This document shows, in pieces, positions 1 through 64,000 of a stretch of 64,000 nucleotides of DNA. The DNA lies in IMG/VR virus record IMGVR_UViG_3300010344_000850, positions 37,711 through 101,710 of that record; one strand, written 5' to 3'. The position numbers were made by a program, and so were the translations under genes. The stretch comes from a virus (lineage: Duplodnaviria; Caudoviricetes). Each line of letters begins with the position of its first letter. Position 1 is the first letter of the stretch. The notes below the pieces were generated by a model. It worked only from the letters and a program-made list of their open reading frames with translations. It made no database searches and had not been told where the DNA came from.

Positions 1-1
1 A

Positions 2-148
2 TACGGAAATGAGAAGTATATTGTTCCTGAGAACTCTTTAAGTCGAGCTGAAAAACGAAAACTCCGTGAGGAGAAGCGGATTCAGAAACTCAAAGAGAAA
101 TACGAAAAAAAATTAAAAAAAATTGAACAGAAAAATAAACTGTTCTAA
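2..148 (+). CDS. 3' end of a basic hypothetical protein (runs off window start)
   Basis: Open frame YGNEKYIVPENSLSRAEKRKLREEKRIQKLKEKYEKKLKKIEQKNKLF ending TAA at 146-148, followed by the RBS of the next gene. Confidence 0.6.
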   Translation, partial: YGNEKYIVPENSLSRAEKRKLREEKRIQKLKEKYEKKLKKIEQKNKLF

Positions 149-163
149 CAAGGAGAACAATCA

Positions 164-580
164 ATGAAAGTGTTAGCAATTGGAAAGGGAGGAAAAGTTT
201 TTAAGGTCGGAACGAATGAGTCGGATGCGAAGTGGTATGTCACGGATGAGGTAGCGCAGTACGCTAAACAAGTCAAGATAGGTGATGAAATTGAACTGAA
301 GGCTAGGGTTGAAGGTAGGAATAACATTCTTACTTTTATCAAGATTACAGGGTCTTCAGCTCCTACAGGAGGTACTACGGCTTCTACTCCCTCTAGTTAT
401 CAGAAAAAGGCGTGGACTCCTTACGAGAAGCCTCAGGAAGTTCAGGACAGTATAAGACGCCAAGCATGCGCCCACGCCGTGAGTAGAACTCTTATCGGTC
501 TTCAGGGACAGTTTGATGTTAATAACGTTACTGAAATCATTGATGTTCTTTTCGCTAAGTATCTTGATTTAACTAAGTAA
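164..580 (+). CDS. Putative single-stranded DNA-binding protein (OB-fold-like N-terminus)
   Basis: AAGGAG RBS; beta-rich N-terminus (VKIGDEIELKARVEGRNNILTFIK), Ser/Thr/Gly linker, helical C-terminus; lies before the primase-helicase. Confidence 0.5.
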   Translation: MKVLAIGKGGKVFKVGTNESDAKWYVTDEVAQYAKQVKIGDEIELKARVEGRNNILTFIKITGSSAPTGGTTASTPSSYQKKAWTPYEKPQEVQDSIRRQACAHAVSRTLIGLQGQFDVNNVTEIIDVLFAKYLDLTK

Positions 581-589
581 AAAATATAA

Positions 590-745
590 AAATCGTAACT
601 GTGCTAAAGTGTGAGGATTCGTCACCCTCTTTGAGGCTACAGAGCCTACCCGAAACTATCTAGGAATATAGCGACCGATGACAAACGGTAAGCCTTACAG
701 ATTGTCTAGACAAAAAGTAAGGTCAACGGATAGTAGTTACGATTT
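590..745 (+). ncRNA. Candidate structured RNA or cis-acting structured element
   Basis: 11-bp closing inverted repeat AAATCGTAACT (590-600) / AGTTACGATTT (735-745) enclosing several short hairpins, followed by a T-run. Confidence 0.5.
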
Positions 746-769
746 ATTTTTTTAACTGAAAAGGAACTC

Positions 770-3700
770 ATGAAAGAAATTCGTCTTAAAACTATAGAGT
801 ATTTAGAGAAAGTGGTTCCTAATTTTAAAAAGACTAGAGGAAAGAATATCAATTTTACTTGTCCTCAATGTCTTTCTGACGAACCGACTTGTCATTTAAT
901 CTCTCCTACTGTCCCTGTTTTAATGTGTACAAAGTGCGCTTCACAGGGAAAGGGAAGATTAGGATATGTAGATGAGTACTACGCTAAAGTCAGAAATTGT
1001 ACGCCTGATGAAGTATTACAGGATATTGTTAAAGTATTATCTTTAACTACTCCCGCTCCTAAGACGCTTAAAGAATTTCTTGATTTTTATGAACAAATGA
1101 AATTTGATTTAGTTCCTGTTTCTAGGAATAGTAAAGCTCCGATTGAAATGGCTTGGACTACGAAAACTCATACGGATAGGAAAGAGTGGGAGAAGTGGTT
1201 AGAGAATAAACTGAATATCGGAGTTAAGGCAGGAGAATGTTCTAACGTTACTGTCATTGATATTGATACGGCTGAAATTCCTGAAGAGATTGATAAGCTT
1301 AAAGGAGAAGAAGTTCTTATTCAGAAGTCTCGTCAAGGATGGCATCTCTTCTATCAGTACGAACCTGAACTTGTTACTACTCGTATTGATGAGATGAAGA
1401 TTGATATTCTTAATAACGGAAAACAATGTATTCTTTATCCCTCTGAGATTGACGGATATTTTAGACAGTTTGTTACTGATTTGAAACCTATTCCGAAGAT
1501 GCCTTCTGCTTTGAAGGATTATATCAAAGAAAAAACAGGAAAGAATCCTGTTACTAAGACCTTCTCTGAAATTCTTAAAGAGGATATTCAAACAGAGAAT
1601 TTTCATTCAGACGTTATTCAAGAAGGTAATAGAAATAACTTTATGATTCGTTTAGGAGGAATCTTAAAGAAGGAATTAAATCTAGGACAAGTTTGTTATA
1701 CTCTTGATATTATTAATCGTCATTTTTGTAAGCCTTCTTTAGACCCTAGAGAATTTAGAAATCTTGTCAATCAAATTGACAAATATGTTTCTAATGATTT
1801 AAATGATACAACTTCTAAAGTATTAGCTTATCTTAAACTTGTAGGAGAAGCTACAGGACGAGATATTCAAGAAGTATTAGGAGAAAAGAAAGAGATTGTT
1901 GATAAAGTATTAGCTCATCTTATGAGAGAAGGATTAGTTCTCCGTAAGAATAGAATGTACATAGCCGTGAAGAGAGCTGATTGGAAGAATGAGTTTCCTA
2001 CTCTTTCTCCTGAAGTTCCTTTTAAAGTTCCTTATTTCAATGATGTAGCTCATTTTAATTACGGAGACATGATTCTTTTAGGCGGTAGAAGTAAGGTAGG
2101 TAAATGTATTTCCGAGGGATTAGTGTATACAAATCAAGGACTTAGAGACATAGCCGATATAGGAAAAAATCATCCTGATGGAACTTCTACTCTAACAAAA
2201 CATATAAGAGTATATAGCGGAGATTGGAAGAGAAAAACTTTTACTCATCCTAACTATTTTTACAAAGAAAAAGTTAATAATACAATAAAAATAACTACTC
2301 ATCACGGCTACGAGTTAGAGGGTACACCAGACCATCCTATTTTGGTTGTTAAACAAGGAACTAATAATATGTCTGAAACGGAATGGAAAAAACTCAGAGA
2401 TATTACAGAAAAAGACGAGGCGGTTTTAGTTACTCCTAAGAACAAACAGTCTAAAAGAATAAAAAAACAATACATTCCTATTTTTAAAGTATCCAAACAC
2501 GCTACAAATTTAAAACATACTGATTTTGACATGAGAATTACTCCTGAAATGAGCAAATTATTCGGCTATATAACAGGAGATGGACATGTCTATCATAGTA
2601 ATGTAAGAATTTATCAGAATAGTAAGGATACTCCTATACACGACGAAATTAGACATCTATGTAAAAAAATAGGGCTTCCTTTAAAAGAAACAATTTCTAA
2701 AAACGGAAATATGATTACATTTATAATTTCCTCTGTAAAGTTTTCTTTTTTCGTTAGAAGAAAGTTATTTGAGATAAGAAACAATAAAATATTTAACATC
2801 GGAAGTCGTTTTAGATTCTTTCCTCGTTGTATTTTATCGGCTAATGAAGAAGTACAGATAGGGTTTATAGAAGGTCTTTTTAATTGTGAAAGTTGGATAA
2901 ATAAACAAAAGGGAATCAGCGTAGGGCTAACTAATCCAAAGCTAATTAAACAGCTTCACGTTATTCTATTAAAATTTGGAGTAATAAGTAGACTTAGACT
3001 GCGTATAGGATATAAAGGGCACGAGACGGGAAGATTAACTATACCTGCTTATTTCGTACAAAAATTTCTTAAAACCTTTAATTTAGCTAAATACAAAAAT
3101 CATCTTTTTCAAGAAAATAACAAGCTACCTTATAACTTAAAAGAGGTCGGTAAGAATCAATTTAAGGAAGAAGCTTCTTTCTATTTAGATAAAATAAAAA
3201 AGATTGAATACAAAAATGAAGAAAAATACGTATATGATTTTAATCTAAGTTCAGATAAATATAAAAAAGCTAACAGATTTTGGGTTAATGGATTTGTTTC
3301 TCATAACACTACTCAAGCTATGAATATTATTAAGAGATTCGTAGCTCAAGGAGTTAAGCCCCATTATATGTACCTTGAGACTGGATGTTTTGACGAAGAA
3401 ACTGAATTACTAACAAACAACGGTTGGAAGAATTTGGATAGTATACTAGAAACTGACAAGGTTTTAAGTTTAAATCCTATGGAAGGTTTTTCCGTTTATA
3501 AGCCAATTACTCATATTTTTAAAGAGAATTATAAAGGAAAAATGCTTTCGTATAAGAACGATGCTGTTGACTTTAAAATAACCCCTAATCATAAAATTTA
3601 TTATAGAAGTGAGTATGAAGATTTTTATGAATTAGATGAAATTAGAGAGGTTATTAAACATAACAAGAGTATTAGATTTAAAACTAACTTTAAATTGAGA

Positions 3701-4885
3701 GATAATCATTTTCGTGTCTCTGAAATTAAAATAGGTGAAAAATACTTTAACAGAACCGCTTTAATGAAATTTTTAGGATGGTTTATTTCAGAAGGTAATT
3801 TGACAGGTACAGATATTCCTGAACATTCTAAAAAAAGAAAAGTTTGGAAAATTCAAATAACTCAAAGAAAAGAAACCTATAAAAAAGAACTCTTAGCTAT
3901 GTTTTCTGAGCTTGGATTTACTCCAAAAATATCAAGAGGAGAAGTTTACTATATAGACAGTAAGGAATTATATGTTTGGTTAAGAACCTACTGTTATCAT
4001 CCTGAACTAAAAAGGATGAGAAGGTCTTATATTAAATATATTCCTGAAATTGTTATGGAAGCTACTCCTGATGATATTCGAGTATTTTTAGATTCTTATA
4101 TTATGGGAGATGGACATTTTTCTATAAGAAAAGATGGAACAAGAATCAATCATATTTCTACAGCTCAAAAACATTTGGCTGATTCCCTACAACTTTTAAT
4201 GTTAAAACTAGGAAAATCAGCTTCTTTAAAATTCTATAAAAACTCAACTCTAGGATGTTATAGAGTAACGGAAATAATTGAAAATGAAGTTCAAGTCAAA
4301 AAAGATAAAATTACAGAAGAGAATTATGACGGAAGAATATGGTGTGTAGAGACAAAGCCTTATCATTTAGTTTTTGCTAGGAGAAACGGATATTGTTATT
4401 GGTCTGGGAATTCTCGTTTCCTAAAAACGGCTCTAACTTTAGGATTAAAAGAGGGAGATTTTTATCACGCTTTCGTTAGCGACCCTACTAAAGTTGAATT
4501 AGAAAAGAACGCTGTTACTATTTTAGATTGGTTACTTATTGATAATTACGCTGAAACGGATAAGGTTTTAAAGTATTTCGTTGAACAGCTTAATAAGACT
4601 AATGGTTTTCTTATTATCTTTATGCAACTTAAAGAGGGAGATAATTGGTTCGCTCCTAATATGATTCATTTCTTTCCTGCTTTAGCCGCTAGATATATAT
4701 ATGATAAAGTAGAAACAGGCTACGGAACTACGGGGGCGTGGGTGATTGACGCTGTTCGTGACCCTAAGAATCATAGCAAGGGTGGTAATTTACCATGCAC
4801 GTATGACTGGGTTAATAAAACATTAAAACTAAATGGAGAAATTGATGAAAAAGAAGAAAGAAAAGATGAAGACCGTCCCTTTTAG
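770..4885 (+). CDS. Primase-helicase (Zn finger + Prim-Pol + PriCT + winged helix + RecA-fold helicase) with two inteins
   Basis: CPQC/CTKC Zn finger; NIGVKAG, VIDID, SRQGWHLFY Prim-Pol motifs; EGNRNN PriCT; Walker A GRSKVGK|T split by an intein; Walker B-like VTILD. Confidence 0.9.
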   Translation: MKEIRLKTIEYLEKVVPNFKKTRGKNINFTCPQCLSDEPTCHLISPTVPVLMCTKCASQGKGRLGYVDEYYAKVRNCTPDEVLQDIVKVLSLTTPAPKTLKEFLDFYEQMKFDLVPVSRNSKAPIEMAWTTKTHTDRKEWEKWLENKLNIGVKAGECSNVTVIDIDTAEIPEEIDKLKGEEVLIQKSRQGWHLFYQYEPELVTTRIDEMKIDILNNGKQCILYPSEIDGYFRQFVTDLKPIPKMPSALKDYIKEKTGKNPVTKTFSEILKEDIQTENFHSDVIQEGNRNNFMIRLGGILKKELNLGQVCYTLDIINRHFCKPSLDPREFRNLVNQIDKYVSNDLNDTTSKVLAYLKLVGEATGRDIQEVLGEKKEIVDKVLAHLMREGLVLRKNRMYIAVKRADWKNEFPTLSPEVPFKVPYFNDVAHFNYGDMILLGGRSKVGKCISEGLVYTNQGLRDIADIGKNHPDGTSTLTKHIRVYSGDWKRKTFTHPNYFYKEKVNNTIKITTHHGYELEGTPDHPILVVKQGTNNMSETEWKKLRDITEKDEAVLVTPKNKQSKRIKKQYIPIFKVSKHATNLKHTDFDMRITPEMSKLFGYITGDGHVYHSNVRIYQNSKDTPIHDEIRHLCKKIGLPLKETISKNGNMITFIISSVKFSFFVRRKLFEIRNNKIFNIGSRFRFFPRCILSANEEVQIGFIEGLFNCESWINKQKGISVGLTNPKLIKQLHVILLKFGVISRLRLRIGYKGHETGRLTIPAYFVQKFLKTFNLAKYKNHLFQENNKLPYNLKEVGKNQFKEEASFYLDKIKKIEYKNEEKYVYDFNLSSDKYKKANRFWVNGFVSHNTTQAMNIIKRFVAQGVKPHYMYLETGCFDEETELLTNNGWKNLDSILETDKVLSLNPMEGFSVYKPITHIFKENYKGKMLSYKNDAVDFKITPNHKIYYRSEYEDFYELDEIREVIKHNKSIRFKTNFKLRDNHFRVSEIKIGEKYFNRTALMKFLGWFISEGNLTGTDIPEHSKKRKVWKIQITQRKETYKKELLAMFSELGFTPKISRGEVYYIDSKELYVWLRTYCYHPELKRMRRSYIKYIPEIVMEATPDDIRVFLDSYIMGDGHFSIRKDGTRINHISTAQKHLADSLQLLMLKLGKSASLKFYKNSTLGCYRVTEIIENEVQVKKDKITEENYDGRIWCVETKPYHLVFARRNGYCYWSGNSRFLKTALTLGLKEGDFYHAFVSDPTKVELEKNAVTILDWLLIDNYAETDKVLKYFVEQLNKTNGFLIIFMQLKEGDNWFAPNMIHFFPALAARYIYDKVETGYGTTGAWVIDAVRDPKNHSKGGNLPCTYDWVNKTLKLNGEIDEKEERKDEDRPF
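2105..3307 (+). mobile_element. Intein 1 (LAGLIDADG) in the helicase Walker A
   Basis: Starts CISEG; block B TPDHP; FGYITGDG and GLFNCES endonuclease motifs; ends FVSHN followed by Thr. Confidence 0.95.
3386..4411 (+). mobile_element. Intein 2 (LAGLIDADG) after the helicase YLETG motif
   Basis: Starts CFDEETELLT; TPNH; FLGWFISEG and SYIMGDG; ends YWSGN followed by Ser. Confidence 0.95.
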
Positions 4886-5201
4886 GAAGTATTTTTATGA
4901 ATGTTCTTGTAGCGGAGAAGGACTGATTACTGACGAGGACGAGAATTCTATTTATGTTTCGCTGTGGAAATTGGGATTCGGTCAGAAGAGTCACAGTAGT
5001 TTAAGAGAAAGGTTAAGATGGGCTTGGAATCTCTTAACAAAAGGAACTCCTGATATTTCAATTTGGACAGATTACGTGATGTTTACTCCTGATACGGCTA
5101 TTGAAATATCAGAGGATTTATTCGCTAGAGGAGTTAGATTAAAACAAACCTCTACTTTGAATAAGAAGGTGAAGAAGAATGTCTCTAAAAAAGAAAATTG
5201 A
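4866..5201 (+). CDS. Hypothetical phage protein
   Basis: ORF track 4833-5201; internal Met at 4866 preferred because it shortens the overlap; ECSC motif. Confidence 0.6.
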   Translation: MKTVPFRKYFYECSCSGEGLITDEDENSIYVSLWKLGFGQKSHSSLRERLRWAWNLLTKGTPDISIWTDYVMFTPDTAIEISEDLFARGVRLKQTSTLNKKVKKNVSKKEN

Positions 5202-5535
5202 CCATCGTGCATTTGTAAACAAGTATTTTAAAGACCCGACTCATCATTTACCTATGATATCGGGAACAGGGCATAACACTCCTAAATATGTTTCTCCTAA
5301 TATTAAAAAAGCTAAGAAGTTAAGGAAATATAAAACAGTACATGAGTGTTATTGCGGAAACACAGAGGAGAGAGAATCTATATTAAGAAATACTTTAATG
5401 TTTCTTAATAAAAAATCTTTTGTAGCTTGTTCTAGATGTACAAATTTAATGAAATTGAAAAGAATCGAGGAAAATATATTTGTTATAATATATTTATACG
5501 CTAATTGCTTATTACAGAGTTTGAAAAGAAAATAG
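5179..5535 (+). CDS. Basic Cys-containing hypothetical protein
   Basis: CYCG and CSRC pairs; AAGGTG RBS; coupled to neighbours. Confidence 0.5.
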   Translation: MSLKKKIDHRAFVNKYFKDPTHHLPMISGTGHNTPKYVSPNIKKAKKLRKYKTVHECYCGNTEERESILRNTLMFLNKKSFVACSRCTNLMKLKRIEENIFVIIYLYANCLLQSLKRK

Positions 5536-6008
5536 GAAGACCGCTTAAAAGAAATATTACAGTCCTCGGACTTGATACAGCAACCAAGAGCGGTTGGTGC
5601 ATTCTAAAAACAACGAAGAAGAATATTACTTTTAAGTACGGAACATTTAGGGTAGAGACAAAAGAAACCTATTCTAAATACAACGAAGTAATTAGACTGT
5701 TTCAAGAGTTAATTCAACCTAATCATAAAGTAGTTATTGAGGATACTTTCTTTAGATTTAATCCCAGAATGTACTGTATGATATCAAGGATCGGAGCTAT
5801 CGCTTATACTATAGCTCATCTTAAGGGCTGTGAAGTAGAGTATATTCTAGCTACTTCCGCTAGATGTAGATTAGGTTTAAAAGGAAACGGAAAGAAAGAA
5901 GATATACAAGCTGAGTTTCTTAGAATGACAGATATTAAAGAGTTGGATAATGATATTGTGGATGCTGCAATCTTGGCTGTAGGCGGAGCTATTGAAAAGC
6001 TGATTTAA
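5505..6008 (+). CDS. RuvC-like Holliday junction resolvase
   Basis: RNase H-fold acidic motifs VLGLD, VVIED, DIVDA; GNGKKED. Confidence 0.85.
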   Translation: MLITEFEKKIGRPLKRNITVLGLDTATKSGWCILKTTKKNITFKYGTFRVETKETYSKYNEVIRLFQELIQPNHKVVIEDTFFRFNPRMYCMISRIGAIAYTIAHLKGCEVEYILATSARCRLGLKGNGKKEDIQAEFLRMTDIKELDNDIVDAAILAVGGAIEKLI

Positions 6009-6022
6009 CCACAAGATTTCAC

Positions 6023-6051
6023 TTGACAAATTTAAAAACGTATGATAGAAT
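6023..6051 (+). promoter_or_regulatory. Sigma70-type promoter with extended -10
   Basis: TTGACA (6023-6028), 17 bp, TAGAAT (6046-6051) preceded by TG, in an intergenic gap. Confidence 0.8.
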
Positions 6052-6060
6052 AAAGGTTCT

Positions 6061-6444
6061 ATGAGTAAAGAAGAAAATAAGAAAACAGTTAAAGGATTGA
6101 AACAGATGTCAGATAAAGATAATTCATTAGAGCATTTTTGCGCTAACCATTTAAAGGAAATAGACCCTACCGCTAGAAAAAGTAGAGGTTCAGGGTGCGG
6201 AAATGAGATAGCTGATATTAGTAATAAGTACTTTTATGTGGAATGCAAACAGCAATTAACACGTGAAAACTTCACTTTTGATAGGAAGGTATGGTTGAAA
6301 CATTTGAGCGGATTACCTATTGTAACAAAGAAGATTCCTTTTATGTGTTATGAAAATAAATTACATGAAAGATATGTAGTATTAGAAGCAGAAGACTTTT
6401 TTAAAATTGTTAAAAATCTTATAAAAGAAAAGGGAGAAATTTAA
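6061..6444 (+). CDS. PD-(D/E)XK nuclease, Hjc-like resolvase
   Basis: LEHF...SRGSG...ADI...FYVECK motif order. Confidence 0.7.
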   Translation: MSKEENKKTVKGLKQMSDKDNSLEHFCANHLKEIDPTARKSRGSGCGNEIADISNKYFYVECKQQLTRENFTFDRKVWLKHLSGLPIVTKKIPFMCYENKLHERYVVLEAEDFFKIVKNLIKEKGEI

Positions 6445-6830
6445 TGTTAGTTAAATTGAATAAACTTTGGAACTCACAGAAGGCGTTAGGGGCTTTAAAT
6501 ATTATTAAGGATTTACCTATTAAAACGAGCTATTGGATAGGGAAAAATACGAAGAAGATTTCTAGAGAAATTGAACTCATTGAAGAGAAGCGTAGGGATT
6601 TAGTCAAGAAATACGGAACTGAAAATGAGAAGAAAGAAACTTCTGTTCCTCAGGAAAAGATGGAGGAATTTACAAAGGAGTTTTACGACCTTCTTGATAC
6701 TGAAATTGAAGTTGATTTGAGGCTTTTTAATATTGATGAGTTTACAGGAAAAAGCGGATTGACAGGACAGGACATGTTACAGCTCGATTTTCTTTTTCAA
6801 GACAATGAACCTAAAACAGAGGCTAAGTAA
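6444..6830 (+). CDS. Helical phage protein (DUF1617-like)
   Basis: LPIKTSY...RRDLVKKYG...EFYDLLDTEIE pattern; TAATG coupling. Confidence 0.5.
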   Translation: MLVKLNKLWNSQKALGALNIIKDLPIKTSYWIGKNTKKISREIELIEEKRRDLVKKYGTENEKKETSVPQEKMEEFTKEFYDLLDTEIEVDLRLFNIDEFTGKSGLTGQDMLQLDFLFQDNEPKTEAK

Positions 6831-6836
6831 AAACCA

Positions 6837-7781
6837 ATGGGACGACCGAAAAAAATCAAATCTACTGAAGTTCTTGTGAAAGAAGCTGAGACTGAAATTA
6901 AGAAAGCCGTAGCTGATAAACACGATGACGCTCGTAAAGCTAAACTTCGTAAACTTCTTCAGGATATTAATAAGAAGTATGAAATTGACGCTGTTCATTT
7001 CGGAAGCGAGGAGAAGGAGTGGGAGAAGATTGGTTTCGGTGTTCCTCCTATTGATGAGATGTTAGGGGGCGGTATTCCGAGAGGTAGGTTTTCCGTTCTG
7101 TGGGGGCCACCCAAAACAGGGAAGACTACGCTTGTTTATAATATGATAGCTAACGCTCAAAAGAAAGGGTTGGCGGTTTGTTTGATGGCTCTTGAGGGAT
7201 TTGACGCTGAGAGAGCTAAACTTTTCGGAGTTGATTTAGAGACTCTTGTTGTCGGTCGTTTCCCTAAAGCTGAACAGTCTTTAGATACGCTTATTAAGCT
7301 TTCTAAGGATAAGGTTGTTGATTTAATTATTGTAGATAGTATTCACAGTATGGCTCCTAAAGGAGAATTAGAGGAAGGAAAAGCGGGGAAAGAAAAAAGT
7401 ACTGAAGCGGATACAATGGCTCTACTCGCTAGAAAACTATCTCAGTTTTTTAGGATGGCTACTGACCCTGTTTATCGAGGAAATGTAGCGGTTCTTCTTA
7501 TCGGACAGACTAGGACTAGTGTAGGGTTTATTGCTTTTGAACAATTAAGCGGAGGGAACGCCTTATTGCACTCAGCTAAGTTAATTATGCACCTTCGGAG
7601 GGGTCAGAAGGCAGACGCTCCTGTAGAACGATTTAAAGACGATGAAGGGAAGAAACAGGAAATTATTATCGGCTTTGATACAGCGATTAAACTTGAGAAA
7701 GTTCAAGTACCTAATTGTAGCCCTGAAGGTTCTGAACTTCACCTTCCTTACCACTATGATAAAGGCTTTGTATGGGAGTAA
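6837..7781 (+). CDS. recA: RecA/UvsX-like recombinase
   Basis: GGGIPRGR, Walker A GPPKTGKTT, Walker B LIIVDS, ARKLSQ, SGGNAL. Confidence 0.92.
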   Translation: MGRPKKIKSTEVLVKEAETEIKKAVADKHDDARKAKLRKLLQDINKKYEIDAVHFGSEEKEWEKIGFGVPPIDEMLGGGIPRGRFSVLWGPPKTGKTTLVYNMIANAQKKGLAVCLMALEGFDAERAKLFGVDLETLVVGRFPKAEQSLDTLIKLSKDKVVDLIIVDSIHSMAPKGELEEGKAGKEKSTEADTMALLARKLSQFFRMATDPVYRGNVAVLLIGQTRTSVGFIAFEQLSGGNALLHSAKLIMHLRRGQKADAPVERFKDDEGKKQEIIIGFDTAIKLEKVQVPNCSPEGSELHLPYHYDKGFVWE

Positions 7782-7842
7782 ATTCTTTTAGTATCGGTAA
7801 TCCTAATTACACTACTCATAATGATGATTGGAGTGAAAAATA

Positions 7843-8067
7843 ATGGCTAAGAGTTCTAGTAAATCAAGTAACTATTCAAATGAACGAAGATTAGTTAATA
7901 AGAGAAAGAAACAGGATAAAAAAGCTCTTAAATTAGAGAAAAGGAAAGAATGGCGTCTAAAAAAGTACGCTGAAAAGAAACTTGAAGAAATGTCTAATAC
8001 TACTCGTAGGTTATTGAAGAAGTGGACTAAGGATGAGAAATATAACCGAAAGAGTAATAAACTGTGA
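7843..8067 (+). CDS. Very basic small hypothetical protein
   Basis: GGAG RBS; 74 aa Lys/Arg-rich ORF. Confidence 0.55.
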   Translation: MAKSSSKSSNYSNERRLVNKRKKQDKKALKLEKRKEWRLKKYAEKKLEEMSNTTRRLLKKWTKDEKYNRKSNKL

Positions 8068-8204
8068 ACAAAAAATGTAAGGAATGTAATAGTGAAGTAG
8101 TTTTTATGGACGATTCAATTAATGACGACAGTAGTTCAGGTTTTTACTTGTGTCCGAATTGTCACGAAATGTACTCAATCGAAGAAATCGAAAAAGGAGA
8201 TTAA
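8064..8204 (+). CDS. Small zinc-ribbon protein (46 aa, below ORF-track cutoff)
   Basis: GTG start overlapping the previous stop; CKEC...CPNC; fills the gap exactly. Confidence 0.6.
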   Translation: MNKKCKECNSEVVFMDDSINDDSSSGFYLCPNCHEMYSIEEIEKGD

Positions 8205-8651
8205 ATGAAATACGAAGAGATAGATTCATATTTTACTGATTCTGAAAGCGTTCTAGAGATTCTCCCTATTTGTAGCGAACAGTTTACTCGTATTGATGAA
8301 ATCGGAGGGATTTTAAGAAACAGGGGATTTTCAACACCTGTGGAAATCGAAGCTCTCCTGAAGGAACTCAACGGAATCAATATTTTCTTGACTCCGATTT
8401 TAGGTGTAGCTACTACGGCTAAGACTGAAAACGAGGACAGGGAATATCATGAACGAAAGATGATGTTAGAAAAAGAAGGAGCTAAGGTAGTAGACGCTGT
8501 TTTAAATCGTGAGGCTTCTTTCGCTATTTCTAATTATCGTAGAGTTCGTAATGTTATTGAGGCGTATATTTCAGTAGTGAATACTCTTATTATGAGTTCT
8601 CAATCTCTTCTTAAGAACAGCGAAAGGGAAAGACAGAATGTTGTTTCTTAG
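8205..8651 (+). CDS. Helical protein, possibly a UvsY-like recombination mediator
   Basis: AAGGAG RBS; all-helical 148 aa near recA; function inferred from context only. Confidence 0.35.
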   Translation: MKYEEIDSYFTDSESVLEILPICSEQFTRIDEIGGILRNRGFSTPVEIEALLKELNGINIFLTPILGVATTAKTENEDREYHERKMMLEKEGAKVVDAVLNREASFAISNYRRVRNVIEAYISVVNTLIMSSQSLLKNSERERQNVVS

Positions 8652-8769
8652 TTGTTTAACTATTTTAGCTATATGTGTTTTAGGAGTATTAACTTTTTTA
8701 GGCTTGAAAATAACAATCAGTCTTATTGTAGATTTATTTTACGATGAAATTAAGAAAAGGAAACTATAA
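8638..8769 (+). CDS. Small membrane peptide (43 aa)
   Basis: MLFLSCLTILAICVLGVLTFLGLKITISLIVDLFYDEIKKRKL; stop abuts the polymerase start. Confidence 0.5.
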   Translation: MLFLSCLTILAICVLGVLTFLGLKITISLIVDLFYDEIKKRKL

Positions 8770-11700
8770 TTGAGAATCACAAATATTCATAATATAAACA
8801 GAGAAACGTACCTCTTTTGTCGAAAGGAGGACGGAACTCAAGAAATCATTAAAGACAATTCCTTCTTCCCTTTCTATTATGAATATGACGCTCAGGGGAA
8901 ATATAGGGGATATGACGGAACTCCTCTTAAAAAAGTAATTGTAAGTAATCCTAGTGATGTTAGGAAGAATAGGTCTTTAGGTTCTTTCGGAAGCGATATT
9001 TCTTTTAAGAAACTTTACTTAACTCATAAAGTTAAGGAAATAGAAAAAGCTCCTGTTCGCTTTATGTTTATTGATATTGAAATTCAAACAAAAGAACTAC
9101 CCGATATTAGACAAGCTAAAGCTCCTATTACTTGTATCAGCGTTTATGATAGTTTCAATAAGACAGTAGAAACGTTCTGGATAAAAGATTATGATAGTGA
9201 GGAAACTCTGATTAATGAGTTTATTCATTATGTTAAACTCTGTAGTCCTGATTTGCTTTGTTTAACTCCTGATACAATAGTAAAAACACCTAATGGATTT
9301 ACAAAATTAAGCAATCTTAAAATTGGAGATACTGTTTTATCAGTTAATAAGGAGAACAAATTTTCAGAAGCGAAGATAATTAATCTTTTTAAAAGTAAAA
9401 AGGAACTGTTAAAGTTTACAACAAAAAAGGACACTATAACATCTTCAAAAGACCACCTTTTTCCTGTTTTTAATGAAAATGAGTTTAAAATTACTAACAG
9501 TTATCAAGCTACTTCTCTTAAAAAAGCTAAAGATATTAAAGAAGGAGATTTCTTTCTTAATCCTATTAATTATCTTCATGACGATGGAAAAAGAAGTGAT
9601 TTCCATTGGTTAATGGGCTATTATTTCGCTGATGGAACAAAGGGGATTAATAAGAGACTAGAAATCAAGGACGAAAATAAAGAGCTTCTAGAGGAAGCTC
9701 AGAAAATCTTTAAGGAACTAGGAATTGAATCTAAGATAAGACTATCTAAAACTTGTTACCTCTTATATTCTGAACAAAGTTTTAAAGCTTTGGCTTTAAA
9801 AAATAAAATAACAGAGAACTACAATAATCTTCCTACTTATTTGAACTCCTTATCAGTAGGAGAACAAATTTCCTTAATCTCTGGATTTATAGATGGAGAT
9901 GGAAGAGCTAACAGCTCTATGAGCGTAGGAACTATCAACGAATATCTCATAGATTGGATATCTTATGTTTTGTGGGGATTAGGCATCCCTAATAAAAAAA
10001 GAACAGATTTTCCTAGAAAAGAAACAAACGAAAAACCTTTTCACAGCGTAAATATTGAAAGAACGTCTTTTAATTCTATTTTTTACTTAAAGCACCCTAA
10101 GAAAAAGAAATATTTAACTCTTACTGATAAATGCTGTAACAATACAGTTCCTTTTATTAAAGTGTTACAAAAATTAGTAGGAACTTGGAAAATACAACTT
10201 CCTAGTTATCTGAAAAAAGAATTTTGGAAAAACGATTATCAAATCAATAAAAAAGCAGCGTTACATATTCTTAATTTTTTACTTTCTTGCAATTTAAAAC
10301 ATTCAAATAAACATTTTGTTTTAAAACTGATTAATCTTTTAGAAAACTTCTACTTCTCTAAAATAGAGGAAATAGAGGAAATTTCTGAGGGAGACACAAT
10401 AGAAATTAGCTTAGATAAACATTTTCTGTTTATAGCAAATAATATTTTAACACATAACTGTGGGTGGAACGTATCCTTCGATTATAATTATTTACATAAT
10501 CGTATCAAGAACTTCGCTAAAAGAATCAGTCCTATAAATCAAGATAGGTTCGCTCCTGAGGAATATAAGTATCCTGCTGGAATATCAATACTTGATTATA
10601 TGAGCCTCTTCAAAAAAGTATTCATGAGAGAGGCTAGTTACGCTTTGAACAACATTTCTCAGAAATACTTGAATGATGATGATTGGGGAGAGACGGACTT
10701 CTCACAGGTAACTGACGATATTAAAGAAAAGAATATCAATGACGTAAAACGCTTAGTTAAGTTAGAAGAAAAATTTAATCTATTAGGTTATTTTGATGAA
10801 ATTCGAAGATTGACGAAGGTACAGTGGGAAGACCTTTACCACAACTCCGCTATCATTGAATCTCTTCTTTTCGAAGAAGCTAAGAAGATGAATATCGTTC
10901 TCCCTAATAAACAGGAGAAGGTAGAAAACACTTCTTTTCAAGGAGCTACGAGAGAATCTAGTAAGACAGGGGCTTTATTTAATATCGGGAAGTATGATTT
11001 AGAATCAGCTTATCCTAGTATGATTATTAATTTCTGTTTAGATTTTCAGAACATTGTTACAGCTAAAGATACAATGACTCCTTCTGATTTAAAAAATGTA
11101 GTTGATATAGACGGAATATTGTTTAAACAAAATCCTAATACTCTTGTTCCGAATATGGTAAGAAAGATATTAACTCTTAAGAACAATCTCAAAAAAGAAC
11201 TCGCTGAACACCCTAGCGAAGAATTAAAACTTAAATATAACGCTATTAAGGCAGTGGCAAATAGTGCCTTTGGAGCTTTCGGAAATCAATACTTCAGGCT
11301 TTATGATAATAGGATTACATCTTCTATCACTTATCTTGTTAGAGATTTGTTGATGTATACTAAAGATGAGTTAGAAAAGAAGAGTATTGAGACAGTGTAT
11401 TGGGACACAGATTCAATTTTCGCTGATACTACAGTGAATATTCTCCCTATGTTAAACGAAACTATTCAAAAGTGGGGGAAAGAAAAGTACAATAAAGATA
11501 GTATAGCTTTAAAGTATGACTACGAAGGCTATTTCGAGAAACTCTTTCTCTTAGCCAAGTGTCGTTATATCGGATATCTTAATAAAAAAGGTAAAGGGAA
11601 GATTGAACAAGAAGTTAAAGGAGTTGAAGTAAAGCGAGTATCATCGGCTAAATTTGAAGGACAATTTCAAGAGAAGCTAATAGATATGATTCTAGATAAA

Positions 11701-12102
11701 AAATCTAGAGAAGAAGTAGAAGATTTTATCTTAGAACAAAAAAAAGCTTTAAAGAAAGCCCCTTTAGAAGATATAGCTTTCCCTATTAAATTATCCTCTA
11801 TTGTTTATAAAGGAAACCCTATTCAGAAAAGATGTTTAGATAATAGTAGAATAGTTTTTAAGGATATGAAAATAGGAGTAGGCGAAGTATTCTATTATAT
11901 CTTTGTAAAAGGCTACGGCTATGATAAATCTAATAAAGAAATTAACGTATTAGCCTTTAAAAAAGGACAGAATATTATTCCTAGAGAAAAGGTAGATTTT
12001 GAGGAAATGACAAGACGAAATATCGACGCTAAAATTTCAACAATCTATGAGGCTATGGGATGGAGCATTCAATCAGACGAACGTCAAGGGAGGCTTTTTT
12101 AA
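8770..12102 (+). CDS. Family B DNA polymerase with an intein in the 3'-5' exonuclease domain
   Basis: ExoI FIDIE, ExoII GWNVSFD, motif A YDLESAYPS, motif B KAVANSAFG, motif C YWDTDS, KGVEVKR. Confidence 0.95.
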   Translation: MRITNIHNINRETYLFCRKEDGTQEIIKDNSFFPFYYEYDAQGKYRGYDGTPLKKVIVSNPSDVRKNRSLGSFGSDISFKKLYLTHKVKEIEKAPVRFMFIDIEIQTKELPDIRQAKAPITCISVYDSFNKTVETFWIKDYDSEETLINEFIHYVKLCSPDLLCLTPDTIVKTPNGFTKLSNLKIGDTVLSVNKENKFSEAKIINLFKSKKELLKFTTKKDTITSSKDHLFPVFNENEFKITNSYQATSLKKAKDIKEGDFFLNPINYLHDDGKRSDFHWLMGYYFADGTKGINKRLEIKDENKELLEEAQKIFKELGIESKIRLSKTCYLLYSEQSFKALALKNKITENYNNLPTYLNSLSVGEQISLISGFIDGDGRANSSMSVGTINEYLIDWISYVLWGLGIPNKKRTDFPRKETNEKPFHSVNIERTSFNSIFYLKHPKKKKYLTLTDKCCNNTVPFIKVLQKLVGTWKIQLPSYLKKEFWKNDYQINKKAALHILNFLLSCNLKHSNKHFVLKLINLLENFYFSKIEEIEEISEGDTIEISLDKHFLFIANNILTHNCGWNVSFDYNYLHNRIKNFAKRISPINQDRFAPEEYKYPAGISILDYMSLFKKVFMREASYALNNISQKYLNDDDWGETDFSQVTDDIKEKNINDVKRLVKLEEKFNLLGYFDEIRRLTKVQWEDLYHNSAIIESLLFEEAKKMNIVLPNKQEKVENTSFQGATRESSKTGALFNIGKYDLESAYPSMIINFCLDFQNIVTAKDTMTPSDLKNVVDIDGILFKQNPNTLVPNMVRKILTLKNNLKKELAEHPSEELKLKYNAIKAVANSAFGAFGNQYFRLYDNRITSSITYLVRDLLMYTKDELEKKSIETVYWDTDSIFADTTVNILPMLNETIQKWGKEKYNKDSIALKYDYEGYFEKLFLLAKCRYIGYLNKKGKGKIEQEVKGVEVKRVSSAKFEGQFQEKLIDMILDKKSREEVEDFILEQKKALKKAPLEDIAFPIKLSSIVYKGNPIQKRCLDNSRIVFKDMKIGVGEVFYYIFVKGYGYDKSNKEINVLAFKKGQNIIPREKVDFEEMTRRNIDAKISTIYEAMGWSIQSDERQGRLF
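9259..10458 (+). mobile_element. Intein 3 (LAGLIDADG) just before the PolB ExoII motif
   Basis: Starts CLTPDT; SKDH; MGYYFADG and ISGFIDGDG; ends ILTHN followed by Cys. Confidence 0.95.
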
Positions 12103-12339
12103 ATGAGTGAAAGTATAACTATTTTTGTAAACATTATAGATAAAATTAACGAGCTTGAAAAAATGATAGCTTTAAATGATGAAAGAGAACTCGCTCATTT
12201 TCTTCTTCATTACGATAAGGATAAATATGAGGTCGTTGACATTGAATATAAATACGGCTCAGTTCATACAAATATGAGAGAATTTTTTATACAAAATCCC
12301 GATAATTTTGAACATGGACAAGAAAAAGGAGAAAACTAA
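12103..12339 (+). CDS. Hypothetical protein
   Basis: GGAGG RBS; coupled ORF. Confidence 0.6.
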   Translation: MSESITIFVNIIDKINELEKMIALNDERELAHFLLHYDKDKYEVVDIEYKYGSVHTNMREFFIQNPDNFEHGQEKGEN

Positions 12340-12548
12340 TGATTACTTTTCGTGATTTAAGTTTTGAAATTAAGAAGGCTGAAAAAGAATGTGAAAGTAC
12401 TACCGATAATACTAAACTCTTGAAGGCTCTAGTTAAGCTTCAGACCTTACAGCTTAAGCTTCTTCATTCTATCAGATCAAATTCCGTGTTGTTAATGAAA
12501 GCTCAGGGAATTAGTTTTCAGGATAAACAGAACAAGGACGGCGAGTAA
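12339..12548 (+). CDS. Hypothetical protein
   Basis: AAGGAG RBS; TAATG coupling. Confidence 0.6.
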   Translation: MITFRDLSFEIKKAEKECESTTDNTKLLKALVKLQTLQLKLLHSIRSNSVLLMKAQGISFQDKQNKDGE

Positions 12549-12549
12549 G

Positions 12550-12972
12550 ATGCACACTTGGGGAGAAGAAGATTTCGATTGGGAAGGATTAGATAAAGCT
12601 GTCAGCTTTATTCACGCTAATTTACTTCGTTTCGGAAGAATAGAGGTTAGACAGTCTAAAGAAAAATTCGGAACCGCAAGGATTTATTGTTCTTTAGGCT
12701 TCTCTCAGCTTCACTCTATTACTCATCCTGGACATTGTTACAATAGATATCCTAAGTGGCTATGGAACTTAGACTGTATCTACGGAAGTAAGCTTATTCC
12801 TTTCTTATTTAATTGGTGGGTAGTCCCTTATCAGAAGTTTGTCTATAGAAAGGTCTATCAAGAAGCTTGTAAGAGGTGGCCTCATTTAGAAAAGGAGATT
12901 TGTTGTTGTGCAGATTTTAGAGAACTATTAACTTTTTATCCCTCTGAAAATTTAAGAAAGGGAGAAGTGTAA
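12550..12972 (+). CDS. Conserved-type phage hypothetical protein
   Basis: VRQSKEKFGTARIY motif typical of a widespread phage family. Confidence 0.6.
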   Translation: MHTWGEEDFDWEGLDKAVSFIHANLLRFGRIEVRQSKEKFGTARIYCSLGFSQLHSITHPGHCYNRYPKWLWNLDCIYGSKLIPFLFNWWVVPYQKFVYRKVYQEACKRWPHLEKEICCCADFRELLTFYPSENLRKGEV

Positions 12973-12976
12973 AAAG

Positions 12977-14899
12977 ATGCCTAATAGAATTATTACAGAT
13001 GAATTTTTAAAAAAGTACAAAGGAAAACAACCTCCTTGGGGATACGCAGGCTTGGGATATGTGGTTTACAAACGCACTTATTCTCGTCTCAAGGAAGATA
13101 ACACTTATGAAGAATGGCATGAGACAGTAGCGAGATGTATTAACGGCTCACAGGAAATCGGAGCTGATTACACGAAAGCGGAAGCTGAACGTCTTTTTGA
13201 TTATATGTTTAATTTAAAGTGTAATATGGCGGGTCGTATGTTATGGCAACTCGGTACTTCTCATATTAAGCGTTACGGAGGAAATTCACTCTTGAATTGC
13301 TGGGCAACAAAGATTGATACACCTGAAGCGTTTTGTTTTCTTTTTGAGAATCTTATGTTAGGCGGAGGGGTAGGATTTAGCGTTAGCCGTGAGGATGTTT
13401 ATCAACTTCCTAATGTTAAAGAAGGAGTTAAAGTAGCTCATATTAACACAAAAGACGCTGATTTTATTGTTCCTGATAGTAGGGAGGGGTGGGTTTCATT
13501 ACTGAGAAGGCTTCTTAAGTGTTTCTTTATTACAGGACGTTCTTTCACTTATTCTACTATTCTTGTCAGAGGATACGGAGAGAGGATTCAGGGATTTGGT
13601 GGAACAGCTAGTGGCCCAGGGATTCTTGTAGACGGAATTGATAAGATTGTTAAAATCTTTCAAAGTAGAGAAACTAAGAAACTGCGTTCTGTAGATGTTT
13701 TAGATATCTGTAATATTATCGGTTCTATTGTAGTATCGGGTAACGTGCGTCGAAGTGCTCAGGTCTCCATAGGCGACCCTGATGATTATCTCTTTATGAG
13801 AGCTAAGAGGTGGGACTTAGGAGATATTCCTAATTGGAGAGCTTTGTCGAATAATACAATCTACGCCGATGACTACTCTCATTTAACTAAGGATTTTTGG
13901 GAAGGCTACGAGGGGAACGGAGAGCCTTACGGATTATTCAACGTTAAGTTAGCTCAAACAGTAGGTCGAGCAGGAGAACATAAAAAAGACAACGGCGACC
14001 TAGTGAATCCATGTTGCGAGATAGTCTTAGCTAATATGGAATGTTGTAATTTAAGCGAAGTTTATCTCAATAACGTAGAGTCTAAAGAAGAATTAAAAGA
14101 CATAGTAAAGCTTCTTTATAAGACACAAAAAGCTGTTTGTACTCTCCCTTTTATTCATGAAGAAACAAATAAAATCGTTCATAAGAATATGAGGATAGGA
14201 GTAGGGATGACGGGTATTTGTCAGTCATTAGAGAAGTTAGAGTGGTTAGATGAGACTTATAAGGATTTAAAACATTTTGATAAGGAGTGGAGTAAGAAGA
14301 AGGATTATTACGAAAGTATTCGTCTTACGACTGTTAAGCCTAGCGGAACATTAAGTTTGTTAGCGGGGGCTACTCCAGGAGTTCATCCTGCTTATAGTCA
14401 GTATTATATTAGAAGAGTGAGGATGGCTTCAGATGATAAGATGGTGAAGGTTTGTAAGGATTTAGGTTATCATACGGAATATGTTAAGAACTTTGACGGA
14501 ACTGAGAATTATAATACTACGATTGTAGAGTTTCCTTGTTATGCAGGGGATAATGTTATTGTAGCTAAAGACATGTCAGCCGTTAAACAGTTAGAATTAG
14601 TCAAGAAGATGCAGGAAATATGGTCGGATAATTCAGTGAGTGTTACTGTTTATTATAAAAAAGAAGAGTTGCCTGAGATTAAGAAATGGTTAAAAGAGAA
14701 TTATAAAAATAGTCTTAAAACAGTCAGTTTTCTTCTTCATCAGGAACACGGCTTTAAACAAGCTCCTTACGAAGAAATTACTAAAGAAAAATATAATGAA
14801 TTAATGAAGAATATTAAACCTATTAAGTATTCTAAAATCGACGGAGGAACTGATTTAGATGTCGAGGAATGTGCGGGAGGAGTTTGCCCTATCAAATGA
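12977..14899 (+). CDS. nrdJ: Class II (adenosylcobalamin-dependent) ribonucleotide reductase
   Basis: KRTYSR, GGGVG, VVSGNVRRSA, NPCCE, TVKPSGT, C-terminal CAGGVCP. Confidence 0.95.
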   Translation: MPNRIITDEFLKKYKGKQPPWGYAGLGYVVYKRTYSRLKEDNTYEEWHETVARCINGSQEIGADYTKAEAERLFDYMFNLKCNMAGRMLWQLGTSHIKRYGGNSLLNCWATKIDTPEAFCFLFENLMLGGGVGFSVSREDVYQLPNVKEGVKVAHINTKDADFIVPDSREGWVSLLRRLLKCFFITGRSFTYSTILVRGYGERIQGFGGTASGPGILVDGIDKIVKIFQSRETKKLRSVDVLDICNIIGSIVVSGNVRRSAQVSIGDPDDYLFMRAKRWDLGDIPNWRALSNNTIYADDYSHLTKDFWEGYEGNGEPYGLFNVKLAQTVGRAGEHKKDNGDLVNPCCEIVLANMECCNLSEVYLNNVESKEELKDIVKLLYKTQKAVCTLPFIHEETNKIVHKNMRIGVGMTGICQSLEKLEWLDETYKDLKHFDKEWSKKKDYYESIRLTTVKPSGTLSLLAGATPGVHPAYSQYYIRRVRMASDDKMVKVCKDLGYHTEYVKNFDGTENYNTTIVEFPCYAGDNVIVAKDMSAVKQLELVKKMQEIWSDNSVSVTVYYKKEELPEIKKWLKENYKNSLKTVSFLLHQEHGFKQAPYEEITKEKYNELMKNIKPIKYSKIDGGTDLDVEECAGGVCPIK

Positions 14900-15261
14900 A
14901 AACCTCAATTTTATTATGCGATTTCGATGGAACGCTTTGTTCTCATGAGTACCCTAATATAGGTAAACCTAACGTTCATGTTATTGAATTTGTTAAGAAT
15001 TTTAGAAAAAAGGGGAATAAAGTTATCCTTCATACTTGTAGGGGAGGTAAATGTTTAGAGAAAGCTTTAAGGTGGTGCGAGAAACATGGATTAGAATTTG
15101 ACGCTATAAATGATGATTTACCTGAGATAAAAGAAACAAGATTCGGGAAGACGAAGAGTAAGAAAATCTACGGAAATATTACATTAGATGATAAGGCTCT
15201 TCATCCTGAAACTTTAAAAGTATTAAAAAATAAATACAGGGAGATTGATAATGACGATTGA
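14896..15261 (+). CDS. HAD-superfamily phosphatase
   Basis: DFDGTL, HTCR, K...LDDK; ATGA overlap with nrdJ. Confidence 0.85.
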   Translation: MKTSILLCDFDGTLCSHEYPNIGKPNVHVIEFVKNFRKKGNKVILHTCRGGKCLEKALRWCEKHGLEFDAINDDLPEIKETRFGKTKSKKIYGNITLDDKALHPETLKVLKNKYREIDNDD

Positions 15262-15403
15262 AAAAGTTGATTTAGAGAAGGTAGCTATACTGATTGATAA
15301 AGTTCGTCAGCTAAGAGATGAATACTTACTTTTATCCTCAGATGAACAAATCGCTTATGATTCTATTATGGATGATATGATTAAAACAGAAGAGAGTAAA
15401 TAA
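15251..15403 (+). CDS. Small hypothetical protein (50 aa)
   Basis: GGAG RBS; MTIEKVDLEKVAIL...; fills the gap. Confidence 0.55.
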   Translation: MTIEKVDLEKVAILIDKVRQLRDEYLLLSSDEQIAYDSIMDDMIKTEESK

Positions 15404-15404
15404 T

Positions 15405-16175
15405 ATGAATCCGAGAATATTAATTCTTGACTTGGAAACAGCACCCGCTAAGGTTTATACTTGGGGTCTTTTTGACCAAAACATCGGAACAAATCGGATT
15501 GTTGATGACGGATATGTGCTTTGTTGGTGTGCCAAATATTTAGGAGATAAAAATGTACTAAGCGACGCTCTTATTAATTATCCTGATTATTACAAGAAAA
15601 ATCCTCGTTGTGATAAGAAGATAGCTGAGTCGTTGTGGAAATTAATGAATGAGGCTGATATTATTGTTACTCATAACGGGCAGTCATTTGATATACCGTG
15701 GGCTAATACGCTATTCTGTAAACACGGATTAAAGCCTGTAAGTCCGTTTAAAAATGTAGATACTTATTTAGCTGTAAGAAAGAAATTCCGATTCATAAGC
15801 AACAAATTAGATTTTATCTGTAGAAAGCTTGATGTAGGACACAAACTCTCGACAGGAGGTTTTGAGTTGTGGGAGAAATGTATGAGAGGAGAAAAGAAGG
15901 CGTGGAAACATATGGTGCAGTATTGTAAACACGACGTAAAGCTCCTTGAGAAGTTGTATCTCATTATTCGTCCTTATGTTCACGGACATCCTAATGTCAA
16001 TCTTTACAGAGGAGTTGTAGGAGAAGTTTGTCCTAATTGCGGAGAGAAGGAATTAGAGCGTAGAGGTTTTGAGTATACATCTCAATGCAAATATCAAAGA
16101 TATGTATGTAAAGCTTGTGGTCGTTGGAGTAGAGGGAAGAAACCTGAAGCTAAAACAACAATAACAGGAATCTAA
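15405..16175 (+). CDS. DnaQ/RNase H-like 3'-5' exonuclease with C-terminal Zn ribbon
   Basis: ILDLET, THNGQSFD, YCKHDV; CPNC...CKAC. Confidence 0.85.
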   Translation: MNPRILILDLETAPAKVYTWGLFDQNIGTNRIVDDGYVLCWCAKYLGDKNVLSDALINYPDYYKKNPRCDKKIAESLWKLMNEADIIVTHNGQSFDIPWANTLFCKHGLKPVSPFKNVDTYLAVRKKFRFISNKLDFICRKLDVGHKLSTGGFELWEKCMRGEKKAWKHMVQYCKHDVKLLEKLYLIIRPYVHGHPNVNLYRGVVGEVCPNCGEKELERRGFEYTSQCKYQRYVCKACGRWSRGKKPEAKTTITGI

Positions 16176-16176
16176 G

Positions 16177-16443
16177 ATGTGGCACTATAGAATATGTAAA
16201 AGAAAAGATAAACAAGGAAATATATATTTCAACGTTGTTGAATTTTACAAAAATGTTCCTACAGGAAAAGGAAATAAAAAAACAAATCTTTAGTCTCAAG
16301 AACCAGAAGCTCCTTTCGGAGAGACTAAAAAAGAACTAATAGAGTGTCTAAAAATGATGTTGAAAGATTGTGAACATTACTCTGTTTTAGATGAAACTAA
16401 ACAGCGAAAAAAGGGTCAAAAACGAGCTAAAAAGCTTCGGTAG
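16177..16443 (+). pseudogene. Phage protein interrupted by an in-frame TAG at 16291-16293
   Basis: MWHYRICK...KKTNL*SQEPEAPFGETKKELIECLKMMLKD reads as one protein across the stop. Confidence 0.65.
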
Positions 16444-16567
16444 GGGTAGGAGTAAGGGGGTACTCAAAACTACGCTAAAACACCCCTATTTTATTCGTGA
16501 TTCGTCCTAAAAACCCCCCTTTTTAGGGGTATTTTTCGTTTTGAAGCAAATCCGAAATACCCCTTTT
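16412..16567. repeat. A-tract/C-tract motif cluster related to the 62.8-63.1 kb region
   Basis: AAAACACCCCTATTTT (16477-16492), AAAAACCCCCCTTTTAGGGGTATTTTT, AAATACCCCTTTTT. Confidence 0.6.
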
Positions 16568-16583
16568 TAAGGATATTGAGAAA

Positions 16584-16757
16584 ATGAGCGAAAAACGAGA
16601 AAAAATATACGAATGTGAGATATGTAGGTATACTGAACTTCGTATCAATCATTACGAAGAATTTCTTAAAAAATGCGGGAAATGTATGAAGAAATACCGA
16701 GATAGTTTAGATAGTAAAAATATTAAGAGGGATAAAAAGAGCTATGGCGAGATTTGA
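16584..16757 (+). CDS. Small zinc-ribbon protein (57 aa)
   Basis: YECEIC...CGKC. Confidence 0.55.
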   Translation: MSEKREKIYECEICRYTELRINHYEEFLKKCGKCMKKYRDSLDSKNIKRDKKSYGEI

Positions 16758-16935
16758 TTCGGACGGTGCTGGGAAAGGCGACAGTTACCGTGATGTAAAT
16801 AAGAAAAAATATGACGAGAATTTTGATAGGATATTTGGAAAGAAACCTTTAAATATTATGAAAGAGAAAGAAGATGAAGAAACTGAAGGAAGTGAAACGA
16901 AACGGAACTTGGATTATGATAATCAAAATCTATGA
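16744..16935 (+). CDS. Small phage protein
   Basis: GKGDSYR...YDENFDRIFGKK, a recurrent small phage protein pattern. Confidence 0.6.
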   Translation: MARFDSDGAGKGDSYRDVNKKKYDENFDRIFGKKPLNIMKEKEDEETEGSETKRNLDYDNQNL

Positions 16936-17060
16936 AAAAATCTAAAATTAAAATCAGAGCAACATGGGAAATATCTCCCGTGACAAGAGTAAAACAAAGT
17001 AAAAAGAAGTATAAAAGAAAGAAGATAGATTTGCAAAAGGAGATTGAGAATGAAGACTGA
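16932..17060 (+). CDS. Small basic peptide (42 aa)
   Basis: GA-rich upstream context, ATGA overlap; MKKSKIKIRATWEISPVTRVKQSKKKYKRKK... Confidence 0.5.
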   Translation: MKKSKIKIRATWEISPVTRVKQSKKKYKRKKIDLQKEIENED

Positions 17061-17343
17061 CAAAGAATCAGAAGTTAAGATTGATAAAATGACTTTGAAT
17101 ATTGACGGAGAGAAAGTATCTCTTACTATCGAACAAGCTAAGAAGCTTAAGAAAGTTCTTGATGAATTGTTCGGTAAAGAGGTTATTAAAGAAGTAGTGA
17201 AGGAAATTGAACATCATTATCATAAGGATTATTATTGGGATTTGGCAAAGCCTTACGTTACTTGGGGCGAAACAAATGAGTTTGCTCCTCTGCCTGATGT
17301 AGTTTATTACGCAGACATGAAAACTCTAAATGTGAATTTCTAA
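17050..17343 (+). CDS. Hypothetical protein
   Basis: AAGGAG RBS favours the ATG at 17050 over the track start at 17044. Confidence 0.6.
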   Translation: MKTDKESEVKIDKMTLNIDGEKVSLTIEQAKKLKKVLDELFGKEVIKEVVKEIEHHYHKDYYWDLAKPYVTWGETNEFAPLPDVVYYADMKTLNVNF

Positions 17344-17393
17344 TGTTTAATAATTTTTCAAAATAGAAAACAACAATAAAAATAAAGAATTCT

Positions 17394-18257
17394 ATGAGGA
17401 ACTTCGTGATAGATAATATTGTAGTTGGAGACTGTCACATTAAAGAAAACGCTATAGATGAATTAGATTCTATCTTTTCAGAGATAATAACTTATAAGAG
17501 TAAAAAATTAATAATCTTAGGAGATTACTATCATTCCAATAGACCTACAGGTAAGGAACTAGAATTCGGAACAAGATGGATAGATTCTTTTAGAAATCTT
17601 TATGAGGAAGTAGTTCTAATTAAAGGAAATCATGAAGCGTCTTCTGATAACTGTACTTGCGTTGATTATTTAAGATATTTAAATATAGGAGTTGTAGACA
17701 CCTATATTAAAGACGATTGTTATTTTGCTCATCATTTTTTGAGTGAAAGTGAGTTAGCTTTCGGAACAGGAAAATATTCTATCGCTGATTTAAAAGATTA
17801 CCGCTATGTTCTTCTCGGCCACCAGCATAAGTTCCAAGAGTTAGCTCCTAATATGTATCATTTAGGGGCTGTTAGAAAATGTGATTTCGGAGAAGCCTTT
17901 TATTCTCAGCCTAGAATAGCTTTATTTAAGGATGGAGAACTAGAGTTTAAGGAGTTAAAATCTCCTAGTCAAATCATTATCTGTTCTCATCCTAATGAAC
18001 TAAAAGGCTTAAACGAGAATAGTAGGATATTGTATATCTTTAATAGTTTTGAACAATTCTTAAATGAAATAGGAGAGGTTAATATCCAGAAACCTCTTTT
18101 TAAAGAATTAAAAATGAAAATGAACTTTAAGAAAGATGATAAAAAATATGAGAAAAATGAAAATCAATCTTTCAAGGAATTGTTTCAAGCCTTCTTAGAA
18201 AATTTAGCTCCTGATGTTAAAAAAGAACTAGAAGAAGTGATAGAATATGAAATATAG
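17394..18257 (+). CDS. Mre11/SbcD-like metallophosphoesterase nuclease
   Basis: GDCH, LGD, KGNHE, LGHQH motifs; paired with a Rad50-like ATPase. Confidence 0.88.
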   Translation: MRNFVIDNIVVGDCHIKENAIDELDSIFSEIITYKSKKLIILGDYYHSNRPTGKELEFGTRWIDSFRNLYEEVVLIKGNHEASSDNCTCVDYLRYLNIGVVDTYIKDDCYFAHHFLSESELAFGTGKYSIADLKDYRYVLLGHQHKFQELAPNMYHLGAVRKCDFGEAFYSQPRIALFKDGELEFKELKSPSQIIICSHPNELKGLNENSRILYIFNSFEQFLNEIGEVNIQKPLFKELKMKMNFKKDDKKYEKNENQSFKELFQAFLENLAPDVKKELEEVIEYEI

Positions 18258-18573
18258 ATTTAAACTAAAAGGCGAAGAACTTAAAAAATGTGAAAATTAT
18301 TATAAAGTTCTAGTAGCCTTAGAAGCTGAAAAAGAATATCCTATAATATGCGGCCATGGTGGAGAAGAGTGGCTGTGTCCTAAGTGTGCTCATGAGATTA
18401 CGCAATTCTCTCAATTTGAAAACGAAACTACTCAAGTTGAATATCAATGCCCAATTTGTCCTTTGTGCGGTAGACCTATTTATCCTAATTCGGAATGGAC
18501 TTTGTGGAAGAAGGCTAGAGAGTCTTTTATAGCTATTCATAAGGTTTGTGAAAAGATATATGATGTACGTTAA
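18247..18573 (+). CDS. Cys-rich hypothetical protein
   Basis: CGH...CPKC, CPLC...HKVC. Confidence 0.55.
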   Translation: MKYRFKLKGEELKKCENYYKVLVALEAEKEYPIICGHGGEEWLCPKCAHEITQFSQFENETTQVEYQCPICPLCGRPIYPNSEWTLWKKARESFIAIHKVCEKIYDVR

Positions 18574-18766
18574 GTGGTTATGGATGGAATGTGAGAAGTT
18601 TACGGCTACAGTAGATTTAAATCAGAACGATACCGTAATAGACGCTCCTCCTCAAATGAAGAACTTTGTAGGAAAACATAAAAGCTGTTTAGAATTTTAT
18701 CTTAAAAGCGAATATCCTGACATAGAAATACAAGAGAGAAAGATATTTTTTAATGATAATTCATAA
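18560..18766 (+). CDS. Hypothetical protein
   Basis: ORF track 18548-18766; internal Met preferred. Confidence 0.5.
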   Translation: MMYVKWLWMECEKFTATVDLNQNDTVIDAPPQMKNFVGKHKSCLEFYLKSEYPDIEIQERKIFFNDNS

Positions 18767-20159
18767 GATTCACTTGAAGAACTTCAAAAACTTTAAAGGT
18801 GTTCATTCTTTTGATTTTAATCAGTATAACCTTATTAGCGGTGAGAACGGAGCAGGGAAATCGACAGTAGCGTTAGATAGCGTTCTTTTCGCTCTTTACG
18901 GCTTCTCTAATCAAAAGCTAGAGAAGTTACCTAACAAAACAGTTAATCCGAGGAAATGTTCGGTAACTCTAGAAATAGATAATCTTGTAATCACTAGAGA
19001 AATACCTGTTAAACTAACTATTGTTGAAGACGGAGTTAAGAAAGAATTCGCTACTAATAGGGAGGCTCAAAAATATCTTAATGAGCGTTATAAGAACGTA
19101 GAATATTTCCGTAAGTTTAGAATGATTGATATTACGAAAGGAATTAATATTCTAGAACAAGGAAACTCAGCCCTTCTAGAGACTCTTTTTAGCTATCATC
19201 AAGAATATATTAGTTCTATTCGTGAGAAGCTATTAGAGAAGAAAAGCGAGAGAGAACGCCTTAATATAGACGATGTTAAGCTCTATACTATGTTCCCTAG
19301 TCAAAAAAGATATGATTTTTTATCAAGTTTCCTTAGAGAGATAGAAGGACAGTTTCATGAGATTACTACTATTTCTAATCATCATCAGAATGAATACTAT
19401 AAACACTTAAACGCTAAGAAAAGAAAAGACGCAGAGAAGCTTCGGCTTTCTAAACAATCTTCTAGGGTTACTCAAGAAGCTAAGTGTCCTTTATGTAGGA
19501 ACGTTCTTAATAAAACAGAGCAAGCGGGAATCACAGAAGATATTAAAAAGAAGATTGTTCAATTAACGTTAGATTCTAATTCTTTAATTGATAAGGTTAA
19601 TGAGTCTTTAAAAGAAGCTCAGAAGGCTAACGGAAAGAAGAAAGCCTTAGAAGAACAGAAGAATAGAATTACTCACTTAAAATATAAGCTAGAGACTAGG
19701 TTAAAACAGAAGGATTTTATCTACACTACTAAAGATATTGAGACGATTAAATCAGCTATTAAAGAACTAGACAAGTTTTCTAATCAGTATATTTTAAAGT
19801 ATATTAAAATCTTAGAACCTATTATCAATAATGTTATTAAGATAGTAGGATTTAACGTAGAGTTCTTAATCAATGATAAAAAGAAGATAGACATTAAGCT
19901 ATTGAAAGATAATGTAGAATTTGACTACTACGACTTGTCAAGCGGTCAAAAACTTCTTCTTACAGTAGGTTTTCAGTTAGCTTTGTTATTAGAGAAAAGT
20001 GAAGAAGGAATTATTATTGCAGATGAAGGATTTTCAAGTCTTAGTTCTAATAATCTTGACTTGCTTCTCGACATGATTAAGGACTACCCGTTTCAGTTAG
20101 TGTATGTTATTCACAGAAGCTTAAGCGTCCCTTTAGGGATAAAGGAGATAAAACTTTAA
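18753..20159 (+). CDS. Rad50/SbcC-like SMC ATPase
   Basis: LKNFK, GENGAGKST, zinc hook CPLC, signature LSSGQ, Walker B IADEG, VIH. Confidence 0.92.
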   Translation: MIIHKIHLKNFKNFKGVHSFDFNQYNLISGENGAGKSTVALDSVLFALYGFSNQKLEKLPNKTVNPRKCSVTLEIDNLVITREIPVKLTIVEDGVKKEFATNREAQKYLNERYKNVEYFRKFRMIDITKGINILEQGNSALLETLFSYHQEYISSIREKLLEKKSERERLNIDDVKLYTMFPSQKRYDFLSSFLREIEGQFHEITTISNHHQNEYYKHLNAKKRKDAEKLRLSKQSSRVTQEAKCPLCRNVLNKTEQAGITEDIKKKIVQLTLDSNSLIDKVNESLKEAQKANGKKKALEEQKNRITHLKYKLETRLKQKDFIYTTKDIETIKSAIKELDKFSNQYILKYIKILEPIINNVIKIVGFNVEFLINDKKKIDIKLLKDNVEFDYYDLSSGQKLLLTVGFQLALLLEKSEEGIIIADEGFSSLSSNNLDLLLDMIKDYPFQLVYVIHRSLSVPLGIKEIKL

Positions 20160-20283
20160 TGAAAAAGAAGAAGAAAATTAATCCTAAAGTAAAAATTAAA
20201 TACGGTTTCGAAAAAGACGAAGAAATTATAATAGACTTTACTGATTTAATGAAAACTCTAAAGGAACTAGGAATGTTGAAAAA

Positions 20284-20952
20284 ATGAAAGAGTGCGTCAT
20301 ATGTGGAGGCGGAGCGAGTGTTACTGAAGGAGTTGAGACAGGACTGTGGGATAAGCTGAAAGAAAGCGGAATTGAAGTATGGTCGGTAAACTACGCTTTT
20401 AGAGCTATGAAGCCTCTTCTTCCTACAAAACAGCTATGGTGTGATACGACCTTCTTTAAGAACAACATTAAAGATTTAGAAGAGTTAGCGAAGTCAGGTG
20501 TAGAGTGCCATACAAAGAAAAACGATAGATATAATTTCATAAACAATATTATTCAACATGAATGCACTAGAAAACCTGAAGAAAAAGATAATAAAGTATT
20601 TATAGGGGCTTTAGGTCTTAGCGGAATGTTTAGCTTGTCTTTAGCCGTACAGATGAAATATGATACTATTTATCTCTTAGGAATGGACTTCGGAGTTCCG
20701 AATCAAGGAATAGCACAAACTCATTTCTATCAGGGAAAGATGGAATATATTTCAACGGGTGTAGGAAGGCCACAAGTTTATTTAGACGGAAATAGCCCTA
20801 AAAAGGCGGTAAGAGATTTTGATATTTATAAAGATATACCTAATATATTTAATGTAAGTTTAATTTCCAATATACAATCCTATAGGAAGATTGGATATCC
20901 TGAATTCTATGGCAAAATATCGAAAAAAGAAAAAGATTCTCCTTTACTGTAA
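20284..20952 (+). CDS. DUF115/MptE-like (sialyltransferase-like fold) protein
   Basis: CVICGGGAS, WSVN, SGMFSL, IYLLGMDFG, THFY motif order. Confidence 0.6.
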   Translation: MKECVICGGGASVTEGVETGLWDKLKESGIEVWSVNYAFRAMKPLLPTKQLWCDTTFFKNNIKDLEELAKSGVECHTKKNDRYNFINNIIQHECTRKPEEKDNKVFIGALGLSGMFSLSLAVQMKYDTIYLLGMDFGVPNQGIAQTHFYQGKMEYISTGVGRPQVYLDGNSPKKAVRDFDIYKDIPNIFNVSLISNIQSYRKIGYPEFYGKISKKEKDSPLL

Positions 20953-21601
20953 TCCTCTTATACAGGAAGCGTTAATAAAAAACATTCCTAATTGTAACTT
21001 TGAAGTAGGAGAGACTTTAGTACAGATTAGAGAATATAAACCTAATATTATTATTTTTGATAGAGAAGTAGAGAGAATATGCAAATACGCTAATAAAAAG
21101 ACATATTTATTGTTCTTATCGAACGATAGTGTTTTTACAGGAGTATTAGAGAATGGATTTGACTCGAAGATGTTACCTAATCCTTCTACTCCTGAAGGAA
21201 AGAAACAATTAGAGTATGAAGAATTAGTTATTAAAAGAGGGAATAGTTTAGTTCTTAGATTAGCTTATATCCTTAACAATGTAGATTTATTAAAAATCAT
21301 AGAAGATATTAGGAATAATCGTAAGATAAACAATCAAATCTACCTATATCCTATGATAGCTGATGATGTTTCTAAGGTTCTAGATACTCTAATATCACTA
21401 GAAGCTAAAGGAATAGCTCATTTAAGAGGCTCTGAGAAGGTTACTTTTTATAAGATAGCCTGTCTTATAGCTGAGAAATTAAAGCTTCCTGTTCCTTTAA
21501 GTAATTACGCTTTCGGTAAAACTGTTAATATTAAGCTTTCAGGAATTGTTCTTCCTTTTTTAATACGAAAATATGTTTTTGACAACGGAGATATAAAATG
21601 A
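20909..21601 (+). CDS. Degenerate RmlD-like (SDR) protein
   Basis: FLSNDSVF, LVLRL, YPMIADDVS, GIAHL...VTFYKIA resemble dTDP-dehydrorhamnose reductase; GxxGxxG and YxxxK absent. Confidence 0.55.
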   Translation: MAKYRKKKKILLYCNPLIQEALIKNIPNCNFEVGETLVQIREYKPNIIIFDREVERICKYANKKTYLLFLSNDSVFTGVLENGFDSKMLPNPSTPEGKKQLEYEELVIKRGNSLVLRLAYILNNVDLLKIIEDIRNNRKINNQIYLYPMIADDVSKVLDTLISLEAKGIAHLRGSEKVTFYKIACLIAEKLKLPVPLSNYAFGKTVNIKLSGIVLPFLIRKYVFDNGDIK

Positions 21602-21999
21602 TAGATATTCCTAGACAATATAGAAAGATGATTTATACCAATAGCGAAGAAGGTTTTTCTGATTTAGGAGGAGCTGAAACCTTCCTATTAACTAGAACGG
21701 CTATGATATCTGAGGACGGAAATAACACTATTCTTGTTCAGGTTAGGAGAAAAGGAGAACAAGTAGCTAAACTAAGAGAATTAGCTATTTCAGAGGACGG
21801 TCATACTGATGAAGGTTTTATTACTATGATTCTTCCTAAGAAAGACTTAGAAAAAACTATTGAGATAACAGGAGTAGTTAAAGGTAGGAGAAAACAAAAT
21901 ACTACAAAATTTGATAATTTAAAAGAATTTTACGGTTGTGATATTATTATGTCTAAATGTCGTCAAATCGGATTTAAAGGAGAACCTATAATCAAATGA
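21598..21999 (+). CDS. Hypothetical protein
   Basis: GGAG RBS; ATGA overlap. Confidence 0.6.
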   Translation: MIDIPRQYRKMIYTNSEEGFSDLGGAETFLLTRTAMISEDGNNTILVQVRRKGEQVAKLRELAISEDGHTDEGFITMILPKKDLEKTIEITGVVKGRRKQNTTKFDNLKEFYGCDIIMSKCRQIGFKGEPIIK

Positions 22000-22163
22000 G
22001 AAATACCATAGCTAAAAAATTACGAAAAAAGTTTTGGGACAAACAAAATCCGAGAGAAGCTCAGTTGTTCAAGAACAAAGAAACTAGTACTTTTATAGCC
22101 GAAGGTCGTAGGCGTGAATATCAAGAAGCTAAACGCAAATATAAATCAAACGAGGAGAACTAA
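21996..22163 (+). CDS. Small basic protein (55 aa)
   Basis: ATGA overlap; MRNTIAKKLRKKFW... Confidence 0.55.
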   Translation: MRNTIAKKLRKKFWDKQNPREAQLFKNKETSTFIAEGRRREYQEAKRKYKSNEEN

Positions 22164-22342
22164 TGTTAACAGAGGGTTGTTGGGAAACATTGAATGATTA
22201 TAGAGTGTGGATTTACGGAGGTCATAAGATGACGAAGAGTGAAAGAATTCATGAAGCTAAGGAAATAGCTAAAAGCGGTTATCTTAAGATTGATAATCAG
22301 TTAAGGCGAGTAGTTAACGGAAAAACAAACAAAGATACATAA
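22163..22342 (+). CDS. Small hypothetical protein (59 aa)
   Basis: GAGGAG RBS; TAATG coupling. Confidence 0.55.
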   Translation: MLTEGCWETLNDYRVWIYGGHKMTKSERIHEAKEIAKSGYLKIDNQLRRVVNGKTNKDT

Positions 22343-22343
22343 C

Positions 22344-22652
22344 ATGATTTCTAAGCCTGAATTACAATATAGTCTTGATACTATAGTAGTTGATATTTTA
22401 GATGATGTTATCGCTCCTTTGATAGGAGAAGCTCCTGGGATACTCAAAATCGACCCACATCACACTAATTTAGAGGAGTTCTTTGAACAACCTTTAGATA
22501 GTCAAAGAGCTATTAAAAGAATAATCGAAAAGTATCAGTTACCTCATTCTATGAAAGAGTACATAGACGAGGGTTTTAGTTTTATTCAGTTAGCTACCTT
22601 AATTTTAATATCAGGGGCTTATAACGAAGACTATCGGAGTATAAAAAAGTGA
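22344..22652 (+). CDS. Hypothetical protein with weak acyl-carrier-protein-like pattern
   Basis: Acidic helical 102 aa; spacing resembles ACP by eye only. Confidence 0.35.
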   Translation: MISKPELQYSLDTIVVDILDDVIAPLIGEAPGILKIDPHHTNLEEFFEQPLDSQRAIKRIIEKYQLPHSMKEYIDEGFSFIQLATLILISGAYNEDYRSIKK

Positions 22653-23128
22653 ACGAATCTAAATTCAAAACATTAAGACATATTGAAGCTGTCAGAAACT
22701 ATCTTAATCTATGTATTAAGAATCTATTAGACCGTCAAGAGTGTCATGACCAATCTAAACTAGATTCTCCTGAGGCTGAGATATTTGCAGAGTATACACC
22801 TAAATTAAGAGATGTTACTTACGGTTCTCCCGAATACAAACAGTTTCTTAAGGAAATGAATGTAGCTTTAGAACATCATTATTCACTCTCTAGTCACCAC
22901 CCTGAACATTTCGCTAACGGGATAAATGACATGAACCTTCTAGATATACTCGAAATGATTACGGACTGGAAGGCAAGTAGCATGAGACATAATGACGGAA
23001 ATTTACTTAAGAGTATCGAAATTAATACGAAGAGATTTAAAATTTCTAAACAGCTAGTAAATATTCTTAAAAATACAGCTAGATTTTTAGACGAACAAAA
23101 AGTTAATCATAAGGCTTGTGAATCATGA
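22649..23128 (+). CDS. DUF5662-family HD-like protein
   Basis: TLRH, HDQSKL, HHY...HHPEH, EMITDW. Confidence 0.75.
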   Translation: MNESKFKTLRHIEAVRNYLNLCIKNLLDRQECHDQSKLDSPEAEIFAEYTPKLRDVTYGSPEYKQFLKEMNVALEHHYSLSSHHPEHFANGINDMNLLDILEMITDWKASSMRHNDGNLLKSIEINTKRFKISKQLVNILKNTARFLDEQKVNHKACES

Positions 23129-23289
23129 AAAAATATAGAATAATTAGATGTAAGGACTGTCCTAGTTGTAGAGTTGACGCTTTTTCTAAAACTAAAGATA
23201 GGTGTGAGTTAACAGTTCCTTTTAAAAAAGTTGATATCAATAAATTACCTAAATGGTGTCCTTTAGAGGAGTATAATAATAAATCGTGA
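23125..23289 (+). CDS. Small Cys-rich protein (54 aa)
   Basis: ATGA overlap; CKDCPSC...C...PKWCPL. Confidence 0.6.
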   Translation: MKKYRIIRCKDCPSCRVDAFSKTKDRCELTVPFKKVDINKLPKWCPLEEYNNKS

Positions 23290-23528
23290 ACAAACTAACT
23301 AGAAATATGAGTACAAAAAAGAATAGAGAGTATTGGGCTAAAGCTAAAAAAACTGAAGAGATTGTAGCTAGTTGGCCTAAATGGAAGAGAGACATTCATA
23401 TTTGCGGAACTAAAATATCGGTAGGCGGTGAGATTATTTGTCGCTGTACTCATCCTGAAAGATACGATAAGATTCGTGAACAAGAGAGAATTGATGCAAA
23501 GAGATACTCTTATTGGCCAGGTGATTAA
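23286..23528 (+). CDS. Hypothetical protein
   Basis: GAGGAG RBS; GTG start; VASWPKWKR. Confidence 0.55.
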   Translation: MNKLTRNMSTKKNREYWAKAKKTEEIVASWPKWKRDIHICGTKISVGGEIICRCTHPERYDKIREQERIDAKRYSYWPGD

Positions 23529-23752
23529 TGAGTTTAATCTTTGACCATTGGAAAAGAGATGAAGACGGAATGTTTTGTGATAAAATAAAACCTATTATTC
23601 CATTATCTAGATTAGGATATCTCAAAAATCGCCTAATAAGAATTAAAAAAGGAGAAAGAGTTTTAAAAGTTTATGTAGACGGATATGATGATTTTTTGCA
23701 ATTTGATTCTAAAATTGAACAAAAATATAACATAAAGGTAAGATATATATGA
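23528..23752 (+). CDS. Hypothetical protein
   Basis: AGGTG RBS; TAATG coupling. Confidence 0.55.
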   Translation: MSLIFDHWKRDEDGMFCDKIKPIIPLSRLGYLKNRLIRIKKGERVLKVYVDGYDDFLQFDSKIEQKYNIKVRYI

Positions 23753-24339
23753 AAGTTGAATTGTTAGCTATAACTCCTAATTCAGAAGAACTTATTGAAA
23801 AGGCTACAAGAACTTGTTATGACTCTGAGTGTAATCCTGAGACAAGGACTTCTTTTCTTAAAGGAGTAATGAAAAGAGGTCATGAATCCGTTATAGAACA
23901 CGCTTCAGCTACCTTTAAAATAGAGGGTGTTTCTAGGGCTTTAACTCATCAATTAGTACGTCATAGAATTGCTAGTTACTCTCAAGTTAGTCAGAGATAT
24001 GTCAAGTTTGATAATTTTAAATATATTGTTCCTCCTGAAATTGAAAGAAACAAAAAAGCTAAACAAAAATTTGAAGAAACTATGAGTTCTATTAGAGTAG
24101 CTTATGAGAATTTAGTTTACTTAGGAATTAAAGCGGAGGACGCTAGGTTTGTTCTTCCTAACGCCTGTGAGACAGAGATTGTAGTTACGATGAATTTTAG
24201 AGCTTTAAGGAACTTTTTGAAGTTAAGATTAGATAGTCATGCACAGTGGGAAATAAAAGAGCTTGCACATAGAATGTTAGAAATACTCTATGGGCAAGCC
24301 CCGTCTATTTTCGAAGATTTAAAACTAGCTGTAAGTTGA
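23749..24339 (+). CDS. thyX: Flavin-dependent thymidylate synthase
   Basis: GHESVIEH, ThyX motif RHRIASYSQVSQRY, EDARFVLP, HAQWEI. Confidence 0.96.
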   Translation: MKVELLAITPNSEELIEKATRTCYDSECNPETRTSFLKGVMKRGHESVIEHASATFKIEGVSRALTHQLVRHRIASYSQVSQRYVKFDNFKYIVPPEIERNKKAKQKFEETMSSIRVAYENLVYLGIKAEDARFVLPNACETEIVVTMNFRALRNFLKLRLDSHAQWEIKELAHRMLEILYGQAPSIFEDLKLAVS

Positions 24340-25317
24340 ATCTTTGTAATCCATAGTGTAGTGGTGATTATCAACAAAGAAAGCCTGTTTATTAGCTACT
24401 GAACTAGACGAGCGTATCATGTACGACCCCTCATAAGCGGAGTTTCCTGTATTACGAATAGTTACATAGATTGAACCGTTATAGCTACAGAATTTCCACT
24501 CCTCATTTAAAAACTCCTCGCTTGACATAGCTAGAAGCCCTATTACACTATCCGAAGGGATAATATAGTAGGCTTCGGCTACTGTCACAGGAGTAGTCGT
24601 AGTAGAAAATCTCACCCAATATTTTGTCTCTCCGTCTATAGCCGTAGTAGCCCAATCCTCAGGAATTGTCCACGTTATTTTTCCGTCACTCTCAAAGCCT
24701 GATGTAGCGTCAGCATATTCTAAACCCGAAGCTCCTAGTTCTTCCCACGTAGCTCCGTTATAATATTCCGCTACTAAAGTATAATTACTTCCTCTTGTAG
24801 AGAACTCAAATTTAGCTCCTCCGAAAGTACTAGCTTCTCCTAGATAAAGATATTCTGTAGTATCGCTCATCAATTCAAAAGCTGTTCCTTCTTCTGTACC
24901 CGCTTCTGTAGTATTATCAGTATAAGTTGACCCGTCATTTAATAGAACAAAATCAAAAGCCGTAGCTGTTTCAGATGTAGCTAAACCTTCATTAGTTAAA
25001 GATTTATCATCAAAGTAGAGTTTATTTCGGATATCATAAGCGTAATTATCAGGTGTATATTTCCATATTGAATAGCCCGATTCAGCGTGAATATGAGTAA
25101 ACCCTGTATAAGTAGCTAGAGTATGACCTAAAGATACATTTCTCAGGTACTTGCGTTGATAAGCCGACCCTAAATCAGTATATAAAGCGTCCACTTCATT
25201 TTTATTAAATTCAGCTTTATCAATCTTTCCGTTGAGAGCCAATATCATATCATTTAACAATGAAATCTTTTGACTCACGGTAAGATTTTCATTGACTTTA
25301 TATATTGAAGTTGTCAT
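24325..25317 (-). CDS. Virion structural (tail-associated) protein
   Basis: Last gene of the late arm; Thr/Ser/Gly/Tyr-rich beta composition. Confidence 0.55.
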   Translation of the reverse strand: MTTSIYKVNENLTVSQKISLLNDMILALNGKIDKAEFNKNEVDALYTDLGSAYQRKYLRNVSLGHTLATYTGFTHIHAESGYSIWKYTPDNYAYDIRNKLYFDDKSLTNEGLATSETATAFDFVLLNDGSTYTDNTTEAGTEEGTAFELMSDTTEYLYLGEASTFGGAKFEFSTRGSNYTLVAEYYNGATWEELGASGLEYADATSGFESDGKITWTIPEDWATTAIDGETKYWVRFSTTTTPVTVAEAYYIIPSDSVIGLLAMSSEEFLNEEWKFCSYNGSIYVTIRNTGNSAYEGSYMIRSSSSVANKQAFFVDNHHYTMDYKDSTYS

Positions 25318-25334
25318 TTTGTTTTCCTTACTTT

Positions 25335-25715
25335 TTATAAATAGTTATTAAATATAGAGTGTTTATCTCTTTTATCTTTTATTTTAAAAGAAACGGAAAT
25401 CTTTATATATTCAGGATAAGCACTCCATTCGTCTCCTTGTTCTAATGAAAATTTCCAATTTTTTATAGTTTCTTCCGCTGCTTTGTCTAATCTTTTATTT
25501 CCTGAACTTTTTTCAATAGCAGTTCTACCTACTGTTCCTCCAGGCAAAATCTCAACAGCTACTATAGTAGTTCCTTCAATTCCTGAACGAAATAAAGAAT
25601 CTGGATATTTAACAGCAGCAACATAAGAAGTAAAAAGAAGTTTTCTTTTTACTTCATCAGCTATTGAAATTTGACAAAATATAAAACATAGTAAAAAAAT
25701 AAAAAACGTTTTCAT
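25335..25715 (-). CDS. Secreted TonB C-terminal-domain protein
   Basis: Signal peptide ending SIA-DE; KYP...GIEGTTIVAVEILPGGTV...SSGNKRLDKAAEETIKNWKF...ISVSF matches the TonB_C pattern; no Pro-rich linker. Confidence 0.85.
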   Translation of the reverse strand: MKTFFIFLLCFIFCQISIADEVKRKLLFTSYVAAVKYPDSLFRSGIEGTTIVAVEILPGGTVGRTAIEKSSGNKRLDKAAEETIKNWKFSLEQGDEWSAYPEYIKISVSFKIKDKRDKHSIFNNYL

Positions 25716-25945
25716 TGTACTTTTGTGTAATGTTTTTTTATAGGTTCAGATAATAATCTATAATCAGTTTTTCCTATACATCTTTTTAATCTTTGATTTG
25801 TAGTTCTATCAGTATATTGTCCTGTACAATAACAAGAATCAAAAGAATTCATATTATTACATTCGTTAAATAAATCAATGTTTTCCTTTGAACTCATACT
25901 AAAAACAAATAAACAAAAAATTAATATTAAAGATTTTTTTTTCAT
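25712..25945 (-). CDS. Small secreted Cys-rich protein (77 aa)
   Basis: MKKK + hydrophobic signal; four Cys in the mature part; AAGGA RBS; ATGA-coupled to the TonB-like gene. Confidence 0.65.
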   Translation of the reverse strand: MKKKSLILIFCLFVFSMSSKENIDLFNECNNMNSFDSCYCTGQYTDRTTNQRLKRCIGKTDYRLLSEPIKKHYTKVQ

Positions 25946-25958
25946 ATTTTTCCTTATC

Positions 25959-26651
25959 TTACTCGCATAAAATTAAATTTACAGTAGAACCTGATGAGCG
26001 AACTCCCCCAATGAACTGAGCAACACCTACCACACCACAAGTTGTCCACTTCATCTGAACACTAGTAGAACTTATTTTCGCTAATCCAGATTTTAAAGAA
26101 TACATTGGCATTGGAGGGAATGGAAAGCCAGGATGATGAGAAAAAATTGCTGAGTGCCAAGGAGAAAATATATAATAAGGATTAGAATAATTTGGATGAG
26201 AATAAGTTGACCCTATAGTAGCTATTCCTGATTCTAAAATTTTAAATGAATTAGATAAAGTATGATAAATCAAATTCCCTAAACTATCCCTTATCCGTAA
26301 TCCATATTCAGAAACAGAGGATGTTATCAATTCTTTTTTTAAAGTAAAAATTTTATAATCAAAAGAACAACTTCCGTGAACTCCAGCTCCTTCTTTTCCT
26401 CCGAAAAAGCGAACTCCAGTATAATAAGGATTAGAATAAGAAACGTCAAATACTCCGCATACTCCACTAGAATCACTAGTAGGTCTTATAGCAGCTATTG
26501 GAGGATAGAGATTATTGTCTATACTAACAGTAGTAGATAGTCCCTCTAAACTCGAAATACTTCCTGTTTTTTCTAATAAATAATTTGAATATACAGAATC
26601 AATTTGTATTTCACTTTTTGTATTGTTTATTTTTAGTCCGTAATCACTCAT
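25959..26651 (-). CDS. Tail tip accessory / putative receptor-binding protein
   Basis: Two YGL-x-I repeats (DYGLKINN, EYGLRIRD) as in proteins following the central fibre of T1/phi80-like phages. Confidence 0.65.
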   Translation of the reverse strand: MSDYGLKINNTKSEIQIDSVYSNYLLEKTGSISSLEGLSTTVSIDNNLYPPIAAIRPTSDSSGVCGVFDVSYSNPYYTGVRFFGGKEGAGVHGSCSFDYKIFTLKKELITSSVSEYGLRIRDSLGNLIYHTLSNSFKILESGIATIGSTYSHPNYSNPYYIFSPWHSAIFSHHPGFPFPPMPMYSLKSGLAKISSTSVQMKWTTCGVVGVAQFIGGVRSSGSTVNLILCE

Positions 26652-26660
26652 AATCGTCCT

Positions 26661-26957
26661 TTAAGTATAAGAAAAACAAAAATTAACACAAGTAGCAGGA
26701 GTAATGAAAGTAGAAAAACTCCAAGTACTCCAACTTATTGTTGTTCCGCTTCTTGAAATCATATGAGCAGATTTGCTTGGATCTGCATTAACTGGAATAG
26801 AAAAAATCCCTGTCAATTTCCCTGATATTTGAGACAAAGCTCCTGAGTTTCCTGCAGATGCAGTTTGTGAAGAAGTATAACTCAATCTCGTAATTCTATC
26901 AACTAAAGTTAAGTTTTCTTCTCCTTTATAATTATAAACTCTAAGACCGTAGCTCAT
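26661..26957 (-). CDS. Small tail tip protein
   Basis: MSYGLRVYNYKG start coupled to the stop of the central fibre gene. Confidence 0.65.
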   Translation of the reverse strand: MSYGLRVYNYKGEENLTLVDRITRLSYTSSQTASAGNSGALSQISGKLTGIFSIPVNADPSKSAHMISRSGTTISWSTWSFSTFITPATCVNFCFSYT

Positions 26958-29797
26958 TACTGTAATAATCCCATCTCTACTCGTAAAGCACACTGTACAT
27001 CAGCTTCATAAGACAAAGCCCCTGTGTCATCTGCAGTCGTGTCAAAACCAATAGCTCTTCCACAAGTCGTAGCTGTGTTCGCTCCTGAAGACCACAAAAA
27101 TGTTAATGTAGTTAAAGTAGAATTAGCTATAGTAATTTTACGAGTTGTAGAACTATAAGTCACAGTAGTATTGCTATCTCCAACAGCTCTCATTTTAGCT
27201 TGTATCTCTGCTGCTAATTCAGTAGGAGTGTAATCATCAGCGTCTAAATCTGCTGTTTTTGTACTACCGTTTTCAGTCCAATCTAAATCATCGTTTACTC
27301 CAGCTTCAATGGTCACTGTATCTCCATAAACTCTAACAGATTCGTTTTCTCCTTCTATATCTAAATTTGAACCTACACTTAATTTTCCTGTGATATCGCC
27401 TGAAGTAATAGTCATCTGCCCTTTAACGTTAAAAGTCTCCTCAGAGGAATCCCATTTCGCTCCTTTAGAATTGCTATAATCTCCGAAAATAACATCTCCT
27501 GAATCACTCCCTGAAGTTAAAATTTTAAATATTTCATTTCCGCTACTTTCATCGTCATAAGCTATAAAACTATTCGCTGTAATAACAATCCTAGCTCCCG
27601 ATGTAGCTGTCCGAATAGTACCTCCTGTAATTGTAGTCCCTGTAATAGATACAGCGTCTAAACTTCCTGAAGTAATACTTCCTAGATTAGCTGATATTGC
27701 AGCTAAATTGTCTACTATTATCTTATCGGCGGTAATTGAATCCGCCTCTATCCTATCAGCATCTATATATCCGCTAACTATATCTTCAGCGTCTAAAACT
27801 CCCCTAATTGTTAATGTAGCTCCATCCCAATCAATGTAATGAAATCCATCTCCGCTATTTTCTGTTCCTCCAAAATGAAAAGTTCCGTCATTTTTTATAT
27901 AAGCTTTCCATTCATCTCCATCAAAATAGCCTAAATAATCAGCAGATAAATATAATCCTTCATCAATATCAGGAGTAGAACCTACAGAAGATAGTGTTAA
28001 TTCCCACTCTCCTACTTTTATTTCATCAGCTCCAGAAGAAGCAGCTCTATATAATCTATTATTATCCGTATTTAACCATAAATCTCCCTCAGCCAAAGAC
28101 GTAGGAATTCCTTCTCCTGTTGTTGTAGCTGATTGAACAAAAGAGGTAATACCTCCAGAACCACCGCTCTGCGATATTATAACCCAAGCTCCAGCCTCCC
28201 TTAAATATAATTTATTTGAATCGTCCGTATCAACCCAATAATCTCCGTCCTTAACAGTTTGGCCGCTAGTAGGAGGCTCTTCGTTTTGATAAAAAGTTAC
28301 AGGGATAACTGTTCCATTAGTTATAGTAATATCTCCTTTAATCCTTAATCCGTTTACAGGGTCATATTTAAGATAATTATCAGCGTCACCTATAGCTGTT
28401 CCGTAAGCGTCTTCCGTGTATCCTAAGAATCCGTTAAGATTTCCTATTCTAAGTCTCGTAGTAGGGGCTATCCAAGGAGTAGTTCCTGTATTAATAACCG
28501 ACATATAAGGAGCGTTAGACTCTGAAGCGGTCATATAAATCATACCGTCCGTAGAAGAACCGTAATTAATTACCGCTGTTCCTTTTTTCCATATCGGATT
28601 ATTATCAGCCGTATAATCTCCCGCTTTGTCTCTAGTTACAGAATAAGTGTTTCCTGATACTCCTGTCACTTCAAACCACTCATCATCTACTCCGTCCTTA
28701 ATTCTAAGAATATCTCCTACATCAAAAGTAGTATCTCCTGTAATAGTTAAAGTAGAAGAATCTAGAGCTGTCATATCTAAATCTAAAATATCAGAATCGG
28801 CTACTAGTAAATTCCCTCCTACTGAAGAAATAGTTTCTTTTTCAAATACTGAAGTAGTGAATTTCCCTCTAGCTCTAATGTTATTAAATTCAGCGTCTCC
28901 GTTATCTTGAATCTGAAAACCTGTACCTAAAGCCCCGCTAACGAAATCTCCGCTTTGAATAGAGTTCTTAGTAACAACAATATTACCGACTCTAGCTCCG
29001 TCTACAGAAAATCTAGCTATTTCAACTCCGTTTTCATCATAGAAGAAAGTACCGTTCTTATTAAGTCTCATTAAACGATTACCGCTAGTAGATTTAAGCC
29101 TCATTTCCCTACTATCAAGCTCTAATGAACCCGAAGAATTAATAATCTTTAAATCCTCAGAAAGGCGGATATTCCCTATTAAATTATCAGCTAAAATAGG
29201 ACTAATATTATCCCTAAGAAGTTCTACAGTATCTTCCTCGAATTTTCCGTATTTATCTCCATGTAAATCATAATCTCTTTGATTCACTATATAAGCATCA
29301 TAAGAACTCTCAGAATCTTTATTGTTTACTATAAAAGCCGTAGTTCCAGGCTTAGGAACAATGATTTTAGCTAATACGAGTTTCTTAAAATCGTAGCTCT
29401 TATCAATGATAATAGCGTTATCAAAGAGAACTACATAGAAAACCTCAGTCTTATTGTCAAAAGGAATAGGTACTGTAATGTCTTGTTTAGTTTCATAATA
29501 GCGTCCGTAAGACACCCCTCTTCCTACTTCTACAATAACTGAAGAAGAAATAGGGGAAGTAGCTTTAACGTATAATCCTGAGATAATTCTAGGACGAATA
29601 ACCTGAGACATGAGGGTTTGCATTGAGTTAACGATAGCTGCACTCGTAATGTCGGATATAGAACTCCCTGTTAAAGGAGATATTTCAGGTCTTTTTAATT
29701 GTTCGCTAGTTCTAAGACCTTGAGAATACTTTGTTCTAGACTCAATTTCATTTACGACTAATTCATATAAACTAGAGTAGCTAACCTTGCTGGTCAT
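26957..29797 (-). CDS. Central tail fibre / host-specificity protein
   Basis: GDYWVDTDD/GDLWLNTD repeats, ITADKI, LAAISANLGSITSG, ends RVEMGLL as in lambda J-type C-termini. Confidence 0.75.
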   Translation of the reverse strand: MTSKVSYSSLYELVVNEIESRTKYSQGLRTSEQLKRPEISPLTGSSISDITSAAIVNSMQTLMSQVIRPRIISGLYVKATSPISSSVIVEVGRGVSYGRYYETKQDITVPIPFDNKTEVFYVVLFDNAIIIDKSYDFKKLVLAKIIVPKPGTTAFIVNNKDSESSYDAYIVNQRDYDLHGDKYGKFEEDTVELLRDNISPILADNLIGNIRLSEDLKIINSSGSLELDSREMRLKSTSGNRLMRLNKNGTFFYDENGVEIARFSVDGARVGNIVVTKNSIQSGDFVSGALGTGFQIQDNGDAEFNNIRARGKFTTSVFEKETISSVGGNLLVADSDILDLDMTALDSSTLTITGDTTFDVGDILRIKDGVDDEWFEVTGVSGNTYSVTRDKAGDYTADNNPIWKKGTAVINYGSSTDGMIYMTASESNAPYMSVINTGTTPWIAPTTRLRIGNLNGFLGYTEDAYGTAIGDADNYLKYDPVNGLRIKGDITITNGTVIPVTFYQNEEPPTSGQTVKDGDYWVDTDDSNKLYLREAGAWVIISQSGGSGGITSFVQSATTTGEGIPTSLAEGDLWLNTDNNRLYRAASSGADEIKVGEWELTLSSVGSTPDIDEGLYLSADYLGYFDGDEWKAYIKNDGTFHFGGTENSGDGFHYIDWDGATLTIRGVLDAEDIVSGYIDADRIEADSITADKIIVDNLAAISANLGSITSGSLDAVSITGTTITGGTIRTATSGARIVITANSFIAYDDESSGNEIFKILTSGSDSGDVIFGDYSNSKGAKWDSSEETFNVKGQMTITSGDITGKLSVGSNLDIEGENESVRVYGDTVTIEAGVNDDLDWTENGSTKTADLDADDYTPTELAAEIQAKMRAVGDSNTTVTYSSTTRKITIANSTLTTLTFLWSSGANTATTCGRAIGFDTTADDTGALSYEADVQCALRVEMGLLQ

Positions 29798-29802
29798 AAA
29801 AG

Positions 29803-30006
29803 TTACTTCTTTTCTTCTTGAATAGGTGTTTCCTTTTTATCTTTACTATCTTCTTTTTTCTTGTTCTCTTCAATCTGAGCGTTTTTATACATATCCCTCA
29901 AAAGAGAAATTTGTCCTTCTAACTGTAACTTCGCCTCTATAGCTCTCTGAGCTAATTCGCTTTTTTCCTCAATAAGTTTCTTAATTTCTTTCAGTGATAG
30001 TTCCAT
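29803..30006 (-). CDS. Small coiled-coil protein
   Basis: GGGAG RBS; heptad pattern. Confidence 0.55.
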   Translation of the reverse strand: MELSLKEIKKLIEEKSELAQRAIEAKLQLEGQISLLRDMYKNAQIEENKKKEDSKDKKETPIQEEKK

Positions 30007-30031
30007 ACGTTTTCTTTTTCTCCCTTACTTT

Positions 30032-30493
30032 TTAGTTTATAATCCATCCTCTAGTTAACAATTCTAGAATCTTCTTATCAAAAATAGCTCCTTGTCCCGC
30101 ATCAGTCCCTATCTTCAACACACATCCGCAAAACACCCCTCCTCTAAAATCACTATTCTGATATTCGAAGTGATTTAAATCTGTATCGTGAAAATTACAA
30201 TTTCTAACATCAGCGTTTCTAATAATAGTTCTTCCTAAAAATTTAGCTCTTTTAAAATTACAACCCTTAAGATTACAGCCCGATAAATTAGTTTCTGTGT
30301 CATTTTCTCCTATAGTACAATAAGCGAAATTAGTTCCTGATAAATCTTCATTGTAACGGTTAAGTGTTTTGATAATAGCTCTAGCGAATGATTGATTTTT
30401 CAAAGAATAACCTTCTAACAAGCTAGATATGTCTTTTCCGTTCTTAATGTAGCTTTCTATTAACTTAAGTCTTTCGTTGTTTAATATTTTCAT
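30032..30493 (-). CDS. Pentapeptide repeat protein
   Basis: EDLSG TNFAY, TNLSG CNLKG CNFKR AKFLG, ADVRN CNFHD TDLNH, SDFRG. Confidence 0.85.
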   Translation of the reverse strand: MKILNNERLKLIESYIKNGKDISSLLEGYSLKNQSFARAIIKTLNRYNEDLSGTNFAYCTIGENDTETNLSGCNLKGCNFKRAKFLGRTIIRNADVRNCNFHDTDLNHFEYQNSDFRGGVFCGCVLKIGTDAGQGAIFDKKILELLTRGWIIN

Positions 30494-30505
30494 TTTATCT
30501 TTCCT

Positions 30506-33500
30506 TTATGACGGATATTTAGCTAACACTAACGACATTGTAGCTCCGTTGCTATTGTCTGATATTGACTCTAAGAAGTATAAATCGTCTATTCCGTTTA
30601 CACTATCTACAACTCTAACAGTATCGCCTACTAAAAGATGAGGACTAAACATTACTTCTACCTGAGCTTTCGAATGATTCTTGTAAAATTCATTTAAATA
30701 GGCTCTAGCTAGACGGTCATTTTGTTCTTGTGTAAATAATAATTCATCAGAAATATCTACTTTTTTATAAAGCCTATCTCCTAATTTCTGTAATAATCCG
30801 TCATAGTCTAATAAATCCGTATCATTTGGTTCATACTGATAAACATAATCTGTTCTAGCGTGTTCTTCTGTTAATCCTACACAACCTAAAAATTCACTAT
30901 CAGTTAATCCTGTATAAGTAAATTCATCTCCGTCAATAAAAGCCGTAGCTGTCTCTCCGCTTTCAGGGTCTTCAAATCCTTTAGTAGAATTAACATAAAT
31001 AGTTTGAGAACCGCTTTGAGGAATAGTATCTTGTGTTAAGTAAGTTGTAGGAATTAACTTAGCCTCTGATTTAAGAATAATATTAGCATAAGCCGAAAAT
31101 TCAGTAAAAGCTACAGGATAAACCCCTTTTTTATACTCTATTTTTTTAACATTTTCAATTACTAATTTGAGATATCTAGCTCTTAAATCTTCTCCTAAAG
31201 CATCTTCTTCAAAGGATACTGAATCTCCGCTAGCTAAATGAACATAAGAAGTTTTATCGCTTATATTATAATAGTCAACTCCGTCTAAAGAATAATGTAA
31301 GCTGAAATGAATATCAGTATCGAATTTTAATACTTCATCAGGTTTAAAGAAACCTGCTACAATATCAATAGCCTGTATGTTTTGAACTTGTCCTAAGTCA
31401 ATAATTCCGTAATTATATCCTTGAGGAGGCTCTGCATAAAACTCCGTCTGCACCTGTGTATCCCATCTTCCATCAATAACGCTAGCTATTCCCTGAATAG
31501 GGGTCATAGTGTGAATATACTCAAAAGTAGCTCTAACTGATGATTCTACAGGGAAAGGAAGAATACTCTTATGAATTTTAAATATAGCATTATCATAGTC
31601 AATTACAAGATTTCCTGCTGCATAAAATACCCAATACGTAGCCGTAGAAATAGATTCAACAGTAGAGTTTTCGCTTTGTCCAGGAACATTATAAATCCCT
31701 CCTGCCCAATCCATATTTCCGTCTCCTGCTGTAATTCTCATTACTTCATCTCCGAAAGCATCATATAAAATGATATCGTGGTAACTTTCTATACTATGAT
31801 GAGCAAAGTAAATCTTATACTGATAGTATACTTGAACGTCTACCTCAGTTCCCTTCTTTGTCGAAGTAGTTTTTGTTACAGTCCTCGTAGTTCTTAACCA
31901 CCTCACGGGCTGCATAATCATCTGATGTTTCTTATTATCAATAGCTACGTTGTCTATATAAACTATCGGTTGAGTATTATTAACAGTAATATATCCCGCA
32001 TTAGGAATTCCTGTAGCGAATAAGTAATAGCCTGTCGCTGTACTAGAAGACATCGCCATATCTCTAATCCACTGAGCATAAGTTTCGCTAGCTCCCTCAG
32101 GAATTACAGGCGAAACTCCCTCTTCTCCTATATAAGATAATTCAGATAAAGAAGCGTACCCTTTATATTCCTCATTAGTAGTAACAAAATCTACTCCGTC
32201 TTCAAACATAACATTAGTAGGATTTGAGTTTTTAGCGTACATAATAACTCTAGTATAAAGGTCAGTATCTTCTAAATAATTTAGATTAGAAATTAAACTA
32301 AGATTAAAATCTTCTACCGTTCTTTGAGAAAGGAACGAAGACCATATTTTCTCATCTCCTTGAGTTCTAATAACGTAGTTAGGGGCTACATAAGCTCTTA
32401 GTTTATTAATAGCCTCAAATCTATTTTCAGTCTCTCTAGGAGTAAATTGAATACGATTAATCTCAATACCTGAACTTTGCAACGTCTTAAAAGAATAATT
32501 AGTAGTACATCTAATATTTTCTGCTATAGAAACAGCCGAAGATAAGTAAATTCTTCCGTTTCTTTTGTCTACCTTACTAACAGTAATTCCGCTCGGTAAA
32601 TCAAAATCGGAAGTAGTTAAGTCAGTAATAAGATTAGAATACTTAAGATACCACACCTCTCCTGTTCCTTTAGTAACAGAAGCTTTTACAACGCTTCCTG
32701 TTACGTGATTATTTAAAGAATTCTCTCCTGTTATAGGTATTCCGTATAGATGAGTAGAATCTATAGAAGTATAAGTAAAAATATCTCCGTTAATCTCGGC
32801 TTCTCCTGAGGAGGGAAAGCCTTCTGTCGAATCTACAGCTAGTACTGTAGTAGATATTTCATCCTCCGTTCCCGAACCTGAGTTATAAATTTCATCATAA
32901 AACATATCAGGAAGGATAAAATCATACATTCTAACGTCATCAATTAATCCGTTCATTGAGTTACTAGAATAGCCTATATAAAGATTAAATCCTGTTAGAT
33001 TAGGTATTCTTTTAGGAGTATAAGTACCCGAAAACACTAAAGTCATTTGTACATTATCAATAAACAGTTTAATTTTATTTTCGTTTTCTTCTTCTGTAAA
33101 GTCGAATAATAGTTTAAAGTGACTAAAAGTATCTACAGTAACAAAAGAAGAATAGCTCTCTAAAATAGCTGTATAGGATTTGGATTGGCTACTTAATTCA
33201 ATGATAAGCTCATCATCAGTCGTAGCGTGTATTTTAAGTTTTGAACTTCCGTCTCCGTTAGTTTTTAGGAAATAAGTTTCATTATCAACACCGCTACCTC
33301 CGAAATGTTTAGGGGCGTGCCAAAAAACTATTGATAAATATCTAGCGTCATTTATCTCCTCTACGTCTCCGCAATCAATATAATAATCATCTCCGTTAAG
33401 CTGTATAGCTCTATTGACTTTACCGCTAGCTGAAGAAACTATGTTACTGAAAAGATTCTCAGTTCCGTCTTTCAAAGAACCGTTATAATTTCCCTGTGAA

Positions 33501-34444
33501 TCTGTTATTGTTACAGAAGAATCGTTATCGTTCATTTTATAATGAATAAAAGGAGGCGTTCCGTTATAATCCTCGGTTAAATAAGCCTTTAAAGTTACAG
33601 TAGAATCAGAATAATTAGGTATTAAAGTATCATAAGTTAACCCCGACACATTTTGAAAAGTATCAGTTAAATGATTATCAATAACAGCTTGAGCTGAGGT
33701 TTCATTAAATAGATATTTTCCATATCCATTAGGAGCCGTAAGAATCTGTTCTAGAGCGTCTTCTACAAATACCCCTTCAGTATAAAAATGATAGTTTCTA
33801 GCTACTACGTCGTAATTGTCTCTCACATTAAGAGGGAAACCAAATTTAACCTGTCCTGAAGCGTAATATATCTCCATTCCGTCATATTGAGGGTCATTTA
33901 AAGAGTGTAGTCTATCCCTAATCACTAAAACAGGAGGAGGATTTGTAGCTATAGAGTCATTAGCGAAATTAAACACTTGAGAGTACATGTCATTAGGAGA
34001 AGGAAGAAGATTAGGGGATAATGTTTCATTCTCAATCTTTTCTTTAGTTCCCTCAATCAACATATCCAAATCCCACTGTTGTAACATAGAAATGTAATCT
34101 AAACAATTTAGAGTAATCTCATTTACTTGAGCGTTCTTAGTCATTCCTCTTTGATTAACTACTCCGTAGAAGCAATCGTAAGCTATCGTATCGTTAGTAA
34201 ATTTATACTGTAAAGAGACAACATCTCCTACGTTTACTTCATAAATACCGCTAGGACTAAATATCCCGTTAGGATTATGAAGAGTGAAAGAAGCTTGTGC
34301 CGCGCCGTATGTTTTATCAAACGACCTAGAACTAGTCTTAAGATAAGAGGTTCTATCTACTCCGTTAATAGTAAAGACACGAGTAGCCTTGATATCTTTA
34401 TTAGATATTTGAGTAGAAGCTACCGCCGATAAAGTTCTCGCCAT
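30506..34444 (-). CDS. Tail tip / baseplate hub protein with LamG-like and discoidin-like inserts
   Basis: N-terminal hub pattern (FTLHNPNG...FYGVV...LNCLD); HYKMND...NGLIDDVRMYD; IDG...IIDLG...ARYLKL; C-terminal PHLLVGDTV. Confidence 0.75.
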   Translation of the reverse strand: MARTLSAVASTQISNKDIKATRVFTINGVDRTSYLKTSSRSFDKTYGAAQASFTLHNPNGIFSPSGIYEVNVGDVVSLQYKFTNDTIAYDCFYGVVNQRGMTKNAQVNEITLNCLDYISMLQQWDLDMLIEGTKEKIENETLSPNLLPSPNDMYSQVFNFANDSIATNPPPVLVIRDRLHSLNDPQYDGMEIYYASGQVKFGFPLNVRDNYDVVARNYHFYTEGVFVEDALEQILTAPNGYGKYLFNETSAQAVIDNHLTDTFQNVSGLTYDTLIPNYSDSTVTLKAYLTEDYNGTPPFIHYKMNDNDSSVTITDSQGNYNGSLKDGTENLFSNIVSSASGKVNRAIQLNGDDYYIDCGDVEEINDARYLSIVFWHAPKHFGGSGVDNETYFLKTNGDGSSKLKIHATTDDELIIELSSQSKSYTAILESYSSFVTVDTFSHFKLLFDFTEEENENKIKLFIDNVQMTLVFSGTYTPKRIPNLTGFNLYIGYSSNSMNGLIDDVRMYDFILPDMFYDEIYNSGSGTEDEISTTVLAVDSTEGFPSSGEAEINGDIFTYTSIDSTHLYGIPITGENSLNNHVTGSVVKASVTKGTGEVWYLKYSNLITDLTTSDFDLPSGITVSKVDKRNGRIYLSSAVSIAENIRCTTNYSFKTLQSSGIEINRIQFTPRETENRFEAINKLRAYVAPNYVIRTQGDEKIWSSFLSQRTVEDFNLSLISNLNYLEDTDLYTRVIMYAKNSNPTNVMFEDGVDFVTTNEEYKGYASLSELSYIGEEGVSPVIPEGASETYAQWIRDMAMSSSTATGYYLFATGIPNAGYITVNNTQPIVYIDNVAIDNKKHQMIMQPVRWLRTTRTVTKTTSTKKGTEVDVQVYYQYKIYFAHHSIESYHDIILYDAFGDEVMRITAGDGNMDWAGGIYNVPGQSENSTVESISTATYWVFYAAGNLVIDYDNAIFKIHKSILPFPVESSVRATFEYIHTMTPIQGIASVIDGRWDTQVQTEFYAEPPQGYNYGIIDLGQVQNIQAIDIVAGFFKPDEVLKFDTDIHFSLHYSLDGVDYYNISDKTSYVHLASGDSVSFEEDALGEDLRARYLKLVIENVKKIEYKKGVYPVAFTEFSAYANIILKSEAKLIPTTYLTQDTIPQSGSQTIYVNSTKGFEDPESGETATAFIDGDEFTYTGLTDSEFLGCVGLTEEHARTDYVYQYEPNDTDLLDYDGLLQKLGDRLYKKVDISDELLFTQEQNDRLARAYLNEFYKNHSKAQVEVMFSPHLLVGDTVRVVDSVNGIDDLYFLESISDNSNGATMSLVLAKYPS

Positions 34445-34445
34445 T

Positions 34446-34901
34446 TTATTTTTCCCTTACGTTTTCTAATTTTAAAGTTCCGTCATGGCATGCTAAGTGA
34501 CATTTTCTACACACGGTCACGCCATTAGCCACTTCCCAGAATTCTTTCCATCCAAGAGCAAGCTGAAGGATAGTTCTCTTATCACTTAAAAGAGTTTTAT
34601 ATTTTTCACAAAATTCTTCAAAGATGATATCGTATTCTTTGTAGAGATGGTGAATGTCGAGTTTCTCTGTAGCCCCGCATCCTCTACATTTATACTTATC
34701 CCGTCCCATCACAATCTCTTTCCACTGTTGATACTCAGGTAAACCTCTGATACCTATTTTAAGAGAGCGTCTAGTCGTGAGTAAATCCTGTCCGTCTTTA
34801 TTGTGTCGAGTACGATTGTGACAACTCCTGCAACGTTTAGAAGATTTGTAAATTCTAGCTCCACAATCAGGACAATATTTCTCAGTATCTAGTTTACTCA
34901 T
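34446..34901 (-). CDS. HNH homing endonuclease
   Basis: CPDC/CRSC Zn ribbon; RDKYKCRGCG...LDIHH...NGVTVCRKCH. Confidence 0.88.
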   Translation of the reverse strand: MSKLDTEKYCPDCGARIYKSSKRCRSCHNRTRHNKDGQDLLTTRRSLKIGIRGLPEYQQWKEIVMGRDKYKCRGCGATEKLDIHHLYKEYDIIFEEFCEKYKTLLSDKRTILQLALGWKEFWEVANGVTVCRKCHLACHDGTLKLENVREK

Positions 34902-35293
34902 TAGTCAGACCCGCTCATTCTTGTGAAGCCTACATTGATAATATATTCGTCAGGACTCTCTCCTACTAACCATTTTGACTGTAAATTCAAGAATCTTCCT
35001 ATGTATTCTTTCCCTGTATGAGTCACTATTTTAATAAAGTCATGATTTTCAATATAGCTCTCTAGCTCATCCTTAAAAGTCTCATCATTCATATACCACG
35101 TAAACTGTAAATCAGGTTTTACTGTTTTAGTTTCAGGAGTATAATAGCCGAAAGACCCATCAGCTAACTGAATGGCTTGTTGAGTAGTATTAAGTCCTAC
35201 ATCTAAATCTTCTTGAGGACGAGGAATAGTAGACGTTCCCCCTGAAGGCCAATCTCCATCTTCTTCTTGTACATACAGTGTCCAGTCCGACAT
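34901..35293 (-). CDS. Distal tail protein-like
   Basis: Directly after the tape measure; start MSDWTLY preferred; LADGS motif. Confidence 0.55.
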   Translation of the reverse strand: MSDWTLYVQEEDGDWPSGGTSTIPRPQEDLDVGLNTTQQAIQLADGSFGYYTPETKTVKPDLQFTWYMNDETFKDELESYIENHDFIKIVTHTGKEYIGRFLNLQSKWLVGESPDEYIINVGFTRMSGSD

Positions 35294-35294
35294 T

Positions 35295-38200
35295 TTAAGC
35301 CAACCCTCTGGAGGCGTGTAAAGCAAACGCATCTCCTATGTTATTTGCTGTTGAGAAATAGGCACTCTCAGGTAATATGAAAGTCTTCTCATTCTTTAAG
35401 GCTACTAGATTTCTATTTACTACAGATAATTCTTTATTCGATAAAGATATCTTAGAGGCTACATTTCCTGTTTCTGTTTTAATTTCTTCTTGAACTTTAA
35501 CTGATTTTTGAAAGAGAGGGATTAACATACTAGCTCCTACTAAAGCTATACCCGCTATTCCTATCGGGCCAAGAGCCGCTAAAGCTCCCTTAGTTCCTAA
35601 AGCAGCCATTCCTCCTGCAGCAGTAGCCGCAGCTCCAACCCCTGCCATACCTATTCCTACTCCTAGCGAACCTACACCTCCTAGAATACCCGCTGTAGCA
35701 GCCAATCCTCCTCCGTTACTACCTCCCGCTGATTGAAAAGCTGAATAGCCTACTAGAGCTGAATTCGCTACATTCCCTATTCCTCCTAAACCTCCTAGAA
35801 AATTCCCTGACTGTTGTCCCGCTTTCGTTCCGCTCTTAGCAGCATAATTCCTCGTATTCCACTTAGGAATAGAGTTTCCTCCTAGACCGAATAAACCTCC
35901 TAATACGCCTAAAGCTCCTCCTAATACGCCTCCCGCTGTGCCTGAGGAAGATTTACCGCTTAGAATATTCCCTATTGTACCTGCTGTTCCTCCTGTAGAG
36001 AGTAGTTTACTTCCCTTTACGAAGGACTCATACATAGCGTCCGCAGCATAATCTCCTCCTTTAATGAAAGTATCATACATTCCCTTAGGTTTTTTATCAA
36101 ATATGTGTTTAATAGCGAAAAGTTCTTCTCCGAAAGCTTCTCCTATACCTGTAGCTTGAAAAACATTTCCTATGATTCCTTCACTAAAAGCTCCTAGTAC
36201 AGAATCCTTAACAGAAGAAGCTACACCTTCTCCGAATTGTCCTAAAGTTTTTTCGCCTTTTAATAAATCAGTTAAACCTCCTGATAAAGTATCTTGAAGA
36301 CCTTTAGAATAAGTATTTATTTCTTCTTGAACTAATTTAAGAATTTCTTGTCGTTGTTTAATAATATCTCTATTGTTTTCAATATCTACATTTTGAGCTT
36401 TTAAATAAGCTTCTTTCCTAGCTAGTTCGGCTATAGCTATTTGTATTCTATTATATCCGAACCCTTCTAATTTCTTAGCTACAAGTTCTTCTTTTAATAA
36501 GAAATCAGTATAGTTCTTTCTTTTCTCTAAAGTTACAATTTCAGCTTCTAATTGTTTTCTTTTATTAAGAATATCTTTATCATTATACTGTTTATCTTGT
36601 GTTAAATAGGCTAACTTTCTCTTAGCTATCTCAGCTTCTTCTACTCCGTAATCTTTAAGAGTATCTAATCTTTTTAATTCTATTTCTTGAGTTTCTTTAT
36701 CAATCATATTGCCTGAAGCTTTTGTTTTTATTAATTCTTTTGTTTCTTCAAGTTCTTTTTTAATTTTCTCAGTTACAGAGTCTTCTTGTTTAGAAGACAG
36801 TTGTTTACTAAATGTTTCTGAAACTCCTCCTAAAAGCCCTTTCTGAAGGATATTTTTAACTAACTCTTTAGGTTTTAACTTAGTTTGAGCAGCTAAAGCT
36901 AATACTGGACCAGCTAACTGTGCATTGTCTGCAGCATCTTTTAGCAATAAAACAGTCTCTCTTAAAACATCTAATAATCCTTTCCATCCTCTTGTATCAG
37001 CTACCTCTGCTATGAGTTCATTCCACGCACCAGCTAATCTTCTTGTTTTAACCTCTGCGGTATCTAAAAGAATATTTACAGCTCTTTGACTAGCTCCTTC
37101 ACTGTTTAGTGCAGCATTAGTAGCTTCTAATTGTTCTTTCCATTGAGCAAAAGCCGCTTTTAATTTAGTAACTTGACGAACGCCTGCTAACTGATAAGCT
37201 AAATCCTCTTTTACGGATTGTTCTAAAGTATCGTATTTATCAGCTATTTCATCTAAAATAGTTCCCCAATCTCTAAAAGTTCCTGTATTATCTTTAGTAG
37301 CTTTTCCTGTTTCATCAAGAAAAACAGGAACATCAGCTAAAGACTGTATAGAATCTCTCGAAACAGTTCCTAATCGAGTAAAAATAGTTTTAAGAGAGTT
37401 ACCTATTTCCCCTCCCTTAGCCCTAGTAGCTAAATGAGTAGCCGTAATAATACCTAAAGTCTTCTCTAAACTCAGACCCATCTGTTTCGCTACAGGGCCA
37501 ACCTTCCTTAAAGACTCCGCCATAACATCCGTAGTAATAGCGAACTTCAAGTCGATAGCTACTAAGGAATCTACAATTTTAGCAGTATTATCAGCCTCTA
37601 AGCCGAACGAATACATTACAGAAGTAATATCCTCAACGCTGTCCTTCATCGAGCGTCCTGTAACAATAGAAAGTTTAGCAGTCGTTCTCATTAAAGGGAT
37701 AACTTCGGCATATGTTTTTCCCTGTTGTGCCCATAATCTCGCTCCCTCCTAAATCGTTCAGAGAAACTCTCCGAAAGCTGTAGCTAATTTCAATAAATCT
37801 TTAGAAAGTTTTCCTAATTCTTCTCTAGTTCCGCCTCCTACAACAGCTATCTTCGACATTACAGTTTCCCATTCAACTAAAAATCTAAAACTACTCTGTA
37901 AAAGCTGAATAAAAGATTGATACACTATTCTAGTACCCATCCAAATAGGAACAATTTCAACAGCTCTTCTAGCCATTTTTTCTATTTCGCTAGTAGCTTT
38001 TTTCTTAGCTTCTCCTAATTTATTAGTAGCGTCAATGTTTTCTTTAATGGCCTTTGTTTCTTTACGAGTTAAATCCTCGCTCGATATAATTTCCGCTCCT
38101 GTAGCTCCTACAGTTCCTACTCCTGTTTTAGGATTAACTTTTAATTGAGATGTTGTTCTTTGAAATTGATTTTGATTGAGACGAATGAGAGTAGTTAAAC

Positions 38201-38408
38201 GTCCTACTTGTTCGCCCGTACTAGTAAGAGACGCTTTAAACTTTATCATCTTCACATCAGCAGCATCAAAATACTTCTGAGCACTTATTCCTGCTTCATT
38301 AAAACTTTTTCTAATTCCTTTTAATAGGATTTGAGATTGTTTTAAAGAAGGGTCAGACTGTCCCTTGATTACAAGTTTAATAATATTTTCCAATGTTTCA
38401 CTAGCCAT
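35295..38408 (-). CDS. Tail tape measure protein, one reading frame interrupted by TGA (37758-37760) and TAG (37749-37751)
   Basis: ORFs 38408-37758 and 37691-35295 are in the same frame; TP901-type core (LWAQQG, AESLRKVG, EIGNSLKTIFTRL, LAGVRQ) spans the break; Gly/Ala-rich C-terminus. Confidence 0.85.
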
Positions 38409-38429
38409 TTTATTATTTCTCTCTTACTA

Positions 38430-38807
38430 TTATTTCTTCCTCGGTTTTCTAAAAATCCACTGACTCTTCATCTCTTGAGTCTCTTTTACTGTCTCGCCTT
38501 TTTTAGAAACCTGTTTATCCTTTTTTATTTCCTTCTTTTCTTTCTCTCTCTTCTTATTCTTATAAACAAAATAAGCGTCTTCATATATCTCGTCTTTTAA
38601 CACTATTTCCTTAACTTCATTCATGTAAATATCAGTTGTTAAAATATTATACATATTTAAATAGTTTAAAAATGTAAGTTGTATTTGAGATAAATCAGTA
38701 GAGTTCTCAAATAGTCTTACTCCTATAGGCTTCTCTAAACTAAATAAGGTCTGATACTTGTTACTCTTAGCGAGTAATCTTATATAATGATAAAGATTAT
38801 CTATCAT
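38430..38807 (-). CDS. Putative tail assembly chaperone (distal)
   Basis: Position immediately before the tape measure. Confidence 0.5.
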   Translation of the reverse strand: MIDNLYHYIRLLAKSNKYQTLFSLEKPIGVRLFENSTDLSQIQLTFLNYLNMYNILTTDIYMNEVKEIVLKDEIYEDAYFVYKNKKREKEKKEIKKDKQVSKKGETVKETQEMKSQWIFRKPRKK

Positions 38808-38816
38808 AACAGCTCC

Positions 38817-39494
38817 TTACAAAGAGCCTAGTAACATTCCTACGTAAACACCTACTGTATTCGTTAAAGAAGAATCAGCTTTTTTAAACTCCTCGTAAGA
38901 TTTAAAGGCTTTCTCAAACTCGCCTTTTTCATTAGCTACAAGAGTCATAACAAAAGTTAGATATTCATATAAGAAGCCCGTAGACTGATTCTCTAAGGAA
39001 TATTCTAAAAGATTATTTTTATAAACAGTTTGTTCAATAATCTCAGAGTTAATCTTTTTAATCTCTTCTTTAAGAACTTCTAAACCTTTTTCATTAGATT
39101 CTTCTGTTAATAGCTTTCCTAACTTCTCTTGATTCCTAGATAGCTCTTCGTTGAGATTAGAGATTTTAGTATCAATTCCGTCAATATCAATCCCTCTAGT
39201 CTTATAGATTTCTTTGAGTTTCTTTTCAGGAAAGAAGATAAAATTACCGTTCTCATCCTTCTCTTGAAGAAGTTGAACATAGCGAGTAACCTTCTTTTTA
39301 TAAGCTTCGTTCTTTTGTTCAGTAGTAGGTTTTACTACCTTATAGAGCTTCCCTGAATACTCAAATTGTATCTCGTTACTGTTAATAATATTCTCAACAG
39401 TATTAAGATTCATAGCTTCTTTTACTTCTTCTTGAACCTTCTTAATAGCCTCAACATTATCCTGAGTCATATCTTTCGTACCGTCATTAGACAT
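38817..39494 (-). CDS. Putative tail assembly chaperone
   Basis: Between tail tube and tape measure; acidic, helical. Confidence 0.5.
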   Translation of the reverse strand: MSNDGTKDMTQDNVEAIKKVQEEVKEAMNLNTVENIINSNEIQFEYSGKLYKVVKPTTEQKNEAYKKKVTRYVQLLQEKDENGNFIFFPEKKLKEIYKTRGIDIDGIDTKISNLNEELSRNQEKLGKLLTEESNEKGLEVLKEEIKKINSEIIEQTVYKNNLLEYSLENQSTGFLYEYLTFVMTLVANEKGEFEKAFKSYEEFKKADSSLTNTVGVYVGMLLGSL

Positions 39495-39504
39495 AGTTTC
39501 CCCC

Positions 39505-39738
39505 TTACTTTTTATTAGTGAATTTATAAATAGATACTTCGTAACCGTGTTGGTAGGAAAGGAATAAATCCTTAAAATCTCTAAAAGATTCGTATATAAG
39601 CTCTTTTAGTTGTCCTTTAAGGGTTTCCTTATCAGGGATAGTTTCATACCTTTTAAGAACCTTACCTACTAATTTTTTTGATTCAAAATCAATAAGCTCG
39701 TCTAAATACCTACGGCTTATTTTTAATTCCTCGTTCAT
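39505..39738 (-). CDS. Hypothetical protein
   Basis: GAGGT RBS. Confidence 0.55.
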   Translation of the reverse strand: MNEELKISRRYLDELIDFESKKLVGKVLKRYETIPDKETLKGQLKELIYESFRDFKDLFLSYQHGYEVSIYKFTNKK

Positions 39739-39770
39739 ACCTTACCTCTTCTTACAAATGAAGTACTAAG

Positions 39771-39792
39771 GAGGGGCAGTTTCCTACCCCTC
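39771..39792 (-). terminator. GC-rich hairpin after the tail tube gene
   Basis: GAGGGG...CCCCTC inverted repeat; weak U-tract. Confidence 0.5.
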
Positions 39793-39815
39793 GCTCAGTT
39801 TAATTCTTTACTGTC

Positions 39816-41051
39816 TTAAGCCCAAGTATCTTCGACGCTTGAGATTTGACCTCCATCCCCCTCTACTGTCAAGTTTTGCGTCTCATAATCGTTAACCACA
39901 GTACCCTTATCAAAACTAGTAACATTAAGCCCTGTAACACGATAGCCTAATTTAAAAGTCGATTTCGTATTATCAGTATAAACCTTGATAATAAGATTAG
40001 ACCCCGTAGTAGGGAACTCTCTAACGTCAATTTTACCGTAATCAGTAGTCACTCCCCTGAGAATTTCTTCAACAGTATAAGCTTCTAAGAAACGCCCTAA
40101 AGTAGCCGTAGCGACAATATCTTTAGCCCCTCTAAGAACAACTTCTTTGTTACCGATTTCTTTATAGTCAGCTCGTTCATAAGAAACATCAAGAGAAACG
40201 CTCTGTAACCGATAAACATAGTTAGAAGTAGCTAAATAGATAGAACAACAATCAGCGGAAATTTCAGCTTCATCAGAAGTGTTCGTAGTAAACGGCTCTG
40301 AACCTGTAATATAAGTCGTAGCCGAATAAGTAGCCCGAATAACGTCTCCTACCTCAGCTCCATTAATTGTCAACGTAGTAGTTCCGTGAACATAATCATA
40401 GCCTACAGTTTCAACTAAATCTGTAGTAACTCCCGCTCTAGTACGACTAACTCGTAACATATAGTTATTTCCCGATAAATCAGGGTCAAGAACAGGGTCA
40501 GGATAATTAGCGTAATCTCCTGAACCGATAACAATGTCAAAGTCACCCGCTTCTCCGCTTTCAATAGTTTTTTGAATCTGAATCAAATATCGATTATCGC
40601 CTTGAAGAGTAATTTCATCTTCGCCTGTCAGAGAAAAATTCCTCTCTAACGAAGTATCAGGGTCACCAATATTAACAGAAAAACTCGCCACTTTCTGTTT
40701 CGGATACCACACCGTAGCTAAGAAATTTCCTGTACTCTCTTCGGTTTTATAACAAGCGATATCAGCCGTAGTAGTCTTCAAATCTTCGAAATCGACTAAA
40801 GTATTAGTGTCGGCTTTATTAGCTAACTTATTAAAAAACTCAATATTTCCGTATTCTAACTGTCTTAAAGTTAAATTAACCGTAGGGGCTGAAGCTTTCC
40901 ATCCAATCGCTCCGTCCGTTCCGATTTCTCGAATTTTCGTTCTATTCAAAGCGACCGAGGCCGACAAGTCTTGAAGCCTATCAATTTCGCTTTTTGTTCC
41001 TTCTCCCCCGTAAGGGAAAACATTAGGTTTTACGTCACTCGTGTGGATCAA
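39816..41051 (-). CDS. Major tail (tube) protein with Ig-like insert
   Basis: AAGGAGG RBS, TTG start; repeated RLQ.(L/V)S...EIG motifs; followed by a hairpin. Confidence 0.7.
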   Translation of the reverse strand: MIHTSDVKPNVFPYGGEGTKSEIDRLQDLSASVALNRTKIREIGTDGAIGWKASAPTVNLTLRQLEYGNIEFFNKLANKADTNTLVDFEDLKTTTADIACYKTEESTGNFLATVWYPKQKVASFSVNIGDPDTSLERNFSLTGEDEITLQGDNRYLIQIQKTIESGEAGDFDIVIGSGDYANYPDPVLDPDLSGNNYMLRVSRTRAGVTTDLVETVGYDYVHGTTTLTINGAEVGDVIRATYSATTYITGSEPFTTNTSDEAEISADCCSIYLATSNYVYRLQSVSLDVSYERADYKEIGNKEVVLRGAKDIVATATLGRFLEAYTVEEILRGVTTDYGKIDVREFPTTGSNLIIKVYTDNTKSTFKLGYRVTGLNVTSFDKGTVVNDYETQNLTVEGDGGQISSVEDTWA

Positions 41052-41149
41052 TTTATTCGCTCCTCCTTAGAGCTGTGTTCTTAGATTGTTTCTCTTCATA
41101 GATTCAATCTTTTTACTTTTAGATTTTAATATAATATCTGTCATACTTT

Positions 41150-41743
41150 TTAAGCTTGAGGATTTAATCCTCTCATCTTACTTAAATAATTTTTAGTTTT
41201 GTTGAATTCTTTTATTTTATGATGTAATTCTCTCATTCCTTGTTTGACAGTACTAACGCCTACTGAGATATAAGGAACAGGAGTAAAGGTTTTAGGCTCG
41301 ATTAAATGACCCTCTGTTACCGAAGCCTCCCAAACATCGCCCGCTTTATTAGTTTCCCCCGCCATCGGAGGGCCATCATTCACATATCCTATAAATCCCG
41401 TAGGGATGAATTGTTTCCCGCTAGTAGTCCTTCCATAATTCAATACATACCAATAAGGAGCTTCTTCGGTTAACTTGTCCCTGTCTCCTATACCGAATGA
41501 GATACTATTTCTATTTTCTCTATACTCTACAGTTAAAGCTCTCTCTAAACGCCCTGTAGGATTTTTAGAATTAATAGTAATAAAACTTCTCATAGCGTTT
41601 AAAGCGTTATCGGCTATAATCTGCAATTCGCTTCTAATAAATTGTTTCATTTCTTCTTGAATTTTTACTCCGTAGAAATGTAAGCCTTTTTTCATAAAGT
41701 TCTCTAATTGTTTATCTAGAGAAACCTTTACGCTGATACTCAT
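41150..41743 (-). CDS. HK97 gp10-like neck/tail completion protein
   Basis: PTGRL...APYWYVLNYG motifs. Confidence 0.65.
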   Translation of the reverse strand: MSISVKVSLDKQLENFMKKGLHFYGVKIQEEMKQFIRSELQIIADNALNAMRSFITINSKNPTGRLERALTVEYRENRNSISFGIGDRDKLTEEAPYWYVLNYGRTTSGKQFIPTGFIGYVNDGPPMAGETNKAGDVWEASVTEGHLIEPKTFTPVPYISVGVSTVKQGMRELHHKIKEFNKTKNYLSKMRGLNPQA

Positions 41744-41747
41744 TTCT

Positions 41748-42215
41748 TTATCTCCTCACATTAAAAGAGATATAATGACGAAATCTATCATGACTTTCTA
41801 CGTCTTGTCCGAACTCTACTCTAGTATTTTCAAGAAATTCAAGAATATTAACTCTTCCGTTTTGTGTTTTTACTAAAGTAATATTATCTCCTGAGTCTTT
41901 AGAAAACTCATAGTAAGGATACCCTAATTTAATTTTATTAAGAATATAATCCGATAAATCTAATCTCATTCCGTCAGAGGTAGCGAAAATGTCGACCGCT
42001 AAAGTATAAACATTTCTAATATCATAATTTCCTATTTCTTTACGGGTAGAGCCTGTTCTAAGAAGTCTAACAGCTACAACAGGAAGTTTTTCTTTATAAG
42101 CTTGAGTGAATCCTTTTACTAGAGCTACCCCGCTCCAATCCGTAGCTAAACAATCTTCTATGTAAGCAAGTGTACTTAACTCAATATTTCTGGTGTCACG
42201 AAAAATTTGGCTCAT
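41748..42215 (-). CDS. Tail terminator-like protein
   Basis: Size, position, LPVVAV...VDIFATS pattern. Confidence 0.55.
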   Translation of the reverse strand: MSQIFRDTRNIELSTLAYIEDCLATDWSGVALVKGFTQAYKEKLPVVAVRLLRTGSTRKEIGNYDIRNVYTLAVDIFATSDGMRLDLSDYILNKIKLGYPYYEFSKDSGDNITLVKTQNGRVNILEFLENTRVEFGQDVESHDRFRHYISFNVRR

Positions 42216-42610
42216 GATTGTCTATCTACCTTTACTAATGTCACACGAATAGTTTGAAAAGGTCTTTTAAGTATTCCTGCATTTCCTCCTACCCCTTCTT
42301 TATAACAAGAATATTCGTCCCCGTCTATTACAATTTTATTAGCGTTTCGGAAAAGGTCAGCGTATTTAGCTTTACAGATAACTTCTTTTCCTCCGCCTTC
42401 TACCTTCCCATATTGTTTCCAATATAGTTTCTCAGGGCTAATATCCCTAACATAGCCTTTTATTGTAATAGGATTAAGGTTTGTTTTAGTCGTATTCTGT
42501 TCATACTTATCGTAATCTTCGGCGTAGCTTGGAGTTGCCATATAGATAAAAATTTTAGTACAGAAATCGTCACTTTCTAATATTCTTACAATATCATCAT
42601 TTTCTTTCAT
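42212..42610 (-). CDS. Head closure / stopper-like protein
   Basis: Position; KIVIDGDEY beta pattern; start uncertain (track 42628). Confidence 0.5.
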   Translation of the reverse strand: MKENDDIVRILESDDFCTKIFIYMATPSYAEDYDKYEQNTTKTNLNPITIKGYVRDISPEKLYWKQYGKVEGGGKEVICKAKYADLFRNANKIVIDGDEYSCYKEGVGGNAGILKRPFQTIRVTLVKVDRQS

Positions 42611-42611
42611 A

Positions 42612-42821
42612 CTATTCTTCGTCCTCAATTTCTATAGCTTCTAAAATATCTTCCCGAAGGTTTGTCAATTCTTTTTGAACTTCTAATAGTAATCCGTGTA
42701 TTTTAGATTTTCTAAAAGGACATTTTTGTTTTTTACATTGTTCGTCTATTTCTTTTAATTCAGCTATGATAGTTAAAACATCATGAAATACTCTATTGAG
42801 TTTCTCCTCATTAAGATTCAT
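42612..42821 (-). CDS. Small helical hypothetical protein
   Basis: AAGGA RBS. Confidence 0.5.
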   Translation of the reverse strand: MNLNEEKLNRVFHDVLTIIAELKEIDEQCKKQKCPFRKSKIHGLLLEVQKELTNLREDILEAIEIEDEE

Positions 42822-42823
42822 GT

Positions 42824-43252
42824 TTAGTCCTTCTTATACATTAAAAGTACTTCATTACCTCGTCCGTTCTTAAATTGAAAATTATTATTTTTAAAAGTCT
42901 GTAAATATTTTGAATCTTTTTTAATTTTAATATATAAATCTTTTCTTTTAGCGTAAGAGAAGATTTTTAATAGATTCCCTAATACGGCTTCAGAAGAGAC
43001 TAAGAATTTAACGTATTCTCGAACCTTGTCTCCTCCCCTAGCTTCCCACAATAATATTAATCCTGATATTTCTCCATTATTCTCATCTACGTAAATACTA
43101 TTAGATGATTTCAGGAGAGCTTTAAGCGAAATATCGTCCTTGATAAATTTTCGTTCATTATTTTCAGTATAATAGAACTCTAATGAAGGATTATCTAAAA
43201 CAAATCCTAAAAGTTCTACATAGTGTTTTGTGTGATTATAATTCGTTATCAT
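42824..43252 (-). CDS. Hypothetical protein, possible GNAT-like fold
   Basis: YVDENNGEISGLILLW ... FKNNNFQF pattern. Confidence 0.35.
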   Translation of the reverse strand: MITNYNHTKHYVELLGFVLDNPSLEFYYTENNERKFIKDDISLKALLKSSNSIYVDENNGEISGLILLWEARGGDKVREYVKFLVSSEAVLGNLLKIFSYAKRKDLYIKIKKDSKYLQTFKNNNFQFKNGRGNEVLLMYKKD

Positions 43253-43276
43253 GTAATATCTTTCCGAGTATGTTAC

Positions 43277-43304
43277 AGGGAGGGAGTTTTTAAGTTCCCT
43301 CCCT
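43277..43304 (-). terminator. Hairpin after the major capsid gene
   Basis: AGGGAGGGA / TCCCTCCCT 9-bp inverted repeat; no clear U-tract. Confidence 0.55.
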
Positions 43305-43334
43305 TATAACAATTTATAACATTAACTAATTTCC

Positions 43335-44255
43335 TTAGCTTCTATTGAACTCGGAAATTGCGTACGGATTCGTCAATGCAATAGCAGCCTCTTCAAAACC
43401 CGTCACACCAACAGCAAGATAACGAGCCGTACCTGTAACCGTCACAGGGTTCGGAGAAGCGAAAATCAACCTCTCAGGCATCTCACCGTTCTGATTAATA
43501 ACTCCACCCAACGTCTTAATCGAATCCATCTTCTTACGGACAAACAACACGGGTTTCCCCATCTCCGTATCCTTACCTACAAGGAACGCCTTCGTAGAAG
43601 CGAGAACCGACGTAGAACTTCCATCAATCGTCACGGTCTGATTGACACGAATAACGTCAACGTTCAGGTCTTTAAAAGCCGACGCTAAAGAATGATATTT
43701 ATTGTCAGTCCAATCCCATAGAACAATATCCTTATCAATCGCAGTACCCGCTACAAGCGTAAAATTATCGCTATAATCCTTGATACCGTCAATCATATCA
43801 ACGAGATTCTTATAGTTAAACGTAGTAGCCCCCGACAACAGAGAGTGTTGATTAGCAGTCTGAGTACCCGCATCAAGCAACGCCGTAACCTTATAGTTTT
43901 CATAAGCGTTCATAGCCCTATTAATAGTTTGAACCTTACGACCTAACACACGTTCCTTAGCGGAAGCGAGGTCAGTAAACTTAACATAATACTCAGGCGA
44001 AGCGATATCAAAAAACGTCAAAGCAGCAGGCGTATCAGGCGTAACATTCTCCTGAGTCACAGCACCCGTAGACGTAATAACATAAACCTTATCCGTATCC
44101 TGTAAAGCATCAAAATAATACACATACTCTTCAGGGTCAGCGGTATCGGTTTCGCAAATAGCGGAAACTAAACTAGAATACGGTTTGCGAGGGTCTTTCG
44201 GCTCTCCCATAATCCTAGCTACTTCTAACTGATTATAAACTTTCTTGTCTTCCAT
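43335..44255 (-). CDS. Major capsid protein
   Basis: 306 aa after protease-scaffold; AGGAG RBS; biased codon usage; downstream hairpin. Confidence 0.75.
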   Translation of the reverse strand: MEDKKVYNQLEVARIMGEPKDPRKPYSSLVSAICETDTADPEEYVYYFDALQDTDKVYVITSTGAVTQENVTPDTPAALTFFDIASPEYYVKFTDLASAKERVLGRKVQTINRAMNAYENYKVTALLDAGTQTANQHSLLSGATTFNYKNLVDMIDGIKDYSDNFTLVAGTAIDKDIVLWDWTDNKYHSLASAFKDLNVDVIRVNQTVTIDGSSTSVLASTKAFLVGKDTEMGKPVLFVRKKMDSIKTLGGVINQNGEMPERLIFASPNPVTVTGTARYLAVGVTGFEEAAIALTNPYAISEFNRS

Positions 44256-44287
44256 TTTTATATTTCTCCTATTATTTTTATTTATAA

Positions 44288-45787
44288 TTACTTTTGAGGA
44301 AAAGCGACCGCTTGTACTTTTTTACCTAAAGCGATTCCTCTATCTTCTTCTACTTCTTCTTTTTTATCTTTATCTTCTTCAGTTTTTTCGCCTTCACCGC
44401 CTACTTCTAAACTCGATTTCTCTAATTTAGTTTGTTTCAGTTCAGCGACCTCTTTCTTAAGACGTAAAATTTCAAATTTAGCGTCTTCAAGGATTTCAGC
44501 GTCAGAAATGTCCTTAGCGAAACTTCCTAAGACATTCTTCCGTTCAATAAGAGTAGCGGTCTGTTTCTTCGCTTCCTCTACCTTAGCTGTAATCTCCTCG
44601 TCCTTCTTCTGAAGTTGAGCCTTTAAAACTTCAATCTCAGCTTTCAACGTTTTTACTTCCTCAGTCTCATTAGCTACTTCCTCAGTTTTCACTTCAGGTT
44701 TCGCTTCTTCGACCTTAGTTTCTTCCGTCTTAGCTTCTTCCTTTACTTCTTCAGTTTTAGCCTCTTCTTCGTCCTTCTTTAAATCTTCTTCAGGACTTTC
44801 AATCACATCTTCTTCGGCTTTAACGATATCTTCGGGAAGTTTCTCGGCTTTTTCAGAAGAGATAACTTCTTCTTTCTTCTCTTCCGTCATTTTCGCTTGT
44901 TCTCCTTTTTTATTATTTTGATTACTATCTACGGCTTTTACTTCTTTAATCGTCCTAGCTTGAGTCATAATACTCGCTTTAGGAGTTAAAGAAATATGAA
45001 CCTTAGCGGAACACAGAAAACATGTTCCCTTTACCGTGTTTTCTTGAAAATTGATATTATCAACATCAATAGTCCACTTCTCCTGACAGAGAGGACACGT
45101 AACCTCACCCATCAATCTCATTATTGTTTCAAAATCACTTGAATACATTCTAGCTTTTTCTAAATAAAATTCGCTACTATTATGAATAAACTTCTCAGGA
45201 GCTTTTAAAGTATTAGCTAATTCAAGATAGCGTCTATTAGTATTAGCCATATCCATTACCTCTGAGCCAGGACAAGCGGGATTTGTAGCTATCAAAAGGG
45301 CACCTCCCGCAAATTGAATATCGGCTAAGGAATAAGTTCCGTCTTCTTTAAAAGACCTAGTTCCGTAAGCTTCAAAAGATACTCTAAGTTTATTCTGTCT
45401 AAGTAAATCTTGCACAACTTCATAATCTTCTTGTAAATTACCTTTAAAGAATATTCCGTAAGCTACAATCCAATCATCCTGTAATTTAGCATCAATCCAC
45501 ACACCTACAATACGACCTCGGAGATGGTCAAAATCAATGGCTTTTCCTACAAGAGTAGTTAAAGACTTCTCAACTTCTTCTTTAGGAAGTTCACATCCGT
45601 TTAGATTAGTTCTATCAACAAAAGCGTACTTACATTTAAAAACAGCTAAATCAATAGCGGGAAGAACAATACCTCTCTTCTCAGCTATTTTCTTAAGTTC
45701 CTCGTCATCTTTTCCGCACTCTAAGAGCGAATAAGAAGAGGAGTATGTCATATCCTTCAAAAACGATTCTATAACTTTTATACTCAT
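44288..45787 (-). CDS. Prohead protease-scaffold fusion
   Basis: NLNG...AIDFDH...VSFE...NPA protease motifs; CPLC/CFLC; Glu/Lys-rich EEAKTEE repeats in the C-terminus. Confidence 0.8.
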   Translation of the reverse strand: MSIKVIESFLKDMTYSSSYSLLECGKDDEELKKIAEKRGIVLPAIDLAVFKCKYAFVDRTNLNGCELPKEEVEKSLTTLVGKAIDFDHLRGRIVGVWIDAKLQDDWIVAYGIFFKGNLQEDYEVVQDLLRQNKLRVSFEAYGTRSFKEDGTYSLADIQFAGGALLIATNPACPGSEVMDMANTNRRYLELANTLKAPEKFIHNSSEFYLEKARMYSSDFETIMRLMGEVTCPLCQEKWTIDVDNINFQENTVKGTCFLCSAKVHISLTPKASIMTQARTIKEVKAVDSNQNNKKGEQAKMTEEKKEEVISSEKAEKLPEDIVKAEEDVIESPEEDLKKDEEEAKTEEVKEEAKTEETKVEEAKPEVKTEEVANETEEVKTLKAEIEVLKAQLQKKDEEITAKVEEAKKQTATLIERKNVLGSFAKDISDAEILEDAKFEILRLKKEVAELKQTKLEKSSLEVGGEGEKTEEDKDKKEEVEEDRGIALGKKVQAVAFPQK

Positions 45788-45800
45788 TTTATTTCTCCTT

Positions 45801-46169
45801 TTATTTTGTTCGCTCGTAGGCGAATTTTCCGAATAATCTTACAGCGTAATAAATTACGTATCTTTGAACTACATTCATTCCTAAGACGGTCATAGCTTCT
45901 AGAAAAATATCATCTGACCTTTTCTGAGTATATAAATGATTAGTGTATAAATAATCGTGTAATACCGAAGCTTGATTCCCTTTTCCTGTTTTAGGTACTA
46001 TACTTTGAAAAATTTGAGGAACAGAGTAAAAATCAGTAATAAATCCTTTAGGTACATCGATATATTCTACGGAGTTTTCTTCTCCTACATAATAACGAAA
46101 CTCTCTCATTACCTCAAAAAATCCGTCATTTAAATCTTTTACGTATAAATCGTCTGTAAATGAACTCAT
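45801..46169 (-). CDS. DUF1353-family protein
   Basis: VPKGFITDFYSVP, ASVLHDYLY, SDDIFLEAM, YYAVRLFG. Confidence 0.85.
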   Translation of the reverse strand: MSSFTDDLYVKDLNDGFFEVMREFRYYVGEENSVEYIDVPKGFITDFYSVPQIFQSIVPKTGKGNQASVLHDYLYTNHLYTQKRSDDIFLEAMTVLGMNVVQRYVIYYAVRLFGKFAYERTK

Positions 46170-46171
46170 AA

Positions 46172-46438
46172 TTAGAAATTAAGAATCCCGAATTTAGTTT
46201 CTTTTTGGTCAGCGGAATTCCTTACATTACCTCCCATTTGCCCATCAACATTAAATACTGAAGGATGTACTGTTCTTTTAGGGGATAGCTTAGATTGAAT
46301 AAAATTTCCCGCTATCCACACTCCCCAAATAATAAGAACAACTAGAGAAATCCTTATTACAATAGCTAACGATTTAAAATAAGCAGTAGGGTCTACTAGC
46401 CCTGTAAAAAATTTACTCCAACTAAACTGTTCTCCCAT
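46172..46438 (-). CDS. Single-pass membrane protein (lysis accessory candidate)
   Basis: Hydrophobic IVIRISLVVLIIWGVWIAG. Confidence 0.5.
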   Translation of the reverse strand: MGEQFSWSKFFTGLVDPTAYFKSLAIVIRISLVVLIIWGVWIAGNFIQSKLSPKRTVHPSVFNVDGQMGGNVRNSADQKETKFGILNF

Positions 46439-46450
46439 GTCTATTCTCCC

Positions 46451-47011
46451 TTAAAGAATATCTAGAGCTTCTAATAAACTCTTTAAATCTCTAGTACCTT
46501 TGATTATATTTTCTTTTTGAAACTCGTTTTTTTGATTAGCTTTAATATTTTTTGTTTCGCTTAAAAACTTACGAATATTAGAGCTTATTTCTAATTTCTT
46601 TCTAGTTTCTACTTTAATATAGCTAATCATATTAAAGCTTTTTAAAAAAATCTTCTCGGCTACTGTTCCTGATATAATAGAGCAATCTTCTGTAAATTTC
46701 TTAATGTTTGACTGTATCGCAAAAAAAGTTTTATAAACGGATAAAAAAGAACCCAATACGTCTTTTGTTTTGATAAATAAAATTTTTACGGTTCCGATTA
46801 TTTGTACGAACTTATAAAATTCAAAATGTTTAGTTCCGTCGACGTTATAATATTTATAGAATTTTTTAACTTGATGACGAGGAGGACGCTTATGGCCTCC
46901 CCCTCCTTGAGCTATCTGTCCTATAACCTCAAAAAGACCGTCAAATGATACTTTAATATCATCAAACAATACGTCAGTAGCATCAAATATCTTTCTGATA
47001 AAATTAGTCAT
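46451..47011 (-). CDS. Hypothetical protein
   Basis: ORF with GGGG hinge and basic C-terminus. Confidence 0.5.
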   Translation of the reverse strand: MTNFIRKIFDATDVLFDDIKVSFDGLFEVIGQIAQGGGGHKRPPRHQVKKFYKYYNVDGTKHFEFYKFVQIIGTVKILFIKTKDVLGSFLSVYKTFFAIQSNIKKFTEDCSIISGTVAEKIFLKSFNMISYIKVETRKKLEISSNIRKFLSETKNIKANQKNEFQKENIIKGTRDLKSLLEALDIL

Positions 47012-47438
47012 TAGTATCCTTATCCATTAGAACTTCCTGAGAACTTCTATATTTATTATATCCTATACTAGTTCTTTTAAGTTCGTTAACATCTATAGAG
47101 ATAGAAGAAATAGCACTTTTAATATGAGATATCTCGTTGTTCATAGTAGCCCAGTTATAGATAAATCCACAACCATACACAACCAGAGTAACAACAATAG
47201 TTACAATAGCTTTTCTCCATCCGTCTCCCTGACGTATGTGATTTTCTATCCATTTTTCGTGAGAAGTATCTTCTTTTTTAAGAGAAAGAAGAGTTTCTTT
47301 AATCACTGCAATATCTACTGTTTGTTGAGTTATTTGATTCTTATACTCACAAGTATGATTTTTTTCTACATTTTCTACCCTTTTTATTAAATTCAACATT
47401 AAATCTTTAAAACTGTCCTCTACCTTAAACTCGCTCAT
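47004..47438 (-). CDS. Coiled-coil single-TM protein (holin-like candidate)
   Basis: AGGAG RBS; coiled coil, AIVTIVVTLVVYGCGFIY, coiled coil. Confidence 0.5.
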   Translation of the reverse strand: MSEFKVEDSFKDLMLNLIKRVENVEKNHTCEYKNQITQQTVDIAVIKETLLSLKKEDTSHEKWIENHIRQGDGWRKAIVTIVVTLVVYGCGFIYNWATMNNEISHIKSAISSISIDVNELKRTSIGYNKYRSSQEVLMDKDTND

Positions 47439-47838
47439 GAACAAATTCTCCTATACACTGAGATAATATATTTGAAAAGCCTATTTCCTTAGAAAAAATA
47501 CCTGAATACTTGTCTCCATTTATAGCTTTTTTTACTTCTTGTTCATCATGAGAAGTAATAAAATAAAGTTTAGTGTTAGGATTTTTATCTTTTTTTAATA
47601 ATCTACTCAATGTAACTCCATTAATAGGCATAACATAATTAACTAGAGCTACATCGTAATTTCCTTCGTTAAATAGTTCTATAAATTTACTAGCTACTGT
47701 AGTAGTTTCTAAAAACACATCATATTGTTTAGCTATTATTTTATATAACTCTAAGGAGTCGGAGTTGTCGTCTATAAATAAGAATTTTAATTTATTTTTT
47801 CTTCTCTCCATTTTATGCCCCTTACTTTGTTCTAACAT
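47425..47838 (-). CDS. Stand-alone CheY-like receiver domain with the phospho-acceptor Asp replaced by Asn
   Basis: LFIDD, YDVALVNYVMPING, YFITS, FSK; start may be 47811. Confidence 0.8.
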   Translation of the reverse strand: MLEQSKGHKMERRKNKLKFLFIDDNSDSLELYKIIAKQYDVFLETTTVASKFIELFNEGNYDVALVNYVMPINGVTLSRLLKKDKNPNTKLYFITSHDEQEVKKAINGDKYSGIFSKEIGFSNILSQCIGEFVHERV

Positions 47839-47843
47839 CTTTT

Positions 47844-47963
47844 TTATTCACCTAATTTAGCTATAGCTGCTTCTAACCTAGTTTTAATCGTTTGATACTC
47901 AGTCGTTATCTTAGCATATCTTTCTTCAAGTTTTTCTAAATTCTGTTCTAAAATTTCTTTCAT
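47844..47963 (-). CDS. Small coiled-coil peptide (39 aa)
   Basis: AAGGGAG RBS; MKEILEQNLEKLEERYAKITTEYQTIKTRLEAAIAKLGE. Confidence 0.55.
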   Translation of the reverse strand: MKEILEQNLEKLEERYAKITTEYQTIKTRLEAAIAKLGE

Positions 47964-48039
47964 TTTATTTTCTCCCTTAAGAAATTAGATGGAATATTGG
48001 CCTAAGTGCAGCAGAATCTGCTTGTAATTCCGTTTCTCC

Positions 48040-50007
48040 TTAATCAATCCATATAATTTGAGACAGAGTAGAGCCAATAAATTCTGGCGGATTAAACGCC
48101 GCCGTATACCTCGCCACGCCTTTTGAGATGCGGATATTGTCGATGGTTCCATTCATCCAAGACTTTCTTGTTGAATCGTAGGTGTAGTAGAAGCAACCTA
48201 TTTCTAAGGCTCTTGCGGGTTGGTAATTGTAAGTATCAGCCCGTGTTCCAATAAGAGTTCCGTTAAGATAAACATTTACAGTTGTTCCAGTTCTTGATAC
48301 TGCTATATGATTCCATTGATTTAATGGAATAGTAGGAACTGTTATGACCCAATCTGCTGTATGAGAACTACCGCCTACGTTCACATTAAAACGTGTTGCA
48401 GAGTCTGCTCCAACATACCATCCCCCTCCACCATAAACAGAACAATCTATGAATGCCTGTGCTGCTGCAAAAGACTTCGACCTAAAATATGCCTCGTAAG
48501 TGTAATCTCCAGTTCCGAATTTCCAATCGTCACTTGCTCCAACGCTGAGGCGACTATTCGTCCCATCAAAATACCCAACCCCACTCCCAATCGCCATGAA
48601 GTCCACTTTGGCACTTCCAACGGGATAAGGAGACTTCCCTATCTCGTCCTTGAAGATGCAGGAGCGGTAGTCTTCGGTGTATTTGATTTTGGTGTCGCCC
48701 TTGCAAGTGACAGTCTTCCCCGTGGTATCAAGAATGTCGGTGCTGTTGTTTCCACCAACTCCGTTGTTCTGGTCGCCCTTGATGTACAGCTTCGTATTCG
48801 CATCCACAGTGAAGCCTGTTTGGGAGGGGGTGAAGGCGGTGGTATTTCTCTCGTTGTCTGATACTCTAATTTCTCGCATCCAACCATTAAAATAAGTTCC
48901 AGCCGCCGCCTTAATTGAACCAATACGGAGAGTTTGGTCTGTGAAATTATAGTTATTCGTGTAGACAGAACCTTCCGCTTGTCCGTTCAGATAAAGAGTT
49001 ACAGTTCTAGCCCCATCAGCACCGCCGTTCCCAACAACTCTCCAATGATAAGTTCTGTTTGCAATAAGCGTAGTTCCACCCGTTATTCTCGCCGTGGTAG
49101 CTGTCGTAAAACAAAGTTTGCTCGAAGCGATATTGATTAAAAATCCAGTTGTATTAGCCGTGGCTGTACGAGTGTCATAAATGGTTTGAGCAGTAGCGGG
49201 AACACCAGTATTAAAAAACCCCTCAACCGTAAAAGCCCCTGTTCCTGGGGCAAAATCTGCCGAGTCGCTGAAATCCAAATAATCCCCCGTCCCATCAAAC
49301 GCAATCGCTGGCCCCAAAGGAGAAGTGGCGGGAGTGTTCCCACGCATATCGAGGACGGTTGTTGTATCTTTCTTGAGCGTTAAGTTCTTCAACCATCCGT
49401 TGTAATAAGTCCCCGCAGTAGCCTTAACGGAACCAATTCTCAAAGTCCGTTTCGCAAAGTAATAATCAGCGGTATATGTGGAACCCTCTTGAGCGTAATC
49501 ACCATCCCCAACAGCGAGATACATAATGACCGTTCTCGACCCATTCGCCCCTCCATTCCCAACAATCTTGCACCGATACTTCGTGTTAATTGCCAACGTT
49601 GTTGTTCCAGTAATCCTTGCGGTCGTTGCGGTCGTGAAGCAGAGTTTGTTTCCCGAGGAATTGATGATATTGACAAGCCATGCGTCCGTGTCTGCTGTTG
49701 CCGTACGATTATCAATAATCGTCTGAGCAGTTGCGGCGATATTCGTCATAAAACTGAACTCGATTTCAAAAGCCCCGTCACCGAAAGCAAAGCCTGCGGA
49801 GTTGGCAATATCGACGTAATCTGTCGTCCCATTAAAAAACATCGCCTGCGGTTTCCCATCCTCCAACACAGGAATCTGCGTGGCGTTGCCGTTGGCGGTT
49901 ACAGCTTTCGCAGATGGAGATGAATCTACAAACTCGTCAGCAGTCCCGTCCATCTTGAGGAAGAGTTTGTCGTTTGAATCGATCTGATAATAATTCGGCG
50001 TACCCAT
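48040..50007 (-). CDS. Multi-LamG/concanavalin A-like domain protein (virion adhesin candidate)
   Basis: Three FNG/FDG...NG-W/T modules, WNHIAV, IDNIRISKGVARY; GC clearly above the genome background. Confidence 0.8.
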   Translation of the reverse strand: MGTPNYYQIDSNDKLFLKMDGTADEFVDSSPSAKAVTANGNATQIPVLEDGKPQAMFFNGTTDYVDIANSAGFAFGDGAFEIEFSFMTNIAATAQTIIDNRTATADTDAWLVNIINSSGNKLCFTTATTARITGTTTLAINTKYRCKIVGNGGANGSRTVIMYLAVGDGDYAQEGSTYTADYYFAKRTLRIGSVKATAGTYYNGWLKNLTLKKDTTTVLDMRGNTPATSPLGPAIAFDGTGDYLDFSDSADFAPGTGAFTVEGFFNTGVPATAQTIYDTRTATANTTGFLINIASSKLCFTTATTARITGGTTLIANRTYHWRVVGNGGADGARTVTLYLNGQAEGSVYTNNYNFTDQTLRIGSIKAAAGTYFNGWMREIRVSDNERNTTAFTPSQTGFTVDANTKLYIKGDQNNGVGGNNSTDILDTTGKTVTCKGDTKIKYTEDYRSCIFKDEIGKSPYPVGSAKVDFMAIGSGVGYFDGTNSRLSVGASDDWKFGTGDYTYEAYFRSKSFAAAQAFIDCSVYGGGGWYVGADSATRFNVNVGGSSHTADWVITVPTIPLNQWNHIAVSRTGTTVNVYLNGTLIGTRADTYNYQPARALEIGCFYYTYDSTRKSWMNGTIDNIRISKGVARYTAAFNPPEFIGSTLSQIIWID

Positions 50008-50009
50008 TA

Positions 50010-50696
50010 TTAAGCCCTGTTATAAGTCAGAACAACGGTTAAGCGCTTAGAAGCAGTATTTGAGTCAATGTTAAATACAAGAACACTCAATGCGGCGATA
50101 GCGGTTGTCCATCCGGTCAAAGTTGTATCAGAGCTATTAGTAGCAGTTGTAATCGTAATAGGAGCTGAAGCCGTGATTGAATCATCATTAGTCGGAGGAT
50201 AATTCGCAATCGTGTCCTTCCAAACGTCAACAACCGTAGTTGTCGAAACGTCAGAGAACGCATAAGCTCCTGTGATCGTAATTGCTTTAGGAACGATCAG
50301 CCAAAGTTGAGTTGACGCTTGAATCGCCCCTGACCCGCCATCAAAAACAACCTCAATCGCTCCTCCTCCAGTAACCTCTGCCCAGTCTCCGTCCTTACGA
50401 CCATAGGTTTTCCCATCAGAAGCTGCGTCCGTTAAGTATCCTGCTGCAGAGTGGTTTCCCCATCCATATGCTGTATCCCAGTCGGTAGCATTCCAGTCTT
50501 CATCTGCCTTTATTGCACTTACTGCCTCTGCGTCAGTGTAGTTATCGTAATCTACCTCCGCCCAAACGCCAGCTTTCTTTAAATAAATCTTTCTTGTGTC
50601 CGTCTCAAAGAAAACTGCACCATCTGCAATATTTGTCGGTTTTGTATCAGAAGATAAGCCGGTTACCCGATCTCCTGCGTATTTTTGTATAGCCAT
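50010..50696 (-). CDS. Fibre-like structural protein
   Basis: WDTAYGWGNH, DAASDGKTYGRKDGDW fibre motifs; elevated GC. Confidence 0.6.
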   Translation of the reverse strand: MAIQKYAGDRVTGLSSDTKPTNIADGAVFFETDTRKIYLKKAGVWAEVDYDNYTDAEAVSAIKADEDWNATDWDTAYGWGNHSAAGYLTDAASDGKTYGRKDGDWAEVTGGGAIEVVFDGGSGAIQASTQLWLIVPKAITITGAYAFSDVSTTTVVDVWKDTIANYPPTNDDSITASAPITITTATNSSDTTLTGWTTAIAALSVLVFNIDSNTASKRLTVVLTYNRA

Positions 50697-50698
50697 TT

Positions 50699-50920
50699 TT
50701 AGACCTCAATAGGAGTTACTTCACAAGGTAGATTTCCTTCATTTGAATGATTACAAGTGTGTATGTGATAAGTAAAATTACCTATAAAAATACTTTTGTA
50801 TTCATTTGCTTTTTGGATTGCTTCTTCATCACTAGCCACTTCAATTCTTAAAAATTGCGGTTGTCCTTCTAGTGCTTCTTCCTCTGAAAGTTGTTCCATT
50901 ATTTCTAAATACTTTTTCAT
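50699..50920 (-). CDS. Small acidic protein
   Basis: AGGAGG RBS; HTCNH...PC. Confidence 0.6.
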   Translation of the reverse strand: MKKYLEIMEQLSEEEALEGQPQFLRIEVASDEEAIQKANEYKSIFIGNFTYHIHTCNHSNEGNLPCEVTPIEV

Positions 50921-50935
50921 TTTTAACCTCCTGTT

Positions 50936-53614
50936 TTATCTAAATGGGGAATATTTCCCCTTGCCTGAATTGTATAAATAACTTATTTCTTCTTGACTTA
51001 ATGCTCTATTGAAAATCATTACTTCGTCGATTGAGCCTTTGAATTTTCTTTGAAATGATGTTGATTCTTTTCCAATTATTAAGGGAGTTGCTGTATTTTG
51101 AACATTTACCGGATAATTATTTGCTGAACTAGAAAATACGCTATTACGATAAACATCTACTTTAGTTCCAGTTTTTACTACTGTTATTAACTGCCATTCA
51201 TTTATTATGATTATACCAGAGCCCCCAAAATCATTATAAATTAGAGAAGAACCATCCGAAAAACCAATTTGAATACCTGAAGCGCCTGTCCACCAAAAAA
51301 TATGATAATCTTCTCGCACTGCAATATAATCCGCAGTTTTATAAATTAGTCCTCCTGCCTGAGATTTGTTTGGTTTTACCCAGAAAGAAATAGTCATATC
51401 AGAATTACCTGCAACATTATTACCACAATTTACATAATCATCAACCCCATCAAAACTTAATGCTTTACCCAATTTACCATCTACTTGAGTTGCGCCATAA
51501 ATTGTCCCATTATTAACTCCTGTTTCATCTATGAGTGTTGTTCCTGAAATGTTGTCCATTGACCAATAACCTACTACGCTACTTCTGTCTAACTTTCTTA
51601 CATTTATTTTAATTTTAATTCCTGTCTCATTTCCTGTTTTAAGTTTATATTTCTCTACCCCAACATTATAAATTCTTTCCATCTCTTTTTCCGTTAAAAT
51701 TCCGTTATAGAATAATACCTCATCTAATAATCCATCTAATTTTCCATTGTATCCTGCTCCGAAATAAATATTTGTAGATGTACCAGTATTATTTCCAACA
51801 GCATATTCGCTAGTTAAAACATTATTTAAATATACTTTTTCAACAGTAGTAGTTCTAGTAATTATCACATTATACCACTTTTCTGCTTCTACTGTTCCAA
51901 CGGTTACATAGGTCGGGCTTCTTCCGATATTGTAAGTTTTTAGAACAGCATTATCTGCCCTTAAAATCATATTTGGACTATTTGCAGTTGGAGAATCTCC
52001 AATAGATAGAATAGAATTCATATCTTTTAAGGTATCTAATTTAAACCAACAAGATATTGAATAAGAATTACGATTAATATAAGATGAACCAACTGGAATA
52101 TCTACATAATCATCTGTTCCGTCAAAACTTAACGCTTTACCTTTTATTCCATCTGTTTGAACCGCACCATAAATAGTTCCGTTTTTTAAACCTTTTTCGT
52201 CGATTAAAGAATTACCTGAAACTTTATCCATAGACCAATATAATGTATAGGGAAACATTGCTCTTAGGGATACCCTTTTATTATCTACATAAGTTATCCC
52301 AGTGCTTCCACCGTCAGTAATTGTCCAAGTAAAATTAGAAGCTATTTTATTTTTAGATTCTAAAGGTAATCCATTACTATATTTAGAACCACCAAAACTA
52401 ATTGTTACTCCTGATTGAAGGGTTTGTTTTGACCATTTAATTAAAATTCCATCATAATTTATTGTAGAGAGTGCCGTTCCACTAAGCATCGCATCTGCAG
52501 TTGTTACACTTGTTACATTCCAATTTGAAACATCTCCATTAAAATTAGTTGCGCTAAGAAATGTCCTAAGCATACTCGTAACTTTTGAAGTATTCCAATT
52601 ACCTATTGGTTGATTAAAAACTATTGCGTTACGGAACATATCTGCCATCGTGGTTACGGATGAAGTATTCCAATTTCCTATTGGTTGATTAAAAGAACTC
52701 GCACCAGAAAACATAGAATTCATATTTTCTACTTTCGAAACATCCCAATCATTTAACGGCTGATTAAAAGAAATTGCACCTCCAAACATCGCATTCATAT
52801 TAGTAACTTTAGAAGTATTCCAAGAATTAAGGGAGCTATTAAAAGAAACTGCTCCGTAAAATGTTCCGTTCATATTTGTAACTAAAAAGGTATTCCATGA
52901 AGAAAGATTTTGATTGAAAGCTGTTGCTCCGTAAAATGTCCTAATCATACTCGTAACTTTTGAAGTATTCCAATTACCTATTGGTTGATTAAAAGAAGAT
53001 GCTCCTCTAAACATTTCCGCCATACTTGTAACAGAAGAAGTATCCCAACTTGAAATGTCTTGATTAAAAGAAGATGCTCCTCTAAACATATAAGCCATAG
53101 TTGTAACTTTAGAAGTGTTCCAATTATTCAAAGGTTGATTAAATGAAGTTGCATCTTGAAACATATATGCCATTGAAGTAACTTTATAAGTATTCCAGGA
53201 AGAAATATTTCCATTAAAATTACTTGCTACAAAAAACATTCCCTGCATAGTTGTAACATTTCCACTTACATCATCAAAAAAAGCAGGTTCCGTAAAAGTA
53301 GTTATCTGTGTACATCCTCTAAACATATCTTGTCCAGAAGTTATCCCAGTCAATCCATCACTCATTTTTGTTAAAATATCTTTTAACAAGGTGGGTGTTG
53401 CACCAGTCCCATAAAAAGCAATTCTTGTCGCCTGACCATTTAAAGAAACATTATAAATTCCTGCAGTTGTATAAGCGTGAGTCCTTGTTCCTGTTCCAGA
53501 ATAAGTATTATTAGAACTATCTCCCCAATCTACATATAAATTTACAGCGTTATCGGTTACAAAACCGAATGTTTGCCCGTTTGAAGTTGTCTGAATTTGG
53601 AATGTGAATGGCAT
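50936..53614 (-). CDS. BspA/DUF285 repeat protein with two LamG-like domains
   Basis: VDWGD...THAY PKD-like start; about ten 25-aa [20 protein letters not shown] repeats; two ALSFDG...DEV LamG-like modules. Confidence 0.88.
52490..53270 (-). repeat. 75-bp-period coding tandem repeats (DUF285)
   Basis: 49-nt exact duplicate at 52571-52619 and 52946-52994 (375 bp apart, five periods). Confidence 0.85.
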
Positions 53615-53811
53615 TATAACACCTCTTCAATCATTTCTTCAGTTTCTATTTTATCTCCAAATTTAGCAATAGCTTCTTCTTCTGTATCAAATAGTTCTAG
53701 AAAAGGTTGTCCTGTCGTTATCTCTTGGTTTTCTAATTCACATAATACAAAATAATCTATATTATTATGTGCTACTGCAAATTTATGTCCTTCTATGAAT
53801 TGTTTAATCAT
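53614..53811 (-). CDS. Small acidic protein
   Basis: AAGGA RBS; [16 protein letters not shown] resembles GQPQFLRIEVASDEEAI of 50699-50920. Confidence 0.6.
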
Positions 53812-53839
53812 ACTTTGTGTCCTTCTATAAATTGTGTAA

Positions 53840-54661
53840 TCATACTATTGTAGTGGAGATAATTACTTTCTCTCCCAATTCATTTTTAGTTAATAAACTT
53901 ATAGTCCTATTTGGTCTTACTCCTGTTGCTTCTTGATACATAAAAGTAGATTCTTGAGAAGGACTAATTGGTTCTATTGCCGATGAAAATTCAAGCATCC
54001 CAAAAACGAAGTTTGCTCCTGCTTCTACTTCATCGTCAGTATTTACTTTTAATATATCTACTTCTGCACTATCTACATAGTTTCTTCCTTGAATAAACTT
54101 CTCATTTAATATCTTAAGATTTCCCTCTGCGGTTATATCTGTGGCGGTAACATCGTAAGCACCCAAGTCTACATCTGTTGTTGCTCCTGTATAAGGAACT
54201 AATCCACTAACATCGGGGTCTGGTAAATCTACATATTCGTGGTCTCCGTCTGCATTAACTTGTAATATCTTTCCTGTTGCTTTTGCTGTATTTACTACAT
54301 CAGATAAATCAGCTAAACTAAAATCAGGTGTCCAATTAATCCACTCACCTAAACTTGCATTATAATATAGTAATTGTCCGTTAGATAAGCCCGATAATAG
54401 AGTAACATCAGAAAGACTTTCTATTGAAATAGCCTCACTCTTTAAAGTCCCGTCTTCGTTAATTCCTACAGCTATTCTTTCAGCTAAAGAAGACTTTGAC
54501 CCTTTTAATCCTGTTCCTAATTCAGTTTCAATAGCGAGAATTTCTTCATTTTGACGAGTTTCAATGACAGAGTGGGGAACTCCTGTAGTAGGTTGATTTA
54601 ACCCCTCAGCCGATATAGGATTTGTTAATGTAGCTATTTCACTAGGATATTGAGCTGTCAT
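53840..54661 (-). CDS. Fibre-like structural protein
   Basis: AIETELG, LSDV...GQLLYYN...W, VPYTGATTDVDLG fibre motifs. Confidence 0.6.
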   Translation of the reverse strand: MTAQYPSEIATLTNPISAEGLNQPTTGVPHSVIETRQNEEILAIETELGTGLKGSKSSLAERIAVGINEDGTLKSEAISIESLSDVTLLSGLSNGQLLYYNASLGEWINWTPDFSLADLSDVVNTAKATGKILQVNADGDHEYVDLPDPDVSGLVPYTGATTDVDLGAYDVTATDITAEGNLKILNEKFIQGRNYVDSAEVDILKVNTDDEVEAGANFVFGMLEFSSAIEPISPSQESTFMYQEATGVRPNRTISLLTKNELGEKVIISTTIV

Positions 54662-54679
54662 TTAGTTTCCTTTTAATTT

Positions 54680-54976
54680 CTACGGTAAATAAAGTTCGTA
54701 ACCACGGACTCTAAGTTCAGTTTTCAAGCCTTTTTTTACAGTCAACGAAGGTTTCCAAGTAATTACTAAGCTACTAGATTCATTAGGATTTAAAAATTTA
54801 GGAGCGTTATTAATAACTATTTCTTTATTTTCTATAGAGAATTCTAAATCTTCTACTTTAACATTTAACTCGTTTTTAATATAAAAAGTATAGCTTTTAG
54901 ACTGACCTGCTATAGCAGTCCCTAAATCTAGTAGGTTGACCTCCTCCTTTAACTTTTCATCCTTAAATATCTGCAT
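54680..54976 (-). CDS. Single Ig-like domain protein
   Basis: LDLG...FYIKN...LNPNES...ITWKP. Confidence 0.6.
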   Translation of the reverse strand: MQIFKDEKLKEEVNLLDLGTAIAGQSKSYTFYIKNELNVKVEDLEFSIENKEIVINNAPKFLNPNESSSLVITWKPSLTVKKGLKTELRVRGYELYLP

Positions 54977-56498
54977 TTTTGTTCTCCTCTAAAATTTTAT
55001 TTACGATACTCATTTTACCCTCTAAAATTTTTAATTCCATAATATCTTTCATATTTTTTAATTCTTCTGATGCTTTATTGTAGTTTTTAGACTCAGGTTC
55101 TTTTTTATTCTCATTCTCATTGTCTTGAGTATCTTTAGAACTCGGTTCTTCAGTCTCTCCGTTGTTCTGTATCACAGGAGGTTTCATCACTTCATCCTTA
55201 TTGTCCTTAGTTTCCTGTGTTCTACGTTCAACTTCAATATCAAAATCAACCTCTCCTACAACTTCAGTAAATGTTCTCTTTGATAATACTCCTCGGTCAT
55301 ACATAGAACGAAGAAGAAGTCTAACTTCCTTATCGAAGAACGAGGTTACAGGAGAATTATGAATTTCAATATACATATCTTCTGTAAAATATTTTTTATG
55401 AGTAGGTCGATTAACTTCTACAATAGTTTTCATAATATCCCGAAAAAGAGTTTTAAAATCCTCAATTCCGCTATGAACTTCCTGAATGAAAGGCTTAGGA
55501 TTAAGAACAGATTCTTTTCTAGAAAAACTCATTCCGTCTACAATATCTATAAACCCTAATCCCGCTAACAGACGTTTTTCAACAGGAGAATAAAGCTTCT
55601 CCTCTAATATTTTTCCGTATTCAGGAATAATGTTTTCGATTTCTGTATCAAAATTAGTAGCGTAAACAGGTACTCCGTTACTAGATTTACCTTTAGCTAA
55701 AAAGTCTCCTAAATCAGTTTTAATTTTGTCTAAATCATCAGCCGAATAAATAAAATCAGGATTCTCCGTTAGAGCCATCTTCTCCGTACCTTTTTTAATC
55801 ATCATAAGATATTCAATAGCTTTAGAGAGAAGATTTTCTCCTTTTTCTTCTAAAAGCTCTAACATCTTAGCGTTTTTATAGATACCTCTTTGAATAATAA
55901 AGGGCGTAGGTTTTAATACTCCCCAACTAGAAAAAGGTTTCTGAACAAAGATTTTCTCATCTTTTTTACTAGGAAGCTTAACAAATTTATTGTCACTCTT
56001 TTTCCCTACAATAAGAGAATATTGTTCTTCACCTAAACGACGAGATTCTCCCTCATCTTTTACTTCAAGATACTCTCCGTCTACAAACCACATCTTCGTA
56101 GGAAGAATATATTCCCCTACTTTTTCCCATATACTTCTCATTACGATAAGAGACCCCGATTTCCACCTCTCTCTAAAATATTCCTTAGCGAGAGCTTTAA
56201 TTCCTACAGGAATTTTACCTCTAAGACTATCGTTAATAGAGTAGAGCCAATTATTCAACACGTCGCTTAAATTTGTATTGTGAGATTCTACATAGTATTC
56301 TACGGTAGAACAATTAATAGCGTAATCAAGTACAGTGTTCACTAGACCTGATACGTCATTTCTTAATATTTCTTTTACTGAAACTACTTGTTCTGTGTAA
56401 TCAGAAGGAACCGTAATTTTACTTCCCTCTAATAATTTATTCATCTCAGCCAACCAAGTTAAACTTGGAGCAACTGCCATGCGATCTAGCAACCCCAC
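54963..56498 (-). CDS. Portal protein
   Basis: 511 aa directly after TerL; YDRGVLSKRTF, E..RR..E C-terminal pattern; GTG start with GGTG RBS. Confidence 0.75.
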   Translation of the reverse strand: MGLLDRMAVAPSLTWLAEMNKLLEGSKITVPSDYTEQVVSVKEILRNDVSGLVNTVLDYAINCSTVEYYVESHNTNLSDVLNNWLYSINDSLRGKIPVGIKALAKEYFRERWKSGSLIVMRSIWEKVGEYILPTKMWFVDGEYLEVKDEGESRRLGEEQYSLIVGKKSDNKFVKLPSKKDEKIFVQKPFSSWGVLKPTPFIIQRGIYKNAKMLELLEEKGENLLSKAIEYLMMIKKGTEKMALTENPDFIYSADDLDKIKTDLGDFLAKGKSSNGVPVYATNFDTEIENIIPEYGKILEEKLYSPVEKRLLAGLGFIDIVDGMSFSRKESVLNPKPFIQEVHSGIEDFKTLFRDIMKTIVEVNRPTHKKYFTEDMYIEIHNSPVTSFFDKEVRLLLRSMYDRGVLSKRTFTEVVGEVDFDIEVERRTQETKDNKDEVMKPPVIQNNGETEEPSSKDTQDNENENKKEPESKNYNKASEELKNMKDIMELKILEGKMSIVNKILEENKNADI

Positions 56499-56536
56499 TT
56501 GAAATCACCATCCTTTTCGTTATATATTTTCATGTT

Positions 56537-59311
56537 TTAATTTTTACAAAAAACCTTTTTGCGTATCGAACGTACTGTAGCAAATTCTTTTTCCCATTCA
56601 GCTAAAGCGAAAACCCTAAAAGCTGCTAGTAAATGGTCTTCCTCGGATACTACGCTATATACTGTTCTAGTTCCTGATTGAGTAGAGATAATTGAGTTAA
56701 GCTGAACATCTAATTTATAATCAATAGGGAGTAACATCTTTTCATCATAAAGAAGTCCCTTCAGTCTTTTCATTGTCCACTCACTCACATATTCTTCTTC
56801 AAAAACAGGTTTCCCGTCTTTATACATCGGATAGCCTTGTTCTGTTTTAGCTACCCCTATAGGAGTCTTTTCGTTGAATCCCACCCAAACCATATTCTCT
56901 TTAGGATAAACTAATTCTAAAGCTCTAAAAATCGCTCTTCCTTCTCCGTCAGTAGTATCAAGGGCTATTATGTTAGCTTCTAATAAATCTCCTAAGTGTT
57001 TAAAGATAATCTCCTGTTCCTTAGCCGCCAAATTATATACTGTAATATTATATAAATAATGATATTTTCTTATATCTCCGTTTGTTACAAGAGACATAAT
57101 AATAATTTCAGTAGGAGCTGTTTCTCCGATATCAGCCGCAATATAAATCATCTCAGCGTTTTTAGGACGCTCGACATTTAAAATATATTTAAAATTTTCG
57201 TAGTTTTCTTTAGTGATTTCAAAATGTTTGATTGTTTCGTTTTCTTTGTAACATTTCCTGACCCGAACCATATCCATCACTGATAAACCATCTTCGACAA
57301 CCTTCCCCTCTACAAAAATTCTATATTGTATTGAGTTTCCAGTCCAACAACACTTCCCTTTTTTCCTTATGAATAAAGTGTTATATTTAGGAGTTTCGAC
57401 GCACCATATTTTTCCTTCATAAGGAACTTTTTTAACATCTTCTTGATGAACTATAATTCTTCCGTCGCTATTGTTCCAAGTAACATGATATAAATCATGG
57501 TAATTTTCTTTTTCAATCTTCTCTTCTCTTACGGTAGCCCATCCGCCTACTTTAAAAATTAACTCTTGTATGTCGTCGGCTAACTGTTTTGAAGTCGTAG
57601 CAGCACTTCTATAATAATTCTCGTTGAATCTTCCGTCTCCTTTAAAATAAGTGTCTAAAAGAAGTAATATTTTCTCTTTAGGTAACTCTTTAACAAAGTC
57701 AGGAACTTTTTTATTATGAGAAAGATAACCGCAATTTTCTAAAAGATATTTTCCTACAGCTTCGCTTGTAAAGATAAAATTGTCATGTTTATCTGAAACC
57801 GATAAATTCATTCTTTTCATTAACTCATATATTTCTTTATGAAAGTCAGGATTAGCTAATTTAGATTGACTAATTTGAACACGATAAACATCATAATCGT
57901 ATTCTGAATATTTTTTTCTGTTGTGTTTATAAACGCAACCTTCTGATATAAACCATCCTAAAAATTTTAACCAGTCATCTAATAAAAACTCATATGAGAA
58001 AGAATTTGTACTGTTTTTACCTATTTTAACTATTTCGTTATCTACATTCTTCCCTTCCCACTCAAAGGTTCTAGGAATATAGAGCTTTTCATTAGGATAT
58101 TGAATATATTTGTAGAATTTATTTCTACAAGCTCTTGAACAAAAATACTTTTGTTTTTTAATAGGTTGAAGTTTTTTCCCGCATTCTAAACAAACGTCTG
58201 TTTTTTCTGTCTTTCTCTCTTGGTATTCTATTTTTCTATTTAAAAAATCCTCGACAGTTTTAAATCTGTTTTTAGTGTTTTTAATAGTATGACAAACTAA
58301 ACGATGTTTATCTGTAAAACAAAAATGAGCGTTTTCTTTGTCTATAAGATTAATATTGTCTTTATAATCGTAAACAAAAATTTGTTTTATTTCTTCATAA
58401 GAAGCTTTATTATTTTCTAAATTCAAACTTAAAACTCTATCTTCAAGAGTTATTTCGTTATATTTCTTCCATCCTCTTTTAGTTAAAATTTCAGTTTCAG
58501 AGTCAAAGCAGTTTTCTCCTCCATACTCTTTAATAGCCTTCTTCTTCTGTTTCTTATCCCATCTCGGATTAATCGTCTGAGGGATATTCATTACCCAAGG
58601 CTTTTTAGTCATGTCAAAGAAAGTTCTACCGCTAGGGGAGTATTTAGTAAAATTAGTCATTCCTGCCGCCCTAACAACACAGCCTAATTCACTAATAGCG
58701 TCGATTCGTTTGTTATAAACTTCATCAGTTTCAAAAGAAGCTTCTTCTACATATGTTCTAGTTTTATGTTTCTGAAACCATTGCGAACCAGGGTCTTTCG
58801 ACGAGAGAGCCATATTCACACTCTCAAGTAACCACCCGTTTCGTTCTATAAATATTCTATAGCTAGGACTTCTGTTGATTTTAGCTTTTAATTGTTTTAG
58901 AATAGGATGATTCTCAAGTCCTACAATAATCTTTTCTAAAATACCTCTTATGTGTAAAGCGTCTAAAGAAGTAAAAGCTATATCTTCATTTTCAAGTAAA
59001 AGAGTAGACAATAAAATATCAATAATTTCTACACAAAGGCTCTTACCGAAACGCCTACCTCCTAGAACATAACACTGCCCCGCTCCCTCTTTTAAGCGAA
59101 AGTTTTCTTTTTCACTTTTACTTTCGTCATAATCTAACATACAATCATAACTAAGAAGAGGAAACTGTCCTATACGAATTTCTGAGTGTTTATCCTCAAA
59201 TTGAGAAGTATTATCAAAATTAGAAAAAAGACATTCAGCTAAAGCTTCAGGACAATAAAATAGCTCGATAAAATCTAACTCTTCAGGCTGAAGCTTAGGA
59301 AGTGCTGCCAT
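56537..59311 (-). CDS. terL: Terminase large subunit with intein
   Basis: Walker A GGRRFGKS, Walker B YVEEA, nuclease AADIG, ALDTT, EDH. Confidence 0.9.
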   Translation of the reverse strand: MAALPKLQPEELDFIELFYCPEALAECLFSNFDNTSQFEDKHSEIRIGQFPLLSYDCMLDYDESKSEKENFRLKEGAGQCYVLGGRRFGKSLCVEIIDILLSTLLLENEDIAFTSLDALHIRGILEKIIVGLENHPILKQLKAKINRSPSYRIFIERNGWLLESVNMALSSKDPGSQWFQKHKTRTYVEEASFETDEVYNKRIDAISELGCVVRAAGMTNFTKYSPSGRTFFDMTKKPWVMNIPQTINPRWDKKQKKKAIKEYGGENCFDSETEILTKRGWKKYNEITLEDRVLSLNLENNKASYEEIKQIFVYDYKDNINLIDKENAHFCFTDKHRLVCHTIKNTKNRFKTVEDFLNRKIEYQERKTEKTDVCLECGKKLQPIKKQKYFCSRACRNKFYKYIQYPNEKLYIPRTFEWEGKNVDNEIVKIGKNSTNSFSYEFLLDDWLKFLGWFISEGCVYKHNRKKYSEYDYDVYRVQISQSKLANPDFHKEIYELMKRMNLSVSDKHDNFIFTSEAVGKYLLENCGYLSHNKKVPDFVKELPKEKILLLLDTYFKGDGRFNENYYRSAATTSKQLADDIQELIFKVGGWATVREEKIEKENYHDLYHVTWNNSDGRIIVHQEDVKKVPYEGKIWCVETPKYNTLFIRKKGKCCWTGNSIQYRIFVEGKVVEDGLSVMDMVRVRKCYKENETIKHFEITKENYENFKYILNVERPKNAEMIYIAADIGETAPTEIIIMSLVTNGDIRKYHYLYNITVYNLAAKEQEIIFKHLGDLLEANIIALDTTDGEGRAIFRALELVYPKENMVWVGFNEKTPIGVAKTEQGYPMYKDGKPVFEEEYVSEWTMKRLKGLLYDEKMLLPIDYKLDVQLNSIISTQSGTRTVYSVVSEEDHLLAAFRVFALAEWEKEFATVRSIRKKVFCKN
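57335..58510 (-). mobile_element. Intein 4 (LAGLIDADG, with Zn-finger insert) in TerL
   Basis: Starts CFDSETEILT; TDKH; FLGWFISEG and YFKGDG; ends CWTGN followed by Ser. Confidence 0.95.
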
Positions 59312-59314
59312 TTA

Positions 59315-60169
59315 TTAGTCCTTTGTTTCCTCTGTAGAAAAACTATTAAGCTTCTCAACAAGAGAATTAGGATTTAGAAGTTCGTGTTCCCATACAATTA
59401 AAGTCTTATATCCGTATTTCTCATAAGCTAAAATTCTTTTCTTGTCTCGTTCTTGATAATTAGGAAGACTGTGCCAATAATCTCCGTATAGCTCAATAAT
59501 TTTCTTCTGTCCGTTAATATTAATAAAATCAGGATTAAAACCCTCTATAAAGAATTCTCCATCTCCTACAAATTTATATTCTTTGGGAAACAAGAAGTTT
59601 AAAACCTTAATTAACTTTCTTTCAGGTTTATTAGGAGACACTCTGTTAGATTTAAGAGTTTTTCTTAAAACCTTTTCTTTATACTCTTTATTTTTCCATC
59701 TTTCTGTGCTAGAAATTCTAAGTTTTTCTTTATATGCATCACTATTTTGAGATATTTTTCTTTTCTCTATATATTCAAGGTTTTTATATTTCTCTTTAAT
59801 AGAGCGTTTAATTTTATCTCCTCTTTTTTTCTTTTCATCAGGAGACATTTTTTCATGAGAAATTTTTATTGCACAACTACTACATAAAGCGTCAAATTTA
59901 GGAATTCTACTTTTATAAACTTTTTTATTACATATAGAACAAAAATTATTAAAATAAGGTTTTTTGTTAGCTGCTTTGAGTTTATTAATACAATCTATAC
60001 AACGAACAGCTCCAAAAGAAACCTTTCCTTCACATTCAATACATTTTCGTTGTTTTCTATTTTTCTCTAAATTTTTTAAGTGGCAACTCCAACATCTCTT
60101 ATGAGAACTTCTTATTAAAATATTACACTCAGGACAATTCTTCATTGATTGACGAGAAGATTTATTCAT
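59315..60169 (-). CDS. Free-standing endonuclease: tandem Zn ribbons + Vsr/DUF559-like nuclease
   Basis: Six CxxC pairs; PNKPE, NPDF, IIELYGDYWH, RD, GYKTLIVWE. Confidence 0.8.
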   Translation of the reverse strand: MNKSSRQSMKNCPECNILIRSSHKRCWSCHLKNLEKNRKQRKCIECEGKVSFGAVRCIDCINKLKAANKKPYFNNFCSICNKKVYKSRIPKFDALCSSCAIKISHEKMSPDEKKKRGDKIKRSIKEKYKNLEYIEKRKISQNSDAYKEKLRISSTERWKNKEYKEKVLRKTLKSNRVSPNKPERKLIKVLNFLFPKEYKFVGDGEFFIEGFNPDFININGQKKIIELYGDYWHSLPNYQERDKKRILAYEKYGYKTLIVWEHELLNPNSLVEKLNSFSTEETKD

Positions 60170-61966
60170 TTATGAACATTCTTTCAAATTTAAATCTTCA
60201 AGCCCTTTATCATCTACCATACCAGCTTTGTTTAGCATCCACCCCACATAATCCGTTGAACAACCTAAAACATCAGCTACTTCTTTACGAGTGATTTTCC
60301 CTTGAACATAAAGTTTAATTAAATTTTCGTTAAAAAGAATTCTATCCTTAAAATAAGGGTGTTTAATTGTATCATAATGTTCCGTTCTCATTTTTAGTAA
60401 ACACATCTGACCGCAATGAGGGCAGTTATGAACTATAAAACCATCTACTATAAAATTATGAGTTTCAGTTGTTAAGTCAAAAACTTCTACTTCGTCTTCT
60501 AGCAATTCTACAGATACTATTTTCTCTTCTACAAAATGACTTCCTGATTTTAAAAGAATCTCGTTATATTTCTCACATTTTTTAGAAAAAGGAACATTAA
60601 AAGGAAGCTGTTTCCCGATTCGATAAGAAAACATTTTATTAGCTCTAGAGTTTTTACTATAGTAAAAATTTAAAAAACTAAGTACTTTTTCTAAAAGCTC
60701 TACTTTATTTTTTTGAGCTATATGTATATTTCCTGTCGAATCTACATATCCATCCCCTAAAACAAAACCCGCTAAGAATCCTAAGGATAAATCCTTGTTC
60801 TTTAAAAGATTTTCTTCGATTTTGTCTATTAAAACGTTATTCTGAGTAGATAAGGAATAATAAAAAGCTCCTTTTCCAAATCCGTTGTCTCTAAATTTCT
60901 TAGTATATTTGATTTTTAAGGTATTTAATATGTATTCTAGAGAGTCTAATTCACATAACTCGCTTTGGCAAATATGATATTTTTTTGAGAAATTCCATTT
61001 TAAGTGTTTAGGTCTATCGCACCAACCGTCAGATTCTATGAATCCTAACAAAACTCCTTCGTAATACTTGTTAATATCCTCTATTCCATGAAAAACTCTA
61101 ACGCTTCGTCCTAAAGATTTCTCTGCTTCTAAATATACTGAAGGAGAAGGGCGTTTTTTATCTTCAATTAATCTAGAATAAATTACATGTTCGGGAGTAC
61201 AGATTAATTCTTTTCCGTTTTCAGTTTTTAACTTTAATACTTTTTTATATCCCTTATTGTATGTTTTTTTTACTTTTTGTTTAACTAATAATAAGCCTTC
61301 TTTGTTTTTTACAGTCGTTCCTAGAATTTCATCCCCTTCTCTTATTTCTTGAATATTTTTTAAAGAAAAGTCTCCCATAAGAACTTTACTGTTTTTAGCT
61401 ATACAAACCATATTTCTACTCAACTGATTTTGTTCCCTATACTTCTTAAACTTTTTCTTAAGAGTATCAAGAAGCTCGATAGTGTCTTTTTTAGTATCGT
61501 CAAGTTTAGCCCTAGTAATACCTAACTTTTCTTTCGCCTCGCCTATTTGTTGTAGATTCTTATGAAGAGCATCAAGCTGTTGCATAGGAATGATTTTAGC
61601 TTCCTCATAAACCTTATTGATTGAGGCTTGAAGTCTAAAATTCATCATTTCAAGGAACAATAATTGTACTAAAGTATTTCTGTCTGAAACTGTTTCAATA
61701 ACATAAGTAGAAAGATACTTTTTAGCTAGTTTTCTAGCTGAACGTCTTTCTTCTTCTATAGGGAAAAGAGCGTCTAATTCTAGCTCGTCAATATTTTCTT
61801 TTTTAACATCAGAACCCGCTAATCCGTCATCATCTTTAGCTTGTTCTAAAGCTCGAATAATAGATTTTATCTCCTCATCGCTTTTTCCTTTATACTGATG
61901 AAAGTGCTTTGTACGTTTAAAAAGTCCTTCAACACGTTCTTCTAGAGTTAAAACTTTCCTTGCCAT
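60170..61966 (-). CDS. Putative terminase small subunit / DNA-binding protein with intein
   Basis: Upstream of TerL; helical region ending KEKLGITRAK; CPHC; C-terminal HTH ITRKEVADVLGCSTDYV. Confidence 0.5.
   Translation of the reverse strand: MARKVLTLEERVEGLFKRTKHFHQYKGKSDEEIKSIIRALEQAKDDDGLAGSDVKKENIDELELDALFPIEEERRSARKLAKKYLSTYVIETVSDRNTLVQLLFLEMMNFRLQASINKVYEEAKIIPMQQLDALHKNLQQIGEAKEKLGITRAKLDDTKKDTIELLDTLKKKFKKYREQNQLSRNMVCIAKNSKVLMGDFSLKNIQEIREGDEILGTTVKNKEGLLLVKQKVKKTYNKGYKKVLKLKTENGKELICTPEHVIYSRLIEDKKRPSPSVYLEAEKSLGRSVRVFHGIEDINKYYEGVLLGFIESDGWCDRPKHLKWNFSKKYHICQSELCELDSLEYILNTLKIKYTKKFRDNGFGKGAFYYSLSTQNNVLIDKIEENLLKNKDLSLGFLAGFVLGDGYVDSTGNIHIAQKNKVELLEKVLSFLNFYYSKNSRANKMFSYRIGKQLPFNVPFSKKCEKYNEILLKSGSHFVEEKIVSVELLEDEVEVFDLTTETHNFIVDGFIVHNCPHCGQMCLLKMRTEHYDTIKHPYFKDRILFNENLIKLYVQGKITRKEVADVLGCSTDYVGWMLNKAGMVDDKGLEDLNLKECS
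60425..61405 (-). mobile_element. Intein 5 (LAGLIDADG) inserted at a CxxC motif
   Basis: Starts CIAKNSKV; CTPEH; LGFIESDG and FLAGFVLGDG; ends FIVHN followed by Cys of CPHC. Confidence 0.95.
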
Positions 61967-62033
61967 ATGTTTTTATCTATCCTCTTTTTATATTACTGAA
62001 AAGCTTGTCGTTGTAATCCGAATGTAGTTTCAT

Positions 62034-62606
62034 TTAGTTATATTCAGCGTGAAAAAACACTCCTGCGTTGTCCTTTTTGAAGGTAGCTATGATTTTCTTA
62101 ATCTTATCACTCACACTAAGCTTCTCATTAAAATTCAGAACAAGGTCAGGTAAACGGATTTGAGAAGTAGTTCCTTGAATAAGTACTGAGGTAATCATAG
62201 CGATAAGGTCGAGTTCTCTCTTAGAGGGGGTAGGGTAAATAACTTCAGAAGCTTCTGTAAAGGTATAAAAATTATTAGCCGACAAATGAATTAAAGCCGA
62301 TTTAATATAACCGTTTAATTCACTATCAGAATATTTAGTATAAGTATAGTTCATTTCAAGAACATCTCCCGTAACTATCCCTGAAATAGAAACGGACACT
62401 TTCTTAGTGTCCGAATCAAAACTATAATCTCCGCTATCTAAAGGGTCAGCGGAGTCATTTAAATAAATTGTGTCAATATCGCTTATATTACTTTCAGATA
62501 AAGAAAACACATTACTAGTACCATAAATAAAAATATCCTGACCGTTCCTAGCTGTATCATTTATTAAATTACGGATTCTAGTTCTTAATTCTGAAAACTC
62601 GCTCAT
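62034..62606 (-). CDS. Head-tail adaptor-like protein
   Basis: LRTRIRNLIND ... YSDSELNGYI pattern with a beta insert; first gene of the late arm. Confidence 0.55.
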   Translation of the reverse strand: MSEFSELRTRIRNLINDTARNGQDIFIYGTSNVFSLSESNISDIDTIYLNDSADPLDSGDYSFDSDTKKVSVSISGIVTGDVLEMNYTYTKYSDSELNGYIKSALIHLSANNFYTFTEASEVIYPTPSKRELDLIAMITSVLIQGTTSQIRLPDLVLNFNEKLSVSDKIKKIIATFKKDNAGVFFHAEYN

Positions 62607-62653
62607 AGGTTTCCTTTTAAGTGAAATGTATAGAAAAGCTGTCTCTATAATTC

Positions 62654-62682
62654 TTAATATCTAAAAAACAACAAAAAGTCAA
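62654..62682 (-). promoter_or_regulatory. Candidate promoter for the virion arm
   Basis: TTGACT, 17 bp, TATTAA on the - strand about 50 bp upstream of 62606. Confidence 0.45.
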
Positions 62683-62819
62683 CCCCTATTATGATTTTTA
62701 ATCAATTTCTCCTATACAAATAATCATACATTTTTTTCATTTTTAAACATTTTAATTATAACTACTTTACATTTTTTTTAGTTCTCATAAATTCCCTTAT
62801 TTTTCCTAATAACTCCTTT

Positions 62820-63170
62820 TTTTCTTAAAAACCCCCTAAAATCCTTAAAATAACTATTGTAACAAAAAACACCCCTCTTTTGTGTTAAAAACAGCTAAAA
62901 ACTCACCCCCCTCAAAAAGGGGGTAGTTTAATTTGCCTCAAAATCAAAAACACCCCTAAAAACAGCCCTTTTTTAGACAAATCTAGTATAAAAACACCCC
63001 TATTTTCGTTCAAAAAAACACCCCCCTGTGTCCTACCCCTCCTAGAAAAAGATAAGCGATTTTAGACCCTAAAACCCCCTTTTTCATTTCCATAAAAATA
63101 ACAGGTATCCCTAGTACCTAAAAACAACACAAAAAGAGCTGTTTTCAACCCACCCCCCCCCCCCTCTCTA
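62820..63170. repeat. Array of A-tract/C-tract motifs (origin, packaging or terminus candidate)
   Basis: Repeated AAAA(C)ACCCC units near 62827, 62865, 62946, 62991, 63013, 63071 and a C12 run at 63153-63164. Confidence 0.65.
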
Positions 63171-63373
63171 GGACGCATAATCGTTCCAAAGATACAATCA
63201 GGTATATTCCTTTATAATTATATATCACGCTAAATTTAACCCCCCGTCATATTCATATTATTCATATATTTTATGAATAGTTTACTTATAACGGATTTGA
63301 ATATTTTTCTTGAAATAGATTTTTAGTAATTTACTCTGAAAAGTTTTAAGGTAAAAAATAGTTTAAAGTTATA

Positions 63374-63401
63374 TTGACATTAGTCGATAAATTCATATAA
63401 T
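63374..63401 (+). promoter_or_regulatory. Consensus sigma70 early promoter
   Basis: TTGACA (63374-63379), 16 bp, TATAAT (63396-63401), AT-rich upstream element. Confidence 0.85.
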
Positions 63402-63578
63402 GAAGGCGTTCAAAGTTCATTGATAAATCGGGATTCCGAAGTGAAAGACAACCGAAAAAAAATCGGCCGCTTGAGTCATTAGGAATCGGAGAATAAAAAA
63501 CGAAAGGAGGCGATAAAAAAATAAACTCGTCTCAAAAAAGTAAAATCACAAAAACAAAAACTAGGAGGATAAAAGAAA

Positions 63579-64000
63579 ATGAAGACAATAAAGAAGAAAA
63601 ACACCGCCTCGAAAATTCAAATGAAGATTTCCGAGTTTTTGAACGGTACGAAGATCAGTCAAGGAATGAAACTCGCTGAAGGATCGAAGAAGGTTTTAAA
63701 GTCAATTAAAACTTTCAAAGGACACGAAGCGACAAAGGAAGCCTTGACGGATAGGGAACGGAAACTAGTCCGCCCCGCCTCTAGTTATAAGGGAATGAGT
63801 TATGAAGCCTCTTTTAATTCCTTGAAGGCTAAGGGCGAATTAAAAGAAGGGAAAATAATAGATTGTAGATTATTTTCCTATCTTGACGGAAAAATCCTCG
63901 GCGGTATTTCGGGAACCGGAGATGAAATACTTTCCGAGAAATTCGGATTAAGAGCGAAAAAACTTTTTGACGGTCTGAACAAAAAGGGAATAAAGTTTTA
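63579..64000 (+). CDS. Basic early protein (stop probably begins at the window edge)
   Basis: AGGAGG RBS; 140 open codons MKTIKKKNTASKIQMK...KKGIKF, not in the ORF track. Confidence 0.7.
   Translation, partial: MKTIKKKNTASKIQMKISEFLNGTKISQGMKLAEGSKKVLKSIKTFKGHEATKEALTDRERKLVRPASSYKGMSYEASFNSLKAKGELKEGKIIDCRLFSYLDGKILGGISGTGDEILSEKFGLRAKKLFDGLNKKGIKF

Follow-up and report, generated by a model that had tools for sequence, protein, structure and literature searches.

The window analyzed here, a 64,000-nucleotide stretch of the viral record IMGVR_UViG_3300010344_000850, carries a two-gene cassette in its late operon, encoding a 77-aa Cys-rich protein and a 126-aa protein with a TonB C-terminal domain (Table 1). 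The stop codon of the first gene overlaps the start codon of the second in an ATGA at positions 25712-25715, and both this coupling and the ribosome-binding sites of the cassette are intact. The GC contents of the 77-aa and 126-aa genes are 20.9% and 27.6%, respectively, with GC3 values of 9-10%, against 33.9% for the window, and no stretch of equal length in the window is poorer in GC than the 611-nt cassette (lowest 0.03% of windows). The two coupled, AT-rich genes of the preliminary description are thus found as reported, on the minus strand. Its statement that the pair sits behind the receptor-binding genes holds insofar as the cassette adjoins them, but the pair does not end the module, since a 330-aa fiber-like gene comes after it. 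Promoter and terminator scans of the window remained at chance level (33 promoter-like sites, compared to 27 expected) and hence gave no sign of separate cassette expression, and PADLOC matched none of the cassette and flanking proteins.

Table 1. Genes and protein parts at the TonB-head locus and elsewhere in the window.
Feature	Coordinates	Strand	Evidence
TonB-head gene, 126 aa	25335..25715	-	PF03544, TIGR01352, AlphaFold2, Foldseek
Parts of the 126-aa protein: signal-peptide-like residues 1-19, 15-residue spacer, TonB head residues ~35-113			
Secreted ORFan with four Cys, 77 aa	25712..25945	-	two homologs
'YGL' gene, 230 aa, without signal peptide, paired with the 98-aa gene	25959..26651	-	PHROG 4062/3370
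'YGL' gene, 98 aa	26661..26957	-	PHROG 2427/557
Tail fiber, 946 aa, akin to the distal part of a GpJ-type protein	26957..29797	-	phrog_1330 'tail protein'
Final gene of the late operon, 330 aa, fiber-like	24325..25317	-	homolog in L028
Adenosylcobalamin-dependent ribonucleoside-triphosphate reductase	12977..14899	+	TIGR02505, PF21995

Profile searches identify the C-terminal part of the 126-aa protein as a TonB head, with matches to PF03544 (TonB_C; 54.4 bits, E 1.7e-14, cut-off 24.6; 55.1 bits in the genome search) and TIGR01352 (60.9 bits, cut-off 27.1). The AlphaFold2 model of the protein, with pLDDT values above 90 for the domain, is composed of strands at residues 48-56, 61-69, 88-91 and 102-110 and a helix at residues 74-85. 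Foldseek comparisons of this model retrieved TonB heads (9dc4_T, 2gsk_B, 2grx_C and 6i97_D) with TM-scores of about 0.8 over 82-90 alignment columns; the best matches are heads complexed with their receptors (BtuB, FhuA and FoxA), and TolA domain III appears among the weaker ones. Residues Y37 and P38, forming the YP motif ahead of the first strand, are invariant in alignments A1 and A3. Seven variants of the protein, from several sources and every one 126 aa long, keep this motif unchanged, as they do an RxG-EG-like motif and the terminal strand. The exported, linker-less TonB C-terminal domain first proposed for this gene is thus borne out, with signal cleavage as a prediction, and the domain has the YP motif and the last β-strand that pairs with TonB boxes. 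IMG/VR scans with the 126-aa protein and with alignment A1 yielded no further TonB-head relatives, and INPHARED matches to 'Acinetobacter phage MD-2021a' were rejected as bacterial chromosome fragments bearing tonB-tolQ/exbB-exbD and ssu genes.

The domain is preceded by a hydrophobic segment (residues 3-19), ending in ISIA followed by DE, and by about 15 further residues (20-34), with no Pro-rich or periplasm-spanning linker. LL and IF precede the N-terminal Cys, so that there is no lipobox; residues 1-19 contain no His and hence no His/SHLS-type motif for coupling to ExbBD, and a search for ExbD in the phage record (101.7 kb, 93% complete) found none. Cleavage of the signal peptide, in this protein as in its 77-aa partner, was called by eye and from conservation patterns, from which we infer that the 126-aa protein is exported with a cleaved signal peptide. 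Should the segment be retained, the protein would be a linker-deleted TonB anchored in the inner membrane, unable to reach the outer membrane and competing as a dominant negative for the membrane partners of the host TonB. Such an anchor is suggested by the hydrophobic stretch of ~17 residues, modelled as one helix, and by the likeness between the N-termini of the phage protein and of the Omnitrophota TonBs described below, both of which have a hydrophobic run that includes a Cys and leads into A-[QD]-E. However, the small residues at -1 and -3 and the acidic residues at +1 and +2 suit a signal-peptidase site, the hydrophobic core varies among variants while the mature part is conserved, the coupling motif is missing, and the donor-type genomes, in which no ExbBD was found, offer no obvious partner to compete for. 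We consequently regard a retained anchor as quite unlikely.

The N-terminus of the 77-aa protein is of the Sec type (MKKK, a hydrophobic run, and SMS before a Ser at the putative cleavage site), leaving a mature part of ~58 residues. Only two homologs were recovered among 5.8 billion clusters, and in comparison to both of them the four Cys and the rest of the mature part are invariant, in contrast with a variable hydrophobic N-terminus. This protein also lacks a lipobox, with IF preceding an N-terminal Cys that is replaced by Phe in P0167. Searches of Pfam and PADLOC gave no match, PHROG a single one to a family of unknown function (phrog_14930, E 0.006), and the ESM Atlas sub-threshold matches only; AlphaFold2 modelled the protein with a pLDDT of 55. 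Kinship with a 145-aa gene located between receptor and TonB in some Omnitrophota loci was considered and rejected, the two being unrelated.

On its upstream side, the cassette is preceded by the tail-fiber gene and the YGL pair. The 946-aa fiber shares 54% identity over 105 aa with the C-terminal part of a 1387-aa protein that bears FNIII-A_GpJ and Phage-tail_3 and is encoded by L026, the one more distant relative found. The TAA stop codon of the 946-aa fiber gene shares a base with the true ATG start of the 98-aa gene, whose product begins MSYGL and whose homologs come after GpJ-like genes in L026 and G102:C41. The 230-aa protein, which begins MSDYGL and contains a second, internal YGL motif, has a 57% identical homolog after the GpJ-like gene in L026 and one only 40% identical in the close relative L027, and is a probable tail-tip accessory. 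On the other side of the cassette, the 330-aa protein is 81% identical to the N-terminal 327 residues of a 729-aa fiber-like protein of a second close relative (L028:160-2349), which extends 400 residues beyond the matching region.

In both close relatives examined, L027 and L028, the cassette occupies the same position as in the window, between the YGL pair and further fiber genes, confirming there the linkage to tail-fiber genes that had been anticipated. The cassette is ~90-94% identical among these phages, with adjacent fiber genes down to 40-55%, and dN/dS values relative to L027 of 0.09 for the 77-aa gene and 0.32 for the 126-aa gene indicate that it is under purifying selection. Close homologs are also present on contigs of 20.5 kb (ENA), 18.7 kb (NCBI, OQB09559.1, binned as Parcubacteria ADurb.Bin216) and 12.6 kb (Logan), and the equal contig sizes obtained in separate searches suggest that both cassette genes occur together on each of them. 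L026 lacks the cassette; its corresponding slot holds a second YGL gene pair followed by small membrane proteins, at odds with the earlier suggestion that this slot holds cor. The absence from this more distant relative and the outlying base composition could be taken as signs of a functionless passenger acquired with a mosaic fiber module, but the dN/dS values, the identical length of the seven variants from several sources and the intact ATGA coupling and ribosome-binding sites make this explanation highly improbable.

The nearest cellular homologs of the phage head are short TonB proteins of the Omnitrophota (e.g., L002:9749-10255, OGX13904.1 and MBU9888642.1), which share 48-59% identity with it. 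In the inferred tree, the phage clade nests within the Omnitrophota TonB group with a support of 94/92, on a stem whose length (2.04 substitutions per site) suggests that the binding specificity of the phage head may have shifted. Most phage variants keep the PPFP lead-in of these TonBs, and the N-terminal patterns are similar. In contrast, the spacer is 15 residues long in the phage head and ~60-70 residues in its cellular homologs, and a phage gene of 27.6% GC among tail-fiber neighbors differs from genes with receptor and BtuF-like neighbors in genomes of 49-59% GC. The TonB gene follows directly after that of a TonB-dependent receptor and precedes one for a BtuF-like binding protein in all 13 Omnitrophota loci. 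The donor-type operon comprises receptor, TonB, CobQ and BtuF-like protein behind a cobalamin riboswitch (present upstream in 5 of 8 loci), and the receptors bear a TonB-box-like motif, A[DE]VTV[LIV]. Each of five donor-type genomes encodes one Plug and one TonB_C domain, and searches of the same five for ExbB and ExbD found neither. The energized TonB cycle that underlies the dominant-negative logic established in E. coli may therefore not exist there, and this lineage appears to run its sole TonB-dependent transporter without ExbBD.

A DNA search of 401 Omnitrophota genomes detected no convincing CRISPR-spacer-type match. The nesting of the domain among Omnitrophota TonBs and the lambda-type M/L/K/J tail-tip genes of related phages indicate that the host is likely diderm, in agreement with the preliminary description, and the host is probably a member of the Omnitrophota.

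The very long stem would also be expected if the TonB fold had been neofunctionalized and the head now bound a partner other than a TonB box, such as peptidoglycan, the 77-aa protein, another envelope protein or a periplasmic component of lysis timing or superinfection sensing. This interpretation is consistent with the tight coupling to a secreted ORFan under strong purifying selection and with the TonB/TolA fold being a general periplasmic binding module, as the weaker match to TolA domain III illustrates. Against it stand the two motifs (YP and RxG-EG-like) and the last strand, retained without change in seven variants, and the top fold matches to receptor-complexed TonB heads, and we deem a change of partner unlikely.

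A further interpretation, absent from the preliminary description, arises from a phage reductase that needs adenosylcobalamin (TIGR02505, 374.5 bits, cut-off 340; PF21995, B12-dependent RNR insertion domain) in combination with a donor TonB from a cobalamin-uptake operon. As the product of an auxiliary metabolic gene, the soluble head might open the cobalamin importer, or hold it open, and thereby raise the corrinoid supply for the reductase. The riboswitch-controlled donor operon is in line with this idea, as are the five donor-type genomes with a single importer and TonB and neither ExbB nor ExbD. Yet the TonB-head gene lies in the late tail-fiber operon, far from the early and replication genes around the reductase and in the opposite orientation; the Rfam scan of the window matched no family, cobalamin riboswitch included; the cofactor is recycled, so the extra demand would be small; and no known mechanism would let a free head drive transport, free heads being inhibitory in E. 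coli. Manipulation of B12 uptake is thus an unlikely function of the cassette.

The cassette had been presented as a candidate new type, which is an overstatement, since TonB-head-only genes are already annotated in Escherichia phage 21 (OL657228.1, 'TonB C-terminal domain protein'), Stx1a-converting phages, JLK-2012, ev017, Perceval and Klebsiella phage ST13-OXA48phi12.4 (QBQ71922.1, 'TonB family protein'). A literature search found no functional study of these genes. Like the window protein, the enterobacterial heads are phage-encoded proteins of ~110-125 aa in which an export signal and a short spacer lead into TonB_C, with nothing else. The Klebsiella protein has a lipobox (LLGC), however, and its gene lies between the lysis genes and the terminase of a temperate phage, whereas the window head lacks a lipobox and is encoded, in tandem with a Cys-rich ORFan, in the tail-fiber operon of a 100-kb phage that is probably virulent. 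The two proteins are only 26% identical, indicating that each was captured separately and from different host TonBs, and tblastn with the window protein found none of the enterobacterial genes. The Klebsiella gene itself had no DNA-level match in E. coli genomes, with coliphage homologs emerging in a protein-level search. Judged by these sequence comparisons, the window cassette is rated an independently captured variant of the already annotated phage TonB heads.

Full-length, energy-transducing TonB differs from the phage protein in its linker, its His-motif anchor and its ExbB/ExbD partners, none of which was found for the latter. Periplasmic fragments of E. coli TonB share with it the architecture of an anchorless, exported TonB C-terminal part, and Howard et al. 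reportedly found in 2001 that such fragments inhibit FhuA and FecA transport in E. coli. These fragments are laboratory constructs, in contrast with a natural phage gene related to another phylum, to which inhibition would extend by analogy. The cassette proteins also resemble T5 Llp and the Cor proteins of T1, phi80 and N15, all being small phage proteins with an export signal whose genes lie next to those for receptor binding. Llp and Cor act from the periplasm to put a TonB-dependent transporter out of use (PMC9586334, PMC13673623): Llp, whose gene adjoins the receptor-binding gene, jams FhuA from the periplasm (PMC9586334), and Cor blocks FhuA-dependent phages (PMC13673623). In size (~58 vs. 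61 aa) and in its disulfide-capable Cys, the mature 77-aa protein is similar to Llp. On the other hand, Cor and Llp are lipoproteins, neither cassette protein has a lipobox or any sequence or profile similarity to them, and Llp binds the plug rather than the TonB box.

Taken together, these comparisons show the 126-aa protein to be a phage-captured TonB cut down to a predicted export signal and a receptor-docking head. Such a head would be produced with the tail-fiber genes late in infection and sent to the periplasm, where it would be unable to transduce energy, given the lack of a span-length linker, of a His-bearing anchor motif and of ExbBD genes in the phage. With energy transduction precluded, the head would most likely occupy the TonB box of a host TonB-dependent transporter, in the donor lineage the single cobalamin importer, and an occupied TonB box would remove that transporter from TonB-dependent operation. 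The likely benefit would be that of T5 Llp and T1/phi80 Cor, a receptor shut off so that rival phages are kept out or the phage's own progeny are not wasted on cells already infected; in T1, irreversible adsorption needs TonB (PMC11658791). The co-translated 58-residue disulfide protein would probably act in the periplasm as well, as the second component of this function.

We tentatively favor this occupation of the TonB box, disabling the receptor against rivals or own progeny, as the most likely role of the head. Such a decoy is favored by the TonB_C profile matches and fold, by the short spacer, by the lack of ExbD in the phage record, by nearest relatives that are genuine transporter partners and by a cassette conserved in place beside diverging fiber genes. 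That enterobacterial phages took up TonB heads independently suggests a general benefit. The points counted against it are the long stem, the lack of ExbBD in donor-type genomes and the absence of the cassette from L026. No integrase or resolvase was found in the phage and the genes are in a late operon, so the cassette would not protect lysogens, and exclusion would be possible only late in infection. The more specific proposal that the head and the 58-residue protein act jointly in the periplasm as a two-part jammer of the one cobalamin importer that an Omnitrophota host possesses, with that importer as the phage receptor, is doubtful at present.

Free TonB heads have been captured independently by phages at least twice, in unrelated settings: on the one hand among temperate phages (lambdoid and Klebsiella), on the other in a large phage whose uncultured host probably belongs to the Omnitrophota. 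The temperate-phage setting has the lipoprotein form, as read from the lipobox of the Klebsiella protein, and the window phage the secreted form. This convergence argues for a general phage strategy in which a docking domain taken from the host is turned, in the periplasm, against TonB-dependent transporters to disable or hijack them, an idea that can be tested directly with the coliphage versions. What the window contributes is the linkage with receptor-binding genes, a protein that may act as partner and one particular candidate target, the riboswitch-controlled cobalamin importer, as well as a lead to the host of this phage group and to a motorless TonB system in the Omnitrophota. Were the two-part jammer to prove true, it would represent superinfection exclusion built from the host's own energy coupler, and phages of an uncultured nanobacterial phylum would for the first time have a receptor and a host assigned to them.

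The window corresponds to bases 37711-101710 of an IMG/VR virus record that spans 101.7 kb and has an estimated completeness of 93%. Replication genes, for a family B polymerase with an intein, RecA, an adenosylcobalamin-dependent ribonucleotide reductase and ThyX, lie on the plus-strand half. The other half, on the minus strand, is one long late operon, which includes fibre genes, a tape-measure gene and the gene of a 1312-aa tip protein. A search of the whole record for tyrosine and serine recombinases gave no hit, and the phage is therefore probably virulent. Near the end of the late operon lies a gene pair (the cassette) encoding a 77-aa Cys-rich protein and a 126-aa protein with a TonB C-terminal, receptor-docking domain (TonB head). 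The gaps among the 946-aa fibre gene and its successors are 9-17 nt, and every start in this stretch has an upstream purine-rich AAGGA-type ribosome-binding site. As the preliminary description had claimed, the two genes are coupled and very AT-rich; the stop codon of the first overlaps the start codon of the second, and their GC content is 20.9% (77-aa gene) and 27.6% (126-aa gene; GC3 of both 9-10%) against 33.9% for the window, of which they form the most AT-rich 611 nt.

Features of the window, with protein identity and dN/dS relative to the related fragment L027
Feature	Position	Strand	Remark	Identity	dN/dS
Family B DNA polymerase	8770-12102	+	interrupted by intein with LAGLIDADG domain		
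Adenosylcobalamin-dependent ribonucleoside-triphosphate reductase	12977-14899	+	above equivalog cut-off		
946-aa fibre gene	26957-29797	-	directly before 98-aa gene		
98-aa gene	26661-26957	-	start overlaps stop of 946-aa fibre gene	55%	
230-aa gene	25959-26651	-	after 98-aa gene	40%	
77-aa gene	25712-25945	-	after 230-aa gene	93.5%	0.09
126-aa gene	25335-25715	-	ATG overlaps TGA of 77-aa gene	89.7%	0.32
330-aa gene	24325-25317	-	last gene of late operon, after 126-aa gene	77%	
thyX			convergent with late operon, next after 330-aa gene		

In profile searches, the 126-aa protein exceeds the curated thresholds of both PF03544 and TIGR01352, and its AlphaFold2 model, built from 15 homologues, has a pLDDT above 90 across the domain. 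The structures closest to this model are TonB heads, among them the ones determined on BtuB, FhuA, FoxA and TbpA, and the sequence profile likewise retrieves solved TonB heads. N-terminal to the domain lies a hydrophobic segment ending in ISIA|DE, followed by about 15 residues, and the sequence carries neither a His-bearing anchor motif nor a long linker, in line with the preliminary view of a TonB C-terminal domain that lacks the Pro-rich linker and apparently a retained anchor. The 77-aa protein consists of MKKK, a hydrophobic run, SMS|S and then some 58 residues, four of them Cys. Comparison of the seven known variants of the 126-aa protein and the three known ones of the 77-aa protein shows variable hydrophobic cores and nearly invariant mature parts, and the lone Cys within the 77-aa signal is not conserved among the three variants. 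This pattern fits putative cleaved Sec signals in both proteins, and argues against lipoproteins.

Near-identical proteins of either cassette gene number only a handful among 5.8 billion clusters, and gene order was compared with two close relatives, the JGI fragments L027 and L028. L027 presents the end of the fibre gene, 103-aa, 226-aa, 77-aa and 126-aa genes and the start of a 330-aa homologue, and in L028 the TonB-head gene, of which the end is present, is followed by the gene of a longer, 729-aa form of the 330-aa protein and by a LamG gene that sits 23 kb away in the window. The identities and dN/dS values relative to L027 establish the cassette as a conserved, selected module within a mosaic fibre region. 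In L026, a phage less closely related, M, L, K and J genes of lambda type are followed by two successive 98/230-like pairs and then by small membrane proteins, with no TonB_C across its 43.7 kb; the cassette is thus an insertion in one lineage. The anticipated synteny with fibre genes consequently holds for L027, and for the TonB-head/fibre junction of L028, but not for L026.

The 330-aa protein matches just the first 327 residues of the 729-aa fibre-like protein (L028:160-2349), ending where the latter goes on, and its gene end overlaps thyX; the product is probably a C-terminally truncated fibre. The two 98-aa/230-aa (YGL) gene pairs of L026 are consecutive behind a GpJ-like gene (L026:7692-9685), and such pairs therefore behave as duplicable modules, perhaps as alternative tail-tip adaptors. 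A cassette-protein homologue with 87% identity (P0003, OQB09559.1) lies on a contig of 18.7 kb from the bin Parcubacteria ADurb.Bin216. Since no outer membrane is expected in that lineage, the contig is probably phage DNA placed in the wrong bin.

TonB heads are already annotated in enterobacterial phages. The 'TonB family protein' of Klebsiella phage ST13-OXA48phi12.4 has a lipobox and a TonB_C domain, and its gene sits between lysis genes and terminase. Homologues with 37-40% identity, annotated as TonB C-terminal domain, TonB-like or TonB fragment, occur in 14 more records, including phage 21, Stx1a-converting phages, JLK-2012, ev017 and Perceval. These proteins share 26% identity with the window protein and were not among its tblastn matches, and are therefore separate captures. 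The cassette, initially put forward as a candidate new one, thus adds a variant to an annotated yet uncharacterised kind; in the literature searched, no work on the function of a phage TonB head was found. Records of 'Acinetobacter phage MD-2021a' (L033, CAKLQH020000024.1, and three sisters) carry tonB-tolQ-exbD, ssuD, oppA and the gene of an outer-membrane receptor, and look like pieces of a bacterial chromosome entered in the collection as phage. Two PHROG families, phrog_34172 (E 2.4e-6) and phrog_1267 (E 1.3e-3), are matched by P0019, a protein with tandem TonB_C domains; the latter family is annotated 'Rz-like spanin', a label that may be incorrect for some or all of its members.

Among 1.8 billion representatives, 2540 TonB_C relatives were found. 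The closest single-domain relatives (48-59% identity, 165-205 aa) have an N-terminus that resembles a signal and a 60-70-residue spacer, and their source, where named, is Omnitrophota. When 185,579 species genomes were scanned with a pattern, 13 top loci emerged, eight titled Omnitrophota or Omnitrophica and five from 'uncultured bacterium' MAGs. The TonB gene lies directly downstream of a TonB-dependent receptor in all 13, and is followed by a BtuF-like binding protein, sometimes with CobQ between, in all 12 loci reaching past it (L012 ends at the TonB gene). Of 8 loci examined for a cobalamin riboswitch, 5 have one immediately ahead of the receptor. The receptors of the loci bear an A[DE]VTV[LIV] motif resembling a TonB box. 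In the maximum-likelihood tree, the phage proteins group together with 100/100 support and, on a long stem, fall within this Omnitrophota group (94/92), with NC10 and Syntrophaceae proteins outside it. In each of five such Omnitrophota genomes (G002-G006), the sole TonB_C protein, whose signal-peptide-like N-terminus ends in a conserved A-Q-E, adjoins the sole Plug-domain TonB-dependent receptor behind a cobalamin riboswitch; neither ExbB nor ExbD was found, suggesting a TonB system without its usual motor.

Because the 126-aa protein retains the part of TonB that grips transporters, and is without what TonB needs for reaching them from the inner membrane and pulling, we favour a free periplasmic head that would occupy TonB boxes. 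Its place among the fibre genes fits a receptor-directed function, and there are established parallels. Transport by FhuA and FecA is said to have been inhibited by periplasmic TonB fragments in work by Howard in 2001. Irreversible adsorption of phage T1 requires TonB (PMC11658791), FhuA-dependent phages are blocked by Cor (PMC13673623), and the gene for T5 Llp, which jams FhuA from the periplasm, adjoins the receptor-binding gene (PMC9586334). Derivation of the head from the TonB of a B12 importer, in a phage encoding a B12-dependent reductase, makes manipulation of corrinoid uptake a real rival, which we rate lower because the place and orientation of the TonB-head gene are unfavourable to it and free heads were inhibitory where tested. 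The preferred decoy has weak points of its own: it is probably expressed late by a virulent phage, and an energised TonB cycle, which it would have to poison, may be missing from the donor lineage. The preliminary observation holds up, and the superinfection-exclusion reading put forward with it is partly borne out: a TonB head of the exported type lies among fibre genes of the window, and TonB-box binding, target and benefit are all inferred.

At 34%, the phage GC content is markedly lower than that of the loci with the nearest TonBs (49-59%); other Omnitrophota genomes sampled have 37-46%. A DNA search of 401 Omnitrophota genomes retrieved a 5.8-kb contig (G102:C41; 43.5% GC, genome about 46%) with an L026-like tail module. 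Being short and assigned by binning, this contig gives a second but weak hint of an Omnitrophota host. This locus (L040, G102:C41:1-5813) encodes an NlpC/P60 protein, a 1387-aa GpJ-like protein and 99-aa and 222-aa YGL proteins, in the same gene order and with the same ORF lengths as L026 (likeness judged by eye), and offers a lead to the host of the phage group.
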